Positions 1 to 64,000 of a stretch of 64,000 nucleotides of DNA are shown in pieces. The notes below the pieces were generated by a model. The model was not told the DNA's origin and did no database searches. It was given only the letters and a program-made list of their open reading frames with translations. The DNA lies in assembly GCA_016926175.1 (NCBI GenBank), contig JAFGPA010000009.1, positions 54 to 64,053 on the forward strand, given 5' to 3'. Position 1 is the stretch's first letter. Every line of letters starts with the position of its first letter. Position numbers and translations under genes: made by a program. The DNA is from Candidatus Micrarchaeota archaeon. Its GTDB lineage: Archaea > Micrarchaeota > Micrarchaeia > Anstonellales > Bilamarchaeaceae.

Positions 1-1
1 C

Positions 2-622
2 GGCAGGTGCGAGGACCACCAGTGCGTTGAAAGGGATCTTTTATGCCCGGAGAATGCAGAGATTGGCAGTGAAGTTACCTGCCTGGCAACTCAAAACAAC
101 GCATCATGTGATGGATGTACCATTGAAGTGACTCATCCAGACGGCACAAAAACCTCTGGCAAAACAGATGACGGCAGATTCGCTTTCCCGATTGACAATG
201 CTGGAATTTACATTGTTAGTCTTGTTGTGAATGGCGAGGCGCTAATATCTGAAGAAGTTTCAGTTGCACTGCCAATAATCCCAATGCTTCCAGATGGTTT
301 GCCATTGCTGGAAATAGTTGCAATTCTTGCAATTATCGGTCTGTTGTTGCTCCTTCTTTTGTTATGGAAAAGGAAAAAGGGAATTGTTGCAGAATTGATT
401 ACAAAAACCCCTGCCCTTGGGAAGCCGGTACAGGTTAAGGTAGAAGACAAATCCCACAAGGGAATCGGGAAAATAGGAGTTTCAGTATTTCACAATGGCA
501 AGCTGTCAGAGTCTGGCATGAGCGCCAAAAAAGGAGAATTCAGTTTCACTCCAAAGAAAAAAGGCAGCTATGCGGTTCACATAATGGGCAGAAAGAAGCC
601 AGAGACCACATTTGAGCTGTAG
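2..622 (+). CDS. C-terminal part of a Cys-rich membrane-anchored surface protein (5' end lies outside the window)
   Basis: The frame of the 128..622 ORF stays open back to nt 2 (GRCEDHQCVERDLLCPENAE...). Leu-rich TM helix LLEIVAILAIIGLLLLLLLLW followed by KRKK. No family recognised. Confidence 0.5.
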   Translation, partial: GRCEDHQCVERDLLCPENAEIGSEVTCLATQNNASCDGCTIEVTHPDGTKTSGKTDDGRFAFPIDNAGIYIVSLVVNGEALISEEVSVALPIIPMLPDGLPLLEIVAILAIIGLLLLLLLLWKRKKGIVAELITKTPALGKPVQVKVEDKSHKGIGKIGVSVFHNGKLSESGMSAKKGEFSFTPKKKGSYAVHIMGRKKPETTFEL

Positions 623-656
623 ATAGCTATAAAACCTTTAATTTGGATGATACTCC

Positions 657-3545
657 ATGAAGCAGAGGTTGGAACTTACTGTAAAACCCAATGTTAAAGA
701 TGTCCAGGGTGAACAGCTGAAGGAAAAAATCAAAAAATCGCTTGGCAGGGATGTCAACTGCAGTTTTATAGAAGTTTATAATGTCGATCCTGAACTCAGC
801 GAAGATGAAATGCTTATTCTTGGAAAGGAAGTTTTTTCGGATCCGGTTGTCCAGCAGTACAGCATCGGAGAGCCTATTTACGGGGACAGCTGGAGGATTG
901 AGATTGGAATGCTTCCCGGGGTTACTGACAATATAGGCCATACGGCTGCAGGAGCAATCCGGGACAGGCTTTCAAAAGAGGTCAAAGTTTACTACTCCCG
1001 GATGTATTCCTTATCCGGAGCAGATGAACTCCTTGCTGAGCAAATTGCATCCCTGATACACAATCCGCTTGTTGAAAAGTTCAAAATTCATCTTCCCGGC
1101 TCCATTCCGGAGCCCTATCTTCCAAAAGTTGATATTAAGCACGAACCGTCAGTCGAAACAATCAGCCTGCACATGAGCCAGAAAAGGTTCGAACTTCTTG
1201 CAAAGCAGAAGATGCTTTCACTGAACCACGATGAATTTCTGGCAATAAAGTCATATTTCAGGCTTCCGGAAACCATTGCCGAACGAAAAGCAGCAGGTTT
1301 AGACACCAAAATCACAGACGTTGAGCTTGAAGCACTTGCACAAACCTGGTCCGAGCACTGCAAGCACAAGATTTTCAATGCCATGATAATCTATGATGAG
1401 GGCGGCGAAAAGCATGCCATAAACTCATTGTTCAAGACATTTATTGCAGGGGCAACCAAGCAGGTGAAAAAACCATACGTGGTCTCGGTTTTTGTTGATA
1501 ATGGCGGAATAATCAAATTTACGCCTGAATATGATATTGCTGTGAAAGTTGAAACCCACAATGCCCCGTCAGCCCTTGATCCTTATGGAGGCGCCCTGAC
1601 AGGCATTCTTGGCGTGCAGAGGGACATACTTGGCACCGGGCTTGGCGCGAATCCCATAGCAAATATAGATGTCCTTTGTTTTGGCTATCCTAATGAAAAA
1701 GATGTTCCAAAAGGCGTTCTGCACCCTGAAGTTATCTATGACGGGGTAGTCAAGGGCATAGAGCACGGCGGTAACAAGACCGGAATCCCAACTGTGAACG
1801 GCTCCATTATTTTTGACAGGGATTACACCTGCCGGCCACTTGTTTATGCAGGGACAATAGGAATCCTGCCTTCTGAGATTGATGGAAGAAGAACGCATGA
1901 AAAAATAATCCTCCCGGGATATCTTGCCGTAATGGTCGGAGGGCGGATAGGCAAGGATGGCATTCATGGTGCAACATTCTCATCAATGCAGATTGATTCC
2001 TCAGTTCCGCAGAGCGTTGTTCAGATAGGCGATCCGATTACACAGAAAAAAGCCCAGGATTTCATTCTTGAAGCCCGGGACAGTAGACTCTACGAGGCAG
2101 TTACGGATAATGGTGCGGGAGGCCTGTCTTCAAGCATAGGAGAGCTTGCAGAGATATCCGGCGGATGCGAAATCTATCTGGAAAAATGCCCGTTGAAATA
2201 TCCAGGTCTTGATCCATGGGAAATCCTTGTTTCAGAATCACAGGAAAGAATGACCCTTGCAGTTCCTGAGGAAAACCTTGAGAAGCTGAAAGAGCTTGCA
2301 AAAATCCATGAAGTTGAGCTTACTGCCGTTGGCAAATTCACAAATTCCGGAAAATTCCATGTATTCTACAATGACAGGACAGTTGCCTATCTTAGTATGG
2401 AATTCCTGCACAAAGGAGTGCCGCAACTGAAGCTGAATGCAAACTGGAAAAAGCTTCTTTACCCGGAGCCTCTTATCAGTGAATTCGAACCAGAAGAAAT
2501 CCTTATGAAGCTGTTGTCTTCACCAAACATCACTTCCAAAGAAAGAGTGATCCGGCAGTATGATCATGAAGTCAAGGGAACCAGCGTTATCAAACCAATA
2601 ATGATAGGACCGTCGGACGCAGGCGTGATAAAACCATTGTACAATTCCAATGAGGGCCTGGTGATTTCCCACGGCATATGCCCCAGATATGTTCAGGATG
2701 GCTATGCAATGGCAACTCTTGCTTTCGATGAGGCGGTGAGGAATGCAATATCTGCAGGAGCACGATTCGGCTATCTTGCATGCCTGGACAATTTTTCCTG
2801 GCCGGATCCGATCCACTCGATAAAAACCCCTGATGGCGAGCAGAAACTTGGCTCTCTGGTAAGGGCATGCCTCGGAATGTATGACTGTGCAACCAACTAC
2901 AACATTCCAATAATTTCAGGAAAGGACAGCATGAAAAATGATTACTACTCCCAGGGAAAAAAATATTCCATTCCACCGACACTGCTTGTAACAGTGATCG
3001 GAAAAATAGATGATATTTCAAGAGCAATGTCCACTGAGTTCAAGTTTCCGGGCGATTTCATATATGTGGTTGGAACAACAAAGGATGAGCTGGGAGGAAG
3101 CGAATATTACAGGCTTTACGGGGCAGTCGGCAACAATCCTCCGGAAGTTGATTTTCAGGAGACTACGGCTACCTACAAGGCCCTGTCATCTGCTATTGAA
3201 GAAGGCATTGTTTCATCAGTTCATGATGTTTCTGATGGCGGACTTTCAGTTGCATTTGCAGAATCTGCCATGAGCACCCGTCTTGGAGCTGAAATGGATA
3301 TTGATGTTGTGCCAGCCGCCACAAAACTGCTGGAATCACTGCTCTTCTCAGAAAGCGCAGGCCGGTTTGTTGTTTCAGTTCCTCCTGAAAAGGCTGCCAG
3401 ATTCGAATATCTGATGCAGGGCACCCGGTTTGCCAGAGCCGGAAGGGTTCGTGGAGACAAGCGTTTCATCATAAAAAGAGCAAATGAGCAGATAATCAAT
3501 ATGCCAATCGATAAAGTTCATCTGGCTTACCATAAGGGTATATAA
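657..3545 (+). CDS. purL: Phosphoribosylformylglycinamidine (FGAM) synthase II with a PurS-like N-terminal extension
   Basis: 962 aa. PurL/AIRS-type motifs SEHCKHKIFNA, VETHNAPSALDPYGGA, DNGAGGLSS, VHDVSDGGL. About 220 extra N-terminal residues resemble two PurS modules. Confidence 0.9.
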   Translation: MKQRLELTVKPNVKDVQGEQLKEKIKKSLGRDVNCSFIEVYNVDPELSEDEMLILGKEVFSDPVVQQYSIGEPIYGDSWRIEIGMLPGVTDNIGHTAAGAIRDRLSKEVKVYYSRMYSLSGADELLAEQIASLIHNPLVEKFKIHLPGSIPEPYLPKVDIKHEPSVETISLHMSQKRFELLAKQKMLSLNHDEFLAIKSYFRLPETIAERKAAGLDTKITDVELEALAQTWSEHCKHKIFNAMIIYDEGGEKHAINSLFKTFIAGATKQVKKPYVVSVFVDNGGIIKFTPEYDIAVKVETHNAPSALDPYGGALTGILGVQRDILGTGLGANPIANIDVLCFGYPNEKDVPKGVLHPEVIYDGVVKGIEHGGNKTGIPTVNGSIIFDRDYTCRPLVYAGTIGILPSEIDGRRTHEKIILPGYLAVMVGGRIGKDGIHGATFSSMQIDSSVPQSVVQIGDPITQKKAQDFILEARDSRLYEAVTDNGAGGLSSSIGELAEISGGCEIYLEKCPLKYPGLDPWEILVSESQERMTLAVPEENLEKLKELAKIHEVELTAVGKFTNSGKFHVFYNDRTVAYLSMEFLHKGVPQLKLNANWKKLLYPEPLISEFEPEEILMKLLSSPNITSKERVIRQYDHEVKGTSVIKPIMIGPSDAGVIKPLYNSNEGLVISHGICPRYVQDGYAMATLAFDEAVRNAISAGARFGYLACLDNFSWPDPIHSIKTPDGEQKLGSLVRACLGMYDCATNYNIPIISGKDSMKNDYYSQGKKYSIPPTLLVTVIGKIDDISRAMSTEFKFPGDFIYVVGTTKDELGGSEYYRLYGAVGNNPPEVDFQETTATYKALSSAIEEGIVSSVHDVSDGGLSVAFAESAMSTRLGAEMDIDVVPAATKLLESLLFSESAGRFVVSVPPEKAARFEYLMQGTRFARAGRVRGDKRFIIKRANEQIINMPIDKVHLAYHKGI

Positions 3546-3551
3546 TAATTC

Positions 3552-5381
3552 TTGGCCAACTATGGGATTATGCTTGCCAATCTCAAAACTGAAATTGCAC
3601 AAATGGTTGCAGAATCAGCAAATTCCGATCCAAAAACAGTGCTGCCAACCATTGAACTAAGCAAAATGGCTGACATCTCATGCAAATACGCATTCATACT
3701 TTCCAAGGAAAAAAATAAAAATCCTGCAACGATTGCAGGAGAAATTGCAGGCAAGATAAAAAAATCAGAAAATTTTGATAAAACAGAGGCCAATGGCCCG
3801 TACATAAACTTTAGCCTCAGCAATAAGGCATATTCCAGCATAGTGGGAAATGTCATTAAGCAGGCAAAAGACTATGGCCGCAGAAAGAAACAACCCGGAA
3901 AAATAATGATCGAGTTCCCATCTGTCAATCCCAATAAGCCCTGGCACATCGGGCATTTACGAAACGCGATCCTTGGCGATTCCGTTTCAAGAATTCTTGA
4001 ATCCGGTGGCAATCAGGTTGAGAAAATGGATTATATAAATGACCTTGGCCTGCAGGTTGCACAATCGCTCTGGGGCACCCTGAATTCTGATGCAAAACCA
4101 CATGGCAAATTCGATCAGTGGCTTGGAGAGCAGTACGTTGAAGTTGCAAAAAAATTCGAAGAAAATGAAAAGATCGCAGGAGAAATACGCGTTATGCTCA
4201 AGAAGATGGAAGAAGGGAGCAATGATATTGCAGAAAAAGGAAGAGCTCTTGCAGAAGACTGCGTGAAAGCACAGTATGAGACTTCATTCAGCTTTGGTAT
4301 CTGTCATGATGTTCTTGTTTTTGAATCAGACATTATGAACACTGTTTTTGGCGAAGGACTTGAATACATAAAAAAGAGCGATTCTGTCATATGTGAGGCG
4401 GAAGGCAAGAACAAGGGCTGCTGGGTGGTGAAGCTTGATTATGATTTCGGCTTTGGAAAAATGGAAAACCCGGATAAAATATTAATTCGCAGCGACGGAA
4501 CCGCAGTTTACACCGGAAAAGACCTTATCTTCCATCTCTGGAAATTCGGAAAACTGAAAAACAGGTTCAAATATAAAAAATTCATTGACCAGCCCAATGG
4601 CGTAACTGCATACAAAACATCCACCGAAGGCGAGGAAAAGGATTTTGGCAATGCATCCAGCGCAATCAACGTCATAGGCGTTGAACAGAAATATCCCCAG
4701 AAAGTTATTGTTGAAATATTCAGGAAGCTGAATTTTGCCGAAGAAGCAGACAATCTGAGGCATCTTTCCTATGAGCCTGTGGGTCTGCAGGAGTCAAAAT
4801 TCTCAGGAAGAAAAGGAACCTGGATGGGATATACTGCTGATAATTTACTGGCAGAGGCAAAGCAGCGGGTTTTGGAAAAAATAAAGCTGGATGTTTCTGA
4901 TGATGAAAAGGAAAAAATTGCACTGGATGTTGCAGTTGCAGCAATCAAATTCGCTTTTCTGAGGACAAGCTCTGACAAGCGGATCACTTTCAAATGGGAA
5001 ACTGCCCTGAATATGGAAGGGGACTCGGGCCCTTATGTGCAGTATGCATATGTCAGGACAAACGGAATATTCAGCAGAACCAATGAACAACCGGAGATTT
5101 ATGATATAAAATTCAATGATTCAGAAAAAAGCCTGATCAAAAAAATTGCGGGGCTTCCTGATCTTGTGGAAAGATGCTCCAGGGAGCTTGCCCCCCATCA
5201 CCTTACCCAGTATGTGCTTGATGTTGCCGCTGATTTCAGCTCGTTCTATGCGGCATCTCCTGTGCTTCCTGAGCCGGATGAAAGAATAAGAAAATCAAGG
5301 CTGGCAATAACAAAAGCAACGGCAATTACCCTGAAGAATTCGCTTAACCTCCTGGGAATTCACTGTCCTGAAAGAATGTAA
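3552..5381 (+). CDS. argS: Arginine--tRNA ligase
   Basis: 609 aa. Class I HIGH region PNKPWHIGHLRNA, ArgRS-like length and helical C-terminal anticodon-binding region. The track start is TTG; an in-frame ATG at 3570 is an alternative. Confidence 0.88.
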   Translation: MANYGIMLANLKTEIAQMVAESANSDPKTVLPTIELSKMADISCKYAFILSKEKNKNPATIAGEIAGKIKKSENFDKTEANGPYINFSLSNKAYSSIVGNVIKQAKDYGRRKKQPGKIMIEFPSVNPNKPWHIGHLRNAILGDSVSRILESGGNQVEKMDYINDLGLQVAQSLWGTLNSDAKPHGKFDQWLGEQYVEVAKKFEENEKIAGEIRVMLKKMEEGSNDIAEKGRALAEDCVKAQYETSFSFGICHDVLVFESDIMNTVFGEGLEYIKKSDSVICEAEGKNKGCWVVKLDYDFGFGKMENPDKILIRSDGTAVYTGKDLIFHLWKFGKLKNRFKYKKFIDQPNGVTAYKTSTEGEEKDFGNASSAINVIGVEQKYPQKVIVEIFRKLNFAEEADNLRHLSYEPVGLQESKFSGRKGTWMGYTADNLLAEAKQRVLEKIKLDVSDDEKEKIALDVAVAAIKFAFLRTSSDKRITFKWETALNMEGDSGPYVQYAYVRTNGIFSRTNEQPEIYDIKFNDSEKSLIKKIAGLPDLVERCSRELAPHHLTQYVLDVAADFSSFYAASPVLPEPDERIRKSRLAITKATAITLKNSLNLLGIHCPERM

Positions 5382-5440
5382 CCATAATGATGATCCGTTT
5401 GCCTCGTTAATCTTCAGTTCTATCATTAAAAAGTTCCTTT

Positions 5441-6163
5441 TTATTCCCGTATATAATCCATTGCCTTCTTGAAATCCTTTTCAATCCTGAATTTCCTGAA
5501 ATATTTCAGAATGACTTCTACGTCACGTTCCAGAAATTTTCCTGCATTGGGATGCCCCAAAACCACGCCCTGGCCAAAATCGATAAGATAAGGCACTTTG
5601 CCCTGCAATATGTTGTATTCGCTTATATCAGCATGAACCAGTCCTGCTTTGTACATGCCACGGATATCCTTCAGAATGCCTTCGAGGTCCCCTTTCCCTC
5701 TTGGCCCTACCTGCTCTATTGTAGAATAAGGCAAATCCCCTTCTCCAAGAAATTCCATTACGACAATGTTTTCAAGAATATAGTAAGGCTTTGGCGCATG
5801 CACTCCGGCATCCTGGCATATCGTCAGGTTTTTGTATTCTTTTTTCGCAAATGCCTTGACAATCTCCCATTCGTTGTGCTTTATCTTGCTGAACCTGGGA
5901 TCCCCTTCAAGATAGCTGGATCTCCTGAAAAACCGGGCAGTTTCGGTTTTGTAGATTTTGACTGCCACATAGCTTCCTCCCGGAACCGTTGCACGAAAAA
6001 CATTTGCTTCCTTTCCGGTAGATATGGGATAATCTATTGTTTCCACAATCCCTTTTTTGAAAAGTCTGGAAAGATTCAGCAGTGTTCTTTTGTCAAAAAC
6101 ATCGCTTTCAATTTTGATTCTTTCCTTAAGCTGAAAATCCTCTTTTGATGGTTTTTTTGCCAT
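5441..6163 (-). CDS. rio1: RIO-type serine protein kinase (Rio1-like, no N-terminal wHTH)
   Basis: STGKEANVF nucleotide loop, VHADISEYNIL catalytic loop, IDFGQ metal loop. Start moved to ATG 6163 (MAKKPSKED), which overlaps the aIF1A stop as TGATG. Confidence 0.85.
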   Translation of the reverse strand: MAKKPSKEDFQLKERIKIESDVFDKRTLLNLSRLFKKGIVETIDYPISTGKEANVFRATVPGGSYVAVKIYKTETARFFRRSSYLEGDPRFSKIKHNEWEIVKAFAKKEYKNLTICQDAGVHAPKPYYILENIVVMEFLGEGDLPYSTIEQVGPRGKGDLEGILKDIRGMYKAGLVHADISEYNILQGKVPYLIDFGQGVVLGHPNAGKFLERDVEVILKYFRKFRIEKDFKKAMDYIRE

Positions 6164-6510
6164 CAGATGTACCCTTCTTCCTTGAGAATCCTGGCCTGGG
6201 ATGGGAAATATCTCCATATCACATCCCCTTTTTCATCACCCTGGATTTCCCAAGGTTTTACAATTACAACATCCCCTTCACGGACCCAGAGCCTGTTTTT
6301 CAATTTTCCAGGAACTCTGCACATCCGTTCTTTGCCGTCTTTGCAGGCAACTTTCATGCGTGATCCGCCCATGAGCCCCAGAACCAGCCCAAGAACCTCA
6401 GGAGGCCTGGGCAATCTTAATCTTCTTCTTTCCTCTTCCCTGCTTAGCTGTGGCACTGGCGCTTTCTTTTTTTTCGCACCGCCATGATAGCCTCCTTTTC
6501 CTGCCAACAT
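6163..6510 (-). CDS. eif1A: Translation initiation factor aIF-1A
   Basis: 115 aa. S1/OB core RVPGKLKNRLWVREGDVVIVKPWE typical of eIF1A. Basic N-terminal tail. Confidence 0.9.
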   Translation of the reverse strand: MLAGKGGYHGGAKKKKAPVPQLSREEERRRLRLPRPPEVLGLVLGLMGGSRMKVACKDGKERMCRVPGKLKNRLWVREGDVVIVKPWEIQGDEKGDVIWRYFPSQARILKEEGYI

Positions 6511-6511
6511 A

Positions 6512-6931
6512 TCACCTTATTGTTGATTTTGCACCACATGCTTCACAAACAAGAAATCTTATGTGATGCTCATCTGTTATATGGGTGTCCGGTTTATTGC
6601 ATTCCTTGCAAACCACATATTTCTTTACAAAATCCTCAAGCTTGCTGTTTAGCATGTCGCCTACAACTCTTCTTTGAAGTACCAATCTTTCTTCCTTGAT
6701 TTCAACAGGTACTGCAAGCTCTTTTGAAAGGTATTTTGAAAGCATTGCAGGTTCCCTTCTTATTTTGTCAGCAACTGCCTTAAAATTCTTGACGATGGTT
6801 TTGTTGCCTTCTGAGAAGTAATCGAACTTTGGCATTTCAAACCTTTCCACGCTTGTCGTATTCTTTGGAAGGTTTTCATAGACATTGTCCAATAACTTTT
6901 CATAATCAGAATCCATAGAATACCCTTTCAT
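6512..6931 (-). CDS. eif2b: Translation initiation factor aIF-2 beta subunit
   Basis: 139 aa. C-terminal C4 zinc ribbon CKECNKPDT...CEACGA and an eIF2-beta/eIF5-type central domain. Stop lies 1 nt before the aIF1A start. Confidence 0.9.
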   Translation of the reverse strand: MKGYSMDSDYEKLLDNVYENLPKNTTSVERFEMPKFDYFSEGNKTIVKNFKAVADKIRREPAMLSKYLSKELAVPVEIKEERLVLQRRVVGDMLNSKLEDFVKKYVVCKECNKPDTHITDEHHIRFLVCEACGAKSTIR

Positions 6932-7008
6932 GGCGATGGTTTTAAATTAGGTGCACTATCCTGCAGTCCAAAACTGATTTATAAATCTATTGTAATAAAT
7001 AGATTAAT

Positions 7009-7407
7009 ATGGTAAACAAACTCCTGAAAAAAGAAACCTGCAGTGCAAAATCCTCACTAAAAGGCAGTTTCAGGGAACATGGCCCTATTTTGAGTTATGA
7101 TAAACTAGATAAACTGCTGAATTGCCAGCTGCCTTCGAAGGCAGTAAGAATTATCAATGCTCATCTGAATGACATGCTTCCAACTTCAGACAGTATGCCT
7201 GATAGAACTGAAAGAATGAAAAAGAAGATTTTAAGGGCAGTTGTTTTTGCAGCCGATACAAATTGTGCTCAAAAAATCAGTATCAAGACGCTGGCAGCAT
7301 GCCTCAGGTCCATTGGAAACTGGGAGTTTAATAAGGGAGACCTGGAACTTGGCTCAGAACTCCGGGGATTGGCAGAGCAGCTATATGCAGTTGCAAAAAA
7401 ACATTAG
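7009..7407 (+). CDS. Hypothetical protein (possible divergent histone-fold core)
   Basis: 132-aa ORF with TATA-like tttataaa 24 nt upstream of the ATG. No firm family; see findings. Confidence 0.45.
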   Translation: MVNKLLKKETCSAKSSLKGSFREHGPILSYDKLDKLLNCQLPSKAVRIINAHLNDMLPTSDSMPDRTERMKKKILRAVVFAADTNCAQKISIKTLAACLRSIGNWEFNKGDLELGSELRGLAEQLYAVAKKH

Positions 7408-8651
7408 GTGCCTTCCTTCCAGCCTGACAGATACTTTTTCTGTTCAGCCGTAAGTTTGTCTTTTTTTATCCCCATTGCCTCCAGCTGGAGCTCTGCAATG
7501 TGATTGTCTATTTCTTCCGGAAGCCTTATTACTTTTGTCTCAAGCCTGTCCCTGTTCCTGACTAAATATTCGCATGCAAGCGACTGGCCGGCAAATGATG
7601 TTGCCATTACTTCTGACGGATGGCCTTCGGCAGCAGAAAGATTCACAAGCCTTCCTTCGGCACAAAGATAAATTTTCCTGCCCCGGACATCATACTCATC
7701 AAGAAACGGGCGTATCCTTCTCTTTTTCCAGAGCCTGTTCATTCCTTCAACGTCAATTTCATTATCAAAATGCCCCGAGTTTGCAAGTATTGCCCCGGAT
7801 TTCATTGTTCTGATATGCTCTGTACGGATAATTTTCTTGTTTCCTGTTACTGTGACAAAAATATCACCTGTCCTGGCAGCATCTGAAACAGGCATAACCC
7901 GGTATCCGTCAAGAACAGCCTGCATTGCCCTGAAAGCATCAACTTCTGTTACAATGACACTGGCACCCATTCCGCCTGCCCTAAGAGCCAGCCCTTTTCC
8001 ACAGTCTCCATAGCCGCAGACAACAAAGGTTTTTCCTGCTATAAGTACATTTGTGGCTCGGAGAATGCCGTCGATAGTGGACTGTCCCGTACCATAATAA
8101 TTGTCCAGCAGGTGCTTTGTTTTGTTGTCGTTGACTGCAATCATGGGACATTTCAATACCCCCTCCCGCTCCATTGCGTGGAGCCTGATTATTCCGGTTG
8201 TTGTTTCTTCGCAGCCTCCAATTACCTTTTCCAGCATTTTCCTGTGTTTTGTATGAAGAGCAGTTACCAGATCGCAGCCATCATCTATTGTGATATTGGG
8301 ACCGGCAGCAATCACGTTTTCTATATATCTGTAATATTCCTGCAGGCTTTCTCCTTTTTTGGCATAAACGCATATCCCTTCCTTTGCAAGTGCAGCAGCG
8401 ACATCATCCTGGGTTGAAAGCGGGTTGCAGCTTGCAATCGCTATTTTTGCCCCGCCTGCCTTCAATGTCCTTACAAGAACCGCAGTCTCCTTTGTGACAT
8501 GCAATGCCAGGCCGATTGTTAATCCTTTGAATGGTTTCTTTTTTGCAAACCTGTCCCTGATTTTTTTCATTATTGGCATGTTTCTTTCTGCATATTCTAT
8601 ATTCAGCATTCCCTGTGCGGCTAATCCAATATTCTTTACTTCGTAATTCAT
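7404..8651 (-). CDS. ahcY: Adenosylhomocysteinase
   Basis: 415 aa. SCNPLSTQDDVAAAL, DDGCDL, EETTTG and the NAD-binding GYGDCGKG motif. Confidence 0.93.
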   Translation of the reverse strand: MNYEVKNIGLAAQGMLNIEYAERNMPIMKKIRDRFAKKKPFKGLTIGLALHVTKETAVLVRTLKAGGAKIAIASCNPLSTQDDVAAALAKEGICVYAKKGESLQEYYRYIENVIAAGPNITIDDGCDLVTALHTKHRKMLEKVIGGCEETTTGIIRLHAMEREGVLKCPMIAVNDNKTKHLLDNYYGTGQSTIDGILRATNVLIAGKTFVVCGYGDCGKGLALRAGGMGASVIVTEVDAFRAMQAVLDGYRVMPVSDAARTGDIFVTVTGNKKIIRTEHIRTMKSGAILANSGHFDNEIDVEGMNRLWKKRRIRPFLDEYDVRGRKIYLCAEGRLVNLSAAEGHPSEVMATSFAGQSLACEYLVRNRDRLETKVIRLPEEIDNHIAELQLEAMGIKKDKLTAEQKKYLSGWKEGT

Positions 8652-8738
8652 GGTATGGATGGAGCTGAAACCATTAAAAAATACGCGTTAGGGCATATAT
8701 CTTTAAATATAGGTCTAATTTAATATATATCCGAGATT

Positions 8739-9095
8739 ATGATCATTGACGGAAAGATATTCTCCAGCAAAAACTTCATTAATAAACTGAGAAAGGAAAA
8801 ATTTTCAATTTTCCTGCTCTGGATGATGTCCAGAAAAGAGCAGCATGGTTACGAAATAATTAAGACCATTAACAAAGATCCTTGCATACCCTCTTTTCCA
8901 GCAAGCAGGATATACCCTCTTTTGCATGATCTTAGCCAGAAAGGTCTTTTATCCCAAAAGAAAATTATGCAGGGAAAAAGGTCACGGAAGATTTACGCCA
9001 TAACTGCAAAAGGCAGGGCAGTTCTTGAGAAGGCAAAGGAACATCTGAATAAAAGCCCGCTTGTGGTGGCTTATATGGAGGATATGTTGAAATGA
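8739..9095 (+). CDS. PadR-family wHTH transcriptional regulator
   Basis: HGYEIIKTI ... RIYPLLHDLSQKGLL ... RKIYAITAKG pattern. 4-nt overlap (ATGA) with the downstream ABC ATPase. Confidence 0.8.
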   Translation: MIIDGKIFSSKNFINKLRKEKFSIFLLWMMSRKEQHGYEIIKTINKDPCIPSFPASRIYPLLHDLSQKGLLSQKKIMQGKRSRKIYAITAKGRAVLEKAKEHLNKSPLVVAYMEDMLK

Positions 9096-9766
9096 AAGAA
9101 GTAATGAAGCTTGAGGATATATCAAAGACATATGTCATGGGTGAAGGAATCAAAGTCCATGCTCTCCTCGATGTTGACCTTGCAATACAGCCAAATTCCT
9201 TCATGTCGATACTTGGCCCGAGCGGATCAGGCAAGTCCACCCTGCTTCATATAATGGGGCTTTTGGAAACCCCTACAGGCGGAAAAAGATACATTGACGG
9301 AATAGAAACAAGCACAATGAATGAGGATGAGCAGGCAAAAGTGAGGGGAGAAAAAATCGGATTTGTTTTCCAGACATTCAATCTTATTCCTTCACTTACT
9401 GCACTGGAAAATGTTGAGCTGCCCCTGATACTCTGCACAAGCAACGGTTTAAAAAGAAGAAAAAAGGCTACCGAGCTTCTTGAAAGCGTTGGCCTTGGAG
9501 ACAGGCTCACCCACAGGCCCGGGCAGCTTTCAGGAGGGCAAAGGCAGAGGGTTGCGATAGCCCGGTCCCTTGCAAATGATCCGGAGATAATCCTTGCTGA
9601 TGAGCCTACCGGAAACCTTGATTCGAAAACAGGCCATGAAGTGCTCGATATATTCAGGGATCTTCACAATGAAGGGAAGACAATAATCATAATAACCCAC
9701 GACCAGTATATTGCAAAGCAGACCAAGAGAATGGTCCGGCTTAAGGATGGTCGCATTATAGAATAG
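9092..9766 (+). CDS. ABC transporter ATP-binding protein (MacB/LolD-like)
   Basis: Walker A GPSGSGKST, Q-loop, signature LSGGQRQR, Walker B ILADEPT, H-loop ITHD. Confidence 0.92.
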   Translation: MKEVMKLEDISKTYVMGEGIKVHALLDVDLAIQPNSFMSILGPSGSGKSTLLHIMGLLETPTGGKRYIDGIETSTMNEDEQAKVRGEKIGFVFQTFNLIPSLTALENVELPLILCTSNGLKRRKKATELLESVGLGDRLTHRPGQLSGGQRQRVAIARSLANDPEIILADEPTGNLDSKTGHEVLDIFRDLHNEGKTIIIITHDQYIAKQTKRMVRLKDGRIIE

Positions 9767-11221
9767 GTGTATGAAATGAAGAGATTGTTTTTGGTTTTGA
9801 TGTTGCTGGGAGTTGCCTTTGCGGGCATCTCGATTGATGATTATACGGTTACCAAACCCGTGTACAAGCCCGGAGAGCCGGGCGTTGCCACTATATCTGT
9901 TTCAAATCCGTTGGGCAGCGAAAGGGTCACCTCAATTACAATGACCGTAAATTCTGCATATGAACTGACAGTGACCAGTTCCCCCAATCTTGCCGATATA
10001 GATTCCGGGGGGTCAGCCATAGTTTCAATCCCCTTTAAGGTAAAGCAGGATGCAAATCCGGGGATTTACACTATAAATGTATTCTTCAGGGGATACAAAA
10101 TGGGGGATAGTGCCGGAACAAGCGTTACATCTGTCAACAGCATTGCCATTCCTATAACAGTTGTAAATGAGCCTGAATTCTCATTCTCGGTTGATAATAA
10201 ACTTCTTACCGGCCTTGACGATGTCAATCTTAGGATAGTCAACAACGGCGGCATTGCAAAAAATGTGAAGATCAGCATTGTCGGGCCTGTTTCACTTTAC
10301 GGGGCAGACCAGATTTATGCAGGTGAAATAACCGGTGAAAAAACAATTCCACTTTCCCTTGATTCCAGAAGCGCAAATGAAGGCGTGGCTGATTTACTGG
10401 CAGTACTGAGCTATCAGGATGCACTTGGAATTCCGCATACTGAAAATGCAACTCTTCGCATGACCATAAGAAAAGAACAGCTGGACATCCTGATTATCCC
10501 GCAGGATAAAATCAACACGCGTGACAAAAGCCAGCTTACGCTGAAAGTAATCAATGAAGGCACAGAAACAATTTCAAATCTCAGGATCAAATTCCCCGGC
10601 GATTCAATTAAAATGATGGACGTAACTGAACTGAAATTCGGAGATCTTCTGCCAGGGCAGAGTGCAACCAAGAATGCCACAATATACACCGAGCTTTCGC
10701 CAGGAGTGAATCTTGTTGATTCCAGGGTGGAATGGATAGAAAAGGATGTTCAGATGGAGGAGCAGAGAAGCATTGCACTGACCGTAACATCTGATGCAGA
10801 TGTCGAGGTGTTTCTTGAGGCAAAGCCGCTGCCGCTTACCCTGGGAGGGGACCATACTATCTCTGTTCTTGTTTCCAATCTCGGGACATTCTCTATTGAG
10901 AATGTTGATGTTGCCATAGAATCCCCAGTGATGAAGTCAATGGACATATCCAACAAACAATATATAGGAGGCCTGCAAAGGGATGATTTCTCAACCGTGC
11001 AGTTCCTTATGCATATTAATGCAACTGAACCCGGCATATACCCGGTCTACCTTGACATTCACTATAGGGACCAATCCGGCATGTGGATGCAAAAGAAAAT
11101 CCAAAAGGAAATAAATATCTACAATGGAACGGCTGATGAAGGCGGAAGCTCTCTGCCAATTCTGATCGGGCTGGGAGTAGTCATAGTGCTTGTATGGCAC
11201 TTCAAGTTCAGGAAAAAGTGA
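9767..11221 (+). CDS. Secreted multi-Ig-like (CARDB / COG1361 S-layer-domain-like) protein with C-terminal TM anchor
   Basis: Signal peptide, repeated beta-rich ~110-aa modules, C-terminal LPILIGLGVVIVLVWHF + KFRKK anchor. Embedded between the ABC ATPase and permease genes. Confidence 0.6.
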   Translation: MYEMKRLFLVLMLLGVAFAGISIDDYTVTKPVYKPGEPGVATISVSNPLGSERVTSITMTVNSAYELTVTSSPNLADIDSGGSAIVSIPFKVKQDANPGIYTINVFFRGYKMGDSAGTSVTSVNSIAIPITVVNEPEFSFSVDNKLLTGLDDVNLRIVNNGGIAKNVKISIVGPVSLYGADQIYAGEITGEKTIPLSLDSRSANEGVADLLAVLSYQDALGIPHTENATLRMTIRKEQLDILIIPQDKINTRDKSQLTLKVINEGTETISNLRIKFPGDSIKMMDVTELKFGDLLPGQSATKNATIYTELSPGVNLVDSRVEWIEKDVQMEEQRSIALTVTSDADVEVFLEAKPLPLTLGGDHTISVLVSNLGTFSIENVDVAIESPVMKSMDISNKQYIGGLQRDDFSTVQFLMHINATEPGIYPVYLDIHYRDQSGMWMQKKIQKEINIYNGTADEGGSSLPILIGLGVVIVLVWHFKFRKK

Positions 11222-11225
11222 CAAG

Positions 11226-12431
11226 ATGAATCTGAAAGAAATGGTTGAATTCAGCATGAATTCACTTTTCCACCAGAAGCTTCGCACCTTCCTTACGGTG
11301 CTTGGAGTTATAGTGGGCATTTCTTCAGTTATTATTCTTGTCGGCCTTGTACAGGGGCTCAAGTCTGATGTGCTTGAACAGCTTGAGGACTTTGGGCCAA
11401 GGACATTCATAATTACCCCTAAAAGCGGAGGCTCATTTGGAGGCTCATCAACATTCATGCCAACTTCCGGGAAGCTTTTTGAAAAAGATTATGAGAGAGT
11501 TAAAAAAATCCCCGAGATAGAAAGCATTACCAAGGTCATTATAGGCCAGACCACAGTCATCTTCAAGAACCAGAGCATTACTGGTACAGTATATGGGATT
11601 GAGGCCGGTTTATTTGATGATACTGTTCCTGTTGAAATAGATGCAGGCAGATTCCTTCAGGATACCGACCTGGGAGTTGCAGGCCTGGGATCCGATGTTG
11701 CATCAGGCTTTGCCCAGGATGTCAAAGTCCAGTCAAGTATCTATCTTGGAGAAAAGAAATTCAAGGTTGTCGGGGTTCTGAAGTCCACAGGCAATTCCTT
11801 TGCACCGATAGACAATGTCATATTTGTTTCCTTTGATGATGCAAAGGAGCTTTTCAACAGATCGCTTCTCGCAAACGAAATTTCAGCCATAAGACTGACC
11901 CTGAAAGAGGGAAGCGATGTCGATGCAGTTGAAGAAAAATTAAACAGTATAATGCTTGCTTCACACAGGGTCAGCGAAGATAACCGGGATTTCACCATCA
12001 TAAGCCCGAAATTCATCAACCAGAGGTTCAGCGAAATTCTTGATCTTATTACATTGTTCCTTGGGGCTATTGCATCCATATCCCTTCTTGTTGGCGGAAT
12101 AGGCATATCAAATACAATGTTCATGAACGTTCTGGAGCGCACCAAGGAAATCGGGACTATGAAAGCCGTAGGAGCAACAACAAAGCAAATCCGCGATCTA
12201 TTTATGATTGAGAGCAGCATCATAGGCCTGTTTGGCGGTGTGCTTGGCCTTTTGGTTGCAGTTCTCACGGGGTTTGCCATAACAGAGCTGTTTGACCTCA
12301 CATTTGTCTTTGACCCTTTTGTCATTGCAGGAGCAGTAGTTTTTTCAATTCTTATCGGCCTTATTTCAGGAACATTTCCGGCAATTGAGGCCGCGAAGGT
12401 TGATCCAATCGTTGCATTGAGGTATGAATAA
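11226..12431 (+). CDS. ABC transporter permease, FtsX/MacB family
   Basis: N-terminal TM, large extracytoplasmic domain, three C-terminal TMs with MacB-type GGIGISNTMFMNVLERTKEIGTMKAVGA. Start set to ATG 11226 (MNLKEMVEF). Confidence 0.85.
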   Translation: MNLKEMVEFSMNSLFHQKLRTFLTVLGVIVGISSVIILVGLVQGLKSDVLEQLEDFGPRTFIITPKSGGSFGGSSTFMPTSGKLFEKDYERVKKIPEIESITKVIIGQTTVIFKNQSITGTVYGIEAGLFDDTVPVEIDAGRFLQDTDLGVAGLGSDVASGFAQDVKVQSSIYLGEKKFKVVGVLKSTGNSFAPIDNVIFVSFDDAKELFNRSLLANEISAIRLTLKEGSDVDAVEEKLNSIMLASHRVSEDNRDFTIISPKFINQRFSEILDLITLFLGAIASISLLVGGIGISNTMFMNVLERTKEIGTMKAVGATTKQIRDLFMIESSIIGLFGGVLGLLVAVLTGFAITELFDLTFVFDPFVIAGAVVFSILIGLISGTFPAIEAAKVDPIVALRYE

Positions 12432-13651
12432 TGAAACTTGAAGATGCGGTTGTCTATGCATTGAAAAACCTTTCGCAGAGAAGCCTGCGCAGCTGGCTTA
12501 CAATAATCGGAATGGTGATCGGGGTAATCGCGATTGTGGTGATACTTTCAATCAGTGAAGGTTTCAACAAGGACATTACAGATCAGCTGGCCTCATTTGG
12601 CGCAGACCAGATGTTCATCTATCCGCTTTCTGATTTTCTTTCCGCGTTCAGCGGAACAGGAGCTCTTCAGCAGACAAGCGGAAAGCTTTTTCAGGCAGAT
12701 GTCGATGACATAAACAATATTCCGGGAGTCAAAAATACTGCACGCATTATCTATGGCCGTGCAAGCCTTTCTTTCAAAGGAAAGAACATCACTTCATTTA
12801 TATTCGGTACAGACCGGGAAATGTTTGAAATGTATGGAGACTACATTGAAGTGGAGTCCGGGAGAATGTTCAAGGAAGGAGAAAGAAACGTTGCATTTTT
12901 TGCCGCAGATGCGGCAACTGACTATTTTGGGAAGGATAAAATTAATGTGGGCAGCGTAATCCAGATAAACGGAAAGAACTTCCGCGTTGTCGGCATCCAG
13001 AAAAAAATCGGCACATCCCTCTCAACATCTGACGACAGCGCCATATATGTGCCTTTTGAGGACGCCCGGGATCTTTTTAAAGGGCAGTTTCTTGCCGATG
13101 AAGTCGGCATGATAATGGTGCAGATCGATGAAGGCTTTGAACCAGACAAAATAAAACAGACGATTGAATACCGGCTTGCCAGCAATCACCGTGTAAAATC
13201 AGACGATCTTGATTTTTCTGTTATTACCTCAGACCAGATAAACGAGATTGTCGGCACTGTTCTTCTTACAGTACAGCTTGTTCTGGCGGCAATAACGCTT
13301 ATTGCTTCTTTTGTTGGTGCCATAGGAATTGCCAACACAATGTTCATGAATGTGCTTGAGCGCATAAGGGAAATCGGAATCCTGAAATCAGTTGGTGCAA
13401 CAAAAAAGGATATTCTTATGATATTCCTTGTTGAAAGTGCAATCATTGGTCTTGCGGGCGGTGTAATTGGCCTGGTGCTTGGATATGGCCTTCTGCAGCT
13501 GCTGATAGAGCTGTTCAATATCCCCGTTTTCCTCAGGCTGAGAATAATAGCATTTGTCTTCGTATTTTCAATAGGGACCGGGGCAGCGGCAGGTTTCCTT
13601 CCTGCATGGCGTGCTGCAAAAATGGATCCTGTTGAGGCATTGCGCTTCTAA
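12431..13651 (+). CDS. ABC transporter permease, FtsX/MacB family (paralog)
   Basis: Same architecture, GAIGIANTMFMNVLERIREIGILKSVGA. Start overlaps the upstream stop (TAATG). Confidence 0.85.
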   Translation: MKLEDAVVYALKNLSQRSLRSWLTIIGMVIGVIAIVVILSISEGFNKDITDQLASFGADQMFIYPLSDFLSAFSGTGALQQTSGKLFQADVDDINNIPGVKNTARIIYGRASLSFKGKNITSFIFGTDREMFEMYGDYIEVESGRMFKEGERNVAFFAADAATDYFGKDKINVGSVIQINGKNFRVVGIQKKIGTSLSTSDDSAIYVPFEDARDLFKGQFLADEVGMIMVQIDEGFEPDKIKQTIEYRLASNHRVKSDDLDFSVITSDQINEIVGTVLLTVQLVLAAITLIASFVGAIGIANTMFMNVLERIREIGILKSVGATKKDILMIFLVESAIIGLAGGVIGLVLGYGLLQLLIELFNIPVFLRLRIIAFVFVFSIGTGAAAGFLPAWRAAKMDPVEALRF

Positions 13652-13699
13652 ATCAGTTAATTATTTATAGTTTCACATTTTAACTCAGGAAAGACTTTC

Positions 13700-15736
13700 A
13701 TGGAATTAATCGTAGCTGAAAAACCAAGAGTTGCGGAAAAAATCGCAAATGCAATAGGTGACAAGGTCACAAAAAAAGCCCACAAGGGAGTTTATTATTA
13801 TGAAACAGAACGCAATGGGGAAACTATGCTGGTAGCCCCTGCAGTGGGCCACATATATACTCTTGTTGAGAGGGAAAAGAAAAGGGCATACCCGGTTTTT
13901 GATATCGAATGGGTTCCGGCATATGAAGCTTCCAAGGAAGCCGCATATACAAAAAATTATGTGGAACTGATACAGAAACTCGGGAAACATGCAGACACTT
14001 TTGTTTCAGCGTGCGACTATGATATTGAAGGATCAACCATCGCATATAATGTTTTTCGCTATGCAACAACAATCCGGGAAGGCAAAAGAATGAAGTTTTC
14101 GGCATTGACAAAAACCGATCTTGTGAATGCATACGAGGACCGCGCTGAATTTGATTATAATAATGCATATGCCGGCGAAACAAGGCATATCCTGGACTGG
14201 TATTACGGTATCAATCTTTCACGGGCGTTGATGAGTGCACTGAAAGCTGCAAACAGGTACAAGGTAATGTCGATTGGCCGTGTACAGGGTCCGGCACTCA
14301 ATCTCCTGTCCTCCCAGGAAAAGGAAATCCGCGCGTTTGTGCCGACTCCTTACTGGGAGCTGACAGCAAAAATAAAGGATATTGAATTCAAGCACATCAA
14401 TGACCGCTTCCTTGATGAAGGCCAGGCAGATGTTGCCCTGGATAATACAAAATCAGACGGCGCTGTTGAAAATGCTGATAAAAAAGAACAGAAAATTGCG
14501 GCAAATCCAAATTTTGACCTTACCAGCCTCCAGGTAGAAGCCTACCGGCTGTTCAAATATGCTCCATCAAGAACTCTTGAGCTGGCGCAAAATCTTTACG
14601 AAGCCTCATTGATAACCTACCCCAGAACATCATCACAGCAGATTCCGCCAACCATAAAACTTTCGCCGATACTTCAGGAACTCTCAAAGAATGCAGATTA
14701 CCGGCAACTGGCAAAAAAAATTCTTGACAGCAGCTGGCTCACTCCGAAGCAGGGAAAGAAATCAGACCCGGCGCATCCTGCAATCCATCCAACTGGCCAG
14801 CTTGCTTCTCTAAGCGGCCCTGAAAAGAACCTCTATGATCTTATTGCCCGGAGATTTCTTGCATCCTTTGCTCCGGATGCTACAAGGGAAAGAAGCAGGA
14901 TTGAAGTAAAAAGCGGCTCCGAGCTCTATGCTGCGTCAGGGAGCAGAATCCTGGAAAAAGGATGGACGGAATTCTACGGCCCATACTACACTACTGAAGA
15001 TACCCAGCTTCCCGAATTCAGCAAAGGTGAGAAAGTGGAGCTGAAATCAAAGAAGAAAACAAAAAAGGAAACAAAACCTCCGAAAAGATATACCCAGGCT
15101 TCCATTGTTTCAGAACTGGAAAAAAGACACCTTGGAACCAAATCCACCCGTTCTGTTATTGTTGATACCCTGCTGAAACGAGGCTATGCCTCAGGACAGT
15201 CAATCGAGGTAACCGATTTTGGGCTTAAAGTAGCTGATATACTCAACAAATACGCCCCTGAAATCCTTGATGAAAACCTTACCCGGAAAATTGAAGAGGA
15301 TATGGAAGGGATCCAGGATGGCAGGGTGGATAAGGATGCGGTAATAAAGGAAAGCAGGGAAATGCTCATCCAGATACTCGACAAATGGAAGAAAAGCGAG
15401 GCCAAAATAGGCAATGAACTTCTTGATGCGCTTGTATCAACCCAGGAACATGCAAATATAATTGGCGATTGCGACAAATGCAGCAACAAACTGAGAATCA
15501 TAAGGATGAAAAACAATAAGCAGTTTATAGGCTGTACCGGATATCCAAACTGCAGAAATGCATACCCTCTTCCCACAGGGGCATTTGTAAAACCTCTTGA
15601 TACCAAGTGTGAAGCATGCGGAAAGCCAACAGTATATATTAAAAGGGGCAAAACATCATTTAAGATGTGCATAGACCCTAACTGTCCGACAAAGGCTGAT
15701 TGGAAAAAGCGTGGTTCAAATGAGGAAAATAAATGA
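13700..15736 (+). CDS. topA: Type IA DNA topoisomerase (archaeal TopA / Topo III-like) with C-terminal zinc fingers
   Basis: Toprim EKPRVAEKIA and DYDIEGS, SIGRVQGPAL, active-site ITYPRTSSQ, C-terminal CDKCSNKL...GCTGYPNC and CEACGKP fingers. Confidence 0.9.
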   Translation: MELIVAEKPRVAEKIANAIGDKVTKKAHKGVYYYETERNGETMLVAPAVGHIYTLVEREKKRAYPVFDIEWVPAYEASKEAAYTKNYVELIQKLGKHADTFVSACDYDIEGSTIAYNVFRYATTIREGKRMKFSALTKTDLVNAYEDRAEFDYNNAYAGETRHILDWYYGINLSRALMSALKAANRYKVMSIGRVQGPALNLLSSQEKEIRAFVPTPYWELTAKIKDIEFKHINDRFLDEGQADVALDNTKSDGAVENADKKEQKIAANPNFDLTSLQVEAYRLFKYAPSRTLELAQNLYEASLITYPRTSSQQIPPTIKLSPILQELSKNADYRQLAKKILDSSWLTPKQGKKSDPAHPAIHPTGQLASLSGPEKNLYDLIARRFLASFAPDATRERSRIEVKSGSELYAASGSRILEKGWTEFYGPYYTTEDTQLPEFSKGEKVELKSKKKTKKETKPPKRYTQASIVSELEKRHLGTKSTRSVIVDTLLKRGYASGQSIEVTDFGLKVADILNKYAPEILDENLTRKIEEDMEGIQDGRVDKDAVIKESREMLIQILDKWKKSEAKIGNELLDALVSTQEHANIIGDCDKCSNKLRIIRMKNNKQFIGCTGYPNCRNAYPLPTGAFVKPLDTKCEACGKPTVYIKRGKTSFKMCIDPNCPTKADWKKRGSNEENK

Positions 15737-16913
15737 GATTGACGTTAATGGAAAAACAGTGATAGTGCGTGTTGATCTCAACTGCCCTGTTGAAAAAGGC
15801 AAAATAACCGGATGTGCAAGGATATATTCCCATGCAGGAACAATCAGAAATCTCAGTGGCCGGGGCGCAAAGGTTGTTGTTCTTTCCCACCAGGGAAGAG
15901 AAGGCAGGGATGATTTCATAGGCCTTGAACAGCATTCCAAACTCCTCCAGCAAATTCTTCACAAAGAAATAAAGTATGTCGATCAGGTTGTAGGGCCCAG
16001 GTCCGAGGAAGCCATCAAAAATCTGAAAGACGGCGAAATAGTCCTTCTTGATAATGTCAGGCGCCTGAAGTCCGAAACCATAGTTCCTGAGGGAAAGGGC
16101 GAACTGATCCAGAGGGTGGGGCCTCTTGCTGATTATTATGTGCTTGATGCTCTTTCAGTGGCTCACAGGAAGCACTCAAGCGTTATCGGCTTTTCCGAAA
16201 CTCTCCCGTGTTTTGCAGGGCAGATTCTTGCAGATGAACTCGATGCGGTTGACATAATAAGGAACGGCTCTGACGTGGTCTTTGTTCTTGGAGGCTCAAA
16301 GATAGATGATTCATTTTCCATAATGAAGAAGTGGCTTTTTGAAAATCGCGCGAAGGAAGTCCTTGTAGGAGGCGCTGTTGCCATCCTACTTCTTTATGCT
16401 TCAGGGAAAGACATAGGGGATTCAGCGGAGTATCTGAAAGAAAAAGGGCTCCTTGACAAAAAGGAAGAAGCAAAGAAAATCATTGATGAATATGACGGCA
16501 GGATAATAGTTCCTGTTGATGTTGCGATTTCAGTGGATTCAAAAAGGACCGAAGTGGATGTGGACCATATCCATGGAAGGATACTTGATATCGGCGAAAA
16601 AACAATGTATGATTTCTACAGAAGAATCATGAATGCAAAATACGTTATCATGAACGGCCCTCTTGGAGTGTATGAGGATCCCAAATTTGCAGTAGGCACC
16701 TCAAGGGTATTCCATGCAATGTCAAAAACAAAGGCATATACCCTTTTGGGAGGCGGGCATACCATTGCAGCAATGGAAAAACTTCAGGTGGACCAGGACA
16801 AGTTCAATTATGTTTCTCTTTCCGGAAAGGCGCTCATTGCATACCTCTGCGGAGAAAAGCTGCCGGGCATCGAAGCGCTGAAAATGAATGAAAAAAGCTT
16901 TCCGGACCTATAA
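15720..16913 (+). CDS. pgk: Phosphoglycerate kinase
   Basis: About 397 aa. RVDLNCP near the N-terminus, SHQGREG, LLDNVR, and C-terminal GGGHT region. ATG 15720 preferred over the GTG at 15711. Confidence 0.9.
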   Translation: MRKINEIDVNGKTVIVRVDLNCPVEKGKITGCARIYSHAGTIRNLSGRGAKVVVLSHQGREGRDDFIGLEQHSKLLQQILHKEIKYVDQVVGPRSEEAIKNLKDGEIVLLDNVRRLKSETIVPEGKGELIQRVGPLADYYVLDALSVAHRKHSSVIGFSETLPCFAGQILADELDAVDIIRNGSDVVFVLGGSKIDDSFSIMKKWLFENRAKEVLVGGAVAILLLYASGKDIGDSAEYLKEKGLLDKKEEAKKIIDEYDGRIIVPVDVAISVDSKRTEVDVDHIHGRILDIGEKTMYDFYRRIMNAKYVIMNGPLGVYEDPKFAVGTSRVFHAMSKTKAYTLLGGGHTIAAMEKLQVDQDKFNYVSLSGKALIAYLCGEKLPGIEALKMNEKSFPDL

Positions 16914-16957
16914 CCTTTTTATTTCTCCTGTCCAACTATCATTGAAGAGGCGGGTTT

Positions 16958-18076
16958 ATGGACGACAAGCTGCTTGAAGAAGCCAGAAAGCCACATGGCG
17001 ATGCAAAAGTGATACTTTCACTGGAACAGAAAGGTTTCTGCGTATCCCGCCTGAGACGAGGCACCTCAACAAAGGAAAAGGAAGCAAAGGATGTTGCGGA
17101 ATTCGAGGATCTTATCAAATCAGCCGCTGTTTCATGGGTCGATTATGTTGTCGAGGACCTGAAACGCGATGCCCCCGAAGTTGCAAAATCCATAGGTTTC
17201 AGCGAACAGCTTGTTAATAGCCTCCTGTCCCGCCTGTCAGAAAGCGGCTATGAAGATCTTGACAGTGAAATGGGGCTTCTTGTTCCTGTAATATCTGCCC
17301 AGGGCTTTGATGTCAAAATCGAGTACATGCTTGTTCTCCTGAGAAACAATCTTGTTGTCACACTCCACACCACTCAAATGACCAGGTTTTTCCGCCTGAG
17401 GCGCTATGCCAAGATATTCATGAAAAAGATCAAGCCGAAGCTGTCCAAAGAGGACCGCATTACCATACTGCTTACAAGAATTCTTGATGAAAGCAACAGC
17501 AGGAATTTTGATGCATTGCGCAACATTGAAAAGTCTGCAGATAATGTCAGTGAAATGCTGTCAAGGACAGATACTGACCGTGAGCTAATCGGAAGGCAGA
17601 TACATGCCATGAAGCATGGATTAATGATCTACATGAACGGCCTTTGGGAAACAATCGATGTTCTTAACACACTGCGCTACGGAGATCCCGAGCTTCTGAG
17701 TGACAACAGGAGACTGCTCGAAAGAATCGGTGCACTTACAATTGAAACAAACTATCAGATAGAGCTTGCAGAGCATATGAGCCAGGTTCTTGCGAGCGGC
17801 CTTGAAGTGATGCAGAGCATCTACAACAACCAGCTGCAGATTCTTAACAACAATCTTGCCCTTGTTGTCGCTTATCTTACTGTTATTGGAACTGCGGTTC
17901 TTGTTCCAAACACACTTGCAACTATCTTTGGAGTTTCGTTTTTTGATGATTTTGGAACCGGATTCCTTTCCGATTATCTTATCCTCATACTGCTTTCAAC
18001 AGTCATTTCAGTTTTGCTTGCATACCTGTGGGTAAGAAAGAGCGGCCTGCTTCCGAAGGGCATCAAAAACCAATAG
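16958..18076 (+). CDS. CorA-like divalent cation transporter family protein (deviant GMN motif)
   Basis: Soluble N-terminal domain, long helices, two C-terminal TMs. The loop reads TIFGVSFF where CorA has YGMNF. Confidence 0.6.
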   Translation: MDDKLLEEARKPHGDAKVILSLEQKGFCVSRLRRGTSTKEKEAKDVAEFEDLIKSAAVSWVDYVVEDLKRDAPEVAKSIGFSEQLVNSLLSRLSESGYEDLDSEMGLLVPVISAQGFDVKIEYMLVLLRNNLVVTLHTTQMTRFFRLRRYAKIFMKKIKPKLSKEDRITILLTRILDESNSRNFDALRNIEKSADNVSEMLSRTDTDRELIGRQIHAMKHGLMIYMNGLWETIDVLNTLRYGDPELLSDNRRLLERIGALTIETNYQIELAEHMSQVLASGLEVMQSIYNNQLQILNNNLALVVAYLTVIGTAVLVPNTLATIFGVSFFDDFGTGFLSDYLILILLSTVISVLLAYLWVRKSGLLPKGIKNQ

Positions 18077-18195
18077 ATGTATTATGAAAAGCACAGATTG
18101 TTGCTGTCAATTGTGGTATTCTAAGATATATTTATGGCTATAAAACCCGGTTTTGCCGGTTAAAAAAGTATTTTTTTCGTCTGAAGACCAAAAAG

Positions 18196-18203
18196 TATTT
18201 AAA
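18196..18203 (+). promoter_or_regulatory. TATA box candidate upstream of tfb
   Basis: tatttaaa preceded by purine-rich ccaaaaag. GGAGGGAGG (18252-18260) lies 7 nt before ATG 18268. Confidence 0.45.
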
Positions 18204-18267
18204 TCCCATTGTTCATAAAATGTTTTGCAAATTTTTAAAAACTTTACTAATGGAGGGAGGTTTTAGT

Positions 18268-19188
18268 ATGGCTGGTAGTTCTGCAACGAAAAAATGCCCA
18301 GAATGCGGCAGCAAAAGAATAGTGAGGGATTATGAAAAAGGAGAACTTATTTGTTCACAGTGCGGTTTGATTATTGCAGAAAATATTCATGACATGGGCC
18401 CTGAATGGCGCGCATTTGATGCCGAGCAAAAAGAGAAAAAGGCACGCGGCGGAGCCCCGATAAAATTCATGAGGCCAAACAAAGGTCTTGTTACCGAGAT
18501 AGACCAGTACAACAGGGACATAAGAGGAGGTAAAATCTCTCCGAAGAAACAGGCCCAGCTGTACAGGATGAGGAAATGGCACAAGAGGGTTTCAATTGCA
18601 ACTTCAATGGAAAGAAATCTTGTCATTGCCCTTGCTGAGCTTGACCGTGTTGCATCATCCCTTGGCCTTCCTGAAAACATCAAGGAAAGCGCTGCTTTGC
18701 TGTACAGAAGAGCAGTGAAGGAAGAGCTCATTCGCGGAAGACTGATAGAATCCGTTGTTGCCGCTGTTATATATGCCATCTGCAGACTGCAGGGCATTCC
18801 AAGGACTCTTGACGAAATTTCCAGAGCATCCGGCATCGAGAAAAAGGAAATCGGAAGAGCATACAGATTCCTGAAATCCGAACTGAAAGTAGACGTTCCT
18901 TTGACCGATCCTGCACAATATGTTCCAAAATTTGCCACTGCCCTGAAGCTTGGGCCTGAAGTCCAGGAAGAGGCAGTGAAGCTTATCAAGAAAGCTCTCA
19001 GGAAAGGCCTGATTTCCGGAAGAGGCCCGACAGGCGTTGCGGCAGCTGCTTTGTATATCGCATCTGCAATGCACGGCGAAAAGAAAACCCAGAAGGAAGT
19101 CGCTGATGTTGCCGGCGTAACCGAAGTTACTATCAGGAACAGATACAGGGAACTGAAAAAAGAGCTTGGCCTGAAGGTCAACCTTTGA
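18268..19188 (+). CDS. tfb: Transcription initiation factor TFB
   Basis: N-terminal Zn ribbon CPECGS...CSQCG, B-reader, two cyclin-fold repeats. Start set after the TATA box and the SD-like GGAGG. Confidence 0.9.
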   Translation: MAGSSATKKCPECGSKRIVRDYEKGELICSQCGLIIAENIHDMGPEWRAFDAEQKEKKARGGAPIKFMRPNKGLVTEIDQYNRDIRGGKISPKKQAQLYRMRKWHKRVSIATSMERNLVIALAELDRVASSLGLPENIKESAALLYRRAVKEELIRGRLIESVVAAVIYAICRLQGIPRTLDEISRASGIEKKEIGRAYRFLKSELKVDVPLTDPAQYVPKFATALKLGPEVQEEAVKLIKKALRKGLISGRGPTGVAAAALYIASAMHGEKKTQKEVADVAGVTEVTIRNRYRELKKELGLKVNL

Positions 19189-19208
19189 TATCTTCCGTAT
19201 TTCAGAAT

Positions 19209-19246
19209 TTGAAATGCTGCGGCATTTCAATCTTCTGATTTTTTAA
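19209..19246 (+). terminator. Hairpin plus T-run downstream of tfb
   Basis: 9-bp stem ttgaaatgc/gcatttcaa (19209-19230, loop tgcg) followed by gatttttt. Confidence 0.5.
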
Positions 19247-19499
19247 TTTTCATCCATGAATTTTTTGAAAATCAGAGATAGTGTTATCATCACAGGATAT
19301 CCAGTGAACAAGTTCACCGGCTCCCAGGTTCTTTCGAGCCCGGGATCCTCAGTCTGTCGAACACTCATCATCTGTTTCCTCTTATATAGGTTCAGCTTAA
19401 ATCCCTATAGGGTTGGGAATAAATGTCTATTTATGATTTTTTATTTCCGGAGAGGATACTTGCATTTATAAATTTTATTTAACTATATCTTTCCCCCCC

Positions 19500-19712
19500 A
19501 TGACACAAAAGGTGACCTCCATGACAACAATAAAGCGTGAAAAAGATGCCGGATATTTCCTGGTGGTTAATGCCAGGCCTTCTGACCAGCTGCTGGAAAA
19601 AATCAGGAATTTAGGCTGGAAATCAGGACAATATGTTTACTGGAACCGTAAAAATCTTGAACTGAAGTTCTTCAATACCCGTGAAGATCTTGATCATTTT
19701 CTTCATAATTAA
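19500..19712 (+). CDS. Small hypothetical protein
   Basis: 70-aa ORF preceded by an AT-rich tttataaatttta element. No family recognised. Confidence 0.4.
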   Translation: MTQKVTSMTTIKREKDAGYFLVVNARPSDQLLEKIRNLGWKSGQYVYWNRKNLELKFFNTREDLDHFLHN

Positions 19713-19800
19713 CTTATCCTTTTTTAATTTGCCGCCAGCATAATGGAATGCAGTGATGAAAAGCAATACCTCTGAGAAACTTTTAGCAAAAGCTTCAATG

Positions 19801-19867
19801 AAGAAGATCTTGAGTTCTGAAACTCAAGAGACTTGAACTTTGTTCAAGAAGATCTTGAGTTCTGAAA
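19801..19867. repeat. Two copies of a 22-nt direct repeat with embedded hairpins
   Basis: aagaagatcttgagttctgaaa at 19801-19822 and 19846-19867. Hairpins cttgagtt-ctga-aactcaag (19809-19828) and cttgaac-ttt-gttcaag (19832-19848). Confidence 0.8.
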
Positions 19868-19935
19868 ACCCTGCAAAGTATTTATCCGGCAAAGTATTGC
19901 CGGTGCAGCAAGATCACAAAAAAATAAAGAAGAGA

Positions 19936-19955
19936 GAGCTGCTTTAAAGCAGCTC
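19936..19955. terminator. Bidirectional terminator-like perfect palindrome between convergent genes
   Basis: gagctgcttt/aaagcagctc (10-bp arms) flanked by an A-run upstream and ctgctttttt downstream. Confidence 0.5.
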
Positions 19956-19977
19956 CTGCTTTTTTATCCCTTCCACA

Positions 19978-20751
19978 TCATTCTTCATCTTCAGATTCGT
20001 TTTCAGCTTCATTGCCCGGCCTTCCAATTCCTTTTCCAGGTATCTCATCCTGTCCGCCAGTTTTGTTCTGAGTCTGATTATGGATCTGCTCCTGTGTTCT
20101 GTTCTGGGTTTCACTCTGGTTTTTGTCTTCTTTTTCGCCTGGCCTCTCCTGCGTCATTTTACCTTCCCGCTCCTGCATTCTTTCCATGTGCCTTTCCTGG
20201 TTCATTATTGAGTTGTTTAGGGCATTAAGCACTCCTTCCTTTGCCTGTGCAGGTACTTTTTCATATACTCTCTGAAGGACTCTTATGCTGTTTCTCACTT
20301 CATTTTGTACCTGCTGAACATCTTCCTCATCTGCACTGCCTTCGTCAACTGCTTCTTCAATGGCATTTTGTGCGGCCTGGTTTTCCTCATTTTGTTCTGT
20401 GGTTGCCTGCTCAATAAGCCTCAGGGTTTGATTTAATCCTGCCTGATCCCCCTGTGCAGCAAATTTTTGTGCCTTGCCGGAAAGAACATGTGCCTCAACT
20501 GCCCTGAGCATTCCGTATTTTGCATGCTTTCTGGCCTTTTCAGCCTTGTCAAATGTGAAGAATTTATCGACATTCTCAAAAAATCTTTTGAATCCATAAG
20601 TGAATTCGCCCGGAAGTGTCCCTACTTCGCTTTCATTTATTATTATATCCAGTTCATCATTTGTGACATTTACATTCTCTTCACTGTTCTCTGCAAATGC
20701 AGGGACAACAAGCATTCCCAAAGCAACAATCAACAATACAAACGCTTTCAT
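19978..20751 (-). CDS. Secreted acidic coiled-coil protein (DUF5667-like N-terminal motif)
   Basis: Signal peptide MKAFVLLIVALGMLVVPAFA. LPGEFTYGFKRFFENVDKFFTF motif. Gln/Glu/Asn-rich low-complexity C-terminus. Confidence 0.6.
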   Translation of the reverse strand: MKAFVLLIVALGMLVVPAFAENSEENVNVTNDELDIIINESEVGTLPGEFTYGFKRFFENVDKFFTFDKAEKARKHAKYGMLRAVEAHVLSGKAQKFAAQGDQAGLNQTLRLIEQATTEQNEENQAAQNAIEEAVDEGSADEEDVQQVQNEVRNSIRVLQRVYEKVPAQAKEGVLNALNNSIMNQERHMERMQEREGKMTQERPGEKEDKNQSETQNRTQEQIHNQTQNKTGGQDEIPGKGIGRPGNEAENESEDEE

Positions 20752-20831
20752 TTACATCCTCCGGTCAAAAGACCGAACAAATAAAAACATGAACAATACT
20801 AAAATAATCCTGTGAACTGGCGTGAACAACT

Positions 20832-21653
20832 ATGAACAAGGCCGTATTTCTGACACTGCTGCTGCTATCGCTTGGCTTTTCATCTGTCATCTACACTGTT
20901 GATACTGACAGAGCCGGCTTTTCATATGTTACGGTCTCACTTGGGCAGGAAACATCCACAAACGTCAGCCTGCCTGCAGATGCAAACAATTTCCTTATAG
21001 TAGGAGGATCATATCGGTTAATCAACGGCACGTCACTTGTTTCCCCGGGCTTATCCGGCATAACAACATTCTCATTTACCAGTGAAATCATGACATCCAA
21101 GTCAGGTTCCGAATGGAAACTTAATTTTTCCCCGCCTGAAAATTCCAATGTCTATGTTTACATGCCTGGATTTGCAACAATTGTTTCCTCTTCCATACAA
21201 CCTTCAGCTGTTTCGTCAGAAAATTTCAGGACAGTTCTGCAATTTGATTCACAGGAAGCAATTACAATCTTCTACAGGCTTGATGAGGAATATGCTGAAC
21301 CGGAAAGCGATTCGACACTGATTCTTGCAGCTGCAATTATTGCAGCGGCAGTTATTGCCGCCCTGATAATCCGGCAGAGCAGCAAAAAGACCGGGAAAAA
21401 ATCATCATTGCACATTACTCCGGGAAAAAAGGAAATGATGGAAACGTTTAATGAAAATGACACTAAAATAGTTCTTTATTTATTACAGGAAAAAGGAAAA
21501 GCAAAAAGGAATGATCTTGAAAGAAAAACAGGAATAAGCAAATCAAGCCTTGCGATGGCGCTGAACCGTCTTGAAAAAAGAAAAATAATCGAAATTGACA
21601 GGGGGGCAACAACCCATTTCGTCAGGCTTTCCGAGTATTTTCTGAAACTGTAG
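20832..21653 (+). CDS. Membrane-anchored wHTH regulator (signal peptide - ectodomain - TM - cytoplasmic MarR/TrmB-like wHTH)
   Basis: TM LILAAAIIAAAVIAALII + RQSSKKTGKK, then NDTKIVLYLLQEKGKAKRNDLERKTGISKSSLAMALNRLEKRKIIE. Confidence 0.65.
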   Translation: MNKAVFLTLLLLSLGFSSVIYTVDTDRAGFSYVTVSLGQETSTNVSLPADANNFLIVGGSYRLINGTSLVSPGLSGITTFSFTSEIMTSKSGSEWKLNFSPPENSNVYVYMPGFATIVSSSIQPSAVSSENFRTVLQFDSQEAITIFYRLDEEYAEPESDSTLILAAAIIAAAVIAALIIRQSSKKTGKKSSLHITPGKKEMMETFNENDTKIVLYLLQEKGKAKRNDLERKTGISKSSLAMALNRLEKRKIIEIDRGATTHFVRLSEYFLKL

Positions 21654-21661
21654 GTGAAAAA

Positions 21662-22051
21662 ATGAAATACGCAATTTTATTGGCAATTATTCTGATTGCA
21701 GGATGTACTTCAGATAATGGACCTGCCGATACAACCGGAACTGTTCCGGCCGGCACATCTGAAGGTCCGGAAGACAGGAGCGGAACAATCACAACAACGG
21801 GGTATGCTGATTGTATGGAGCGCTGCGAATCTGGCGGGCCTGGAACCGGGCCATACTGCAAGGACGGCTGCAGGTTTGAACAGGCAGAAAATACAAAAGA
21901 TCTTTTCTACTGCAACCAGATGGACCAGAAAGAAAGCATTCCAGAATGCTATGGGACAGTTGCAATTGCTGCCGGAGATATAAAAATCTGCGACAAGCTG
22001 TCAAACCCGGAAGACCGGAATCACTGCCTTGCAGCATTCAGCCCAAGATAA
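21662..22051 (+). CDS. Small Cys-rich lipoprotein
   Basis: Lipobox-like LIAGC, Thr/Gly/Pro linker, then regularly spaced Cys (CMERCESG, CKDGC, CYGTVAIAAGDIKICDKL...HC). Confidence 0.6.
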   Translation: MKYAILLAIILIAGCTSDNGPADTTGTVPAGTSEGPEDRSGTITTTGYADCMERCESGGPGTGPYCKDGCRFEQAENTKDLFYCNQMDQKESIPECYGTVAIAAGDIKICDKLSNPEDRNHCLAAFSPR

Positions 22052-22080
22052 TTTAATTTTTTCCATATTAATTATTCTTT

Positions 22081-22593
22081 ATGAAAAGGGGGATGATATT
22101 TGCAGGCGGCCTATTGTTAGGGATCCTGGTCACTTATATTGGCACATTGTTTTTCATCGTGCCTGTCAATACTGTTTTTTCTCCGGATGACGGACGTGAA
22201 ATAATCGATCTCATAGATTCTGCAGAAGATTCAATTGACATTGAGATGTATGTCTTTACATCCCGGGATGTTGTTGAAGCTCTGGAACGGGCAAAAAACA
22301 AAGGAGTGGAAATAAGGATCATAGTGGAAAGATCAACCATAAGCGGATCCAACAAGGAAATATTCAATGAACTTTCTGCAAAAGGGTTCAGAGTCAAATA
22401 TGCATCAACAGCATTCCAGCTTACCCATTCAAAATTCATGATCCTTGATGGAAAAGTTGTTTTTGTCGGATCGCACAATTTCAGCAATTCTGCGCTGTAC
22501 AAAAACCGCGAAGCATCAGTAATAATATACAGTGAAAAAACAGCAGGCGAATTCCAGGAAACTTTTAATTATGACTGGAGCCTAGCTTCTTGA
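22081..22593 (+). CDS. Membrane-anchored single-HKD phospholipase D superfamily protein (Nuc-like endonuclease)
   Basis: N-terminal TM. One HKD motif HSKFMILDGKVVFVGSHNFSNSA. Its 170-aa size matches Nuc-type homodimeric nucleases. Confidence 0.8.
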   Translation: MKRGMIFAGGLLLGILVTYIGTLFFIVPVNTVFSPDDGREIIDLIDSAEDSIDIEMYVFTSRDVVEALERAKNKGVEIRIIVERSTISGSNKEIFNELSAKGFRVKYASTAFQLTHSKFMILDGKVVFVGSHNFSNSALYKNREASVIIYSEKTAGEFQETFNYDWSLAS

Positions 22594-23580
22594 AATTACA
22601 TATTTGCCATAAAGCCTTGCAAATACCTTGTATCTTCCGCGTTCAATCTTTGTTATCTGGCCACGGTCCAGCAGCCTTTTTACCAGCGCAGTAACAGGCC
22701 CGAGAGGGATTTTCAGTTCATTTGCAATGTCGGAAACATGGATAAAATCCCTTCTGGAAATTGACAGCAGTATCCTTCTCTCTGCAACGGGCGTTTCCTG
22801 ATACATTTTTCCAAACCATTCGCGGCCAAGCATGTTCATGATATGGGGCAAATATGCAAGATAATGGCCTTTGGATATTACCTTTTCATTCTCCCTTAGC
22901 CTGTCATAGATATGGTGGCAGACGGTTTTGAAAAGCCTTGGGTTGCCCTCGCTGTCATTCATTATTGAGCTGAAGCATTCCTCCCCCATCCTAAGCTCTT
23001 TTTCCAGTGCCTTTTCTACAACCTCCCTTGCCTCATGTTCTGCAAAGGGCTGTAAAACCATGGCTCTTTCTGATTTCATTTCTTTTGTACTGGTCATTAC
23101 AACTGAAATCCCCTGTTCAGCTGCCTTTTCAATTATTTCTATGGCTTCTTTCGCCTTTTTCATCCTGTCGATATCGTCGACAAAAAGAATTGTACCGAAA
23201 TGCCTGGGGCTGCTTGCAGTTTCCAGCAGTTCCCCGAAGCTTTCCGGAGTATTTCTTCTTATCTCCAGATTTGGTATGGCCCTGGTTTCCTGATAGAGCT
23301 TGTCTACCATAGCCTCCATTCCCTCTCCTTTCTCTATTTTAACATAAGGGGCCAGGGCACCCTCTTTTCTGGCAATATGGCTGAAATGCCTGATCAGGGT
23401 GGTTTTTCCTGTTCCCGGTCCTCCAGTTATCATTAATATTCCCGGCTGGCCTGAAACCGCTCCGTTGACGAAAGTGTTAAATATCCTGACTTCGTCTTTT
23501 CTGCCTATAATGTTTTCCGGATCTATTTCATATATCTGGAATGGATTTGGACCTTTCATTAAAATCCCTTTTTCATGCAA
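22582..23580 (-). CDS. AAA-type ATPase with C-terminal wHTH (archaeal ATPase / Orc1-Cdc6-like fold)
   Basis: Walker A GGPGTGKTT, Walker B ILFVDDIDR, C-terminal wHTH VSDIANELKIPLGPVTALVKRLLDRGQI. Confidence 0.75.
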   Translation of the reverse strand: MHEKGILMKGPNPFQIYEIDPENIIGRKDEVRIFNTFVNGAVSGQPGILMITGGPGTGKTTLIRHFSHIARKEGALAPYVKIEKGEGMEAMVDKLYQETRAIPNLEIRRNTPESFGELLETASSPRHFGTILFVDDIDRMKKAKEAIEIIEKAAEQGISVVMTSTKEMKSERAMVLQPFAEHEAREVVEKALEKELRMGEECFSSIMNDSEGNPRLFKTVCHHIYDRLRENEKVISKGHYLAYLPHIMNMLGREWFGKMYQETPVAERRILLSISRRDFIHVSDIANELKIPLGPVTALVKRLLDRGQITKIERGRYKVFARLYGKYVISRS

Positions 23581-23645
23581 AGCCGGGTTTTCCGCTTTTC
23601 TGGTTTTTTTAATCCTTTTTAAAGGTTTTGGTTGGGTTCAACCAG

Positions 23646-23668
23646 ATATGGCAGGATTCCTGCCATAT
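23646..23668. promoter_or_regulatory. Perfect 23-bp palindrome in the divergent promoter region (candidate operator)
   Basis: atatggcagga-t-tcctgccatat, 11-bp arms with no mismatch, between the ATPase-wHTH gene and the giant ORF. Confidence 0.45.
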
Positions 23669-23753
23669 ACGAACACTACTTTGTTGTTTTTACAACAAAA
23701 AACTACAATCCATGTAGTTTCTGTAGTTTCCATAGATACTATAAACCTAAACC

Positions 23754-23761
23754 TTTTTAAA
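23754..23761 (+). promoter_or_regulatory. TATA box candidate for the giant ORF (leaderless spacing)
   Basis: tttttaaa ends 22 nt before ATG 23784. Confidence 0.4.
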
Positions 23762-23783
23762 GCGCCGGACACCCGAACTAATC

Positions 23784-26700
23784 ATGACAGCCATAAGAAG
23801 TTTGTTTGGAATGTTTTTGTTCATGGTCCTGGTTGGCAGTGTATTTGCTCAGCTGGGCCTTGGTGGCCAGTCTTTCGAAAAGGAAAGCGTGGTCTACTAT
23901 GAAACTGACGCAACACGTCAGGTCCTCACTATCAGTGTGGTGGCATTTGAGCCGGCACAATCCCAGGACGGCACTCAGCTCACTGATACCATAAAGCAAG
24001 AGCTTTTAGCCGAATGCAGGGCAGAAGGAGCAGATAATATCATGGTTTGCCTGCAGAGAAAAGCCTTGGAGAGAACTGCCGCTTCAACTGATTACAGGCT
24101 GGATATGGAATCTCTTCAGGAAGGCACTATTACAGTATATCAGTGGAATGCCATCAGCAAAACATACGTTGTGGTTCCAACATGTACCCAGATTCCAATA
24201 AACAATGTCAGAACGGTAACTGACTCAAGCGGAGAGGCTGTCGACAATTATTATACTACATGTGATCTTTCAGGTGAACTTGAAGGGGCAACCTCGGCAA
24301 GCTTTGTCATTGAATACGAACCCCAGGAAGGTTCAGGCATAGCTCCGAGTACAACCACCTATTCCTATGACAGTGCCCGTGTTGCAGGTACAGATGCTTT
24401 AACCCAGCAGATCAACCAGGTTATAAGCGCAATATCAAGTGGCGGGGCAAACGGAACCCCGGCACTTCCATGTGTTGGCATATTCCTTATTCTGGGTCTG
24501 TTGCTGTCATCACTTTATTTCGCTGGCAAATCACCAGTTTCATTGCTCGATATCACCACACCAAGACTTCCGGCACCCAAGGGAGTAGCTGCAGGCGGAC
24601 AGATGCTCATGCCTTTTGGTTATGCGGAAATGGGAAGAACCACAAAAGCTAAAATGAGGACTGCTGCCGTAGCTGCCGGAGTGACTGCAGCCGGACTTGC
24701 TACAAAAAGCAGAGGAGATGTTGAAAGGCGCCAGCTTGAAAGCCAGGTGGATGCAACAGCAGCCAAAGCAAGCCGTGCGCATGTTGTTTCAGGAGATGTT
24801 GGAGAACAGGCCAATATACAGAAGGCGCTCATAGCAGGAGGAAGAGAAGCTGGAATGAGCCGGGCAGAGCTCGATAAGCTTTCAAGAAGACTTCTCTATG
24901 ACTACGGAGATTCAGAGCACAGGACAGTTGCACAGATACTTGAAAAGCTTAAGGCAAAGGGAGGAAAAAACGCTCTCATGGCAATGACTCTCCAGGACTA
25001 TATAATAGGCCAGAGGCAGCTTAAAACACTTGAAGCAATTACAACCCATCCTGACATAGGAAAAAGAGACTATGTTAGCGGTAAAATCTCAAGTGTCACC
25101 AGCAAGGCATTTGGTGTAAACAGATATGCAATAATCGGCGGTTTTGTTCCGGCCATGGTGGGTTCAACTACAAGAACTGCAAGGCAAATGGTCAGAATGA
25201 GCAAGGCATCAGTTAAACAAGCACCCAACCTGGTCAAAGCAACAGCAAGATCCACAATTGAACTTGTTGGAGGCAAGAGAGCGGTTGAAGAGCTTGAATA
25301 CAAGGCAAAGACTTCCCAGACTGCAGGATGGTTTGCAGGGCAGCTCAAGGAGAATCCTGCGTCTGTCATTGTCGGACAGTCATTCCCGGTAAGCGACAAG
25401 GCAGGATACTTCTACAAGCAGCTCAGGGATGAGGCTCACCACGATTCAATGAGATATCTTTTAAGACAGATCTACAAGAAGATGGGTGTCAAGTTCAATG
25501 TTTCCGAAGAAGAAATGGCGCAGATGGGCCATGTTGACATGGACATCCTGAAGAGATCAGGCTACAAGCCAACAAAAGAAATGCTTGCAATGGAAGCAGA
25601 ACTCAGGGGAATATTAGGAGACAAATCAAAGAGTTTCCTGGAAAAAGTAAATGCACTGACAGCATTTGCAGAGAGATGCGGAGCACACGTAGACCACAAT
25701 GCAATTGCGTTCACACAAAAAGTGGAATCAATACATATGTCTGTGGAAACAGACCATGGCAAGATGCTCCTGCTTCAGGAAGAGCTTGAAAGGCAAAGCA
25801 GGGTCAGGGGCTCAAATGTTCATGACGATGCATTTGTATGCCATATTGGCGGAGACACCCTAAGAGGCCCGGCCATCTGGGAAACTATGGTTCTTCGTAC
25901 AATGATCTACGATGCAGAAAATGGGCACCTCCAGGGAGGTATCCGCGAAGAGCTTCTGTCAGCCAGACTTAACACTGCAAACAGACTTGCAACTCTTGAT
26001 CCAAGCCATGCAGGTGCAATGGAACAGCTTCCGGAACACATGAGAAACCAGGCACAGCTTACGGCAGTTGCAGAAAGAAACAGGTCAGAACTGGTTCAGC
26101 TGTTCTCTGAAGAAGGGAAAGCAGCATTCCAGAAATCCCACAAGGACGGAAAGTCCATGGAGTCTGCTTCACTGCATGAAATAGTTGCATTCATGTATGG
26201 CGGAGGAGTCAAAGAAAAGGCAACCGGACACGTCGATCCAAAAACAGGAAAGATGATGTGGTGGGGTGCAGACCAGGAACACACAGTTCCAAAGGATTAT
26301 GCCCTTGTCGATGTCAAAAGACACTGGGTTGACCACGTAAGTGTACAGGACAACTATGCAATAGGGCAATGGGTGGAGTCCAGGTTCACAAGGAGCTATG
26401 TTCCGGCAGCCCGGGCATCCATTGAAGCAGAGCTCGACAGAATGCCAGGTTCAGCGGCATGGACAGTTGAGGAAAGGGCAAAACAGGCCAAAAAGCTCTG
26501 GATACGGGACGAAATGATCAAGGACTTCGAGCAGAGATTCAACTCACAGTTTGCAAATAATGCCTACGGCGGAACAACAAGGGAAACTGCAAGATTCTAC
26601 AATGGCATTGCAATGGGATTCCTTGCAAAGGCACTGGAAGAAAAGGGACTTTCATCCAATCACCCGGATGCAATGTTCCTTCAGGGCATTGACCACACCA

Positions 26701-28526
26701 ATCCACAGCACATTGGAAAAATGAGAGAACTTCTCTTGCTCCACCGGGATGCATATGAGAAGGTTGCACACAGGGATGTCACATATAATGATGTTGCCAA
26801 GTCCAGCAAGCCAATGGTTATGCTCCATGAAGGTGGATTTGCATACTATCACAAGGGCATGATGCTGTCAGATGCAGACCGTGTTATGGGCGGACAGGTG
26901 TCCATCCGGGATAACAACGGCCAGATGAGGGCATTTGTTCCTGATGATGTTGTAGTGAAATTCGGAGCAAGGGATGACCTTACAGCACAGTTCTACAAGG
27001 CAAGAGGCTCAAAGGATCCAAACGAATGGCATGGATTCCTTGATGCAGCAACCAAATGGACAAAGGAAGGCAACTACAGCTATGAAAAGGAGAAAGTGCT
27101 CGCAGCAGTGCTCTGGGAATACTCCAACAGAACCTATGATTATGAAAGATTCTGGAGCAAGAGTGCAGTTACTGTTGAATCCAAGAGGGAAGTGGCTCCT
27201 GTTGCACCCTCCTTCCTTAGATTCTTTGGTGCTGACGGCCACAAATACGATACAATGATCAAACCATTCAGGGACATTGGTCTTCATGCAGGAGATTATG
27301 TCTCCAAGGTTGCACTTGAAGCAGGGGGACCTGTTCATACAGCATCCTATGAAATCACTCCGACTTCAGAGTACTACAGGCAACACTCATGGAAGCTTGC
27401 AGAGAGGATAATGTCCGGGCAGGACGTTGCCCAGCTCTCAGATGCAGAGAAAGTTGCATACAGGAATTATGCACTTTCTCAGGGTGCATACCACCAGGTT
27501 TGGGACTATTCAATTGACAGGAACCCCTGGAGAACATCCACATCATTCGGAGCTGCACAGTCATGGGCATCATTCTTCCACTTTGGTCCTGCACAGAACT
27601 TTAACGTCAGGGACAACCTCAGGGCATACATGGGCAAGGGAGAGTATACCGGCTTTATGGCAACCCATGGGTTTGCACTTGACCTTGCAGGCAAAATGAT
27701 GAGGCCATACCTTGGGGCAATAAGAGGTATGCAGATGTCTATGCAGGGATATGCATCCAAATGGGACAGCCAGGACAATGCCCTGAGACAATGGAACTAC
27801 ACACAGCCAAGGCTCAGGGAAGCACTTCAGTCACTCAACCCATTCTCATACAGATGGTTCCCAGGCAAGACAAGCGAGAATATTGCCAAGCTCAATGTCT
27901 TTGGCGGTTCACTTGAGCAGCACCAGCTTGCAGGTCCTGAATATATGGCCGGCCTCAAACAGGCTCCACAGGACATATTCCTGCAGAGAAAGGGTGTCTA
28001 TGCCTCGGCAAGAACTGGCGAAGCAAACCCGGCAGCGTCTTTCTACAACTACAGACACGAACTCATGTACGATGCTCCAATGGCAGAGTATATGATCAGG
28101 CAGAAGGACGCATCCTTCATGTACGACAAGAAAGTACAGGATGCAGCAATGAACAACACCCAGAGAAGGACAGTGTCTGCAGAAGCACTTGCAATCAGAA
28201 GGGAAGAGGAACTCAGGGGATTCGGAATTATGCAGAACCCGCTTTACGGCTGGGCCAACCCGATAGCATTCCTCTGGCACGCACCTCTTCCGATGATGCC
28301 ATCATCCCTTACGCCAAAGGACATAGTGGCAAATGCAGTGAGAAAGCACAAGTATGGCCAGGGCGGATCCTGGAATGACACAATGAACCAGCTTGGGCAG
28401 AACATATCCAAGGGAACCAAGGATATACTCTCGCCACACATGCTTCACAGGACAGTTTACTGTCCCAGCTGCGGCAGAAGCGGCTACAGGGGAGCAAGAT
28501 GCGGCTGCGGCAAGCCTCTCTATTGA
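23784..28526 (+). CDS. Orphan giant membrane-anchored protein with C-terminal zinc ribbon
   Basis: Uninterrupted 1580-codon ORF. Signal peptide, ~200-aa ectodomain, TM ALPCVGIFLILGLLLSSLYFAG, >1300-aa unassigned region, terminal CPSCGRSGYRGARCGCGKPLY. Confidence 0.85.
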   Translation: MTAIRSLFGMFLFMVLVGSVFAQLGLGGQSFEKESVVYYETDATRQVLTISVVAFEPAQSQDGTQLTDTIKQELLAECRAEGADNIMVCLQRKALERTAASTDYRLDMESLQEGTITVYQWNAISKTYVVVPTCTQIPINNVRTVTDSSGEAVDNYYTTCDLSGELEGATSASFVIEYEPQEGSGIAPSTTTYSYDSARVAGTDALTQQINQVISAISSGGANGTPALPCVGIFLILGLLLSSLYFAGKSPVSLLDITTPRLPAPKGVAAGGQMLMPFGYAEMGRTTKAKMRTAAVAAGVTAAGLATKSRGDVERRQLESQVDATAAKASRAHVVSGDVGEQANIQKALIAGGREAGMSRAELDKLSRRLLYDYGDSEHRTVAQILEKLKAKGGKNALMAMTLQDYIIGQRQLKTLEAITTHPDIGKRDYVSGKISSVTSKAFGVNRYAIIGGFVPAMVGSTTRTARQMVRMSKASVKQAPNLVKATARSTIELVGGKRAVEELEYKAKTSQTAGWFAGQLKENPASVIVGQSFPVSDKAGYFYKQLRDEAHHDSMRYLLRQIYKKMGVKFNVSEEEMAQMGHVDMDILKRSGYKPTKEMLAMEAELRGILGDKSKSFLEKVNALTAFAERCGAHVDHNAIAFTQKVESIHMSVETDHGKMLLLQEELERQSRVRGSNVHDDAFVCHIGGDTLRGPAIWETMVLRTMIYDAENGHLQGGIREELLSARLNTANRLATLDPSHAGAMEQLPEHMRNQAQLTAVAERNRSELVQLFSEEGKAAFQKSHKDGKSMESASLHEIVAFMYGGGVKEKATGHVDPKTGKMMWWGADQEHTVPKDYALVDVKRHWVDHVSVQDNYAIGQWVESRFTRSYVPAARASIEAELDRMPGSAAWTVEERAKQAKKLWIRDEMIKDFEQRFNSQFANNAYGGTTRETARFYNGIAMGFLAKALEEKGLSSNHPDAMFLQGIDHTNPQHIGKMRELLLLHRDAYEKVAHRDVTYNDVAKSSKPMVMLHEGGFAYYHKGMMLSDADRVMGGQVSIRDNNGQMRAFVPDDVVVKFGARDDLTAQFYKARGSKDPNEWHGFLDAATKWTKEGNYSYEKEKVLAAVLWEYSNRTYDYERFWSKSAVTVESKREVAPVAPSFLRFFGADGHKYDTMIKPFRDIGLHAGDYVSKVALEAGGPVHTASYEITPTSEYYRQHSWKLAERIMSGQDVAQLSDAEKVAYRNYALSQGAYHQVWDYSIDRNPWRTSTSFGAAQSWASFFHFGPAQNFNVRDNLRAYMGKGEYTGFMATHGFALDLAGKMMRPYLGAIRGMQMSMQGYASKWDSQDNALRQWNYTQPRLREALQSLNPFSYRWFPGKTSENIAKLNVFGGSLEQHQLAGPEYMAGLKQAPQDIFLQRKGVYASARTGEANPAASFYNYRHELMYDAPMAEYMIRQKDASFMYDKKVQDAAMNNTQRRTVSAEALAIRREEELRGFGIMQNPLYGWANPIAFLWHAPLPMMPSSLTPKDIVANAVRKHKYGQGGSWNDTMNQLGQNISKGTKDILSPHMLHRTVYCPSCGRSGYRGARCGCGKPLY

Positions 28527-28558
28527 TCTTTTAATTTTTTCTCTTCTAATTTTATTAT

Positions 28559-31159
28559 ATGAGATTTCCTGTTTTGCTAATTATAATGATCTTTATTTCC
28601 GGTTGCCTGCAGAGTATAGGCTCTGAAGAATTCAGAAATGACTACATCCGAAACCTGCACAGAACTCCAATAAATGATCCTTCACAGATTGAAGAATGCA
28701 AAATAGGAAGCTGCTATTGCATGGTGTGCCAGAACGGAAGTCCGATATGGGGGGGCATATGGAACAATCTTGTTGGCGGCAGATGCTACATGGAAACGGA
28801 ATGCACGCCCGAACGGGCAATGGAGCTGAGGAACAGCACAGCGACACCTGATCTTTCAATAAGAAATTTCATGCTTGGCCAGGGACCGTCCATTGGCGAC
28901 TTTTCCGATGCCAATCCCTATTGCTCCAACAAACTTTCAATGGCAGTGGAATGGCTTGTGGGGAATGCTGACAATGCCTATGAAATGCCTGATGCAGGCA
29001 GGGCACTATGCGTGCTGAGCAGGGAAATAATTCCGGTTTATATTCTTTACAGTGAAGGAGAAAATATCAATGCTGCCCGTGCAGGGGAGATTGGCCGTAG
29101 CCTTGCAAATGACGGCCAGAGCCTTTACCAGGGCTTTCTTACTCCCGGGCCGGTCGGTCCCAATATTGTTGTTACCGAAATCGATTACGATATTTCTGAT
29201 GCAGGCCAGATAATCGAGCAGATTCGTGCAGTGAAGAATGCATGCGGCGATGCCTGCTGGGTTGCTGTTGCACCAAAAATCGGTGATACCGAAGCGCTTG
29301 ATGCAGTGATGGCAAGTGCAGGGGATCAGGTTGATGTCATTGCATTTGGAGTTAATGGAAATTATGTTGATGCCTGCAGTTCTGGAAGAATAAGCTCGCA
29401 GAAGATGATGAACCAGGTTGTCAATTTCACTGAATATGCAGTTTACACCTATGGAAAGCCAGCTTTAATACCCTATATAATGTTTGATCCTGATACCACT
29501 GACATAAACGGATGCGTCTGGAAGGAAAGTGATGTGACAGCGGCATATGGCGCATTCATACCCGGAGGAATCCAGCGCCTGAGAAAAATCGGAGTGATCG
29601 GCTTTGCACCATATTCATTTAACTCAACCAGCTTTGGCTCTGTTTCCAATCCGCTGAAATGTGCCAACTGTGCAATTGCTTCAAATGAGCAAAGGCTCAG
29701 GGCATACTATGGAGCATGCCAGCAGTATACAAACATTTCAGGAACGCGGCCATCATATGGCAACGAGATTCTTTATCCAAATGAATCAGCGGGCTTCTGC
29801 GATTTCGGTACAAGCATTGAGGGCCTGCTCAGGGAGACCAGCTATGCCAGTGTGGGCGGAAACCGGGATTATCTTTCTCCAAATGCGCCGGAACTCAGGC
29901 CTGTCGGCACTCCATCATTCAGATGCAGTTCCTGCCTTTTGAGCAATATTACCTCCAATCCTGTTGCGCCGTTTAATTTTGGAGGCACAGCATCTGTTGA
30001 TTCTTCAAGTTTCCACGGCTGCATTGAATACCAGGATGAAATAAATGCATGGGCAGATGCAAGAAACCTTGATCCCATGCTTGTACGTGCATTTGCATTG
30101 ATTGAAAGCAATCTTGATCCAGGTGCGGCTGCAAGAGTGTGCAAGGAAGGATATACAGGCACAGGTCCTGACGGAAGACCATGCTTTGAAGCAAGCCCTG
30201 CACAGGATGAATGCTATTCAAATGCATACCGGATAATGGACGATCCGTCTGGAACATACGATTTTGCCGATGCTCCGGATGCAGAAGACCTTGATGAAGA
30301 CCCAGACTGGAAATGGTGCGGCCTTGGTTTTATGCAGTCACTGGAGCCTCCCTATACATTGTGGCCGGCATCTGTAAATCCAAGCGGAGAGCCCGGCGAG
30401 TTTGCGTGGGCATGCGATGATGCGGGAATCTGCTCTGAAAATCTTCTCGTTGTTGCAAGGGGATGCGCGGCGGAAACAGATCCTCCCGGGCAGTTCAATC
30501 CATTCAATATTTCACATTCACTGTGCATTGGAACATACAAGATGCAGCAGGGTCTGAACGCTGCAAGAGGAATAGTCCGCCAGATGAAAAGCGACGGCCT
30601 TCTTGTAAACAGCAATGCTGAAAACGAGGAAGTGCTTGCAGCTTATATAATGGCCCAGATGTACGGCGGTTCCTGGGGGATTACAGGAAGTAGTATGAAA
30701 ACAGTGAATGGCGTTCTTCCCCCATGCGGAAGCGAAACCTCTGCCGGGGACTGCTTCAGAAGCCTGTTTGCAGAGAATATGCGATGGAACAGGGACGCCT
30801 GCGTGGAAGACAGCGGCGGGGAACTTCCCTGGCAGTGCAGTGAAGAAGGCGTGCCAAGATGGCAACCTCCGGAATACTGTTTTGGGGAAAGCGATCCTGC
30901 TGTTTTCTGGGACCAGTGCATCCAGCCATTCCTGACAACTCCTAACAATCATGGAAATGTAAAAATGAAGCAGTTCTTTGCTCTGCAGAGTTGCAGTACC
31001 AATCTTTGTCCTGACGGCCTGAAAATGCTCAACGATATTTGCACTCCTGATGAAAGCGGAACACTAAATGAAGAGCTGTGCGAAGGCCCTGGAAGGCCGA
31101 GAATTCCTGAATCAGGAAGCTACTATGCACAGGCTGCAGAGCAGGCACAAGACAACTGA
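28559..31159 (+). CDS. Cys-rich secreted lipoprotein with alternating beta/alpha N-domain and lysozyme-like (GH23 / SLT-like) C-terminal signature
   Basis: Lipobox-like FISGC. LVRAFALIESNLDPGAAA (catalytic-Glu-like ES at nt 30104-30109), GLGFMQS (about nt 30320-30340), AYIMAQMYGG. Starts 33 nt after the giant ORF. Confidence 0.7.
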   Translation: MRFPVLLIIMIFISGCLQSIGSEEFRNDYIRNLHRTPINDPSQIEECKIGSCYCMVCQNGSPIWGGIWNNLVGGRCYMETECTPERAMELRNSTATPDLSIRNFMLGQGPSIGDFSDANPYCSNKLSMAVEWLVGNADNAYEMPDAGRALCVLSREIIPVYILYSEGENINAARAGEIGRSLANDGQSLYQGFLTPGPVGPNIVVTEIDYDISDAGQIIEQIRAVKNACGDACWVAVAPKIGDTEALDAVMASAGDQVDVIAFGVNGNYVDACSSGRISSQKMMNQVVNFTEYAVYTYGKPALIPYIMFDPDTTDINGCVWKESDVTAAYGAFIPGGIQRLRKIGVIGFAPYSFNSTSFGSVSNPLKCANCAIASNEQRLRAYYGACQQYTNISGTRPSYGNEILYPNESAGFCDFGTSIEGLLRETSYASVGGNRDYLSPNAPELRPVGTPSFRCSSCLLSNITSNPVAPFNFGGTASVDSSSFHGCIEYQDEINAWADARNLDPMLVRAFALIESNLDPGAAARVCKEGYTGTGPDGRPCFEASPAQDECYSNAYRIMDDPSGTYDFADAPDAEDLDEDPDWKWCGLGFMQSLEPPYTLWPASVNPSGEPGEFAWACDDAGICSENLLVVARGCAAETDPPGQFNPFNISHSLCIGTYKMQQGLNAARGIVRQMKSDGLLVNSNAENEEVLAAYIMAQMYGGSWGITGSSMKTVNGVLPPCGSETSAGDCFRSLFAENMRWNRDACVEDSGGELPWQCSEEGVPRWQPPEYCFGESDPAVFWDQCIQPFLTTPNNHGNVKMKQFFALQSCSTNLCPDGLKMLNDICTPDESGTLNEELCEGPGRPRIPESGSYYAQAAEQAQDN

Positions 31160-31176
31160 GAAAACAGAAGCCATTT

Positions 31177-32307
31177 CTATTTCAGCCATTCTTTTCCTTC
31201 TATTTTTTTCTTGATGTATTCTCCTACAAATGTAAGCCTTTCGCCCTGCAAAGCATCCTGCTCAATCTTTTTCTTGGTTTTCAGCACAAGCTTGAGTTCG
31301 TGGACCCAGTCCTTTGACCTGTTGATCCACGGATAGCCGAGCATCTCTTCAGCCCTTTTGATGTCAACTTCCTTTGCCCTGATTGTCAGCTTGTCAAGAA
31401 ACTTGAATTCTTCAATGTCGCTCATTGTTACCCCTATGAATTTTGCTTCTGGAACAGCAAAATCCCTTCCAAGATATGCAAGGTTCATGCTTCCTGTCTT
31501 GATTGTCCAGTAGATGTACCATCCCCACGCATCACAGTCCATAAGGCAATATACCGGCAGTTTTCTGTCTGCAAGCTTCCTCAGCAGCCTTCTTGTTCCC
31601 CTTGTCGACTGCCCCTTTGGCGTGACCAGCAGGCAGTTTTCCTTTTTCCAGAATTTGTCTTCATTCAGTCTTTGCCAGAGGGCATCTTTTTCCACTACAA
31701 GAACCCACTCTGCATCCAAGGATTCAATATCCATCCCATTATCGACATCAGATGGGATGGACCATCCTGACCTTCCCTGTTTTGAAAGGTCTATCAATGT
31801 TTCTTCACCGCCAAACCTGTCCCTGATGGTCATTCCCCCTGCCACAAATCCCTTCCTGTCTGTTGTAAGGTTGAGATCCTCTCTTTTCAGCTTCAGTGCA
31901 ACTTCCAGGTCTTCGATCAATGCATTGGATTCGCTCTGCTCTGTGAAAAGATCCTCATCCATTTCCTCCCCAAGTGAGAACTTCAGCTGGTAGAAAAGAC
32001 CCCTGATTGAGGTGTGCAGGTCCTGCTCCAGGAATGTTTTTGATTTTGCAGCAATTGCAACAGTCTGCATGAATGTCCTTGCCTGTGCAACTGAAAGATA
32101 TTTCCTCAGTTCTTTTTTATCGCCTGTTCTGAGACAGCCCAGCCCTTCATCATAAATGGTATTGCCTTTTGTTCTCAAAGTGGTTTCAAATGTCGGGCCT
32201 TCTCCTGCATGGATCTGCACAACCATGTCTTTTCCGAGCTTTTCAAGCTTCTCCTTCGCTTTCATCTTTCTCCTCCTCAATTCTTTCGGTGGTTTCGGGC
32301 TCATCAT
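31177..32307 (-). CDS. top6A: DNA topoisomerase VI subunit A (Spo11-like)
   Basis: RGLFYQLK region with the catalytic Tyr, Toprim VLVVEKDA and CLMDCDAWG. Alternative start MKAKEK at 32265; overlaps the top6B end. Confidence 0.9.
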   Translation of the reverse strand: MMSPKPPKELRRRKMKAKEKLEKLGKDMVVQIHAGEGPTFETTLRTKGNTIYDEGLGCLRTGDKKELRKYLSVAQARTFMQTVAIAAKSKTFLEQDLHTSIRGLFYQLKFSLGEEMDEDLFTEQSESNALIEDLEVALKLKREDLNLTTDRKGFVAGGMTIRDRFGGEETLIDLSKQGRSGWSIPSDVDNGMDIESLDAEWVLVVEKDALWQRLNEDKFWKKENCLLVTPKGQSTRGTRRLLRKLADRKLPVYCLMDCDAWGWYIYWTIKTGSMNLAYLGRDFAVPEAKFIGVTMSDIEEFKFLDKLTIRAKEVDIKRAEEMLGYPWINRSKDWVHELKLVLKTKKKIEQDALQGERLTFVGEYIKKKIEGKEWLK

Positions 32308-33829
32308 CCTTCATGGTCACATATTTGTCTTCCACGATGGAAGAAAGTTTCTTTGACAGTTTTTCCTTTTTCTCGCCAGTAAGAGATGCAAGATCTGCAG
32401 ACAGCTGCTCAATATATCTTGAAACGACTTTTTTCTTTGTGGCAATTTCATTAGCTTTTCTTTTTCCTGAAATAAATTTCTGTATTCCCCTGGAAGCTTC
32501 CATAACGGCAAACTTTATCTCTGCCATAAGATCTTCCTCATTGGCTATTGCCTGCTTGCCTGCGCTTGTATACGGTACATGTACGGAAACAACATTTACC
32601 AGGACTGCAATCGGCTCGTCTTCAAAATTTCTGATGTTGTACCGCTTCCAGTCTATGCTCCTGATGGTTTCTGTAATTGCGCAGCCTCCTGCATCGAAAA
32701 GAAGCGGAACCTTGTTTGCAAACCTCATCAGTTCTCCTTTTTTGTTGGCATCACTTACACCGCCTCCGTAGGCAATTGCAGTTTCAATGACGAAAGGAAT
32801 CCCCCCCCGGTAGACCTTCGGGCTTCTTTCAGTTACTACCAGCACATCCGGGTTGAAAATATTTCTGAACGACGCTTCAATCTGCTGCTGCCCTATCGGA
32901 ACAAGAGAATCTGTTGCCGGAGCTATCCACTTCACTTTTCCAAATGCCTCTACTATTTTCTCAGCCTCGGCCCAGGTAAGATCGCCCGGTTTTTTCCTGA
33001 AATTCACTTCCGGGGCCAGATCCCTCAATTCAGAAACCTTTCCTGCACTCACCCTTGAAAATGCATTCTGTAAAAATGAAGAAAGCCTGGTTTCCGTGGA
33101 ATGCTTTGCGAATTCAAGAATATCATGTGTTGTTATCCCAAGCGGATGCGGCCTGATTTCAAACGGCCTTTTGGGGTTTTCTTCTATTGATCTAGGAAAC
33201 AATGTTTTTTCACTGTTCGGCTCAAGCAGCGATATGATTGCATTTGGATTTGTGAGCGCCGTTCTTCTCAGGTATTCAAAAACCCCGTAGTTGCTTCTTT
33301 CATACCTTACATCCTTGTATTCTGAAATCACCGTAAGTCCTGATTCTTCGGTATCCTGCTCTTCAATAACTTCAACAACCGGCTTGTTTTTCTTGAAATC
33401 CATGGATATCCTTGCAGTCAGTTTCTTTCCATTGTGGCATGTAACTGCCTTTGTGGGCTGGCCAGTTGTTATGTATGAAAACATGGTGCAGGCTGATGCT
33501 CCTATCCCCTGCTGCCCCCGTTGCTGGATATACCTGTGGAATTTTGTTCCTGCCAGCATCTGGCCAAGGGCCTTTCCAATATGTGTTTTTGGTATTCCCG
33601 GTCCATTGTCCTTTACCGTAACCTGGTAATGGTCCTTTCCAAGCTCGTTTATTTCTACTGAAATTTCAGGGAGAATACCTGCCTCTTCGCAGGCATCAAG
33701 GCTGTTTGTTACAAACTCGTGGACAATCATTGTAAGAGAGCGAATCTTCCCTGAAAAACCCAGCATCTGCCGGTTTTTCTTAAAAAATTCGGCTACGGAG
33801 TGCTCCTTAAAGTCTTTGAATTCATCCAT
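32243..33829 (-). CDS. top6B: DNA topoisomerase VI subunit B (GHKL ATPase)
   Basis: Bergerat fold EFVTNSLDA, DNGPGI, GQQGIGAS. Transducer domain. Confidence 0.92.
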   Translation of the reverse strand: MDEFKDFKEHSVAEFFKKNRQMLGFSGKIRSLTMIVHEFVTNSLDACEEAGILPEISVEINELGKDHYQVTVKDNGPGIPKTHIGKALGQMLAGTKFHRYIQQRGQQGIGASACTMFSYITTGQPTKAVTCHNGKKLTARISMDFKKNKPVVEVIEEQDTEESGLTVISEYKDVRYERSNYGVFEYLRRTALTNPNAIISLLEPNSEKTLFPRSIEENPKRPFEIRPHPLGITTHDILEFAKHSTETRLSSFLQNAFSRVSAGKVSELRDLAPEVNFRKKPGDLTWAEAEKIVEAFGKVKWIAPATDSLVPIGQQQIEASFRNIFNPDVLVVTERSPKVYRGGIPFVIETAIAYGGGVSDANKKGELMRFANKVPLLFDAGGCAITETIRSIDWKRYNIRNFEDEPIAVLVNVVSVHVPYTSAGKQAIANEEDLMAEIKFAVMEASRGIQKFISGKRKANEIATKKKVVSRYIEQLSADLASLTGEKKEKLSKKLSSIVEDKYVTMKDDEPETTERIEEEKDESEGEA

Positions 33830-33944
33830 GAAATAACCTCAACTGGTGCTGAAATGATTATCTGCAATGGCTTTATTATTGCTTTCTCTTCTGAAAAAAC
33901 CCACAAACCACCACCTTTAAATATCTGCTCTACGTAATAATCGC

Positions 33945-34433
33945 ATGCAACGTTCGTCCCAAGTAACCCGTCAAATACCACAATCTGAATACTCCAGGAC
34001 TGCCCTCAGGGGAAAACAGCTGCTTGAAGAATCAATAAGATGCCCAAAAAGAGAAAACCGGGCCCTCAGGGTTCTTGTTCTGGACGATTGCCCGGAAGTA
34101 CTGTTCCTATACCAGGATCTTCTCAGGTCGGACAATGTGCAGATTTTTGCTCCAAAACCAGTCAATTCAGTAAAAGAGGCAATGGACCTTGTCCGGGAAG
34201 TGAAGCCGGATCTTGTGATCAGCGATCTTTGCCTTACCATGGGCCGCACTGAGGGGTTTGAAATTCTGGCCAGAATCCGGAAAGAAATGCCTTTTGTTCC
34301 AGTTGCCCTTTCCACAAGCAGCTATCCCTATCAGCATGATCTTGTTGCAGAGATAGATAAAAAGGAATTTGATGCTGTTTTTAACAAAGGCGATCTTAAG
34401 GGACTTCAGGATTTTATCTCTAGGAACCTCTGA
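33945..34433 (+). CDS. Orphan response-regulator receiver (CheY-like) protein
   Basis: VLVLDDCPE acidic pair, DLVISDLCLTMG phospho-acceptor region, ALSTSS, FNKGD. No histidine kinase in the window. Confidence 0.65.
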   Translation: MQRSSQVTRQIPQSEYSRTALRGKQLLEESIRCPKRENRALRVLVLDDCPEVLFLYQDLLRSDNVQIFAPKPVNSVKEAMDLVREVKPDLVISDLCLTMGRTEGFEILARIRKEMPFVPVALSTSSYPYQHDLVAEIDKKEFDAVFNKGDLKGLQDFISRNL

Positions 34434-34944
34434 ATTTTGCATCCATTATCTGGCGCCTTGCCTTTGCCAGGTAGCTTAAAACACCGGAATGCGGAGCCCC
34501 GCTGATAATCTTGTATACTGCTTCTTTTGCATATTCAATTGTTTCAAGTTTTGCGATTATCCCTACAGTATGCCCATAGACGCTGACAAATGATTCGGTG
34601 GCGTTTTCAATCTCGGTCTTTATCTTCCCTTTTTCCCCGATTATCCGGGCCTTTATCCTTTCCATTGCCTTTTCAGAAGGAAGTACTTCCCTGAGATGAA
34701 TAATATAAAATGCATAATCGTCCTTTACCAGCTGAAGCGCCTTTCTTGGCTCAAATCCCCTTCCAATGGCCCTTACAACATCCATGGCAAAGAAAATGTT
34801 TTCCGACTCGCCACTGATCTCAACTTCTTCATCACGGACAGTGATTTTTATTTTGCATTTTTCCTCTATTTTCTTCTTTGTCTGGCCCTTTTTCCCGATC
34901 AGTACACTGATCCGTTCCCTGGGAATCTTTATTATCTCGGTCAT
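34420..34944 (-). CDS. KH-domain RNA-binding protein (archaeal Dim2/Pno1-like)
   Basis: Two KH modules with VLIGKKGQTKKKIE and IIGEKGKIKTEIE GXXG loops. Confidence 0.85.
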   Translation of the reverse strand: MTEIIKIPRERISVLIGKKGQTKKKIEEKCKIKITVRDEEVEISGESENIFFAMDVVRAIGRGFEPRKALQLVKDDYAFYIIHLREVLPSEKAMERIKARIIGEKGKIKTEIENATESFVSVYGHTVGIIAKLETIEYAKEAVYKIISGAPHSGVLSYLAKARRQIMDAKFRGS

Positions 34945-35717
34945 TTCAATATCTCCTTCAGTATTCTCCTTATCTCGTCATTATTTTCAGTTTCAAGTCT
35001 TTTTGCAGCCTCTCCTTTCACTTCATCATCATTGATTGATTTCAATGCTCTTGCAGCAGCGAGCCTTGCCTCCTCATCCCAGTGTGAAAGAAGAATGATG
35101 AATGTTTTTTTTACTTCATCCTGATCGCCTATCGATGATATGGCTTTGATGGCATTTTTCTGATTCTCTCCTATGTCCCCTCTTGCAAATATTACAAGTT
35201 CCTTTTTCAGCTGCATACTTAATTCAGCATCGTCAAGGTTAGCTATATACTCCAATGCAACAGATGCATCATTGCTGCTTCTCAGCATTGAACTCATGCA
35301 ATGCACTATCTTTTCTTTTTCCTGTATTTTCCTGAGGCTTTGTATTACAATATCCTTTATCCTGTGCTTTTTTTCAAGTGCCAGCATAAGGAAATCTGCA
35401 AGCGCATCCTCCCATCCGCCGTCTATCAGCATTTGTATTGTATATAATGTGATGAACTTTGGGGAAAGTCCGTACTGATTGCTGTGTTCCTGGGAAAGTA
35501 TGGATACAGCTACCCTCATCAGTGCGAACCTGTCTTCTTCCAGCGTTGAAATATCAACTCCCGGACTTTTTGTGGCAGCATACGACCCCATTATTTTCCA
35601 GAACAAATCCCTAATGTTTGCATCTGGCGATAATCCAAACTTATCCAGAGAAGGCGGTTTCGGCTCTTCCGGCACCTCCTCTATATCGTCATCGCCGCCA
35701 AACCCCTGTTTTGGCAT
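34941..35717 (-). CDS. HEAT (PBS-lyase-type) repeat protein
   Basis: Repeated helical pairs, e.g. NQKNAIKAISSIGDQDE and DEEARLAAARALKSINDDE. 4-nt overlap with the downstream KH gene. Confidence 0.6.
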   Translation of the reverse strand: MPKQGFGGDDDIEEVPEEPKPPSLDKFGLSPDANIRDLFWKIMGSYAATKSPGVDISTLEEDRFALMRVAVSILSQEHSNQYGLSPKFITLYTIQMLIDGGWEDALADFLMLALEKKHRIKDIVIQSLRKIQEKEKIVHCMSSMLRSSNDASVALEYIANLDDAELSMQLKKELVIFARGDIGENQKNAIKAISSIGDQDEVKKTFIILLSHWDEEARLAAARALKSINDDEVKGEAAKRLETENNDEIRRILKEILK

Positions 35718-35752
35718 ACAAATTTATCCCTGTTGTTCTTTAAAAAACCTTT

Positions 35753-36370
35753 ATGTCAAACCTGGAAATGGTTGAATACCTGAAAAGGCAGGGTTATCTG
35801 AAATCAAAAAGGGTGGAATCCGCCCTTCTTGCAACAGACCGCGCAGACTTTACCGGGTCTCCCTACTGCGACAGTCCCCAGCCCGTTGCCCGGGGGCAGA
35901 CAATCTCTGCACCCTCTGTCGTTGCATTCATGCTTGAGCACCTGGATGTCCGGTCCGGGATGAAAGTCCTTGAAATAGGGACAGGTTCAGGCTACAATAC
36001 TGCTTTGCTTTCCCGCCTTGTTGAAAGCGGGAAGGTAATATCGTTTGAATTCTATGATGAAGTTTTTGAAGTTGCAGAAAAAAACCTGAAGAACTTCAAA
36101 AATGTTGAAATTTATCTTGGTGATGGAAGCGCAGGACATGAAAAGCAGGCTCCATATGACCGCATCATTGTAACGGCAGCCATGCCATCCCTTGATGATG
36201 ATCATCCGCTGATCCGGCAATTAAAGCATGACGGAAAACTCGTTGCTCCTGTGGGAAGCCGCTACCATCAGGACATTGTGGTTTTTGATAATTCCAAAAA
36301 GACACGTGCAAAAGTGCTTCCGGTAATTTTTGTTCCCTTAAGGGGGAAGCTTGGTTTCACTTCCATTTGA
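35753..36370 (+). CDS. pcm: Protein-L-isoaspartate O-methyltransferase
   Basis: GQTISAPSVVAFMLE, SAM-binding VLEIGTGSGYNTALL, YDRIIVTAA. Confidence 0.9.
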   Translation: MSNLEMVEYLKRQGYLKSKRVESALLATDRADFTGSPYCDSPQPVARGQTISAPSVVAFMLEHLDVRSGMKVLEIGTGSGYNTALLSRLVESGKVISFEFYDEVFEVAEKNLKNFKNVEIYLGDGSAGHEKQAPYDRIIVTAAMPSLDDDHPLIRQLKHDGKLVAPVGSRYHQDIVVFDNSKKTRAKVLPVIFVPLRGKLGFTSI

Positions 36371-36905
36371 TGTTGCATCCGCATGACGGCAAAGCCTGCA
36401 CAGTTACCTCTTTCCCTTCCAGCAGCTGCCTGACCGCATCTTCCATTTCAGAAGTTTTTCCTTCTTCATGCTTTTTTCCATGGGCATCGTCAAATCTTCC
36501 ATGGTAAACAAGCTTCAGGCCAGCATCAAAAAGAAAAGGATCGGGAGTGCATTCAGCGCCATATGCTTTTGCAGTCTCCTGGCTTTCATCAAATAAATAA
36601 ATGAAATTGAAAGAGTATTTTTCCGAGTATTCTTTCATCTTTTCAAAACTGTCTTCCCTATAATTATCAGAATCATTGGAATTTATGCCGATAACCTGCA
36701 ATTCCGGATATTTATTTTGCAGTTCAATGAAATAAGCGAGTTTCGGGACAACATATGGGCAATGGTTGCACATGAAGATAATCAAAACAGGCTTTCCCCT
36801 GAATTCTGAAAGCGAATGGCTCCTGCCGTCTGTTCCTGGAAGATCAAATTCCGGAGCACTGTCCCCTCTCCCCAATTTCCTGTAGCTTGAATATGTCAGT
36901 GTCAT
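36357..36905 (-). CDS. Thioredoxin-fold protein (peroxiredoxin-like, CxxC)
   Basis: PVLIIFMCNHCPYV redox motif and AhpC/TSA-like layout. Confidence 0.8.
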   Translation of the reverse strand: MTLTYSSYRKLGRGDSAPEFDLPGTDGRSHSLSEFRGKPVLIIFMCNHCPYVVPKLAYFIELQNKYPELQVIGINSNDSDNYREDSFEKMKEYSEKYSFNFIYLFDESQETAKAYGAECTPDPFLFDAGLKLVYHGRFDDAHGKKHEEGKTSEMEDAVRQLLEGKEVTVQALPSCGCNIKWK

Positions 36906-37144
36906 TTTTTCACTATCCCCCGCTGCCTTCTTTTACCCTGAATGGGCTCACAGGCCATTTCTGGTTTCTTTTTGCTTAATTCGACAAAATACCTTCCTAT
37001 CAACCTTCTTATTTCACCGTATGCATCTTTTTCATCTTCCACCTGTCCTATAACTCCGGGAAGATCAGGAACAGTTATTACGAATTTTCCTTTTTCCCCC
37101 CGCTCCACCAGAACCCTGTATCCCTCTACTTCAATTTCTTTCAT
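36902..37144 (-). CDS. HicB-family antitoxin-like protein
   Basis: MKEIEVEGYRVLVERGEKGKFVITVPDLPGVIGQVEDEKDAYGEIRRLI matches the HicB/UPF0150 pattern. ATG 37144 lies 1 nt after the upstream stop. Confidence 0.65.
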   Translation of the reverse strand: MKEIEVEGYRVLVERGEKGKFVITVPDLPGVIGQVEDEKDAYGEIRRLIGRYFVELSKKKPEMACEPIQGKRRQRGIVKK

Positions 37145-37145
37145 A

Positions 37146-38081
37146 TTAAATCGCCTTTCTTGCTGCTTCAAATTCTCCGGGAGTCACTCCGATATCCCTT
37201 ACTATCTTTCTTACAGTTATGGGGTCATACTCCCCATCATGCGGATCAGAAATTGTCAGGCTTTTCGGCCCTTCAAATACAAGTTCTTTGACCTTTCTCT
37301 TAAGTTCAAAACCCAGCTGCGCAAGAACCTTAACCATCTCAGCCTTTTTCATTGGCCGTGAAACATACTTCTCTTCCTTTTCTTTAATTTTCTCTTCAGG
37401 CACCGGAATGCCAAGCTGTCTGCTTATTTCCTGATAGCTGTCCAGAAGAATTCCGGGAGTTTGGTTGTAATCAACCCATGCCGGAAGTGCTGTTGTTTTT
37501 GCCCATTCATCTATCATTTCTTTTTTGGTTTCCATGGCTTCCAATTCTGAAATGAAATTATTCTCATCCGGTATAAGGATTATCTCAGGGTATTCCCCAA
37601 AAATCTTTTTTACCACATCTTTTCCAAGTGAAGTGATCCAGATGTCTTCTACCCTTTCTTCTATTTTGCCAGGCCCCAGCAATGCTTCTGCACGTTCCAT
37701 TATTCCTTCATCAGTTATGCCTATTGACCCAAGCAGTTCCCTCGTTTTTTTACTTGCAGAAACTCCTCCTTCAAGCATCCCAATCCTGAAAACCCCGCTT
37801 TTTTCCCTGCGTTCACTTCTGCGCCTTTCTTCACGCTCTTTTATTGCATTCTGCACAGAGGCAAGTTTTAATATCATATTTTCAGCTTTCTTCAGATTTT
37901 CCCTGTCACTTTTTTCATATATCTCAACAAGAAAACCGAGCCTTGTGGAACCAGTGATTGTTACCTCATACCCAATATCTGAAACAAATTTGTGGATTTC
38001 CTGCTGAAGCTCTGGATCAAGGTCCCGTAACATGATTGATTTTACCGAATCAAGATTCATACGTTCTTTCCCGCTTTTCAT
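37146..38081 (-). CDS. 311-aa protein with C-terminal HicA-like domain
   Basis: The last ~65 aa, MKKAEMVKVLAQLGFELKRKVKELVFEGPKSLTISDPHDGEYDPITVRKIVRDIGVTPGEF, follow the HicA/YcfA pattern. The N-terminal ~240 aa are unassigned. Confidence 0.55.
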   Translation of the reverse strand: MKSGKERMNLDSVKSIMLRDLDPELQQEIHKFVSDIGYEVTITGSTRLGFLVEIYEKSDRENLKKAENMILKLASVQNAIKEREERRRSERREKSGVFRIGMLEGGVSASKKTRELLGSIGITDEGIMERAEALLGPGKIEERVEDIWITSLGKDVVKKIFGEYPEIILIPDENNFISELEAMETKKEMIDEWAKTTALPAWVDYNQTPGILLDSYQEISRQLGIPVPEEKIKEKEEKYVSRPMKKAEMVKVLAQLGFELKRKVKELVFEGPKSLTISDPHDGEYDPITVRKIVRDIGVTPGEFEAARKAI

Positions 38082-38466
38082 AATTTAAATGCTTCTGGTG
38101 CTCGATTTTTATGCAGTGGTTCATTATGACGGCAATCCCGGATTTTTCAGCTTTCTTTGCAGCTTCTTCATTGACAATGCCAAGCTGCATCCACACTACC
38201 GAAGCTCTGATTTTTATTGCATCATCAACTACTCCGGGAACAAATTCGCTTTTTCTGAAAATATCAACGACATCGACTTTTTCTTCAATTTCCAGCAATG
38301 ATTTGTATGATCTGATTCCGTTCCATTCCCTGATATTGGGATTGACCGGAATGACTTTATAGCCATTTTTAATGAGATACGCTGCGACCTGGTAGCTTGC
38401 CTTTTCTGGTTTTTCAGACAGTCCGACAACGGCTATTGTTACTGCTTTCCGGAGAATCTCTTCCAT
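38050..38466 (-). CDS. CoA-binding domain protein (YccU/YneT-like)
   Basis: IAVVGLSEKPEKASYQVAAYLIKNGYKVIPVNP. Confidence 0.85.
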   Translation of the reverse strand: MEEILRKAVTIAVVGLSEKPEKASYQVAAYLIKNGYKVIPVNPNIREWNGIRSYKSLLEIEEKVDVVDIFRKSEFVPGVVDDAIKIRASVVWMQLGIVNEEAAKKAEKSGIAVIMNHCIKIEHQKHLNYEKRERTYES

Positions 38467-38503
38467 GCTAATAGTTTATAAACTTCTTTTCTTATTCTTT
38501 GTC

Positions 38504-38782
38504 ATGACAAAAGTAGTAAAGCGAAGGGGAAAGGAAGAGCCTTTTGATGAAAAAAAGTTTTACGACTCTGTTTTTTCGGCATGCAAGGAATGTGATCTGG
38601 GAGATGACGATGCAAGGAAAATTTCTGATAAGGTTACTGCAGATATCAACAAATTTGTAGGGTCCAGGGATGAAATCAACACTACTGAGATATTTGCCTA
38701 TGCGCTCCAGCTTCTTGCCCAGCATCACGAAGCCGTTGCTTTCATGTATCAGACGCACAGAGACCTTTCCTCGAAAGTATGA
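38504..38782 (+). CDS. ATP-cone domain protein
   Basis: MTKVVKRRGKEEPFDEKKFYDSV... is a typical ATP-cone start. Start moved to ATG 38504. Confidence 0.7.
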   Translation: MTKVVKRRGKEEPFDEKKFYDSVFSACKECDLGDDDARKISDKVTADINKFVGSRDEINTTEIFAYALQLLAQHHEAVAFMYQTHRDLSSKV

Positions 38783-38920
38783 ATGCACCTGCAGCTGAAA
38801 ACAGCTATGGCGCAGTCTGAATCATAGCATAACTCTATTGCAGGAAAAAGCGCCTGCAGCAAAGGCAAATCGAAATTTTGCAATTGGCTGATTTAAAAAA
38901 TATACTGTGGAAGTTATTTT

Positions 38921-39091
38921 ATGACCGATATCATAGCGGCAAAAAAACTCGGAAAACTTTTGAAAGCAGCAGATGAAGCTTATCTTAAGGAAAATGGCCA
39001 AAAAGGGGAAGACTGGGCGCAATGGTGCGGACAGTGGATACACAACAAGCTCAAGGAAGAAGAGGAAAAAGGAATATGTGAGTTCTGCTAA
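38921..39091 (+). CDS. Small Trp-rich hypothetical protein translationally coupled to uppP
   Basis: 56-codon ORF (MTDIIAAKKLGKLLKAADEAYLKENGQKGEDWAQWCGQWIHNKLKEEEEKGICEFC). Its TAA overlaps the uppP ATG as TAATG. Confidence 0.45.
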   Translation: MTDIIAAKKLGKLLKAADEAYLKENGQKGEDWAQWCGQWIHNKLKEEEEKGICEFC

Positions 39092-39849
39092 TGGAACTGA
39101 CTGAGGCAGTCGTTCTGGGCATCATACAGGGATTGTCGGAATGGCTTCCGATAAGCTCTGAAGGAATGGTGACTCTTGCAGGGCGGTTTTTATTTGATTC
39201 ACAGTACCAGGATGCCCTGGGCTCGGCAATATGGCTGCACACGGGCACTACAATATCTGCACTGGTATACTTCCGCAATGATATCCTCGAAATCCTGAAA
39301 ATGGCAAACAGGCATCTGTTTCTCTTTCTTCTGATCTCAACTCTCTCAACTGCGATAACTGCTGTGCCCCTTCTCATTCTTGCCCTGAATCTTGAGATCC
39401 CTGAATCGCTGTTCACTATAATGATAGGCATTTTCCTTCTGGGCATTGCCTGGCTCCACAAAACAAGGAAAATTTCCGGACAACAAAAACAGCTGACTGA
39501 TAAAAATGCATTTGTGGCAGGCATTATACAGGGATTTGCAATACTCCCCGGACTGAGTCGCTCAGGACTTACCATTGCAACCCTTCTGGGCCAGAAATAT
39601 CCGCTGCACCAGTCATTCAGGCTCAGCTTCCTTATGAGCATTCCCGTAACCTCTGCAGTTCAGATTGTTTATCCTCTCGCAAAAGGGGAATTTTCTGTAT
39701 CTGCAGAACTGCTTGCCGGAACAATAGCTGCTGCCGTGGTTGGCCTGCTCACAATAAAATATCTGATGGAACTATCTGAAAAAATCAACTTTTCAACGGC
39801 GACCTTTGCCCTTGGTGCGCTTGTAATTGTTCTTGGGTTTATAATTTGA
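39091..39849 (+). CDS. uppP: Undecaprenyl-diphosphate phosphatase (BacA/UppP family)
   Basis: GIIQGLSEWLPISSEGM and GIIQGFAILPGLSRSG motifs. Polytopic membrane protein. Confidence 0.88.
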   Translation: MELTEAVVLGIIQGLSEWLPISSEGMVTLAGRFLFDSQYQDALGSAIWLHTGTTISALVYFRNDILEILKMANRHLFLFLLISTLSTAITAVPLLILALNLEIPESLFTIMIGIFLLGIAWLHKTRKISGQQKQLTDKNAFVAGIIQGFAILPGLSRSGLTIATLLGQKYPLHQSFRLSFLMSIPVTSAVQIVYPLAKGEFSVSAELLAGTIAAAVVGLLTIKYLMELSEKINFSTATFALGALVIVLGFII

Positions 39850-40995
39850 ATCTCTTCTTGGCCTGTATTTTTCAGTGTGTTCTGCTCTTCTTTCAGTATA
39901 TCCTTCCTTCATCCAGGCAAAATCAGGATGGTCTTCTCTCATCCTTTCTTCACGGCTTTCCCTTCTTATTATGAAATTGATTACCCTGCCTGTTGATCCC
40001 ATCCTTCCGGTTCTTCCTACCCTGTGAAGGTGGGTTTCATCGCTTTCTGCCTGGTCATAGTTGATTATGAGCCCAAGATCATCAATGTGCAGGCCTCTTG
40101 CAGCAACATTAGTTGCTACCATTATCTCAAGTTTGCCTTTTTTGAAAAGCTCTATCATGCTGTTTCGGCTGGCCTGACTCATATCTCCCTGCAAAATGCC
40201 TACATTCTGCAATCCCTTTTGCTTGAGCCTGTCAGTGAGCCATGATGTCCCCCTTTTTGTCTCCATGAAAATAAGGGTCTTTATGCCGGCATGCCTTTGC
40301 AGTATTCTCACAAGCTGTGAAAGTTTTCCACGCTGGGTTGTTTCAACGTGTTCTTCCCTTATTGTAGAGACAATTTCCTTTTCCCCAACTTCTATTGTCT
40401 GTGCCTCTGGAATGTGTTTCGATGCTATGCTCATTATGCTTTCATCAATGGTTGCCGATAAAAGTATCATGAGCTTTTCCTTTGGCAGAGCATCAAGAAC
40501 TTCCGTCATTTCATCCTGGAATCCAAGATCAAGCATATGGTCAGCTTCATCAAGAACTACAGTTTCAAATTCATTCATCCTTACAATCCCTCTCCGGTTA
40601 AGGTCGAGCAGCCTTCCAGGCGTTGCCACAAGTATCTCATAGCCGCCCTTAAGGTCATTGATCTGGGTGTTTATGCTCTGGCCCCCATACACTGCAAATA
40701 TCCCGGAGTACTGGTCCTTTCCGATTGCCTTTACTTCTTTGCATACCTGTATTGCCAGTTCCCGCGTCGGGGTAAGGATCAGGGCTTTTTTAGTATCCCC
40801 GTTTGCAAGTCTTTCAACCAATCCGATTCCAAACGCAGCGGTTTTGCCTGTTCCTGTCTGGCTTCTGACAACAAGATTTTTCCCCTTTATTATCTCAGGA
40901 ATCGTCTTTATCTGGACCTCTGTTGGCTCTTTATATCCGAGAGCTTCAAGGGCCCCCAGTGTTTTTTCATTTAAATTTAATTCTGTGAATTTCAT
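39793..40995 (-). CDS. DEAD-box ATP-dependent RNA helicase
   Basis: Q motif, SQTGTGKT, PTRELA, DEAD, SAT, HRVGRTGR. Basic C-terminal tail. Confidence 0.92.
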   Translation of the reverse strand: MKFTELNLNEKTLGALEALGYKEPTEVQIKTIPEIIKGKNLVVRSQTGTGKTAAFGIGLVERLANGDTKKALILTPTRELAIQVCKEVKAIGKDQYSGIFAVYGGQSINTQINDLKGGYEILVATPGRLLDLNRRGIVRMNEFETVVLDEADHMLDLGFQDEMTEVLDALPKEKLMILLSATIDESIMSIASKHIPEAQTIEVGEKEIVSTIREEHVETTQRGKLSQLVRILQRHAGIKTLIFMETKRGTSWLTDRLKQKGLQNVGILQGDMSQASRNSMIELFKKGKLEIMVATNVAARGLHIDDLGLIINYDQAESDETHLHRVGRTGRMGSTGRVINFIIRRESREERMREDHPDFAWMKEGYTERRAEHTEKYRPRRDSNYKPKNNYKRTKGKGRR

Positions 40996-41081
40996 TTTCT
41001 CACTTAAAATAAGAATATATTTTTTTTAAAAAAATTTCTTATGCTTAACTATCTCTCTTTGGTACTTTACACCTTAAAAAC

Positions 41082-41897
41082 CTATTTGTATGTGAAAAAA
41101 CCGGCATAAACCGGATAATGGTCTGAAACAGCCTCAGCCTGTTTTTGATCCAGCCCATATTCAAGATCAAATCTGAACACCCCGCTTACGCCATTGTATT
41201 CATCTGTTTCTTTTGTTATCACTATCCTGTCATATGTGCAGTTTGTGCTTTTTGTTGTGGTGTCCTCGTCATTGCCAATCAGCCATTGGTATGGCCTGTC
41301 CTGCATCTCATCAAAATAAGAGCAGTCTGCGTTGAAATCGCCCATTACTATGATATCTCCGGGAATACTTTCAATCACCGTTTCCAGCGCAGCTATCTCC
41401 TGAAAGGCCTCATCGGGATCAACATGAATTGCTGCAATTGTGAACGTGAAATTTCCGGATCTGAATTCTGCAATATAAGGTTCCCTGTGAAACTGGTCTT
41501 CGCTGTCATTGTACGTATAGTTGTTTAGAAGCACTACTTTTTCCGTATTATAGAAGTATGCGTACTGCTCTTTGCTTGTTGTTCTTCCAAGGCGTGGCCC
41601 CACAGTGAGTCTATAGCTGCCATTTTCATTCACTTTATCAAGCAGGGCGGATATGGCAGTTCCGCTGCTGTCCCTGATCTCCTGGACAGCTACAATGTCA
41701 AAATTTCTTATTGTTTTTGCAAGAATTTCCATTACCTGGCCATCAGATGCCTTTGAAATGCCAAAAACCTGTATGTTAAATGCTGCGACAGTGATGCTTG
41801 TTGCAGTTGTATTGTTATGAATTTTTTCATTATTCTGTTCTGGCGCTTCCAGCGCCACACATCCAAAAAGCAGCAAAATAACAATTATTGTTCTCAT
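41082..41897 (-). CDS. Secreted DNase I-family endonuclease (EEP superfamily)
   Basis: Signal peptide. VAAFNIQVFG, AVQEIRD, IAAIHVDP, MGDFNADCSY, YDRIVI, VSDHYPVY mirror the DNase I catalytic blocks. Confidence 0.88.
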   Translation of the reverse strand: MRTIIVILLLFGCVALEAPEQNNEKIHNNTTATSITVAAFNIQVFGISKASDGQVMEILAKTIRNFDIVAVQEIRDSSGTAISALLDKVNENGSYRLTVGPRLGRTTSKEQYAYFYNTEKVVLLNNYTYNDSEDQFHREPYIAEFRSGNFTFTIAAIHVDPDEAFQEIAALETVIESIPGDIIVMGDFNADCSYFDEMQDRPYQWLIGNDEDTTTKSTNCTYDRIVITKETDEYNGVSGVFRFDLEYGLDQKQAEAVSDHYPVYAGFFTYK

Positions 41898-41920
41898 AAA
41901 TTAAAAACAAGGCAAAAATT

Positions 41921-42031
41921 TTAGAAGATGACCATGAGCAGAGGAGCCATGAAAAGCAGCAGGGTTATTATAAGAGCTATGTACTCCACAACCACCATCC
42001 TTGCCATTCTATTTTCATCGTTCACGTACAT
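41921..42031 (-). CDS. Possible 36-aa hydrophobic peptide upstream of the DNase gene
   Basis: MYVNDENRMARMVVVEYIALIITLLLFMAPLLMVIF. Ends 23 nt before the DNase ATG, with an AT-rich tatatata element upstream. Too short to be sure. Confidence 0.25.
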   Translation of the reverse strand: MYVNDENRMARMVVVEYIALIITLLLFMAPLLMVIF

Positions 42032-42589
42032 TTTAGTCACCCATACTATATAGAAAACTAGTTCTATATATATTTTTTTCCTAATTTTTTGTGGCTAAGA
42101 CTAATTTTACTAGTGTTTTTGTGTTGTCAGCTACATTATTCACGTCGTTAAACGCCTGCAACAACCTCTTCCGGTTTTTTCAATGGATTTTTACAGGTAA
42201 AGTGAAAGGATAGTGGTCAAAAGTATCTTTATAAGATGGGAAATACGCTAAGCAGAACCCGGAAAGGGTTCAGCCTAGGATATCGCGTCTTCCACCATTA
42301 TATGTATGAATCCGAAAGAATCCTTGAAGCTTCTCTCGCGGTTCATTTCATACCTTAATCTTACAACCCCCCTCATGATTATATTAGGTATGCAGTGATT
42401 TATATAGTTTTTCTTTAATTTTATGTTGCTAAGCATAGTTTTTGGCTAATTTCCTGTAAATTACATGTAAAAAGTGGAAAAAATTAGTGAAAAATGGACA
42501 ATTATTGTTTCAATCAGATAGCTATATTAGTCTTTCCCTCTATTTTTCTATGTGATTTTATGGGAACTAAAGGGATAGCTATAGTGAAA

Positions 42590-43054
42590 ATGGATGTCAA
42601 GGAGCTTATTGAACTTCTTAACAGTGCACTTGCAGATGAATGGCTTGCTTATTATCAGTACTGGACCGGTGCAAAGGTTGTCAAGGGCCCTATGAGGACG
42701 AATGTTCAGAGAGAACTTGATGAGCATGCGGGCGAGGAGCTTGAACATGCAAATATGCTTGCAGAAAGAATAATACAGCTTGGCGGAACACCGCTTCTTG
42801 ATCCGAAGGAATGGAGCAAGAAATCCAGCTGCGGCTATGAAGTGCCTTCTGATCCAAATGTAAGGATGATTCTTGAGCAAAACATCAAAGGAGAACAATG
42901 TGCAATTGTCGTTTATAATAAGATTCTTGAGAAAGTAAAAACAGGAAACGATCCAATCACCTTCAACATGGTAAGGAAAATAATGGAGGATGAGGTCAAG
43001 CACGAGCAGGAGCTTGAAGATCTTCTTGATGACCTGACGCTTCTTAGGAAATAA
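42590..43054 (+). CDS. Dps-like ferritin-superfamily protein (DPSL-type)
   Basis: Four-helix-bundle di-iron ligand pattern (EWLAYYQY, EELEHANMLAERI, EQCAIVVY, EDEVKHEQEL). Start set to MDVKELIELL; ATG 42560 is also possible. Confidence 0.82.
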   Translation: MDVKELIELLNSALADEWLAYYQYWTGAKVVKGPMRTNVQRELDEHAGEELEHANMLAERIIQLGGTPLLDPKEWSKKSSCGYEVPSDPNVRMILEQNIKGEQCAIVVYNKILEKVKTGNDPITFNMVRKIMEDEVKHEQELEDLLDDLTLLRK

Positions 43055-43221
43055 AGGCAATTGCAAAGAAGGCTTCTGCAATTGAAACCATAAGCTCCTT
43101 TATGGTTTATCAAGTGCCTGATGCTATTGCCGGCAGATTTATTTGAATTTTACGTATATTTTTTTGAAATTTTTTATTTTTGAATCAAATTTTTTAAAAA
43201 ATACCGTGCTTAGCAACATCT

Positions 43222-44526
43222 TTACTTTTGCAAGCCAGAAATCATTTTTCCGAGTATTGGCGGCACTATGAGTGTGGTAATAAGTGCCACTGCTGATATT
43301 ACTGAGTATTCTATGGAATTGAGTATCCCTGTTGTAAGGCCTATGGATGCTACGATGAGCGCCACTTCCCCTCTCGGAACAATGCCCATACCTATTATCC
43401 CTGCCTCTTTTTTTGTTATGCTACAAAATGGAATGGCAATGAAAGGAGCTACAAACTTGCTTGCAACGGCAATTATGCTTATGGCCACTATCGCTCCAAA
43501 CGACATCCACAGACTGTTGATATCAAAGAAAATTCCGAGACTTATGAAAAATATCGGAAGAAACAGCTGTTCGAGGCCATATGTTTTTTCCTCCAGATCT
43601 CTGGAATGTTTGCTTTGATTGAGTACAATTCCTGCAAGGAATGCCCCGACAATTGCAGAAAGTTTTATGTATTCTGCTACGTAGGCATAGAAGAGCATGA
43701 ATGCCATTGCCGCCAGAAATCTCCTGTTGCTCATCTCCTTTCTGTCTATGTATTCTATGAAAGTTTTGCCCGCCATCACTCCCCCTGCCAGGAATACCAT
43801 GACGCTTAAGAGGGTGAGTCCAATATCCAGGAATGATCCTCCACTCCCTATATTGATGACGAATGAGAGAACAAGCAGGCTCAGTATGTCGTCTATTACT
43901 GCCGCACCTATTATTATTCTGGCGTATCTCTCCTGCAAAAGCTTATACTCTTTGAGAACTGCCACTGTTACGCCCACGCTGGTTGCAGTCAGTGCCGCTC
44001 CGAGAAACATCGAATATGCAAAGCTTCCGCCATAGAACAGTGCAAATCCGGCACCTGCAGCAAAAGGAACAAGAACTCCGACAAATGCGATTATAATATT
44101 CTCTTTTGAGAAGATATTGTCTATCTTGTTGTGAAGCCCCACCTTGAAAAGAAGGATTACGGCGCCAAGCTGGGCAAATACATGCAATATGTCCTCCATC
44201 CTGAAAATGTCCGGCGGATGCTCCGGTATGTCAATGGGAAGTGTCTTGAGCAGCTGCCAGCCAAATTCTGTAAAGCTCGGGCTCATGAGAATACCAAGCA
44301 GCATAAGGATCATTACCGAAGGCTGCCTGAAATAGATGACTGCAAGCTCTCCAATCATTGCAAGGAGAAGAAGGAAGACAATTTCGAAATATACGTGTTT
44401 GTCCTGCTCCACCTGCTCGAAAAGACTGGCCCTGATGATTGTGAACATCAGGACAAGGAATACTCCGAGCACCAGGAGTGTTGCAATCTTTTTCATGCTC
44501 AGATCTTTTCTCAAACAATTTTTCAA
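43222..44526 (-). CDS. Cation:proton antiporter (CPA2 / Kef-type membrane domain)
   Basis: 434 aa, about 12 TMs, Na_H_exchanger-like. Confidence 0.8.
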   Translation of the reverse strand: MKNCLRKDLSMKKIATLLVLGVFLVLMFTIIRASLFEQVEQDKHVYFEIVFLLLLAMIGELAVIYFRQPSVMILMLLGILMSPSFTEFGWQLLKTLPIDIPEHPPDIFRMEDILHVFAQLGAVILLFKVGLHNKIDNIFSKENIIIAFVGVLVPFAAGAGFALFYGGSFAYSMFLGAALTATSVGVTVAVLKEYKLLQERYARIIIGAAVIDDILSLLVLSFVINIGSGGSFLDIGLTLLSVMVFLAGGVMAGKTFIEYIDRKEMSNRRFLAAMAFMLFYAYVAEYIKLSAIVGAFLAGIVLNQSKHSRDLEEKTYGLEQLFLPIFFISLGIFFDINSLWMSFGAIVAISIIAVASKFVAPFIAIPFCSITKKEAGIIGMGIVPRGEVALIVASIGLTTGILNSIEYSVISAVALITTLIVPPILGKMISGLQK

Positions 44527-44581
44527 TGTGATGCCGGATTTGGGTAAAATTATTTAAGCAATCAAAACATACTTCCATTGA

Positions 44582-44884
44582 ATGGATTCACAGACGCGCC
44601 TGCTTTACTGGCTTTTAAACGCATCCAGGGGAGGCCCCACAAGATTGCGCATTATCAGAATCCTTGCTGCAAAACCAATGAATATGCGCCAGCTTTCCCT
44701 AGCCGCAAATCTTGATTATAAGACCGTCCAGGGGCACATCGAACTTCTTGTGGAGGAAGGTATTCTCCAGACCCCGAAGAAGAAATACGGATCGGTGTAT
44801 TTCCTCAGTTCTGAATGGGAGGACAATGAATATTTATCTGAAATAATGAAAGGTGATAAAAATGAAAGAAAAAAAAGAAAATAA
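44582..44884 (+). CDS. ArsR-like wHTH transcriptional regulator
   Basis: RLRIIRILAAKPMNMRQLSLAANLDYKTVQGHIELLVEEGIL. Confidence 0.7.
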   Translation: MDSQTRLLYWLLNASRGGPTRLRIIRILAAKPMNMRQLSLAANLDYKTVQGHIELLVEEGILQTPKKKYGSVYFLSSEWEDNEYLSEIMKGDKNERKKRK

Positions 44885-45302
44885 TCTCACTTTTAAGTCA
44901 ATTGGCGGAGCGGTTCTGGCTCTGCTGCTTTCCCTGACCCTTATGCTGGTTGCCAATGCTGCATTGCCTTTCAGGCATTTTGGGCCTGGAACTGAATCTC
45001 CAGGGCCATTCCAAGATGCTTTTGCGAACCTGTTCCTCATCCACGCAGTTCTGTCATTTGCAATGCTTGCCATGTCATTTTACCTGTTCTTCATTTATCT
45101 GAAGGATTACCTTCAGCTCAAAAGCAGGTTTACTGTCGGGCTTCTCCTTGCAGTTTTCTCATTCATGCTTTTTGCTGTGGCGGCGAATCCCTTTCTCCAT
45201 GTATTCTTTGGAGTCTATGGAAGGAGCGGCATATTCCAGCTCATACCATACTTCTTTGCCTCTGTTTCCCTTGCAATACTGCTCTGGGTGAGTTCAAAGT
45301 AG
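44853..45302 (+). CDS. Small polytopic membrane protein
   Basis: About 4 predicted TMs. Overlaps the end of the wHTH gene, which suggests an operon. Confidence 0.55.
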   Translation: MIKMKEKKENNLTFKSIGGAVLALLLSLTLMLVANAALPFRHFGPGTESPGPFQDAFANLFLIHAVLSFAMLAMSFYLFFIYLKDYLQLKSRFTVGLLLAVFSFMLFAVAANPFLHVFFGVYGRSGIFQLIPYFFASVSLAILLWVSSK

Positions 45303-45381
45303 ATCAAAATCAGGCGTAATTTGGGGGCTATTCCGGCAAATCCTTTTATAAAAAGCTGCACTGGTCATTTCCGGTGAAACA

Positions 45382-45828
45382 ATGACCAACAAGATTTTGA
45401 TAGCAGCCCTTGCCATTTTCGGCATTCTGGGCCTGAGCTTTGCCTGGGGAGGATTCTTCATGAATATTCCGGATGAAGCAAAAGAGCAAATGCAGGAGGC
45501 ATTTGAAGCAAAGGATTTTGAAACTATGAAAGCGCTCAGAGAACAGTATGCGCCGCAAGTTAATGAAACCCTGATGGAAGAAACAAATGCCATCAGGGAT
45601 CAGATACATGATGCGATGGTTTCAGGAGACTATGAAACAGCAAAGGAGCTGCACGAACAGTTCCGTGATCTTATGCCAGGAAGGGGAATTGGCCACGGAA
45701 CAATGGGACCAAGAGGTATGCACAGGTTCGAAGGAGAATGTATCAGACCAATGGAATCAGGGAGTATGCAGGGGTTCGGAAGAGGGGGGTGTAACTGTCC
45801 GGGTAATGCTGAGGGCCCTAGTGAATAG
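45382..45828 (+). CDS. Secreted helical protein with Gly/Arg/Met-rich tail
   Basis: Signal peptide, Glu/Lys-rich helices, then PGRGIGHGTMGPRGMHRF...GFGRGGCNCPG. Confidence 0.55.
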   Translation: MTNKILIAALAIFGILGLSFAWGGFFMNIPDEAKEQMQEAFEAKDFETMKALREQYAPQVNETLMEETNAIRDQIHDAMVSGDYETAKELHEQFRDLMPGRGIGHGTMGPRGMHRFEGECIRPMESGSMQGFGRGGCNCPGNAEGPSE

Positions 45829-46119
45829 TCATTTATGCTGAGCCCGCAGGCACACTGGAATGATGTATTGGTCTGATTTCCAGTGTTGCCTATTTCAATT
45901 CTTTTTTCTGATTTTTTTCCATGAAGTTTGAAAGTTCCATTCAGTTTTCCTGCTCCTGGCAGGAACAACGGAAAGATAATGCAGGAACTGCAGCCGGGAA
46001 AGGGGCCCAACACCGGCAGATGAACCTGAAAATAGATGGTCAGGGCGTGGAACTGGTTCGCCATTTCAGGCCAAAGCCTTTCAAATAAATATTTATTTGT
46101 AATCCTCCTATGATTTTCC

Positions 46120-46386
46120 ATGCCTTATTCCAAAAATCCCCAAATAATAGACAAGGAGACTGATTCCGGTCTATTGCTATTCAATACTGATTCCGGCAGA
46201 ATGATGGAGCTTAATTCCACTGCAAGGCTGCTGTGGCAGAAGACAGGTGAAAGTTTTGAGCTTGCAGACCTCCGGGAGATAATAGAGAAAAACTGCAGCG
46301 AAGCCAATGGTATTGATGCTGACATTGAGGAATTCATAACAGCTGCAATAAAACACGGTCTGGTGACTGACAATGGAAAAAATTAA
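46120..46386 (+). CDS. PqqD-family (RiPP-recognition-element-like) protein
   Basis: 88 aa. GLLLFNTDSGRMMELNSTARLLWQKTGESFELADLREIIEK...DIEEFITAAIKHGLV matches the PqqD pattern. Confidence 0.75.
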   Translation: MPYSKNPQIIDKETDSGLLLFNTDSGRMMELNSTARLLWQKTGESFELADLREIIEKNCSEANGIDADIEEFITAAIKHGLVTDNGKN

Positions 46387-46432
46387 GTATGTGAAGCCGG
46401 AGATCAGGGAAGTCTGGGACGAAGATATTGGC

Positions 46433-47326
46433 TCACTTGGAGTATATTTGTTGGAGATGTAATTTTTTCATTTCATGTACATATCCATTGTGTACGCCTA
46501 GTTTCCAGAGGCGATGAAGGAATCCGAACATAATCCTGTCGCCAATGGGCTGTTTTTCAATTTTTGTGAGCTTTCCGAGATTTCTTTTTGGGAAAAGAAT
46601 TTCCCTTATTGTGGTTATCCTGTCCTTTTCAAGTTTTCCGCCATGCCTTTTTCCAATTATTGCAATTCCCACGCCCATAAGCCATGCCCTATGATAAAAT
46701 GGACCAAGTTTTCTTGGATCCTTATGGAAAACAACTGCATTATCAAGATTTTTCAAATAGTATCCCTTACGGATTATCTTTTGCGAAAGATGGATGTCCT
46801 CTACCCCAATCACACCCTCCTCAAAGATCCCTATATCAACAAGCGCAGTACGCCTGTAAAGAACGTTCATTGTTGGGAGGTGAATAGACCTTCCTCTAAA
46901 ATCAAGGTCCTTCCAAAGCCTGCAATAATCGCAATATCTGCTTATCACATTGTCTTTATGTGCCGTGATTACTGGCCCGCCAACTCCGGCGCATTTCCCA
47001 TCACTTGGAAATTCTTTCAACAATCCAGACAGCCAGCCTGCTTCAGGAAGACAGTCATCATCAGTGAATGCAATGAATCTTGCACCGGAATTCCTGACTC
47101 CAAGGTTCCGTGCCCTACCCGCACCTTTTTTCTCTTCTTCCAGGAACCTTATCATGCCTGCATTTGCCTTATCTTTAAGAAATCCCCTAGTGCCATCTGT
47201 TGATCCGTTGTCCACAACTATTATCTCAAATTTTTCTTTGGATAAATCTTGTTTTTCAAGAGCGGATATACATTCTTTTAGGTCTTCAATTCTATTAAGA
47301 GTAGGAATGACAACGCTGATTTCCAT
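46433..47326 (-). CDS. Family 2 glycosyltransferase
   Basis: SVVIPTLNR, IIVVDNGSTDGT, FTDDDC (DXD). Confidence 0.88.
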   Translation of the reverse strand: MEISVVIPTLNRIEDLKECISALEKQDLSKEKFEIIVVDNGSTDGTRGFLKDKANAGMIRFLEEEKKGAGRARNLGVRNSGARFIAFTDDDCLPEAGWLSGLLKEFPSDGKCAGVGGPVITAHKDNVISRYCDYCRLWKDLDFRGRSIHLPTMNVLYRRTALVDIGIFEEGVIGVEDIHLSQKIIRKGYYLKNLDNAVVFHKDPRKLGPFYHRAWLMGVGIAIIGKRHGGKLEKDRITTIREILFPKRNLGKLTKIEKQPIGDRIMFGFLHRLWKLGVHNGYVHEMKKLHLQQIYSK

Positions 47327-47401
47327 TATCTGTTAAGCATTGAAATCTATTTAAAGAATTGCCAATGCCTATTTATAATTTCTATAGCCACTGAAATAAC
47401 C

Positions 47402-48343
47402 ATGGATAAGAATAACGAGCTTGTCAAAGAAATAAGCACTCTGATGAAAACTCATCCTGATAACTGGCAAAATAAACTAAGTGACAAAACAAAAAAGAAA
47501 TTAAGAGAACAGATAATGAAAAAAAGAATCACAGACAATCTCAAAATAATCAAATATCTCAACCAGAAAAAAATAGATTATCTTGTGCTGAAGGGCATTT
47601 CATTATGGTATTTTGATCGTGGGAGAGATTTTGAGGACCTTGACATTCTTGTCGATCCAGAAGATGTTGAAAAAACTGCAACCTTTCTTATCAGGGACTT
47701 TGGCTACCGCTATGATCGGCTCGAGGAACTGGATTTCCTAAGAAATCCTGAACAGAATCATGCCCATGATGTTTCAATCATAGCTCCAAAGATGATTCCT
47801 ATTGAAATTCATTACCGCATGTTCAACTATCTTGATCAACATAGTCTGCCTTTGATGGCTGATAAGGTTTTTCTTGACTATGAAGGGGTGAAGATTCCGT
47901 GCCAGTCCAAAGAACTGCAGTTGCTTGAAGCATTTCTGCACAACGTGTATCATCATTTTTTCATCTGTGATCGCAAAAAATGGATAAATGATCTGAACAT
48001 CATTATTGGCAATTACAATATTGATTGGGACAAATTCCTTTGGATCCTTGCTGAATTAAAACAAAAAGAAGTCATTTACCTTACAGTTAAAATGCTGAAT
48101 CCCAAAATGCCTCCTCAGGTTCTAAAACGTCTGAAGCCCGTTTCATTGCTGTCCTATATCAAGAAACCTGTTTTCATATGGGCAGCCTATTTTGTCTGGG
48201 ACAGGCTCTTTCCACCAAAAGGCATCCTGTACCAGAGATTCCACATAAAAGAAAATTCAATATTCTTTTTCCTGAGTTATCCTGCAAACTGGATTCGGCT
48301 GGTTTTTGTTACCATGAAACTGGTCCTGAAAAAGATCTTCTAA
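47402..48343 (+). CDS. Uncharacterised nucleotidyltransferase family protein (NTP_transf_5-like)
   Basis: YLVLKGISLWYFDRGRDFEDLDILVDPEDVEKTATFLIRDFGY and HAHDVS...IEIHY. Confidence 0.68.
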   Translation: MDKNNELVKEISTLMKTHPDNWQNKLSDKTKKKLREQIMKKRITDNLKIIKYLNQKKIDYLVLKGISLWYFDRGRDFEDLDILVDPEDVEKTATFLIRDFGYRYDRLEELDFLRNPEQNHAHDVSIIAPKMIPIEIHYRMFNYLDQHSLPLMADKVFLDYEGVKIPCQSKELQLLEAFLHNVYHHFFICDRKKWINDLNIIIGNYNIDWDKFLWILAELKQKEVIYLTVKMLNPKMPPQVLKRLKPVSLLSYIKKPVFIWAAYFVWDRLFPPKGILYQRFHIKENSIFFFLSYPANWIRLVFVTMKLVLKKIF

Positions 48344-49269
48344 TCTCCGAGGAACTCCAGCAGTTTTTTCCGTACTTCTACCTCCTCATAGCCCGCATAA
48401 AATTCAAAACAATCTACTCCTTCAACTAAAGATGCATATTTCTTGAAAATATCTCCAGTTCCATCCGTGATGTCTTTATTTAAGATAGCCCAAACGAAAG
48501 GTATCTCTTTCTTGTAAATTCTTATCAGGTTCAATAATGCTATCTTGTAATCCATCTTCTTTATTTCACTAGTGTCATTGTTCCAAATTTTCAAGAATAT
48601 TATGGTGTCTGGTTTTCCATATTCAAAGTCATGATCCACGTATTTTTCGATTTTAAAAGATTTAGATTTTATCTCAAATCTCTTTTCCAAGTCCTTATCA
48701 ATTGTGGTATTCATGCTAAATGGAACCAATCCTTTCCCGTCAAATAATACTGAATCATCACTGATGGCCTTTGCTCCATTTCGAACTAATCTAAGTAAAG
48801 ATGATGATTTTCCACAGTGGCTATCTCCGCAAAAAATGATGTTCTTTCCATTATAATGCGCTGCTGATGCATGGATATACACCATTCCGTTTTCCTGAGC
48901 TGAAATAATTATTGACCATTTTAACAATAATCTTAACATCAATCTAAGTTCTTCTGTATCGTCAATATAATCTACAATCATTTCTCTTTTGACAGGATCC
49001 ATTACAATGGAATATTCTTTGTCTTTGCCGATTATGAAAATCTTTTTGTTGTGTGCATATATTGCCTGCCCATCAAAGACATTGGTCCTTATTGCTTTGT
49101 TAGGAACCTCAATTTTTGATGTTTTTTTGATTCTGGTGAAAAAAACATGATCTTTTTCCTTTATCTGGTACTGATTTATCTCATTGTCAATATACTTGAA
49201 AAGATCGTCTTTATCATGTTCGATTTTAAGAACCACATTTGCGAAATTATAATAATCATCCATGTGCAT
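48340..49269 (-). CDS. HPr-kinase-related (HprK C-terminal domain-like) P-loop protein
   Basis: IHASAAHYNGKNIIFCGDSHCGKSSSLLRLV...AISDD mirrors the HprK GxSGxGKS P-loop context. Confidence 0.68.
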   Translation of the reverse strand: MHMDDYYNFANVVLKIEHDKDDLFKYIDNEINQYQIKEKDHVFFTRIKKTSKIEVPNKAIRTNVFDGQAIYAHNKKIFIIGKDKEYSIVMDPVKREMIVDYIDDTEELRLMLRLLLKWSIIISAQENGMVYIHASAAHYNGKNIIFCGDSHCGKSSSLLRLVRNGAKAISDDSVLFDGKGLVPFSMNTTIDKDLEKRFEIKSKSFKIEKYVDHDFEYGKPDTIIFLKIWNNDTSEIKKMDYKIALLNLIRIYKKEIPFVWAILNKDITDGTGDIFKKYASLVEGVDCFEFYAGYEEVEVRKKLLEFLGD

Positions 49270-49702
49270 TCATCCTCTCTACTGTTGGTAAATATGGGTA
49301 AAATATTGATGCTGCTTTTAGTAAAAAGAAATGTTTTTTCTTTTTAAGATCAAATGCCTTTGAATACAAAATAAAATATGGCAGAAACAATAATATGAAG
49401 AACTCTCCAACACGGTTTTTTATTACTGGCATTTCCTTTCCCACAACAACCCCAAGTACCTTATCCTTTTTGAATGGAAAGTTAAAAAATCTGCAATTAT
49501 CTCCCTTTGTAAAATAATATCCTGCACATTTATGCAACAACCTGTGAGCTATCCTCATCCCATACCGGTTTTCAAATAAAATAACATCCCCGATTTTCGG
49601 TTCAACTGTCCTGTCTACCAATAATGTTTCCTTGGGGTCAATGCTTGGCTGCATGTCATTGCCATAGAGCACCTTAACCTTTTCCAAATTCTTCAAAGAC
49701 AT
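49256..49702 (-). CDS. S24/S26-like (type I signal peptidase-like) protein with C-terminal TM
   Basis: YGNDMQPSI ... IGDVILFE ... RIAHRL ... TKGDN blocks resemble archaeal/ER signal peptidase. The nucleophile position looks substituted. Confidence 0.55.
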   Translation of the reverse strand: MSLKNLEKVKVLYGNDMQPSIDPKETLLVDRTVEPKIGDVILFENRYGMRIAHRLLHKCAGYYFTKGDNCRFFNFPFKKDKVLGVVVGKEMPVIKNRVGEFFILLFLPYFILYSKAFDLKKKKHFFLLKAASIFYPYLPTVERMNAHG

Positions 49703-50783
49703 TGTTTATCTCCTTTTTATACCTGTCAAAATTGAACTTTTCTGTAATCTCCCTGGTTCCCCTGCGTTTTTCCATTCTTAAATCATCATCAGACAGGATC
49801 CTTCCCAGTCCTTCTGCATAATCATTTATGTCCTTATGTCTTGCACAGTATCCGAATCTGCCGATTGTTTCCCTGTCAAAACCTGCATATTCGTTTGTGA
49901 CAACCGGCAGGCCATATCCTATGCATTCTGACAATGCAATGGGGCATTCATCAAAGCAGAATGGCATGAATGCGCATTCTGCAGCCTGCATGTATCTGTG
50001 GAGCTGCTCCTTTGGCAAGAAACCAGTGGCAATGACATTCGCCTTCCCCCCTGCTTCATGGAGGAGCTGTTTCATATAGTCCTGCTCATAATTGTTTATC
50101 CTTCCGGTAATTATCAGTATTGCATTGGGCATCATATCTTTCAGCAGTTTCATCGTCTCTATTGCATATTTTACTCCTTTCATGACCCTAAGTTCTGCAG
50201 GCATGATAATTATCCTCATCTTTCCCACTTTTCTTTCCCCTCCAGGCTGCATCTTTGGAATTGGCCTTGCTATGTAAACAATTTTTCCAGGTGCAATGCC
50301 CTGTTCCACTATGTGCTCCTGGATCTTCATGGAGTGTACAATTATCTTTTCAGCTTTTTCGTAGTTTTCTATCTCCCTTTCTGCAACAAACCCATAATAG
50401 TCAAGTAATTTCCTGAAGTGTGCAGTCTCAGGATATTCCCCATCCACAAGCTCCACTACTTTTTTGTAGGGTACATTTGAAGTATAATATATGAATTTTT
50501 CAGATAAAAAGAGCCCCATGCTGTTGAATGCAAGCACTGCATCATGGTCTGCATGGCTGACCTTGCGGCCAAAATCCTTTGCCAGTGCAATGGTATTGTG
50601 ATACCTGTTCATCAGATCTGCCGGATCATTGTTGCCTTCTTCAAGCCTTACATTCCCTCCATTCGGAGCAAAAACTATTTTTTCATGCCCGGACAGGGCA
50701 TCATTGATGTTTCTGAATGCAGTTCTGAAGCCGTTCCATTCCTGATTCTCAAGGTTGTCCGGAACGCCTATGGCTATTTTCAT
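49674..50783 (-). CDS. GT-B fold glycosyltransferase (family 4-like)
   Basis: C-terminal FMPFCFDECPIALSECIGYGLPVV (E-x7-E region). Confidence 0.85.
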   Translation of the reverse strand: MKIAIGVPDNLENQEWNGFRTAFRNINDALSGHEKIVFAPNGGNVRLEEGNNDPADLMNRYHNTIALAKDFGRKVSHADHDAVLAFNSMGLFLSEKFIYYTSNVPYKKVVELVDGEYPETAHFRKLLDYYGFVAEREIENYEKAEKIIVHSMKIQEHIVEQGIAPGKIVYIARPIPKMQPGGERKVGKMRIIIMPAELRVMKGVKYAIETMKLLKDMMPNAILIITGRINNYEQDYMKQLLHEAGGKANVIATGFLPKEQLHRYMQAAECAFMPFCFDECPIALSECIGYGLPVVTNEYAGFDRETIGRFGYCARHKDINDYAEGLGRILSDDDLRMEKRRGTREITEKFNFDRYKKEINNVFEEFGKG

Positions 50784-50829
50784 ATAATCCTCTTTCCGTG
50801 CAATTCTTAAAAACTGTATTTTTCTGCCG

Positions 50830-51306
50830 TCAGTTCATTATCCATATGTAAAAATTTAGGATTGCTGCAAATGAGACCCAAAGGATGTAAGGGACAAGGA
50901 GCAAACCTGCGCCTTTTGAAATTCTCCAGAACAATGCGGCGGAAGCAAGAATGGAGAACCATAAAATTATTATTTCAATGAATGCGTAAAAAGGCGAACG
51001 CAGTCCAAAGAAGAGTATTGACCACAAAGCATTGAGGAAAAGCTGTATGCCAAAAACCCCAAGTGCAATCCGCACCTCTTCTTTTTCCAGCCCCTTCCTG
51101 AGGATAAGATATGCAGAAATCCCCATAAGGGTATAAAGAGTGATCCATACCGGGCCAAAAACCCAGTTTGGAGGGGCAAAATCCGGCCTTACAAGATCCA
51201 CATACCATTCAGGTATTGCATTTAAAGTGAACAGAGATCCTATAATCCCTGCAAGCTGGCATATGATGATCAGTGCAATTGCCTTGACTATTTCCTTTGG
51301 CTTCAT
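50830..51306 (-). CDS. tspO: TspO/MBR tryptophan-rich sensory protein
   Basis: 158 aa, 5 TMs, PPNWVFGPVWITLYTLMGISAYL, FLNALWSILFF. Confidence 0.85.
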   Translation of the reverse strand: MKPKEIVKAIALIIICQLAGIIGSLFTLNAIPEWYVDLVRPDFAPPNWVFGPVWITLYTLMGISAYLILRKGLEKEEVRIALGVFGIQLFLNALWSILFFGLRSPFYAFIEIIILWFSILASAALFWRISKGAGLLLVPYILWVSFAAILNFYIWIMN

Positions 51307-51360
51307 CTATGAAGATTTCTTCCAATCAATTTAAAATTAATGCTTCAGGGAACTGCAGGC

Positions 51361-52578
51361 TTATCCTTTCTTCCTGGTCATACTGTATGCTATAGTGCCA
51401 ATTATTGCTATTAGTGTTGTAGTTATTATCAGAATGACGATTATGTCTGTAATCAAAGGAATCTCTATCCCCTCCTGGGCAGGTACAAATGCAAGCACGG
51501 CTGCTACATAGCCTCTGGGAATCATAATCGTTATTATCATTTTGTATTCTGAGTATGCATGCTCCAGCATTGAAAGGAGGCTTGCTGAAAGGTATCTTAC
51601 AATTAATATAATGCCTATTATGGCGGCTATCACGATAATTGATATCTTTTCCAGCAGTGCAGGGTCAAACGTGATTCCAAGCAGCACAAAGAAAGATGAT
51701 GCAAGGAAAAATGTCATATCTGTCTGAACTGATTTGATGGACCTGATTCTGGTGTCTATCGTATCGCTTCCCTTCAGTTTTGCCGGGCGCTTTATGAATT
51801 TAAAGATCTTATGGTAATTTCCAAGAAGCAGGCTGAAAGTAAATATTGCTATTATTGGATTGCCGCCCAGATAATCTGCAAGGAAATAAAGGACAAAGCA
51901 TATTCCAAGGGTTGAAGCGTAGCTTAGCTCCTTTCTCCTGCTTATCCTTGTCAGTACAAATCTCCAGAAAATGCTTGCAACCAGGCCAATAAGCATTGCT
52001 ACGGAAAATTCTGAGATCAGCCTGCCTGCAGCGTCACCAAGGCCCATCTCCCCAAGTGATATTAGCCTGACAATGAAGAAAGTTCCGAGAATCAGTGTGA
52101 AATCATTTATTATGGTTTCAAGAAGAATGAGCCTCCTTATGTTGCTGGTTACGTCAATTGACCTGAGCAAAGCCATAGAAGTAATTGTAGTGGTTCCGCT
52201 GGATATCAGTCCCAGAAGGGCAGCATGCCAAATCTGCCAGTTGAATAAAAAGTGAAGGACCCCGGCCACTGCGCATGTGGTAAAAATCGCTACCATGAAT
52301 GTGAAAAGCACTGCCTTCTGAAGCGACCCCCGTAGTTTGGAAATATCAAATTCTATTCCGGATTCTATCAGTATTGCAACCATTGCAGCGACTGAAATCA
52401 CCGGCAGATAAGCAAGCATATCCTTGCCAGGCACAATTCCAAATACTGGTCCGAGCAGAAGTCCGAAAATTATCAGAAACAGGGATTCAGGTATCTTGCT
52501 TTTTTGCCTCATCAGTCTTCCTGCAAAGCCGATCAGTATCACGATTCCGATAACCAGAAAAAATGAGTGGGTGTCCAT
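51361..52578 (-). CDS. Na+/H+ exchanger (CPA1 / NhaP-like)
   Basis: 405 aa polytopic membrane protein. Confidence 0.75.
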   Translation of the reverse strand: MDTHSFFLVIGIVILIGFAGRLMRQKSKIPESLFLIIFGLLLGPVFGIVPGKDMLAYLPVISVAAMVAILIESGIEFDISKLRGSLQKAVLFTFMVAIFTTCAVAGVLHFLFNWQIWHAALLGLISSGTTTITSMALLRSIDVTSNIRRLILLETIINDFTLILGTFFIVRLISLGEMGLGDAAGRLISEFSVAMLIGLVASIFWRFVLTRISRRKELSYASTLGICFVLYFLADYLGGNPIIAIFTFSLLLGNYHKIFKFIKRPAKLKGSDTIDTRIRSIKSVQTDMTFFLASSFFVLLGITFDPALLEKISIIVIAAIIGIILIVRYLSASLLSMLEHAYSEYKMIITIMIPRGYVAAVLAFVPAQEGIEIPLITDIIVILIITTTLIAIIGTIAYSMTRKKG

Positions 52579-52733
52579 TTCTTATTTTTCCCTCTTAGTT
52601 CTGGCCGTTATGCCCGGTGCAATCGCTTCATAATCATCATCAGGAACTTTCTTTCCTGATGCAATCTTTGAACGGCTGATCATAGAAGGACTCTCCTGCC
52701 AATGTTTTTATTAATTGCGAACTGCCGGGATTA

Positions 52734-53594
52734 TCAACTGAAGATCTTTTTTTCAATCGCTTTAACCGCTTTTTTGAATCCCTTTGCACCAGCTCCTTTC
52801 CCTTTTATGGGTGGTATCGCCTGGGCAAGCAGGCGGGGTATCTCTTCGTCATAAGGCACCTGCGCAATAAGCGCTTCACCAAATTCCACTGTGATCTTTT
52901 TTTCATAAGTTTCGGATATGCCTGCCTTGTTTATCACTACTGAAAACGGAATATTGAAATGCCTTACTACTTCAAGAGCCCTTTTCAGATTCGCTATGCT
53001 GGCAGGAGTAGGCTCTACCACTCCTACTGCATAGTCACATCCTGTAAGGGCTGCTATTACAGGACAGCCAATGCCTGCAGGTGCGTCGATAATAGTCAAT
53101 TCCGTGCCTCTTTCCTTTGCAATGGATTCTGCAGCTTTTTTTACTTCAAAAACAACCTTCCCGCTTCCGGATTCTCCAGGTTCCAGTTTTCCGTAAACCA
53201 GGGGAAAATGCTTTGTTTCCTTTACAATAAGTTCCCCGCCTAACTTCGGCATAAGCTTTATGGCATCGGGGCATACAAGAACGCAGGCACCGCATCCCTC
53301 GCATTTCAGCCTGTCTATAACTGCTTTGCTATTGATTATCCTTATAGCGCCAAATCGGCAGACCTCTGCACAGCGATGAGAAAAGATGTGTTTGCTCTCA
53401 TCAAAAACAGCGGTCTTTGATACGTATAGCGGTTCCTTTCGCAAAATCTCTCCTGGAAAAAGAATGTGCTGATTGGGGCAATCAACATCCGCATCAACAA
53501 GCACCATATTCTTCTTTGACATCTCCAGTGCCAGTGATGATGCAAATGAAGATTTTCCAGTGCCTCCTTTTCCGCTAAGAATTGCCACTTTCAT
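52734..53594 (-). CDS. MinD/ParA-superfamily P-loop ATPase with inserted 4Fe-4S ferredoxin domain
   Basis: Deviant Walker A SGKGGTGKSS. Cys clusters CAEVCRFGAI and CEGCGACVLVCPDAI. Confidence 0.85.
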   Translation of the reverse strand: MKVAILSGKGGTGKSSFASSLALEMSKKNMVLVDADVDCPNQHILFPGEILRKEPLYVSKTAVFDESKHIFSHRCAEVCRFGAIRIINSKAVIDRLKCEGCGACVLVCPDAIKLMPKLGGELIVKETKHFPLVYGKLEPGESGSGKVVFEVKKAAESIAKERGTELTIIDAPAGIGCPVIAALTGCDYAVGVVEPTPASIANLKRALEVVRHFNIPFSVVINKAGISETYEKKITVEFGEALIAQVPYDEEIPRLLAQAIPPIKGKGAGAKGFKKAVKAIEKKIFS

Positions 53595-54433
53595 TCAACC
53601 AACCTCTTTGCAAATGACAATATCCTCTTTGAGATCTGGTGTTCCGGATATTTTTCAACAATGGGAATCCCATCAACATAACACTCAACCATGGTTTTGT
53701 CATAAGGTATCTCAAGGACTGACTCTATTTTCCTATCGGATATGGTGCTTCTATTTACTACAGTTTCATAAGGGATACCCAGTTTTTCCAGAACTGCTGA
53801 GATTATTTTAAGGTCATTCTCGCCAAAAAAAGTCGGTTCAGTTATGGCCAATGCCCTGTCGCATCCTCCCAATGCACAGACTACTGGGCAATGAGCTCCT
53901 GCAGCAGTATCAACTATCACGATTTCGTGCTTCTTTGCCAGTCCTCTTTGCTTGACTGCATCAACAATCTTTTCGCTTAATGGTTCAGAAGGCTTCAGTT
54001 CTCCGGAAAAAAATTCCACTCCATATTTTTTTGCAGTGTAAGTCCATCCTATGACCTTGCATGACTCTTCAATTGCACCGAATGGGCATGCAATCATGCA
54101 TGCGCCGCATCCGCTGCATAGCGAATCGACCAATTCAGGGAGTTTGCCTGTTAACTGATAAAGAGCATTGAACTCGCATGCACTGACGCATTTTCCGCAT
54201 TTCATGCATTTCTCCTTGATAAAATGCGGCAGAAAAGAGCGAACCTCTTCCCTGTCCCTCAATTCAGTGCCGGCTATTATATGGGCGCTTGGGCAGTCTG
54301 CATCGCAGTCAAGGTAAGCAACTTTCTTTCCCATGCGGGCGAAGGCAATTGCAAGATTTACTGCAAAAACAGTTTTTCCTGTTCCTCCTTTTCCTCCTGT
54401 AATTCCGAGTATCATTCTTTCCCTCATTTGCAT
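53591..54433 (-). CDS. MinD/ParA-superfamily P-loop ATPase with inserted 4Fe-4S ferredoxin domain (paralog)
   Basis: TGGKGGTGKT. CMKCGKCVSACEFNA and CSGCGACMIACPFGAI. ATGA overlap with the downstream paralog. Confidence 0.85.
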   Translation of the reverse strand: MQMRERMILGITGGKGGTGKTVFAVNLAIAFARMGKKVAYLDCDADCPSAHIIAGTELRDREEVRSFLPHFIKEKCMKCGKCVSACEFNALYQLTGKLPELVDSLCSGCGACMIACPFGAIEESCKVIGWTYTAKKYGVEFFSGELKPSEPLSEKIVDAVKQRGLAKKHEIVIVDTAAGAHCPVVCALGGCDRALAITEPTFFGENDLKIISAVLEKLGIPYETVVNRSTISDRKIESVLEIPYDKTMVECYVDGIPIVEKYPEHQISKRILSFAKRLVE

Positions 54434-54461
54434 CTATTAACCGCATATTCTACTGAAAATT

Positions 54462-54809
54462 TCAATGATTGCAGGAATTTTCATTTGTTTTTAGCGTTCT
54501 TTTCAGGTAGCGATCAACCAAACCAGTTATATCCCCTTTTGCACCGTACACTACTTCAATATCCATTTTACCAAAAAGGGCTATTGCAGACGGCCCTATT
54601 CCATCAGTAATCAGAACATTTGCGCCAAGGGATCTCACAAATTCCGGTATTGCGCCGGGAACATGTTTTTCACAATAAGGATTTTTTACAATTTCAGTAT
54701 TTTTTATTTTGCCATCCTCGATTTCAAAAACAACAAAATTGGAGCAATGGGCGAAATGTGCGGCTGCATTCCCATCTGCGCCTCCTTCTGTTGCAACTAC
54801 TATTTTCAC
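54462..54809 (-). CDS. NifX/NifB-C-terminal-like (dinitrogenase FeMo-cofactor-binding family) small protein
   Basis: 115 aa. HFAHCSNFVVFE...G(A)NVLITDGIGPSAIALF pattern. Confidence 0.8.
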   Translation of the reverse strand: MKIVVATEGGADGNAAAHFAHCSNFVVFEIEDGKIKNTEIVKNPYCEKHVPGAIPEFVRSLGANVLITDGIGPSAIALFGKMDIEVVYGAKGDITGLVDRYLKRTLKTNENSCNH

Positions 54810-55231
54810 GGCCTGCCACCTTTGAATCCTGTGCCCCGGCCCGACATTCTGCCTCTTCCAAAGCCCATGCCAAAATGGCCAGGGGCGGTGGGAGCGTTTA
54901 CAGCAGAAAGCTTTCCGGCAAGCAGTTCTTTAACTGCATCTTCAACAGTAGCTGCAGAAGAATATATCCTTACGCCTGCCTGTAGAAGCACTGCAAGTGC
55001 ATTAGGGCCGCAGTTGCCTGTTATTACCGCTTCTACTCCGGCATCAATAACGGCCTGCGCAGCAGCTACGCCGGCTCCGCCGCCTGCCTGACCTCCGGGA
55101 TTAGCTATGATGTCAACTTTTCCGATATTATTTTCTTTAGTATTGATTACCGTGAATGTAGGGCAGCGGCCGAAAACAGGACAAATGCTATCTTTCAACC
55201 CTCCTTCCGAAGTTGAGACTGCAATTTTCAT
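54806..55231 (-). CDS. NifX/NifB-C-terminal-like small protein with Gly/Arg-rich tail
   Basis: VFGRCPTFTVI ... VEAVITGNCGPNALAVL, then the tail GHFGMGFGRGRMSGRGTGFKGGRP. Confidence 0.8.
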   Translation of the reverse strand: MKIAVSTSEGGLKDSICPVFGRCPTFTVINTKENNIGKVDIIANPGGQAGGGAGVAAAQAVIDAGVEAVITGNCGPNALAVLLQAGVRIYSSAATVEDAVKELLAGKLSAVNAPTAPGHFGMGFGRGRMSGRGTGFKGGRP

Positions 55232-55486
55232 TTAATCACGTTTCTCCAGAGTGGCTATCCTTTTCCTTACTTCCTCCAATTCTGCTCCAAGTTCATCTGC
55301 ATATGATTTCAGTTCTTTGATTTCATCATTTTTTGCAGGCTGGATCCCTGCCGGGTATCCCGCCCAAAAACCCCTTCCAAATCCGCCTCCACGGCCAAAG
55401 CCCATCCCCATGCCTCTTCCGTAACCTCTTCTGCAATTCCATCTTCCCTGCCCCCAAAAAGGGCCCGTTCCATCTCCTGCTGGCAT
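55232..55486 (-). CDS. DUF5320-like protein (Gly/Arg-rich N-terminus, coiled-coil C-terminus)
   Basis: MPAGDGTGPFWGQG...GYGRGMGMGFGRGGGFGRGF then ELKSYADELGAELEEVRKRIATLE. No intergenic gap on either side. Confidence 0.7.
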   Translation of the reverse strand: MPAGDGTGPFWGQGRWNCRRGYGRGMGMGFGRGGGFGRGFWAGYPAGIQPAKNDEIKELKSYADELGAELEEVRKRIATLEKRD

Positions 55487-55795
55487 TCATTCACCTCTTT
55501 TTTTCTTTACCGAATAGTTGCCACCATAAATCTTGATGGCTTTTCCATTGACAAGCGCATTTGCAATCTTTTTATGGGCTGACTGAAGCAGCCTGTGAAG
55601 AGTTGGCTGTGAGATACCCATTTTTTTTGCTGTTTCTGCCTGTTTAAAACATTCCAGGTCACTAAGCCTGACAGATTCGAACTCCTCAACTGTTAGTTCC
55701 ACTTCCTGCAGGTCAATCAGCGGCACTGCACGGGGCTTGAAATATGTAACGCCCGGCTCTGCATATACCATTCTGCACTTCTTCGGCCTTGTCAT
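55487..55795 (-). CDS. DUF134/UPF0251 family predicted DNA-binding protein
   Basis: MTRPKKCRMV...FKPRAVPL...LTVEEFESVRLSDLE...ETAKKMGISQPTLHRLLQSAHKKIANALVNGKAIKI. Start moved from 55990 to ATG 55795. Confidence 0.8.
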   Translation of the reverse strand: MTRPKKCRMVYAEPGVTYFKPRAVPLIDLQEVELTVEEFESVRLSDLECFKQAETAKKMGISQPTLHRLLQSAHKKIANALVNGKAIKIYGGNYSVKKKRGE

Positions 55796-55798
55796 ATT

Positions 55799-55816
55799 TA
55801 TGAATATATATTCATA
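55799..55816. promoter_or_regulatory. Perfect 18-bp AT-rich palindrome at the divergent promoter of the DUF134 operon and the Trx-CcdA gene
   Basis: tatgaatat/atattcata, starting 4 nt upstream of the DUF134 ATG. Confidence 0.3.
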
Positions 55817-55876
55817 ATATTTAAAAACTGTTTTGATTAACAGCAAAGTTAAAAAATTTAAGGGAGTTAAAAAATC

Positions 55877-57025
55877 ATGAAGAAAATTCTTTTCGCTATG
55901 GCAATTTTGCTTTTGTTTGGTGCAAGCTATTCTGTCAATGTTGATTTTTATTACGGCCAGGGATGCCCACACTGCGCCTCTACAAAACAATTATTTGATG
56001 CTATTGGAGGAGAATACGGACTGAACCTTAATATCCATGAGATATATTACGATGCTGAAGAGCGATCTGCATATATACAAGAATATCAAAAATTTGGGTA
56101 TGATGTTAATCTGGGCGGAGTTCCAACGTCAATAGTTGAAGGAAAAACCATGATCATAGGGGGTATGGAAGAATCGCAATGGAGATCCCTTTTCGAGGCA
56201 TGCAAAAACAACAGATGCCCCAAAGGAGTCTATTCGTATTATACTTTTAACATTTCAGATGAGCAGGACTATGAACCTCCTGCTCCTCTTCCTGAAGATG
56301 GACACCTGTCAAATCCAGTGGAGGAAAAAGACAGCATAGGAACAGTTACTCTTTCAATTATAATTGGAGCGGCAATAGTTGATTCCGTTAATCCATGTAC
56401 GATCGCAGTAATGATTCTTTTATGCGGGGCCGTACTTTGCTCAAAAGGCAAGAAGGATGCACTTCTTTCCGGATTGATATTTTCGGCAGTAATATTCGTC
56501 ATGTACATGCTTTACGGACTGGGAATAATGAAGGCAATAACATCCTTTGGCCTCACAACCATGTTTTATGGTGTTGTGACTGTCGGTGCCCTTCTCCTTG
56601 CCATTATGGAGCTGAATGCTTATTTCAATTACAAGCCAGGCTTCTTTGCAGTTGAGATGCCCATGTTCCTAAGGCCATATGCAAAAAAGGTAACTTCAAA
56701 TGCCACTTCCCCCACGGCTGTTGCACTGGCGGCCATTCTTTGTTCAATATTTCTCCTTCCATGTTCCTCAGGGCCGTATTTAGTGGTATTGGGAATGATT
56801 GCCAAAGCTGCAACTCTCCAGACATTGTCGTACCTTTTGCTCTATAACTTCTTTTTCGTGCTTCCAATGCTTATGATATCCATTGGGATATATTTCGGAA
56901 AAGCTTCAGTAGAACAGATCGGGGAAGCAAAAGAGAAATACATAAAGCATATCCATCTGTTTTCAGGAATTATCCTGCTGATATTGTTCCTTATCATGCT
57001 TAATCAGATTCTTTTAATTGTCTAA
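55877..57025 (+). CDS. Thioredoxin-fold (CPHC) domain fused to a CcdA/DsbD-type thiol:disulfide transporter membrane domain
   Basis: Signal peptide, YYGQGCPHCAS, then DSVNPCTIAVM and LLPCSSGPY DsbD-family motifs. Confidence 0.8.
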   Translation: MKKILFAMAILLLFGASYSVNVDFYYGQGCPHCASTKQLFDAIGGEYGLNLNIHEIYYDAEERSAYIQEYQKFGYDVNLGGVPTSIVEGKTMIIGGMEESQWRSLFEACKNNRCPKGVYSYYTFNISDEQDYEPPAPLPEDGHLSNPVEEKDSIGTVTLSIIIGAAIVDSVNPCTIAVMILLCGAVLCSKGKKDALLSGLIFSAVIFVMYMLYGLGIMKAITSFGLTTMFYGVVTVGALLLAIMELNAYFNYKPGFFAVEMPMFLRPYAKKVTSNATSPTAVALAAILCSIFLLPCSSGPYLVVLGMIAKAATLQTLSYLLLYNFFFVLPMLMISIGIYFGKASVEQIGEAKEKYIKHIHLFSGIILLILFLIMLNQILLIV

Positions 57026-57065
57026 AGCCATTTCAATCGCAAAGCCGGCAAGGGCATCGTGTTGC

Positions 57066-58229
57066 TTACGCTTCCCTGCGAACCCTGTCTGCGAATGATT
57101 TTATCAGATATGGTGCCATTAGCGTCGAAACAATACATAATATCGTAAGAGATAAGATTATCTCAGGCCCAAGTATGCCAAATTCCAGGCCTATGAATGC
57201 GACTGCAAGTGTTGTTGAGAGTTGGGGCGTTGTTGCAATTCCAACAAGTGCGCTTTGCGCCCTGCTGAAACCTGCAAGCTTCCCTGCAATATACCCACTA
57301 CCGATTTTTGCTACAAATAATGTCACTATCATAGCCAGTGTGAGGAAGCCGGTTTCCTCCACTCTCGACAATGCGCTTATGTCAGTTTTTGAGCCAAGCA
57401 AGACGAAGAATACTGGTATGAAAATTCCATAGCCTATGGCATGAAGCTTCCTTCTGATTTCCTCCCGCTTTATAGATTCGGAGAGCGTCATTCCGGCAAA
57501 GAAGCCTGCGATCATATGATGGAGCCCTATCAAATCAAATATAACAACCGTGAACAGCAGGATTGCGAATATGAAGCGCAGTTCTTTTTCAAACTTGTCC
57601 TTTCTTTTATGCCTGATTCTGCGCATATAAAGCTCCCTCAACTCCTTTATGGCAACATGCAGAAAAAGAAGGAAGATGAATATCACGAGATAGAAAATTG
57701 GCAGTGGTATGGTGCTTGTGGGATTGATGGTCTGCAGAAACATCGAAAGCACTATAAGGCTCAGGACATCTTCTACAAGAGTTGCACCCAGGATGGTTTT
57801 GCCCAGCCTGGTTGAATTCAGCCCGGTTGATTTGAGGGATGGAACGATGGCGGCAACGGAAGATGATATGAAAACTATGCCCATAAGCAGAGCTGTAATC
57901 CAGCCATAGCCGAGAAGGATAAAAAGGGATACGCCGAAAACAAATGGCACAAATCCGTTAAGAAAAGACAGAATGCCTACCCCCCTCTGTATGTCTGCCA
58001 TCGCAGAAAGCTTGATTTCGATGCCAGCCATAAACATCAGGAATACGAAACCTATGCTTCCAATAAACTCCATTGTTGGATCGATAGTCAGTATGCCCAG
58101 CCAGTGCGGGCCTACAATCATGCCGCCTATTATCAGAGTGACAACATATGGCATGTGAATGAATTTGAAAAATTCTGCGAAGAAAAGGCCTGCTCCTAAG
58201 ATGATCAGGAATGTTATAAGCTCGGCCAT
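57066..58229 (-). CDS. Cation:proton antiporter (CPA2 membrane domain)
   Basis: Polytopic membrane protein. Start moved to MAELITFLIILGAG (ATG 58229); the 23 residues upstream in the track ORF look non-genic. Confidence 0.78.
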   Translation of the reverse strand: MAELITFLIILGAGLFFAEFFKFIHMPYVVTLIIGGMIVGPHWLGILTIDPTMEFIGSIGFVFLMFMAGIEIKLSAMADIQRGVGILSFLNGFVPFVFGVSLFILLGYGWITALLMGIVFISSSVAAIVPSLKSTGLNSTRLGKTILGATLVEDVLSLIVLSMFLQTINPTSTIPLPIFYLVIFIFLLFLHVAIKELRELYMRRIRHKRKDKFEKELRFIFAILLFTVVIFDLIGLHHMIAGFFAGMTLSESIKREEIRRKLHAIGYGIFIPVFFVLLGSKTDISALSRVEETGFLTLAMIVTLFVAKIGSGYIAGKLAGFSRAQSALVGIATTPQLSTTLAVAFIGLEFGILGPEIILSLTILCIVSTLMAPYLIKSFADRVRREA

Positions 58230-58601
58230 GGCCGGATAACCCGGGCAACATATATAATGCTTTTTTTGGCTTCGCCAGGCATTTATGAAATATTGCATAA
58301 AAGCACCCTGGCCGCAGTTGTCGAATTTTTTACTGCATAATCATAATCTGAAAGTGTGACTGATTCCGGAAATATCCAAGGAGATCAAGGCATATAAGTT
58401 TCTACTTATGTCAGTGGTTGCTGATACCCTCAAATAAAAGCAGTTCTTCTCGCTCTTGGACCGGACCATAGTTACAAAATGAAGGCCGGACAGTTCCCCG
58501 GGCAATCAGGCACATGCGCACAGAAGCAAAAGATGTGGAAACTTTAACCCTGCTTTATGCTGCAGGCAGAAAGGCCGGATTCCTTAAAAATATTCTGCAT
58601 A

Positions 58602-59576
58602 TCAATGCCCCAGCACATAAGAGAATATCAGCGGCGCAACTATCGTGGCATCGGATTCAATCATAAATCTTGGAGTATCCGGCATGAGTTTGCCCCAGGT
58701 TATCTTTTCGTTCGGAACAGCGCCGGAATAAGAGCCGTAGCTGGTCGTGGAGTCGCTTATCTGGCAGAAATACGACCATGCAGGAACGTTCTCAAGATGT
58801 ACGTCCTGGTTGATTAGCGGAACTGCGCATATTGGAAAATCTCCTGCAATGCCCCCTCCTATCTGGAAGAATCCGATTTTGCCGGATCCGGATTCTTTCT
58901 GGTACCATGAAACAAGTTCCTTCATGTACTCAAGGCCCTCTTTCATAACTTTCATATCCCTGATATTGCCCTTGATATGTTCGGCTACGAAAACATTTCC
59001 AAGAGTGGAATCAGCCCAGCCTGGAACGAATACCGGAATATTCTTTTCACAAGCAGCTATCAGCCAGCTGTTTTTTGGGTCTATGGAATGGTGCTCATCA
59101 AGCTTTCCCGAGCGGATAAGCTGATAAAGGAACTCATGAGGGAACATTCTTTTGCCTTCCTCCTCATTCTTCTTCCATACCGGCAGAAGGAGGCGCTCTA
59201 TTTTCCTCATGGCTTCCTCTTCTGGTATGCAGGTATCGGTTACCCTGTTCAATCCCTTCCTTAATAGCCCGAGTTCCTGATCCGGGGTCAGGTTACGATA
59301 ATCGCGCACCATTACATACTTGTCATGCGCTACTAAGTTGAACAAATCCTCCTCGAGGTTTGCACCTGTTGTTGATATTGCATGTATTTTTTCCTGCCGT
59401 ATCATTTCCGCAAGGCTTATTCCCAGCTCAGCGGTGGACATTGCGCCAGCCATAGCAAGCAATATTTTTCCTCCGTCATCTATATGTTTTCTGTATGCTT
59501 TGGAGGCCTCGAGAAGCTCACCTGCATTAAAGTGCCTATAATTTCTTTCAATGAATTCCGATATACTGCCTTTCAA
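58602..59576 (-). CDS. dys: Deoxyhypusine synthase
   Basis: 324 aa. ILLAMAGAMSTAE, STTGANLEEDL, GGGIAGDF and DATIVAPLI blocks typical of DHS. Confidence 0.9.
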   Translation of the reverse strand: MKGSISEFIERNYRHFNAGELLEASKAYRKHIDDGGKILLAMAGAMSTAELGISLAEMIRQEKIHAISTTGANLEEDLFNLVAHDKYVMVRDYRNLTPDQELGLLRKGLNRVTDTCIPEEEAMRKIERLLLPVWKKNEEEGKRMFPHEFLYQLIRSGKLDEHHSIDPKNSWLIAACEKNIPVFVPGWADSTLGNVFVAEHIKGNIRDMKVMKEGLEYMKELVSWYQKESGSGKIGFFQIGGGIAGDFPICAVPLINQDVHLENVPAWSYFCQISDSTTSYGSYSGAVPNEKITWGKLMPDTPRFMIESDATIVAPLIFSYVLGH

Positions 59577-59914
59577 TAAACAACACCTTTTAATTTTGTA
59601 GATATTCTCTACGCCAACTATTATATTATTTACGAACGCGCGCGTTCTGAAAAAACTTCCTGATGCCTGCCTCTTTACCCACGAAAGGAAACTTCAGGAA
59701 TCTGAGTTCTGCATTTTGAATTTTACAACTACGCCTGTAAAAATACTGCCTTCTGCATGGTTTATATTCCCGGCGCATTATTTCTTAAGCAGGTGAGGAT
59801 CTGGAGATTTCTAAAATCAAACCAACCGTAAAAGGGTTTTTCCTAAAAAACTATCCATTCTGCCTTCCGGCATTTTTAGTTCTTGTCCTTGCAGGTTTCC
59901 TGCTACTGTTACTG

Positions 59915-60289
59915 ATGCCTGCCATAACTGGTGTGTTAGGCTACGCGCTGATTGTTTTGGGCATTCTAACACTGGTACTTCCTTTGATACACGCACATTT
60001 GCACTGCAAGGCTACATCTATTTCATTTGATGACGACAAGCTCGTTCATGAAACCGGAATTCTGAACAACAGAAAAAAGAAAATCCCCGTAAATATGATC
60101 ACTGACTCTTCTTCCAGCAGAACTTTTATAGAAAAATTTCTGGGTACCGGAACACTTAGTATAAGCACCAGCGGAAGCACGGGTTACGAAATGGTATGCG
60201 ACGGGCTTGATTATTCAGAACTTGAAACCCTGCACCAGAAGCTTTATTCCAGAATCAGGATCTTAAAGGCCGAAGAGCAGAAAAAATGA
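59915..60289 (+). CDS. Bacterial-type PH domain (bPH_2 / YdbS-like) membrane protein
   Basis: TM then SISFDDDKLVHETGILNNRKKKIPVNMITD...GTGTLSISTSG. The upstream in-frame sequence encodes another TM but lacks ATG/GTG/TTG. Confidence 0.6.
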   Translation: MPAITGVLGYALIVLGILTLVLPLIHAHLHCKATSISFDDDKLVHETGILNNRKKKIPVNMITDSSSSRTFIEKFLGTGTLSISTSGSTGYEMVCDGLDYSELETLHQKLYSRIRILKAEEQKK

Positions 60290-60467
60290 TTTTGCACAGG
60301 CATTGTTTCAGGTTTTTTCCTGAGTCCGTCAGTCAATCCCCTTCTGAAAGCGGTTTAGACAGCACAAATGATTTTTGGACTTCGTCAGGATTTACCATGG
60401 CTTTTTCTGTCGAGTACCCCGGATTCCCTGCGCTTGTTTTAATAAGGTGCTGCAGCATACCCAATTT

Positions 60468-61268
60468 ATGGAAACAACTTCTGAAACATATGCGGCCATA
60501 GCCAGAGCTGCAAAAGCATTTCTTGTGGACTACGGTTTTTCCGATGAGCAGGCCACAAAGGTTGTCAGAGGATTTGGAAATGATCTGATGGAAGGGGCCG
60601 GATTAGTCTCCGCCCTGCTCGAAAACTTCAAAACTTTTGGTTTTTCAAAGGAGCAGGTGATAGGCCTTCTGTCCAAAAGCCAGTCCATCTCAGTTTACCA
60701 GCTTTCAAAGATCAATATTCAGATACATCTTCTGGCGCAAACAGGATTCCAGAAAGATAAAATCAGAAAAATGATGGCTGACAGCCCAGGAATCATAGGT
60801 TTAACTCACCAGAATATCCAATCCAAGATCGATGTGCTTAAGCATTATGGCTTCAGCCATTCGGATTCAATTGCAGTTTTTACAAAGGCACCTTCGGCCC
60901 TTGGTCTTTCGGAAGATACGCTTAATGCAAAACTTTCTGCGCTTGAATCAGATACTGTATTCCAGAGAAAAAGCCGGGGCCTTCTTTCAGTCGGGTTGAC
61001 AAAAGCCGAAGTGAAAAAAGCGGTTTTGGAATTTCCGGCAGTTCTATGTTTCAGGGAAAATGAAATAAGACGGAAAAAGCGGCTCATGCTCATAATCAGT
61101 GAAGGCGATAGGCAGGATGTTATCGATGCGGGCCGCCGGTGGATGCAGAGCGTGAAAAAAACAGCTGCCAGGTCAAGATTCCTCAAGAACAAGGGCTATT
61201 CCTGTGAAACAAAGCGCGTTTACCTCTCTGCAAAGCAGTTCAAGGATAATTTCGGAAGGTCCCTATAG
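60468..61268 (+). CDS. mTERF-like helical repeat protein
   Basis: Five ~33-aa repeats of the type L..(Y/F)GFS.EQ(V/I)..(L/V)....P..L..S...(L/I)..K(I/L), e.g. FKTFGFSKEQVIGLLSK, LKHYGFSHSDSIAVFTKAPSALGLSEDTLNAKL. Start set to METTSETY. Confidence 0.7.
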   Translation: METTSETYAAIARAAKAFLVDYGFSDEQATKVVRGFGNDLMEGAGLVSALLENFKTFGFSKEQVIGLLSKSQSISVYQLSKINIQIHLLAQTGFQKDKIRKMMADSPGIIGLTHQNIQSKIDVLKHYGFSHSDSIAVFTKAPSALGLSEDTLNAKLSALESDTVFQRKSRGLLSVGLTKAEVKKAVLEFPAVLCFRENEIRRKKRLMLIISEGDRQDVIDAGRRWMQSVKKTAARSRFLKNKGYSCETKRVYLSAKQFKDNFGRSL

Positions 61269-63536
61269 TTTTTCAAAAGCCAGTTTCTGATTTGGGAAAT
61301 AATCCGTGCTTTGGAGCATTCCGGAGTCAAATGCATTTTTCATTCTTGCAATTCCCTTCTCTTTTGAGCTGCTCATGCGGGTCAGAAGAACGCGGTTTTT
61401 CGTTTTTATCGCATACTCCCTGATCACCCAGAGTCTTGCGTGATCCGGTGTTGTCCATCTTTTCTTTGCAAGCAGCTTTTCAAGTTCTGTTGCTGCAATT
61501 TTTTGGCAGTGGCACTGGCTCTTCAGAAAATTCAGTTTGGCATATGTGCTGACAAGATGTAAATCTGCAAAACGAATTGAATGCCTGCCCATGTGATCTG
61601 CATAAAGTCTTGCTCCTAAATCACCGCTATCGCTGAGAATAACGTGTTCTTTTGCAATCAAAAATGAAAAATTATCCTTGAGGCGATACTTGCCGAGCTG
61701 GTCTACAACATGCTGAAGGGAAACCAGGGTACCTGTCTTTCCTTCCATTCTTGCCTTCCATTTATGCGGACTGTCTGTTCTGACATATGTCCAGCTGCGG
61801 ATAAGAACGTCCCTCAGGCTATCGCTTCCTTTTTTTGCATACGTTTCCCTGAGCCGTTGGGCGGTCCTTTTTCTTCCTTTCATTGCCCTTGCATCTGCCA
61901 GCATGAAATAATGCAGTCTGTTTTGCACAAGATCATCTGGCGCAGCAGTTTGTATCATGGCAAAAACATCAGAAAACGACCTCATGTTCGCTACCCAGTT
62001 GTCATAGTGGCGTTTGTCAGTTGTCAGAAGCCATGCCTTTTGCGGGGGAAATGAGGTACCGCATATGCTTTCAATCTCATCCATCCGGAAAAGCAGGCTC
62101 TCGGAGCTGTGCCTTTTTACTCTCATATGGCCGAATACTTTTTCTGCAATGCTTCTGCCGAAACTGCGGGTCAGCCTTGATTTTAGTTCCTCCCCGTTTT
62201 TTTCATCATTTTGAAGTGCATAATAAACCCTGACGCTCTCTTCAAAATCTGCAAGCGATGCATATAGTACTGCTGCAGGGCGGCGGCGTATTATCTCCTT
62301 CCAGTCTGCAGGGTGTTCGGCTTCCAGCTGACTAATCCTATTCAGCGACGTTTTCAGCGAAAGGGTTCGCCGGTTGATCTGTTCCTCCGCCTTTTCCTGG
62401 TCAAAAATCTCCCCGAGTTTCAGATAAAGCCTTTCTTCCAGCTTTTCTCTTTCTTTTTGCACTGCAGGCTGCTTTGCCTTTCTTTTTTTGTACTCTACAA
62501 TCCAATCTGAATATCGTGCCGGAGTTCCTAGAAATGACTGGGGTGCATCAGCGGCAGCTTTCTGCAGTTCTTCAGGGTACTGATTTTGGAATTCAGTTAG
62601 TCTGTCCAGAGTACGTTCAAGAAACCTGTTTTCACTGCATTTGAATGAATAGGCTGCTGCCAGCTCTGAACCTATCAGAGTACCGATCTTTCCCTTGATT
62701 TCAGTTCGAACCACCGGCGAGAGATTTTTTGCCGCATCTTCAAACTCTTCAAATTCCCTTTTCCTGCTGAAAAATGCAGACCAGGGCAGGGAAGCGGAAT
62801 ACTCCCTGCAAATGTGGGGTCTGGTGCGTGCAAGACGTTCAAGTGCAGTTTCAGGGGTAATGGTGTGGAGCCGCATCAGGTAAATCGACAGGAGTTCTCC
62901 GAGTCGTTCTTTTGGTATAAATTCCCGAAGTGCTGCTTCGAGCTCTGCCAACTTTGCTTTGCGGCCTTCTTTTTTTGATTCCAGTTTTTGAATTGTTTTC
63001 ACCTGCGCACGCTGGGCCTGGGGGCGAAGCAGAAAAAAGCCGGGGTCGATTTCCAGTTTTTCTCTGAGTTTGTTGGCCCACGCGTCACCGAATGCGGTTT
63101 TAAAGAGCAAAATCGATTTTTGAATTTCATGCGGATGTATTGCAAGTTTTTTCAATGTCTCGCGGTCCGGTACGAACCCTACCTCCTTCATGCCTGCTTT
63201 TGCATGCGCTCTTGCCTTTGACATCTGCCTCTGAAGCCGTAAAAATTCCCCGAATTCCTTTTCTCCGCTATAAATGCGGGAAGGCGAATGGGCCAGTATG
63301 TAAGCAATGGATTTTTTCCCTGCAGTGCATTTCAATTTATTTACCCGGTTTGCGATGAACTTATAGGAATATCTCTTTTGCTCTATGATCCTGATCAGGT
63401 TTTCTGCAACCTGTCTTGTGAAAAGCGGTTCCAGAAGCTCCCATAATGTTCCTGCCCGCGGTTCGACAAGCGGCGGGGGCAGAGAGCTTTTTTTTGGTGC
63501 ATTGGCAGGCATTTTTTCAGCAGCTACTCTGAGCAT
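61263..63536 (-). CDS. 757-aa basic, helical orphan protein (degenerate repeat N-region, conserved C-terminal module)
   Basis: Long clean ORF. C-terminal ~110 aa are homologous to the upstream neighbour (AATELEKLLAKKRWTTPDHARLWVIREYAIK vs AAITLRKILSKKSWNTRDETKLWIIRNFAIE). Confidence 0.7.
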   Translation of the reverse strand: MLRVAAEKMPANAPKKSSLPPPLVEPRAGTLWELLEPLFTRQVAENLIRIIEQKRYSYKFIANRVNKLKCTAGKKSIAYILAHSPSRIYSGEKEFGEFLRLQRQMSKARAHAKAGMKEVGFVPDRETLKKLAIHPHEIQKSILLFKTAFGDAWANKLREKLEIDPGFFLLRPQAQRAQVKTIQKLESKKEGRKAKLAELEAALREFIPKERLGELLSIYLMRLHTITPETALERLARTRPHICREYSASLPWSAFFSRKREFEEFEDAAKNLSPVVRTEIKGKIGTLIGSELAAAYSFKCSENRFLERTLDRLTEFQNQYPEELQKAAADAPQSFLGTPARYSDWIVEYKKRKAKQPAVQKEREKLEERLYLKLGEIFDQEKAEEQINRRTLSLKTSLNRISQLEAEHPADWKEIIRRRPAAVLYASLADFEESVRVYYALQNDEKNGEELKSRLTRSFGRSIAEKVFGHMRVKRHSSESLLFRMDEIESICGTSFPPQKAWLLTTDKRHYDNWVANMRSFSDVFAMIQTAAPDDLVQNRLHYFMLADARAMKGRKRTAQRLRETYAKKGSDSLRDVLIRSWTYVRTDSPHKWKARMEGKTGTLVSLQHVVDQLGKYRLKDNFSFLIAKEHVILSDSGDLGARLYADHMGRHSIRFADLHLVSTYAKLNFLKSQCHCQKIAATELEKLLAKKRWTTPDHARLWVIREYAIKTKNRVLLTRMSSSKEKGIARMKNAFDSGMLQSTDYFPNQKLAFEKL

Positions 63537-64000
63537 AGTTTCACCATGTGGTTAGCGGAAAGATCCGGATTGTATTCCCGGTGGAGTGGCGGTCCTGACT
63601 GGAAAAGTGACCTTAGCCTCGTCCCGCTCATCAGCAGTTGGAGCTTTGATTCATTCTGTTCTATTGCAAAATTTCTGATGATCCAGAGTTTTGTTTCGTC
63701 CCTGGTGTTCCAGGATTTTTTTGAAAGAATTTTCCTGAGTGTTATTGCTGCGAGTTCTGCCGCCTTCTTTCTGTCCTTTGCAAAAAACAGGCGTAAATGA
63801 AGGCCAAGGAGCGGGGCATCAATCTTTCTTATCTGCTGTTCGCCATTTGCACCCCTTGTTACCCTGATTGCGATGTCATTGTCATTTGACAATGCGATGT
63901 ATGCGGCATTTTCAGGTATGTCCGGTTGATTTGAAATCAGCAGTGGCTGGCGTTTTTTGAGTCTGCAAACAAATCTCATCAGCGGAATGCGGGAAAAGCC
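63524..64000 (-). CDS. Paralog of the 757-aa protein C-terminal module (possibly 5'-truncated by the window edge)
   Basis: The frame remains open from ATG 63979 to nt 64000. 13-nt overlap with the downstream paralog. Confidence 0.55.
   Translation of the reverse strand, partial: GFSRIPLMRFVCRLKKRQPLLISNQPDIPENAAYIALSNDNDIAIRVTRGANGEQQIRKIDAPLLGLHLRLFFAKDRKKAAELAAITLRKILSKKSWNTRDETKLWIIRNFAIEQNESKLQLLMSGTRLRSLFQSGPPLHREYNPDLSANHMVKLCSE

What the first reader, a model, noticed from the sequence alone, without database searches (positions are those of the whole stretch)
60468..61268. Clear mTERF-type repeat protein in an archaeal genome
The 266-aa protein consists almost entirely of five ~33-aa repeats matching the mTERF consensus:
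- FLVDYGFSDEQATKVVRGFGNDL
- FKTFGFSKEQVIGLLSKSQSISVYQLSKINIQI
- LAQTGFQKDKIRKMMADSPGIIGLTHQNIQSKI
- LKHYGFSHSDSIAVFTKAPSALGLSEDTLNAKL
- LLSVGLTKAEVKKAVLEFPAVLCFRENEI
mTERF proteins are known as organellar nucleic-acid-binding regulators of eukaryotes, and prokaryotic members are at best rare. Together with the DNase I homolog at 41 kb, this is a second eukaryote-type family in the window.
Basis: partly seen in the sequence, partly recalled or inferred. Interest (0 to 1): 0.62.

Follow-up and report, generated by a model that had tools for sequence, protein, structure and literature searches.

The report
Archaeal mTERF-family helical repeat protein
A tiny symbiotic-type archaeon (Micrarchaeota) encodes a genuine, native member of the mTERF nucleic-acid-binding repeat family, which the literature treats as a eukaryotic organelle family. 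The same family is scattered through about a tenth of Micrarchaeota genomes and through some bacteria, so the oddity is real but not unique.

Summary
The ORF at 60468-61268 (+) is real: 266 aa, starting at the ATG that its homologues also use. It matches Pfam mTERF (PF02536) at E=3e-21, 76 bits against a cut-off of 23. It matches human MTERF1 directly by phmmer. With an 8-sequence alignment it folds confidently (pLDDT 87) into a solenoid, and its 18 best PDB matches are all mTERF-type proteins (MTERF3 TM 0.75).

The protein has five 35-residue three-helix units, a beta-hairpin insert and a two-unit basic C-terminal cap. It is basic overall (pI 9.8).

The contig is archaeal and the gene's codon use is native. 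PF02536 matches 44 of 401 genomes of the same phylum. The nearest relatives are Micrarchaeota proteins, then bacterial ones from a Deltaproteobacteria MAG and from gut Firmicutes. Eukaryotic mTERFs are no closer, so contamination or recent transfer from a eukaryote is unlikely. Deep relationships stay unresolved (AU p=0.49).

The most likely function is a nucleic-acid-binding solenoid, either a DNA-binding regulator or roadblock, or an RNA or ribosome factor. This is inferred, not shown.

Bacterial "pTERF" proteins were described in 2024. No paper in the library searched mentions archaeal mTERFs. I file it as a new member of a known kind, of moderate interest.

The parts
60468..61268 (+). Coding sequence of the 266-aa mTERF-family protein (P0001), stop codon included
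   Evidence: ORF list and translation. Pfam PF02536 E=3e-21. AF2 pLDDT 87.2 with mTERF-only top PDB fold matches.
60437..60445 (+). TATA-like box TTTTAATAA, centred about 27 nt before the ATG. A likely archaeal promoter of a leaderless or near-leaderless mRNA (inferred).
   Evidence: Read directly from the sequence.
60468..60596 (+). N-terminal capping helix plus unit 1 (aa 1-43), a degenerate unit without the proline
   Evidence: Helices 5-22, 26-42 in the model. Unit register from the YGF anchor.
60597..60701 (+). Unit 2 (aa 44-78), degenerate (Gln in place of Pro)
   Evidence: Helices 45-56, 61-70, 72-76.
60702..60806 (+). Unit 3 (aa 79-113), canonical: Pro107 with hydrophobic residues 3, 10 and 17 positions after it
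   Evidence: Helices 79-92, 96-105, 107-111. Motif read directly from the sequence.
60807..60911 (+). Unit 4 (aa 114-148), canonical (Pro142)
   Evidence: Helices 114-126, 131-140, 142-146. P142 is nearly invariant in the subfamily.
60912..61055 (+). Unit 5 (aa 149-196), with a subfamily-specific beta-hairpin insert (aa 163-175) between helix 1 and helix 2. Canonical Pro190.
   Evidence: Strands 163-167 and 171-175, helices 149-160, 179-188, 190-194. The 'NLEKxRxFxNGF' insert is conserved in the subfamily and P190 is invariant.
61056..61265 (+). Two-unit basic C-terminal cap (aa 197-266). It holds 'SEGDxxxxxxxGxxWMQS...R..FL' and is net +11. It aligns with the C-terminal module of bacterial and eukaryotic mTERFs.
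   Evidence: Alignments A1-A3. Charge count. 138 of 163 sequences tested (the 150 best hits plus 13 ORFs from related genomes) cover at least 140 of the 179 positions of this module. The Pfam match runs to profile position 305 of 314.

Best explanation
The gene encodes a native, cytoplasmic, strongly basic mTERF-fold solenoid. It has five 35-residue three-helix units, a beta-hairpin insert and a conserved two-unit basic cap. It belongs to a Micrarchaeota subfamily of the prokaryotic branch of the mTERF family. It most likely works as mTERF proteins do elsewhere: the superhelix wraps a nucleic acid along its positively charged concave face. The favoured target is double-stranded DNA at a few specific sites, as for human MTERF1 and bacterial pTERF1/2. 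There the bound protein would act as a roadblock or regulator of transcription. It is a stand-alone gene with its own promoter-like element and no conserved partner gene. It is an accessory function rather than a core one. Shown here: family membership, predicted fold, archaeal and native status, and distribution. Inferred: nucleic-acid binding, the choice of DNA over RNA, and the regulatory role. My confidence in membership is about 0.95 and in the DNA-binding regulator mechanism about 0.5.
For: - Profile match: Pfam mTERF 76 bits, E=3e-21.
- Sequence match to structures: phmmer matches human MTERF1 chains at E=6e-5.
- Fold: the AF2 model (pLDDT 87.2, pTM 0.78) is made of three-helix units. 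The 18 best Foldseek PDB matches are all mTERF-type proteins, either named MTERF1/3/4 or chains of mitoribosome entries: MTERF1-DNA complexes E=6e-7 and TM 0.63, MTERF3 TMq 0.75 and rmsd 4.1, and MTERF4.
- Motif: the classical features (Pro, then hydrophobic residues at +3, +10 and +17) are present in units 3-5, read directly from the sequence. The motif definition is as cited in PMC11417379.
- Charge: pI 9.79, net charge +15, and all subfamily members have pI 9-10.
- Binding precedent: bacterial pTERF1/2 bind specific dsDNA motifs at nanomolar Kd (PMC11417379).
- Variable patch: in relatives with homogenised arrays, the units differ almost only at positions 24-34, around the proline, while helices 1-2 stay identical. 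This is what a recognition patch would look like.
- Native status: codon use is within the range of neighbouring genes. Tetranucleotide signature is within the genome's range and typical on both flanks.
- Distribution: the family is present in 44 of 401 genomes and 23 of 155 genera of the phylum.
- Independent assemblies: named Micrarchaeota and Anstonellales MAGs carry orthologues.
- Accessory rather than core: patchy presence, 1-7 matched stretches per genome, variable unit number among syntenic orthologues, and no shared neighbours between clades.
Against: - No binding data exist for any archaeal member.
- The three MTERF1 residues compared are not conserved in the alignment (F243 to G108, Y288 to T151, F322 to C194). 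Two of them (F243, Y288), by recalled knowledge, help stabilise flipped bases. An MTERF1-type base-flipping terminator mechanism is therefore not predicted.
- The best global structural match is MTERF3. From recalled knowledge, MTERF3 acts in ribosome biogenesis as well as in transcription.
- Some eukaryotic mTERFs bind RNA or proteins.
- The units of this particular protein are highly diverged (18% identity), so nothing supports a TALE-like code for it.
- The AF2 alignment was shallow (8 rows), and the single-sequence model was poor (pLDDT 50).
Confidence: 0.6

Rival explanations
1. The protein is an RNA-binding factor for ribosome biogenesis or RNA maturation. It would hold rRNA or another structured RNA, as human MTERF3, MTERF4-NSUN4 or plant mTERF9 do, rather than binding DNA.
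For: - The best global fold match is MTERF3 (TMq 0.75), and MTERF4 in mitoribosome assembly intermediates is also matched.
- The three MTERF1 residues compared (F243, Y288, F322) are absent.
- A gut Firmicutes homologue pair sits between era and recO in the ybeY-dgkA-era-recO-glyS cluster, next to 16S rRNA maturation genes.
- In the window, deoxyhypusine synthase, a translation-related gene, lies two genes upstream.
Against: - Only 11% of genomes of the phylum have any mTERF match. Matches per genome range from 1 to 7 and unit number varies. A core ribosome factor would not be expected to behave this way.
- There is no adjacent methyltransferase or other partner, and no conserved neighbours between clades.
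Confidence: 0.25
2. The protein is a protein-protein interaction scaffold on an mTERF fold, with no nucleic-acid ligand.
For: - Alpha-solenoids often bind proteins.
- MTERF4 uses its C-terminus to bind NSUN4 (entries 4fp9 and 4fzv appear among the matches).
- The conserved cap and beta-hairpin could form a docking surface.
Against: - The whole subfamily is very basic (pI 9-10).
- Every characterised mTERF or pTERF has a nucleic-acid ligand (PMC11417379, and established knowledge).
- No conserved partner gene was found.
Confidence: 0.08
3. The gene is not archaeal. It would be eukaryotic contamination, an assembly chimera, or a very recent transfer from a eukaryote.
For: - The family is best known from eukaryotes.
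- The 60-70 kb stretch of the contig has a slightly atypical tetranucleotide signature, at the 5th-12th percentile.
Against: - The gene is intron-less and has native codon use.
- Archaeal genes lie on both sides and the signature is typical at 70-85 kb.
- MAG contamination is 0.41%.
- Homologues occur in 44 independent Micrarchaeota genomes and in named MAGs.
- In the tree the protein is basal in an 11-member Micrarchaeota clade (SH-aLRT 81-83). Eukaryotic sequences are in a separate group and score worse than bacterial ones.
Confidence: 0.03

Closest known systems
Eukaryotic mTERF family (Pfam PF02536): human MTERF1, MTERF3 and MTERF4, and plant mTERFs
   Same: - The profile is matched well above its cut-off.
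- The unit is the same 35-residue three-helix motif, with Pro and a hydrophobic ladder.
- The predicted superhelical fold is the same (TM 0.63-0.75).
- The C-terminal module is homologous.
- The protein carries a basic charge.
   Different: - It is encoded by an archaeon and has no organellar presequence.
- The three MTERF1 residues compared (F243, Y288, F322) are not conserved.
- It has a beta-hairpin insert between helices 1 and 2 of unit 5, and an 'SEGDK...WMQS' cap that mark a Micrarchaeota (plus a few bacteria) subfamily.
- Identity to human MTERF1 is only 16-18%.
pTERF1/pTERF2, prokaryotic mTERF-like DNA-binding tandem-repeat proteins of Bacillota MAGs (Hu et al., Nucleic Acids Res 2024, PMC11417379; pTERF1 = MBQ3414883.1)
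   Same: - Both are prokaryotic proteins with mTERF motifs.
- Both have a 35-residue period (supplement).
- Unit number varies in both.
- pTERF has demonstrated sequence-specific dsDNA binding, which is the best functional precedent.
   Different: - pTERF was reported only from Bacteria, and its units are described as lacking the conserved Pro and Leu features, with 9-18% identity to eukaryotic mTERFs. The window's protein is archaeal, keeps the classical motif in three units and scores 76 bits on the Pfam model.
- No direct sequence comparison was possible because the pTERF sequences were not at hand.
TAL effectors and TALE-like modular DNA readers (a functional analogy only)
   Same: Relatives in Anstonellales have near-identical 35-residue units that differ only in a short patch. 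This is the logic of a modular reader.
   Different: - The fold family is different.
- The window's own protein has diverged units (18% identity), and there is no evidence of a one-unit-one-base code.

Membership tests
mTERF family (Pfam PF02536 / SMART SM00733) | Significant match to the family profile above the curated cut-off | tested here: met
   76.1 bits against a cut-off of 23.1, E=3e-21, one stretch covering residues 51-251. The six-frame genome search also gives 68.7 bits.
mTERF family (Pfam PF02536 / SMART SM00733) | Tandem units of about 30-35 residues with Pro at position 8 and hydrophobic residues at 11, 18 and 25 (definition as cited in PMC11417379) | tested here: met
   Units 3, 4 and 5 (Pro107, Pro142, Pro190) carry I/L/L at +3, I/L/I at +10 and L/L/M at +17. 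Units 1 and 2 are degenerate (N and Q in place of P). Read directly from the translation; definition.
mTERF family (Pfam PF02536 / SMART SM00733) | Superhelical solenoid of three-helix units (two alpha-helices plus a short third helix) | tested here: met
   This is a predicted structure, not an experimental one. AF2 gives pLDDT 87.2 and pTM 0.78 with repeating long-long-short helix triplets. The 18 best Foldseek PDB matches are all mTERF-type proteins.
mTERF family (Pfam PF02536 / SMART SM00733) | Binds nucleic acid (dsDNA or RNA) | not testable with these tools
   Only indirect evidence: pI 9.79 and net charge +15.
mTERF family (Pfam PF02536 / SMART SM00733) | Nucleus-encoded and targeted to mitochondria or chloroplasts (the classical description) | tested here: not met
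   The gene is encoded in a 1.05-Mb Micrarchaeota genome and has no N-terminal extension relative to its homologues. This is a feature of the historical description, not of the fold or profile.
MTERF1-type base-flipping transcription terminator | The two residues, of the stacking triad R162, F243 and Y288, that the alignment covers (F243, Y288), plus F322 | tested here: not met
   In the phmmer alignment to the mutant chains 5crk and 5crj, F243 aligns with G108, Y288 with T151 and F322 with C194. R162 lies outside the aligned stretch.
pTERF family (Hu et al. 2024) | Sequence homology to pTERF1 (MBQ3414883.1) or pTERF2 | not tested
   The sequences are not in the held text or supplements. The shared features are a 35-residue period, prokaryotic origin and mTERF motifs.
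Micrarchaeota 'cap' subfamily (defined here) | Beta-hairpin insert 'NLEKxRxFxNGF', the cap 'xEGDKxEMxxxGxxWMQSxxKTxxRAxxL', and pI 9-10 | tested here: met
   Alignments A1-A3 with invariant P190, K203, R205, G213, S228, R235, L239 and F258. The clade has SH-aLRT 81-83.

The most novel reading that the evidence does not exclude
Micrarchaeota, and perhaps DPANN archaea more widely, would hold an undescribed radiation of mTERF proteins that act as modular, fast-evolving, sequence-reading nucleic-acid binders. A hypervariable patch around the unit's proline would set specificity. This prokaryotic stock, possibly with the archaeal branch as sister, would be the source of the eukaryotic organellar mTERF family. 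The data do not reject a tree that joins the archaeal clade with the eukaryotes (AU p=0.49).
Probability: 0.15. Interest if true: 0.75.

Novelty: new member of a known kind. Interest (0 to 1): 0.5.

Why it matters
mTERF proteins are usually described as a eukaryotic invention for controlling organelle genomes. The only paper I found that describes prokaryotic relatives (2024) reports distant bacterial 'pTERF' proteins. I found no paper in the held library that links mTERF with DPANN or Micrarchaeota, and NCBIfam has no model for these proteins.

A canonical, confidently folding mTERF occurs in about 11% of Micrarchaeota genomes. Its C-terminal module is shared with bacterial and eukaryotic members. 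Together these make the origin of the family testable.

The protein is small (266 aa) and soluble-looking, so it is a practical archaeal member for binding and structural work. For this individual gene the finding is confirmatory rather than startling, because it is one diverged member of a family that is already visible in databases.

Tried and rejected
- **Word-index homology search.** It returned only the query itself, or 3 proteins when given an alignment. The exhaustive HMMER search was needed instead.
- **Single-sequence AF2.** It gave an unusable model (pLDDT 50).
- **Locus search with alignment A1.** A2 worked but its patterns were specific to the cap, so the GTDB-wide scan gave only 3 loci. 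It cannot speak to other archaeal phyla.
- **Viral contigs.** No relative was found.
- **PADLOC, PHROGs and NCBIfam.** No meaningful hit, so there is no defence-system or phage link.
- **Flanking repeats or a mobile-cassette signature.** Only short chance-level repeats lie around the gene. The sigma-70 and terminator scan was uninformative for an archaeon.
- **Empty-site comparison with the same-genus genome G021.** This was not possible, because its dys is only 28% identical and lies on another contig.
- **Neighbour as a hidden mTERF.** BLASTP gives E=0.26 and Pfam gives nothing. I did not pursue it further.
- **Read-level check of contig continuity and expression.** I used codon and tetranucleotide checks in its place.
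- **Deep phylogeny.** The AU test is inconclusive. The group labels 'low-GC' and 'eukaryote-like' were assigned by me from composition. Named or context-checked anchors are few: Turnera subulata, a human MTERF1 fragment, an Anstonellales MAG, a Deltaproteobacteria MAG and a gut Firmicutes contig.

Full report
**1. The observation**

The + strand ORF runs from the ATG at 60468 to the TAA at 61266-61268 and encodes 266 residues.

A longer frame from a TTG at 60375 exists. Homologues, however, begin about 24 residues before the first 'YGFS' motif, exactly as the ATG start does.

A TATA-like TTTTAATAA lies at 60437-60445, centred about 27 nt before the ATG. I read this as the promoter of a leaderless archaeal mRNA. 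That is an inference.

The 3' end overlaps a convergent gene by 6 nt.

**2. Is it mTERF?**

- Pfam PF02536 matches at E=3e-21, 76.1 bits against a gathering cut-off of 23.1. One stretch covers residues 51-251 and profile positions 109-305 of 314.
- phmmer against PDB sequences finds human MTERF1 chains at E=6e-5 to 4e-4, and more weakly MTERF3 and MTERF4.
- Single-sequence AlphaFold2 was poor (pLDDT 50).
- Foldseek against the PDB returned only mTERF-type proteins (named MTERF1, MTERF3 and MTERF4, or chains of mitoribosome entries) in the first 18 places. MTERF1-DNA complexes score E=6e-7, TM 0.63. MTERF3 (3m66) scores TMq 0.75, rmsd 4.1. MTERF4 also appears. Designed toroids follow only at E>0.03.

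Read from the model, the protein has an N-terminal helix and five 35-residue units of two helices plus a short third helix. Unit 5 holds a beta-hairpin (strands 163-167 and 171-175). A two-unit C-terminal cap follows.

Units 3-5 keep the classical motif: Pro, then hydrophobic residues at +3, +10 and +17. The definition is as cited in PMC11417379. Units 1-2 are degenerate.

The units are only 18% identical to one another, so this is an old array, not a homogenised one.

**3. Is it archaeal and native?**

The window is part of an 86-kb contig of a 1.05-Mb, 39-contig genome with 93% completeness and 0.41% contamination.

- The window carries Topo VI A and B, deoxyhypusine synthase and Na+/H+ antiporters.
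- The 20 kb to the right carry RtcB, a DEAD-box helicase and aldehyde dehydrogenase.
- Earlier notes call the genome Micrarchaeota.
- Independently, the orthologue-bearing records found by pattern scan are titled Candidatus Micrarchaeota, Anstonellales and Micrarchaeia.
- Codon use of the gene (distance 0.097, GC 0.448, GC3 0.464) lies within the range of neighbouring genes of similar length.
- The tetranucleotide correlation with the genome is 0.915 for 60-65 kb (12th percentile), 0.897 for 65-70 kb (5th percentile) and 0.96 for 70-85 kb. The stretch is mildly atypical but bracketed by typical sequence. I see no sign of a foreign join.
- Read-level confirmation was not possible.

**4. Distribution and relatives**

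- PF02536 matches 15 of 61 close relatives and 44 of 401 genomes of the phylum. That is 23 of 155 genera, and 41 genomes score over the cut-off. It matches none of the 14 control genomes.
- Genomes carry up to 7 matched stretches. Several hits lie at contig ends or contain assembly gaps, which is typical of near-identical repeats.
- The exhaustive search of 1.84 billion representatives gave 489 hits at E<=1e-3 and 107 at E<=1e-10.
- The best hits (E=7e-48 to 1e-23) share the beta-hairpin insert and the cap 'EGDKxEM..G..WMQS..KT..RA..L'. One member of this subfamily is named Candidatus Anstonellales.
- The next group holds a Deltaproteobacteria MAG protein (MDD5305851.1). Its contig carries LpoB, a murein peptidase, ClpB and Ffh.
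- Most of the remaining top 150 are low-GC proteins. A relative of one such hit lies in a human-gut contig between era and recO, in the Firmicutes cluster S21-yabP-yqfD-ybeY-dgkA-era-recO-glyS.
- Eukaryote-like sequences enter only at E of about 1e-18, among them a Turnera subulata protein.
- 138 of 163 sequences tested (the 150 best hits plus 13 ORFs from related genomes) cover at least 140 of the 179 positions of the query's C-terminal module (three units plus the cap). The module therefore appears to be shared by all three domains.

**5. Phylogeny**

A tree of that module (129 rows, LG+C20+F+G4 PMSF, quick search) places the window's protein at the base of an 11-member Micrarchaeota clade (SH-aLRT 83). 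The Deltaproteobacteria pair is its sister (82). 14 eukaryote-like rows form a separate clade (88) on the low-GC bacterial side.

I then added a human MTERF1 fragment copied from the tool's own alignment. The eukaryotes remain one group, without support, and the archaeal clade remains one group (81).

An AU test does not reject a tree that joins the archaeal clade and the eukaryotes (p=0.49).

- What is shown: the protein is not nested among the sampled eukaryotes, and its nearest kin are prokaryotic.
- What is not resolved: whether archaeal, bacterial or neither lineage is closest to eukaryotic mTERFs.
- Limits: most group labels are my own, made from composition, and eukaryotic sampling is thin.

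**6. Context**

- Upstream lies a small bPH_2 membrane protein (59915-60289), and beyond it dys.
- Downstream, and convergent, lie two tandem orphan paralogues.
- Orthologues in Anstonellales are syntenic with each other: an acidic 320-aa protein upstream, and a signal-peptidase-like protein, Lon and TldD downstream. They share nothing with this locus, and their unit number differs.
- No defence, phage or NCBIfam family matches. No viral contig carries a relative. No flanking repeats mark a cassette.

The gene is a stand-alone accessory gene.

**7. Mechanism**

The protein has pI 9.79 (42 K/R against 27 D/E). The cap is net +11 and all subfamily members have pI 9-10. It has no signal peptide or hydrophobic segment.

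By homology and charge I infer that a nucleic acid is bound along the solenoid's concave face. Bacterial pTERF1/2 bind specific dsDNA motifs at nanomolar Kd (PMC11417379), and MTERF1 wraps dsDNA in the structures matched.

In relatives with homogenised arrays (G044, G172), the units are identical through helices 1-2 and differ only at positions 24-34, around the proline. This is as expected of a specificity patch.

Three points cut against a strict MTERF1-type mechanism:

- The aligned equivalents of F243, Y288 and F322 are G108, T151 and C194.
- The best global match is MTERF3.
- The Firmicutes homologues sit beside rRNA-maturation genes.

An RNA or ribosome role is therefore a serious rival. 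The patchy distribution argues against a core ribosomal function.

I put membership at about 0.95, nucleic-acid binding at about 0.85, and DNA-binding regulator or roadblock at about 0.5 against about 0.25 for an RNA factor.

**8. Comparison and novelty**

The protein is a member of the mTERF family by profile, motif and predicted fold. It fails only the historical criterion of organellar targeting.

The closest published prokaryotic precedent is pTERF (Bacillota MAGs, period 35). Its authors called it the first prokaryotic class and described it as lacking the Pro/Leu motif. The present protein is archaeal and more canonical.

No paper in the held library combines mTERF with DPANN or Micrarchaeota. 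Earlier notes of this scan had already seen mTERF-like proteins in DPANN genomes. I used these notes as leads, and I confirmed the distribution independently for this phylum.

Verdict: a new (archaeal) member of a known kind, of moderate interest.

Noticed in passing
window 61263-63536 (-) and 63524-64000+ (-), continuing to C11:64707: Two tandem orphan paralogues lie convergent to the mTERF gene: one of 757 aa and one open frame of about 439 aa. They share a C-terminal module (31% identity, E=2e-16). Neither has a Pfam, NCBIfam, PADLOC or PHROG match. Among 61 related genomes the family was found only in this genome and in G021.
   Followed up: partly
From recalled knowledge that family is common in prokaryotes, so it is not evidence of a second eukaryote-specific gene.
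   Followed up: partly
L043 7605-8702 and L044 361-1458 (human-gut metagenome contigs): In a sporulating Firmicutes-type contig, two adjacent mTERF genes (128 and 233 aa) sit between era and recO, inside the S21-yabP-yqfD-ybeY-dgkA-era-recO-glyS cluster. This places them next to 16S rRNA maturation and 30S assembly genes, which hints at an RNA or ribosome role for the bacterial branch.
   Followed up: no
G000:C11 about 61-70 kb (window 61263-64000 plus L047 1-6527): This is a run of genes that are mostly orphans: the 757-aa and about 439-aa paralogues, a HAD-like hydrolase, 241-aa and 824-aa proteins with no Pfam match, and a Fic/DOC protein. Its tetranucleotide signature is slightly atypical (5th-12th percentile). 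It may be an accessory island, with the mTERF gene at its edge.
   Followed up: partly
L033 4992-6651 (Ca. Anstonellales JAWAFD010000002.1), L017, L032 and other contig-end hits: Several Micrarchaeota mTERF genes have near-identical 35-37-residue units, with 78-85% identity between units in two genomes measured (G044, G172). They contain assembly gaps (runs of N) or break contigs. Within these arrays the variation is confined to unit positions 24-34, around the conserved proline.
   Followed up: partly
window 25001-30000: This chunk has the lowest tetranucleotide correlation with the genome on the contig (0.736, 1st percentile) and a higher GC (0.479). It coincides with the 1580-aa giant protein gene that other reports have already described.
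   Followed up: no
window 59915-60289 (+): A small 124-aa protein with a hydrophobic N-terminal segment and a bacterial PH domain (bPH_2, PF03703, E=3e-10) lies directly upstream of the mTERF gene on the same strand, 178 nt away. The pairing is not conserved in other genomes.
   Followed up: partly
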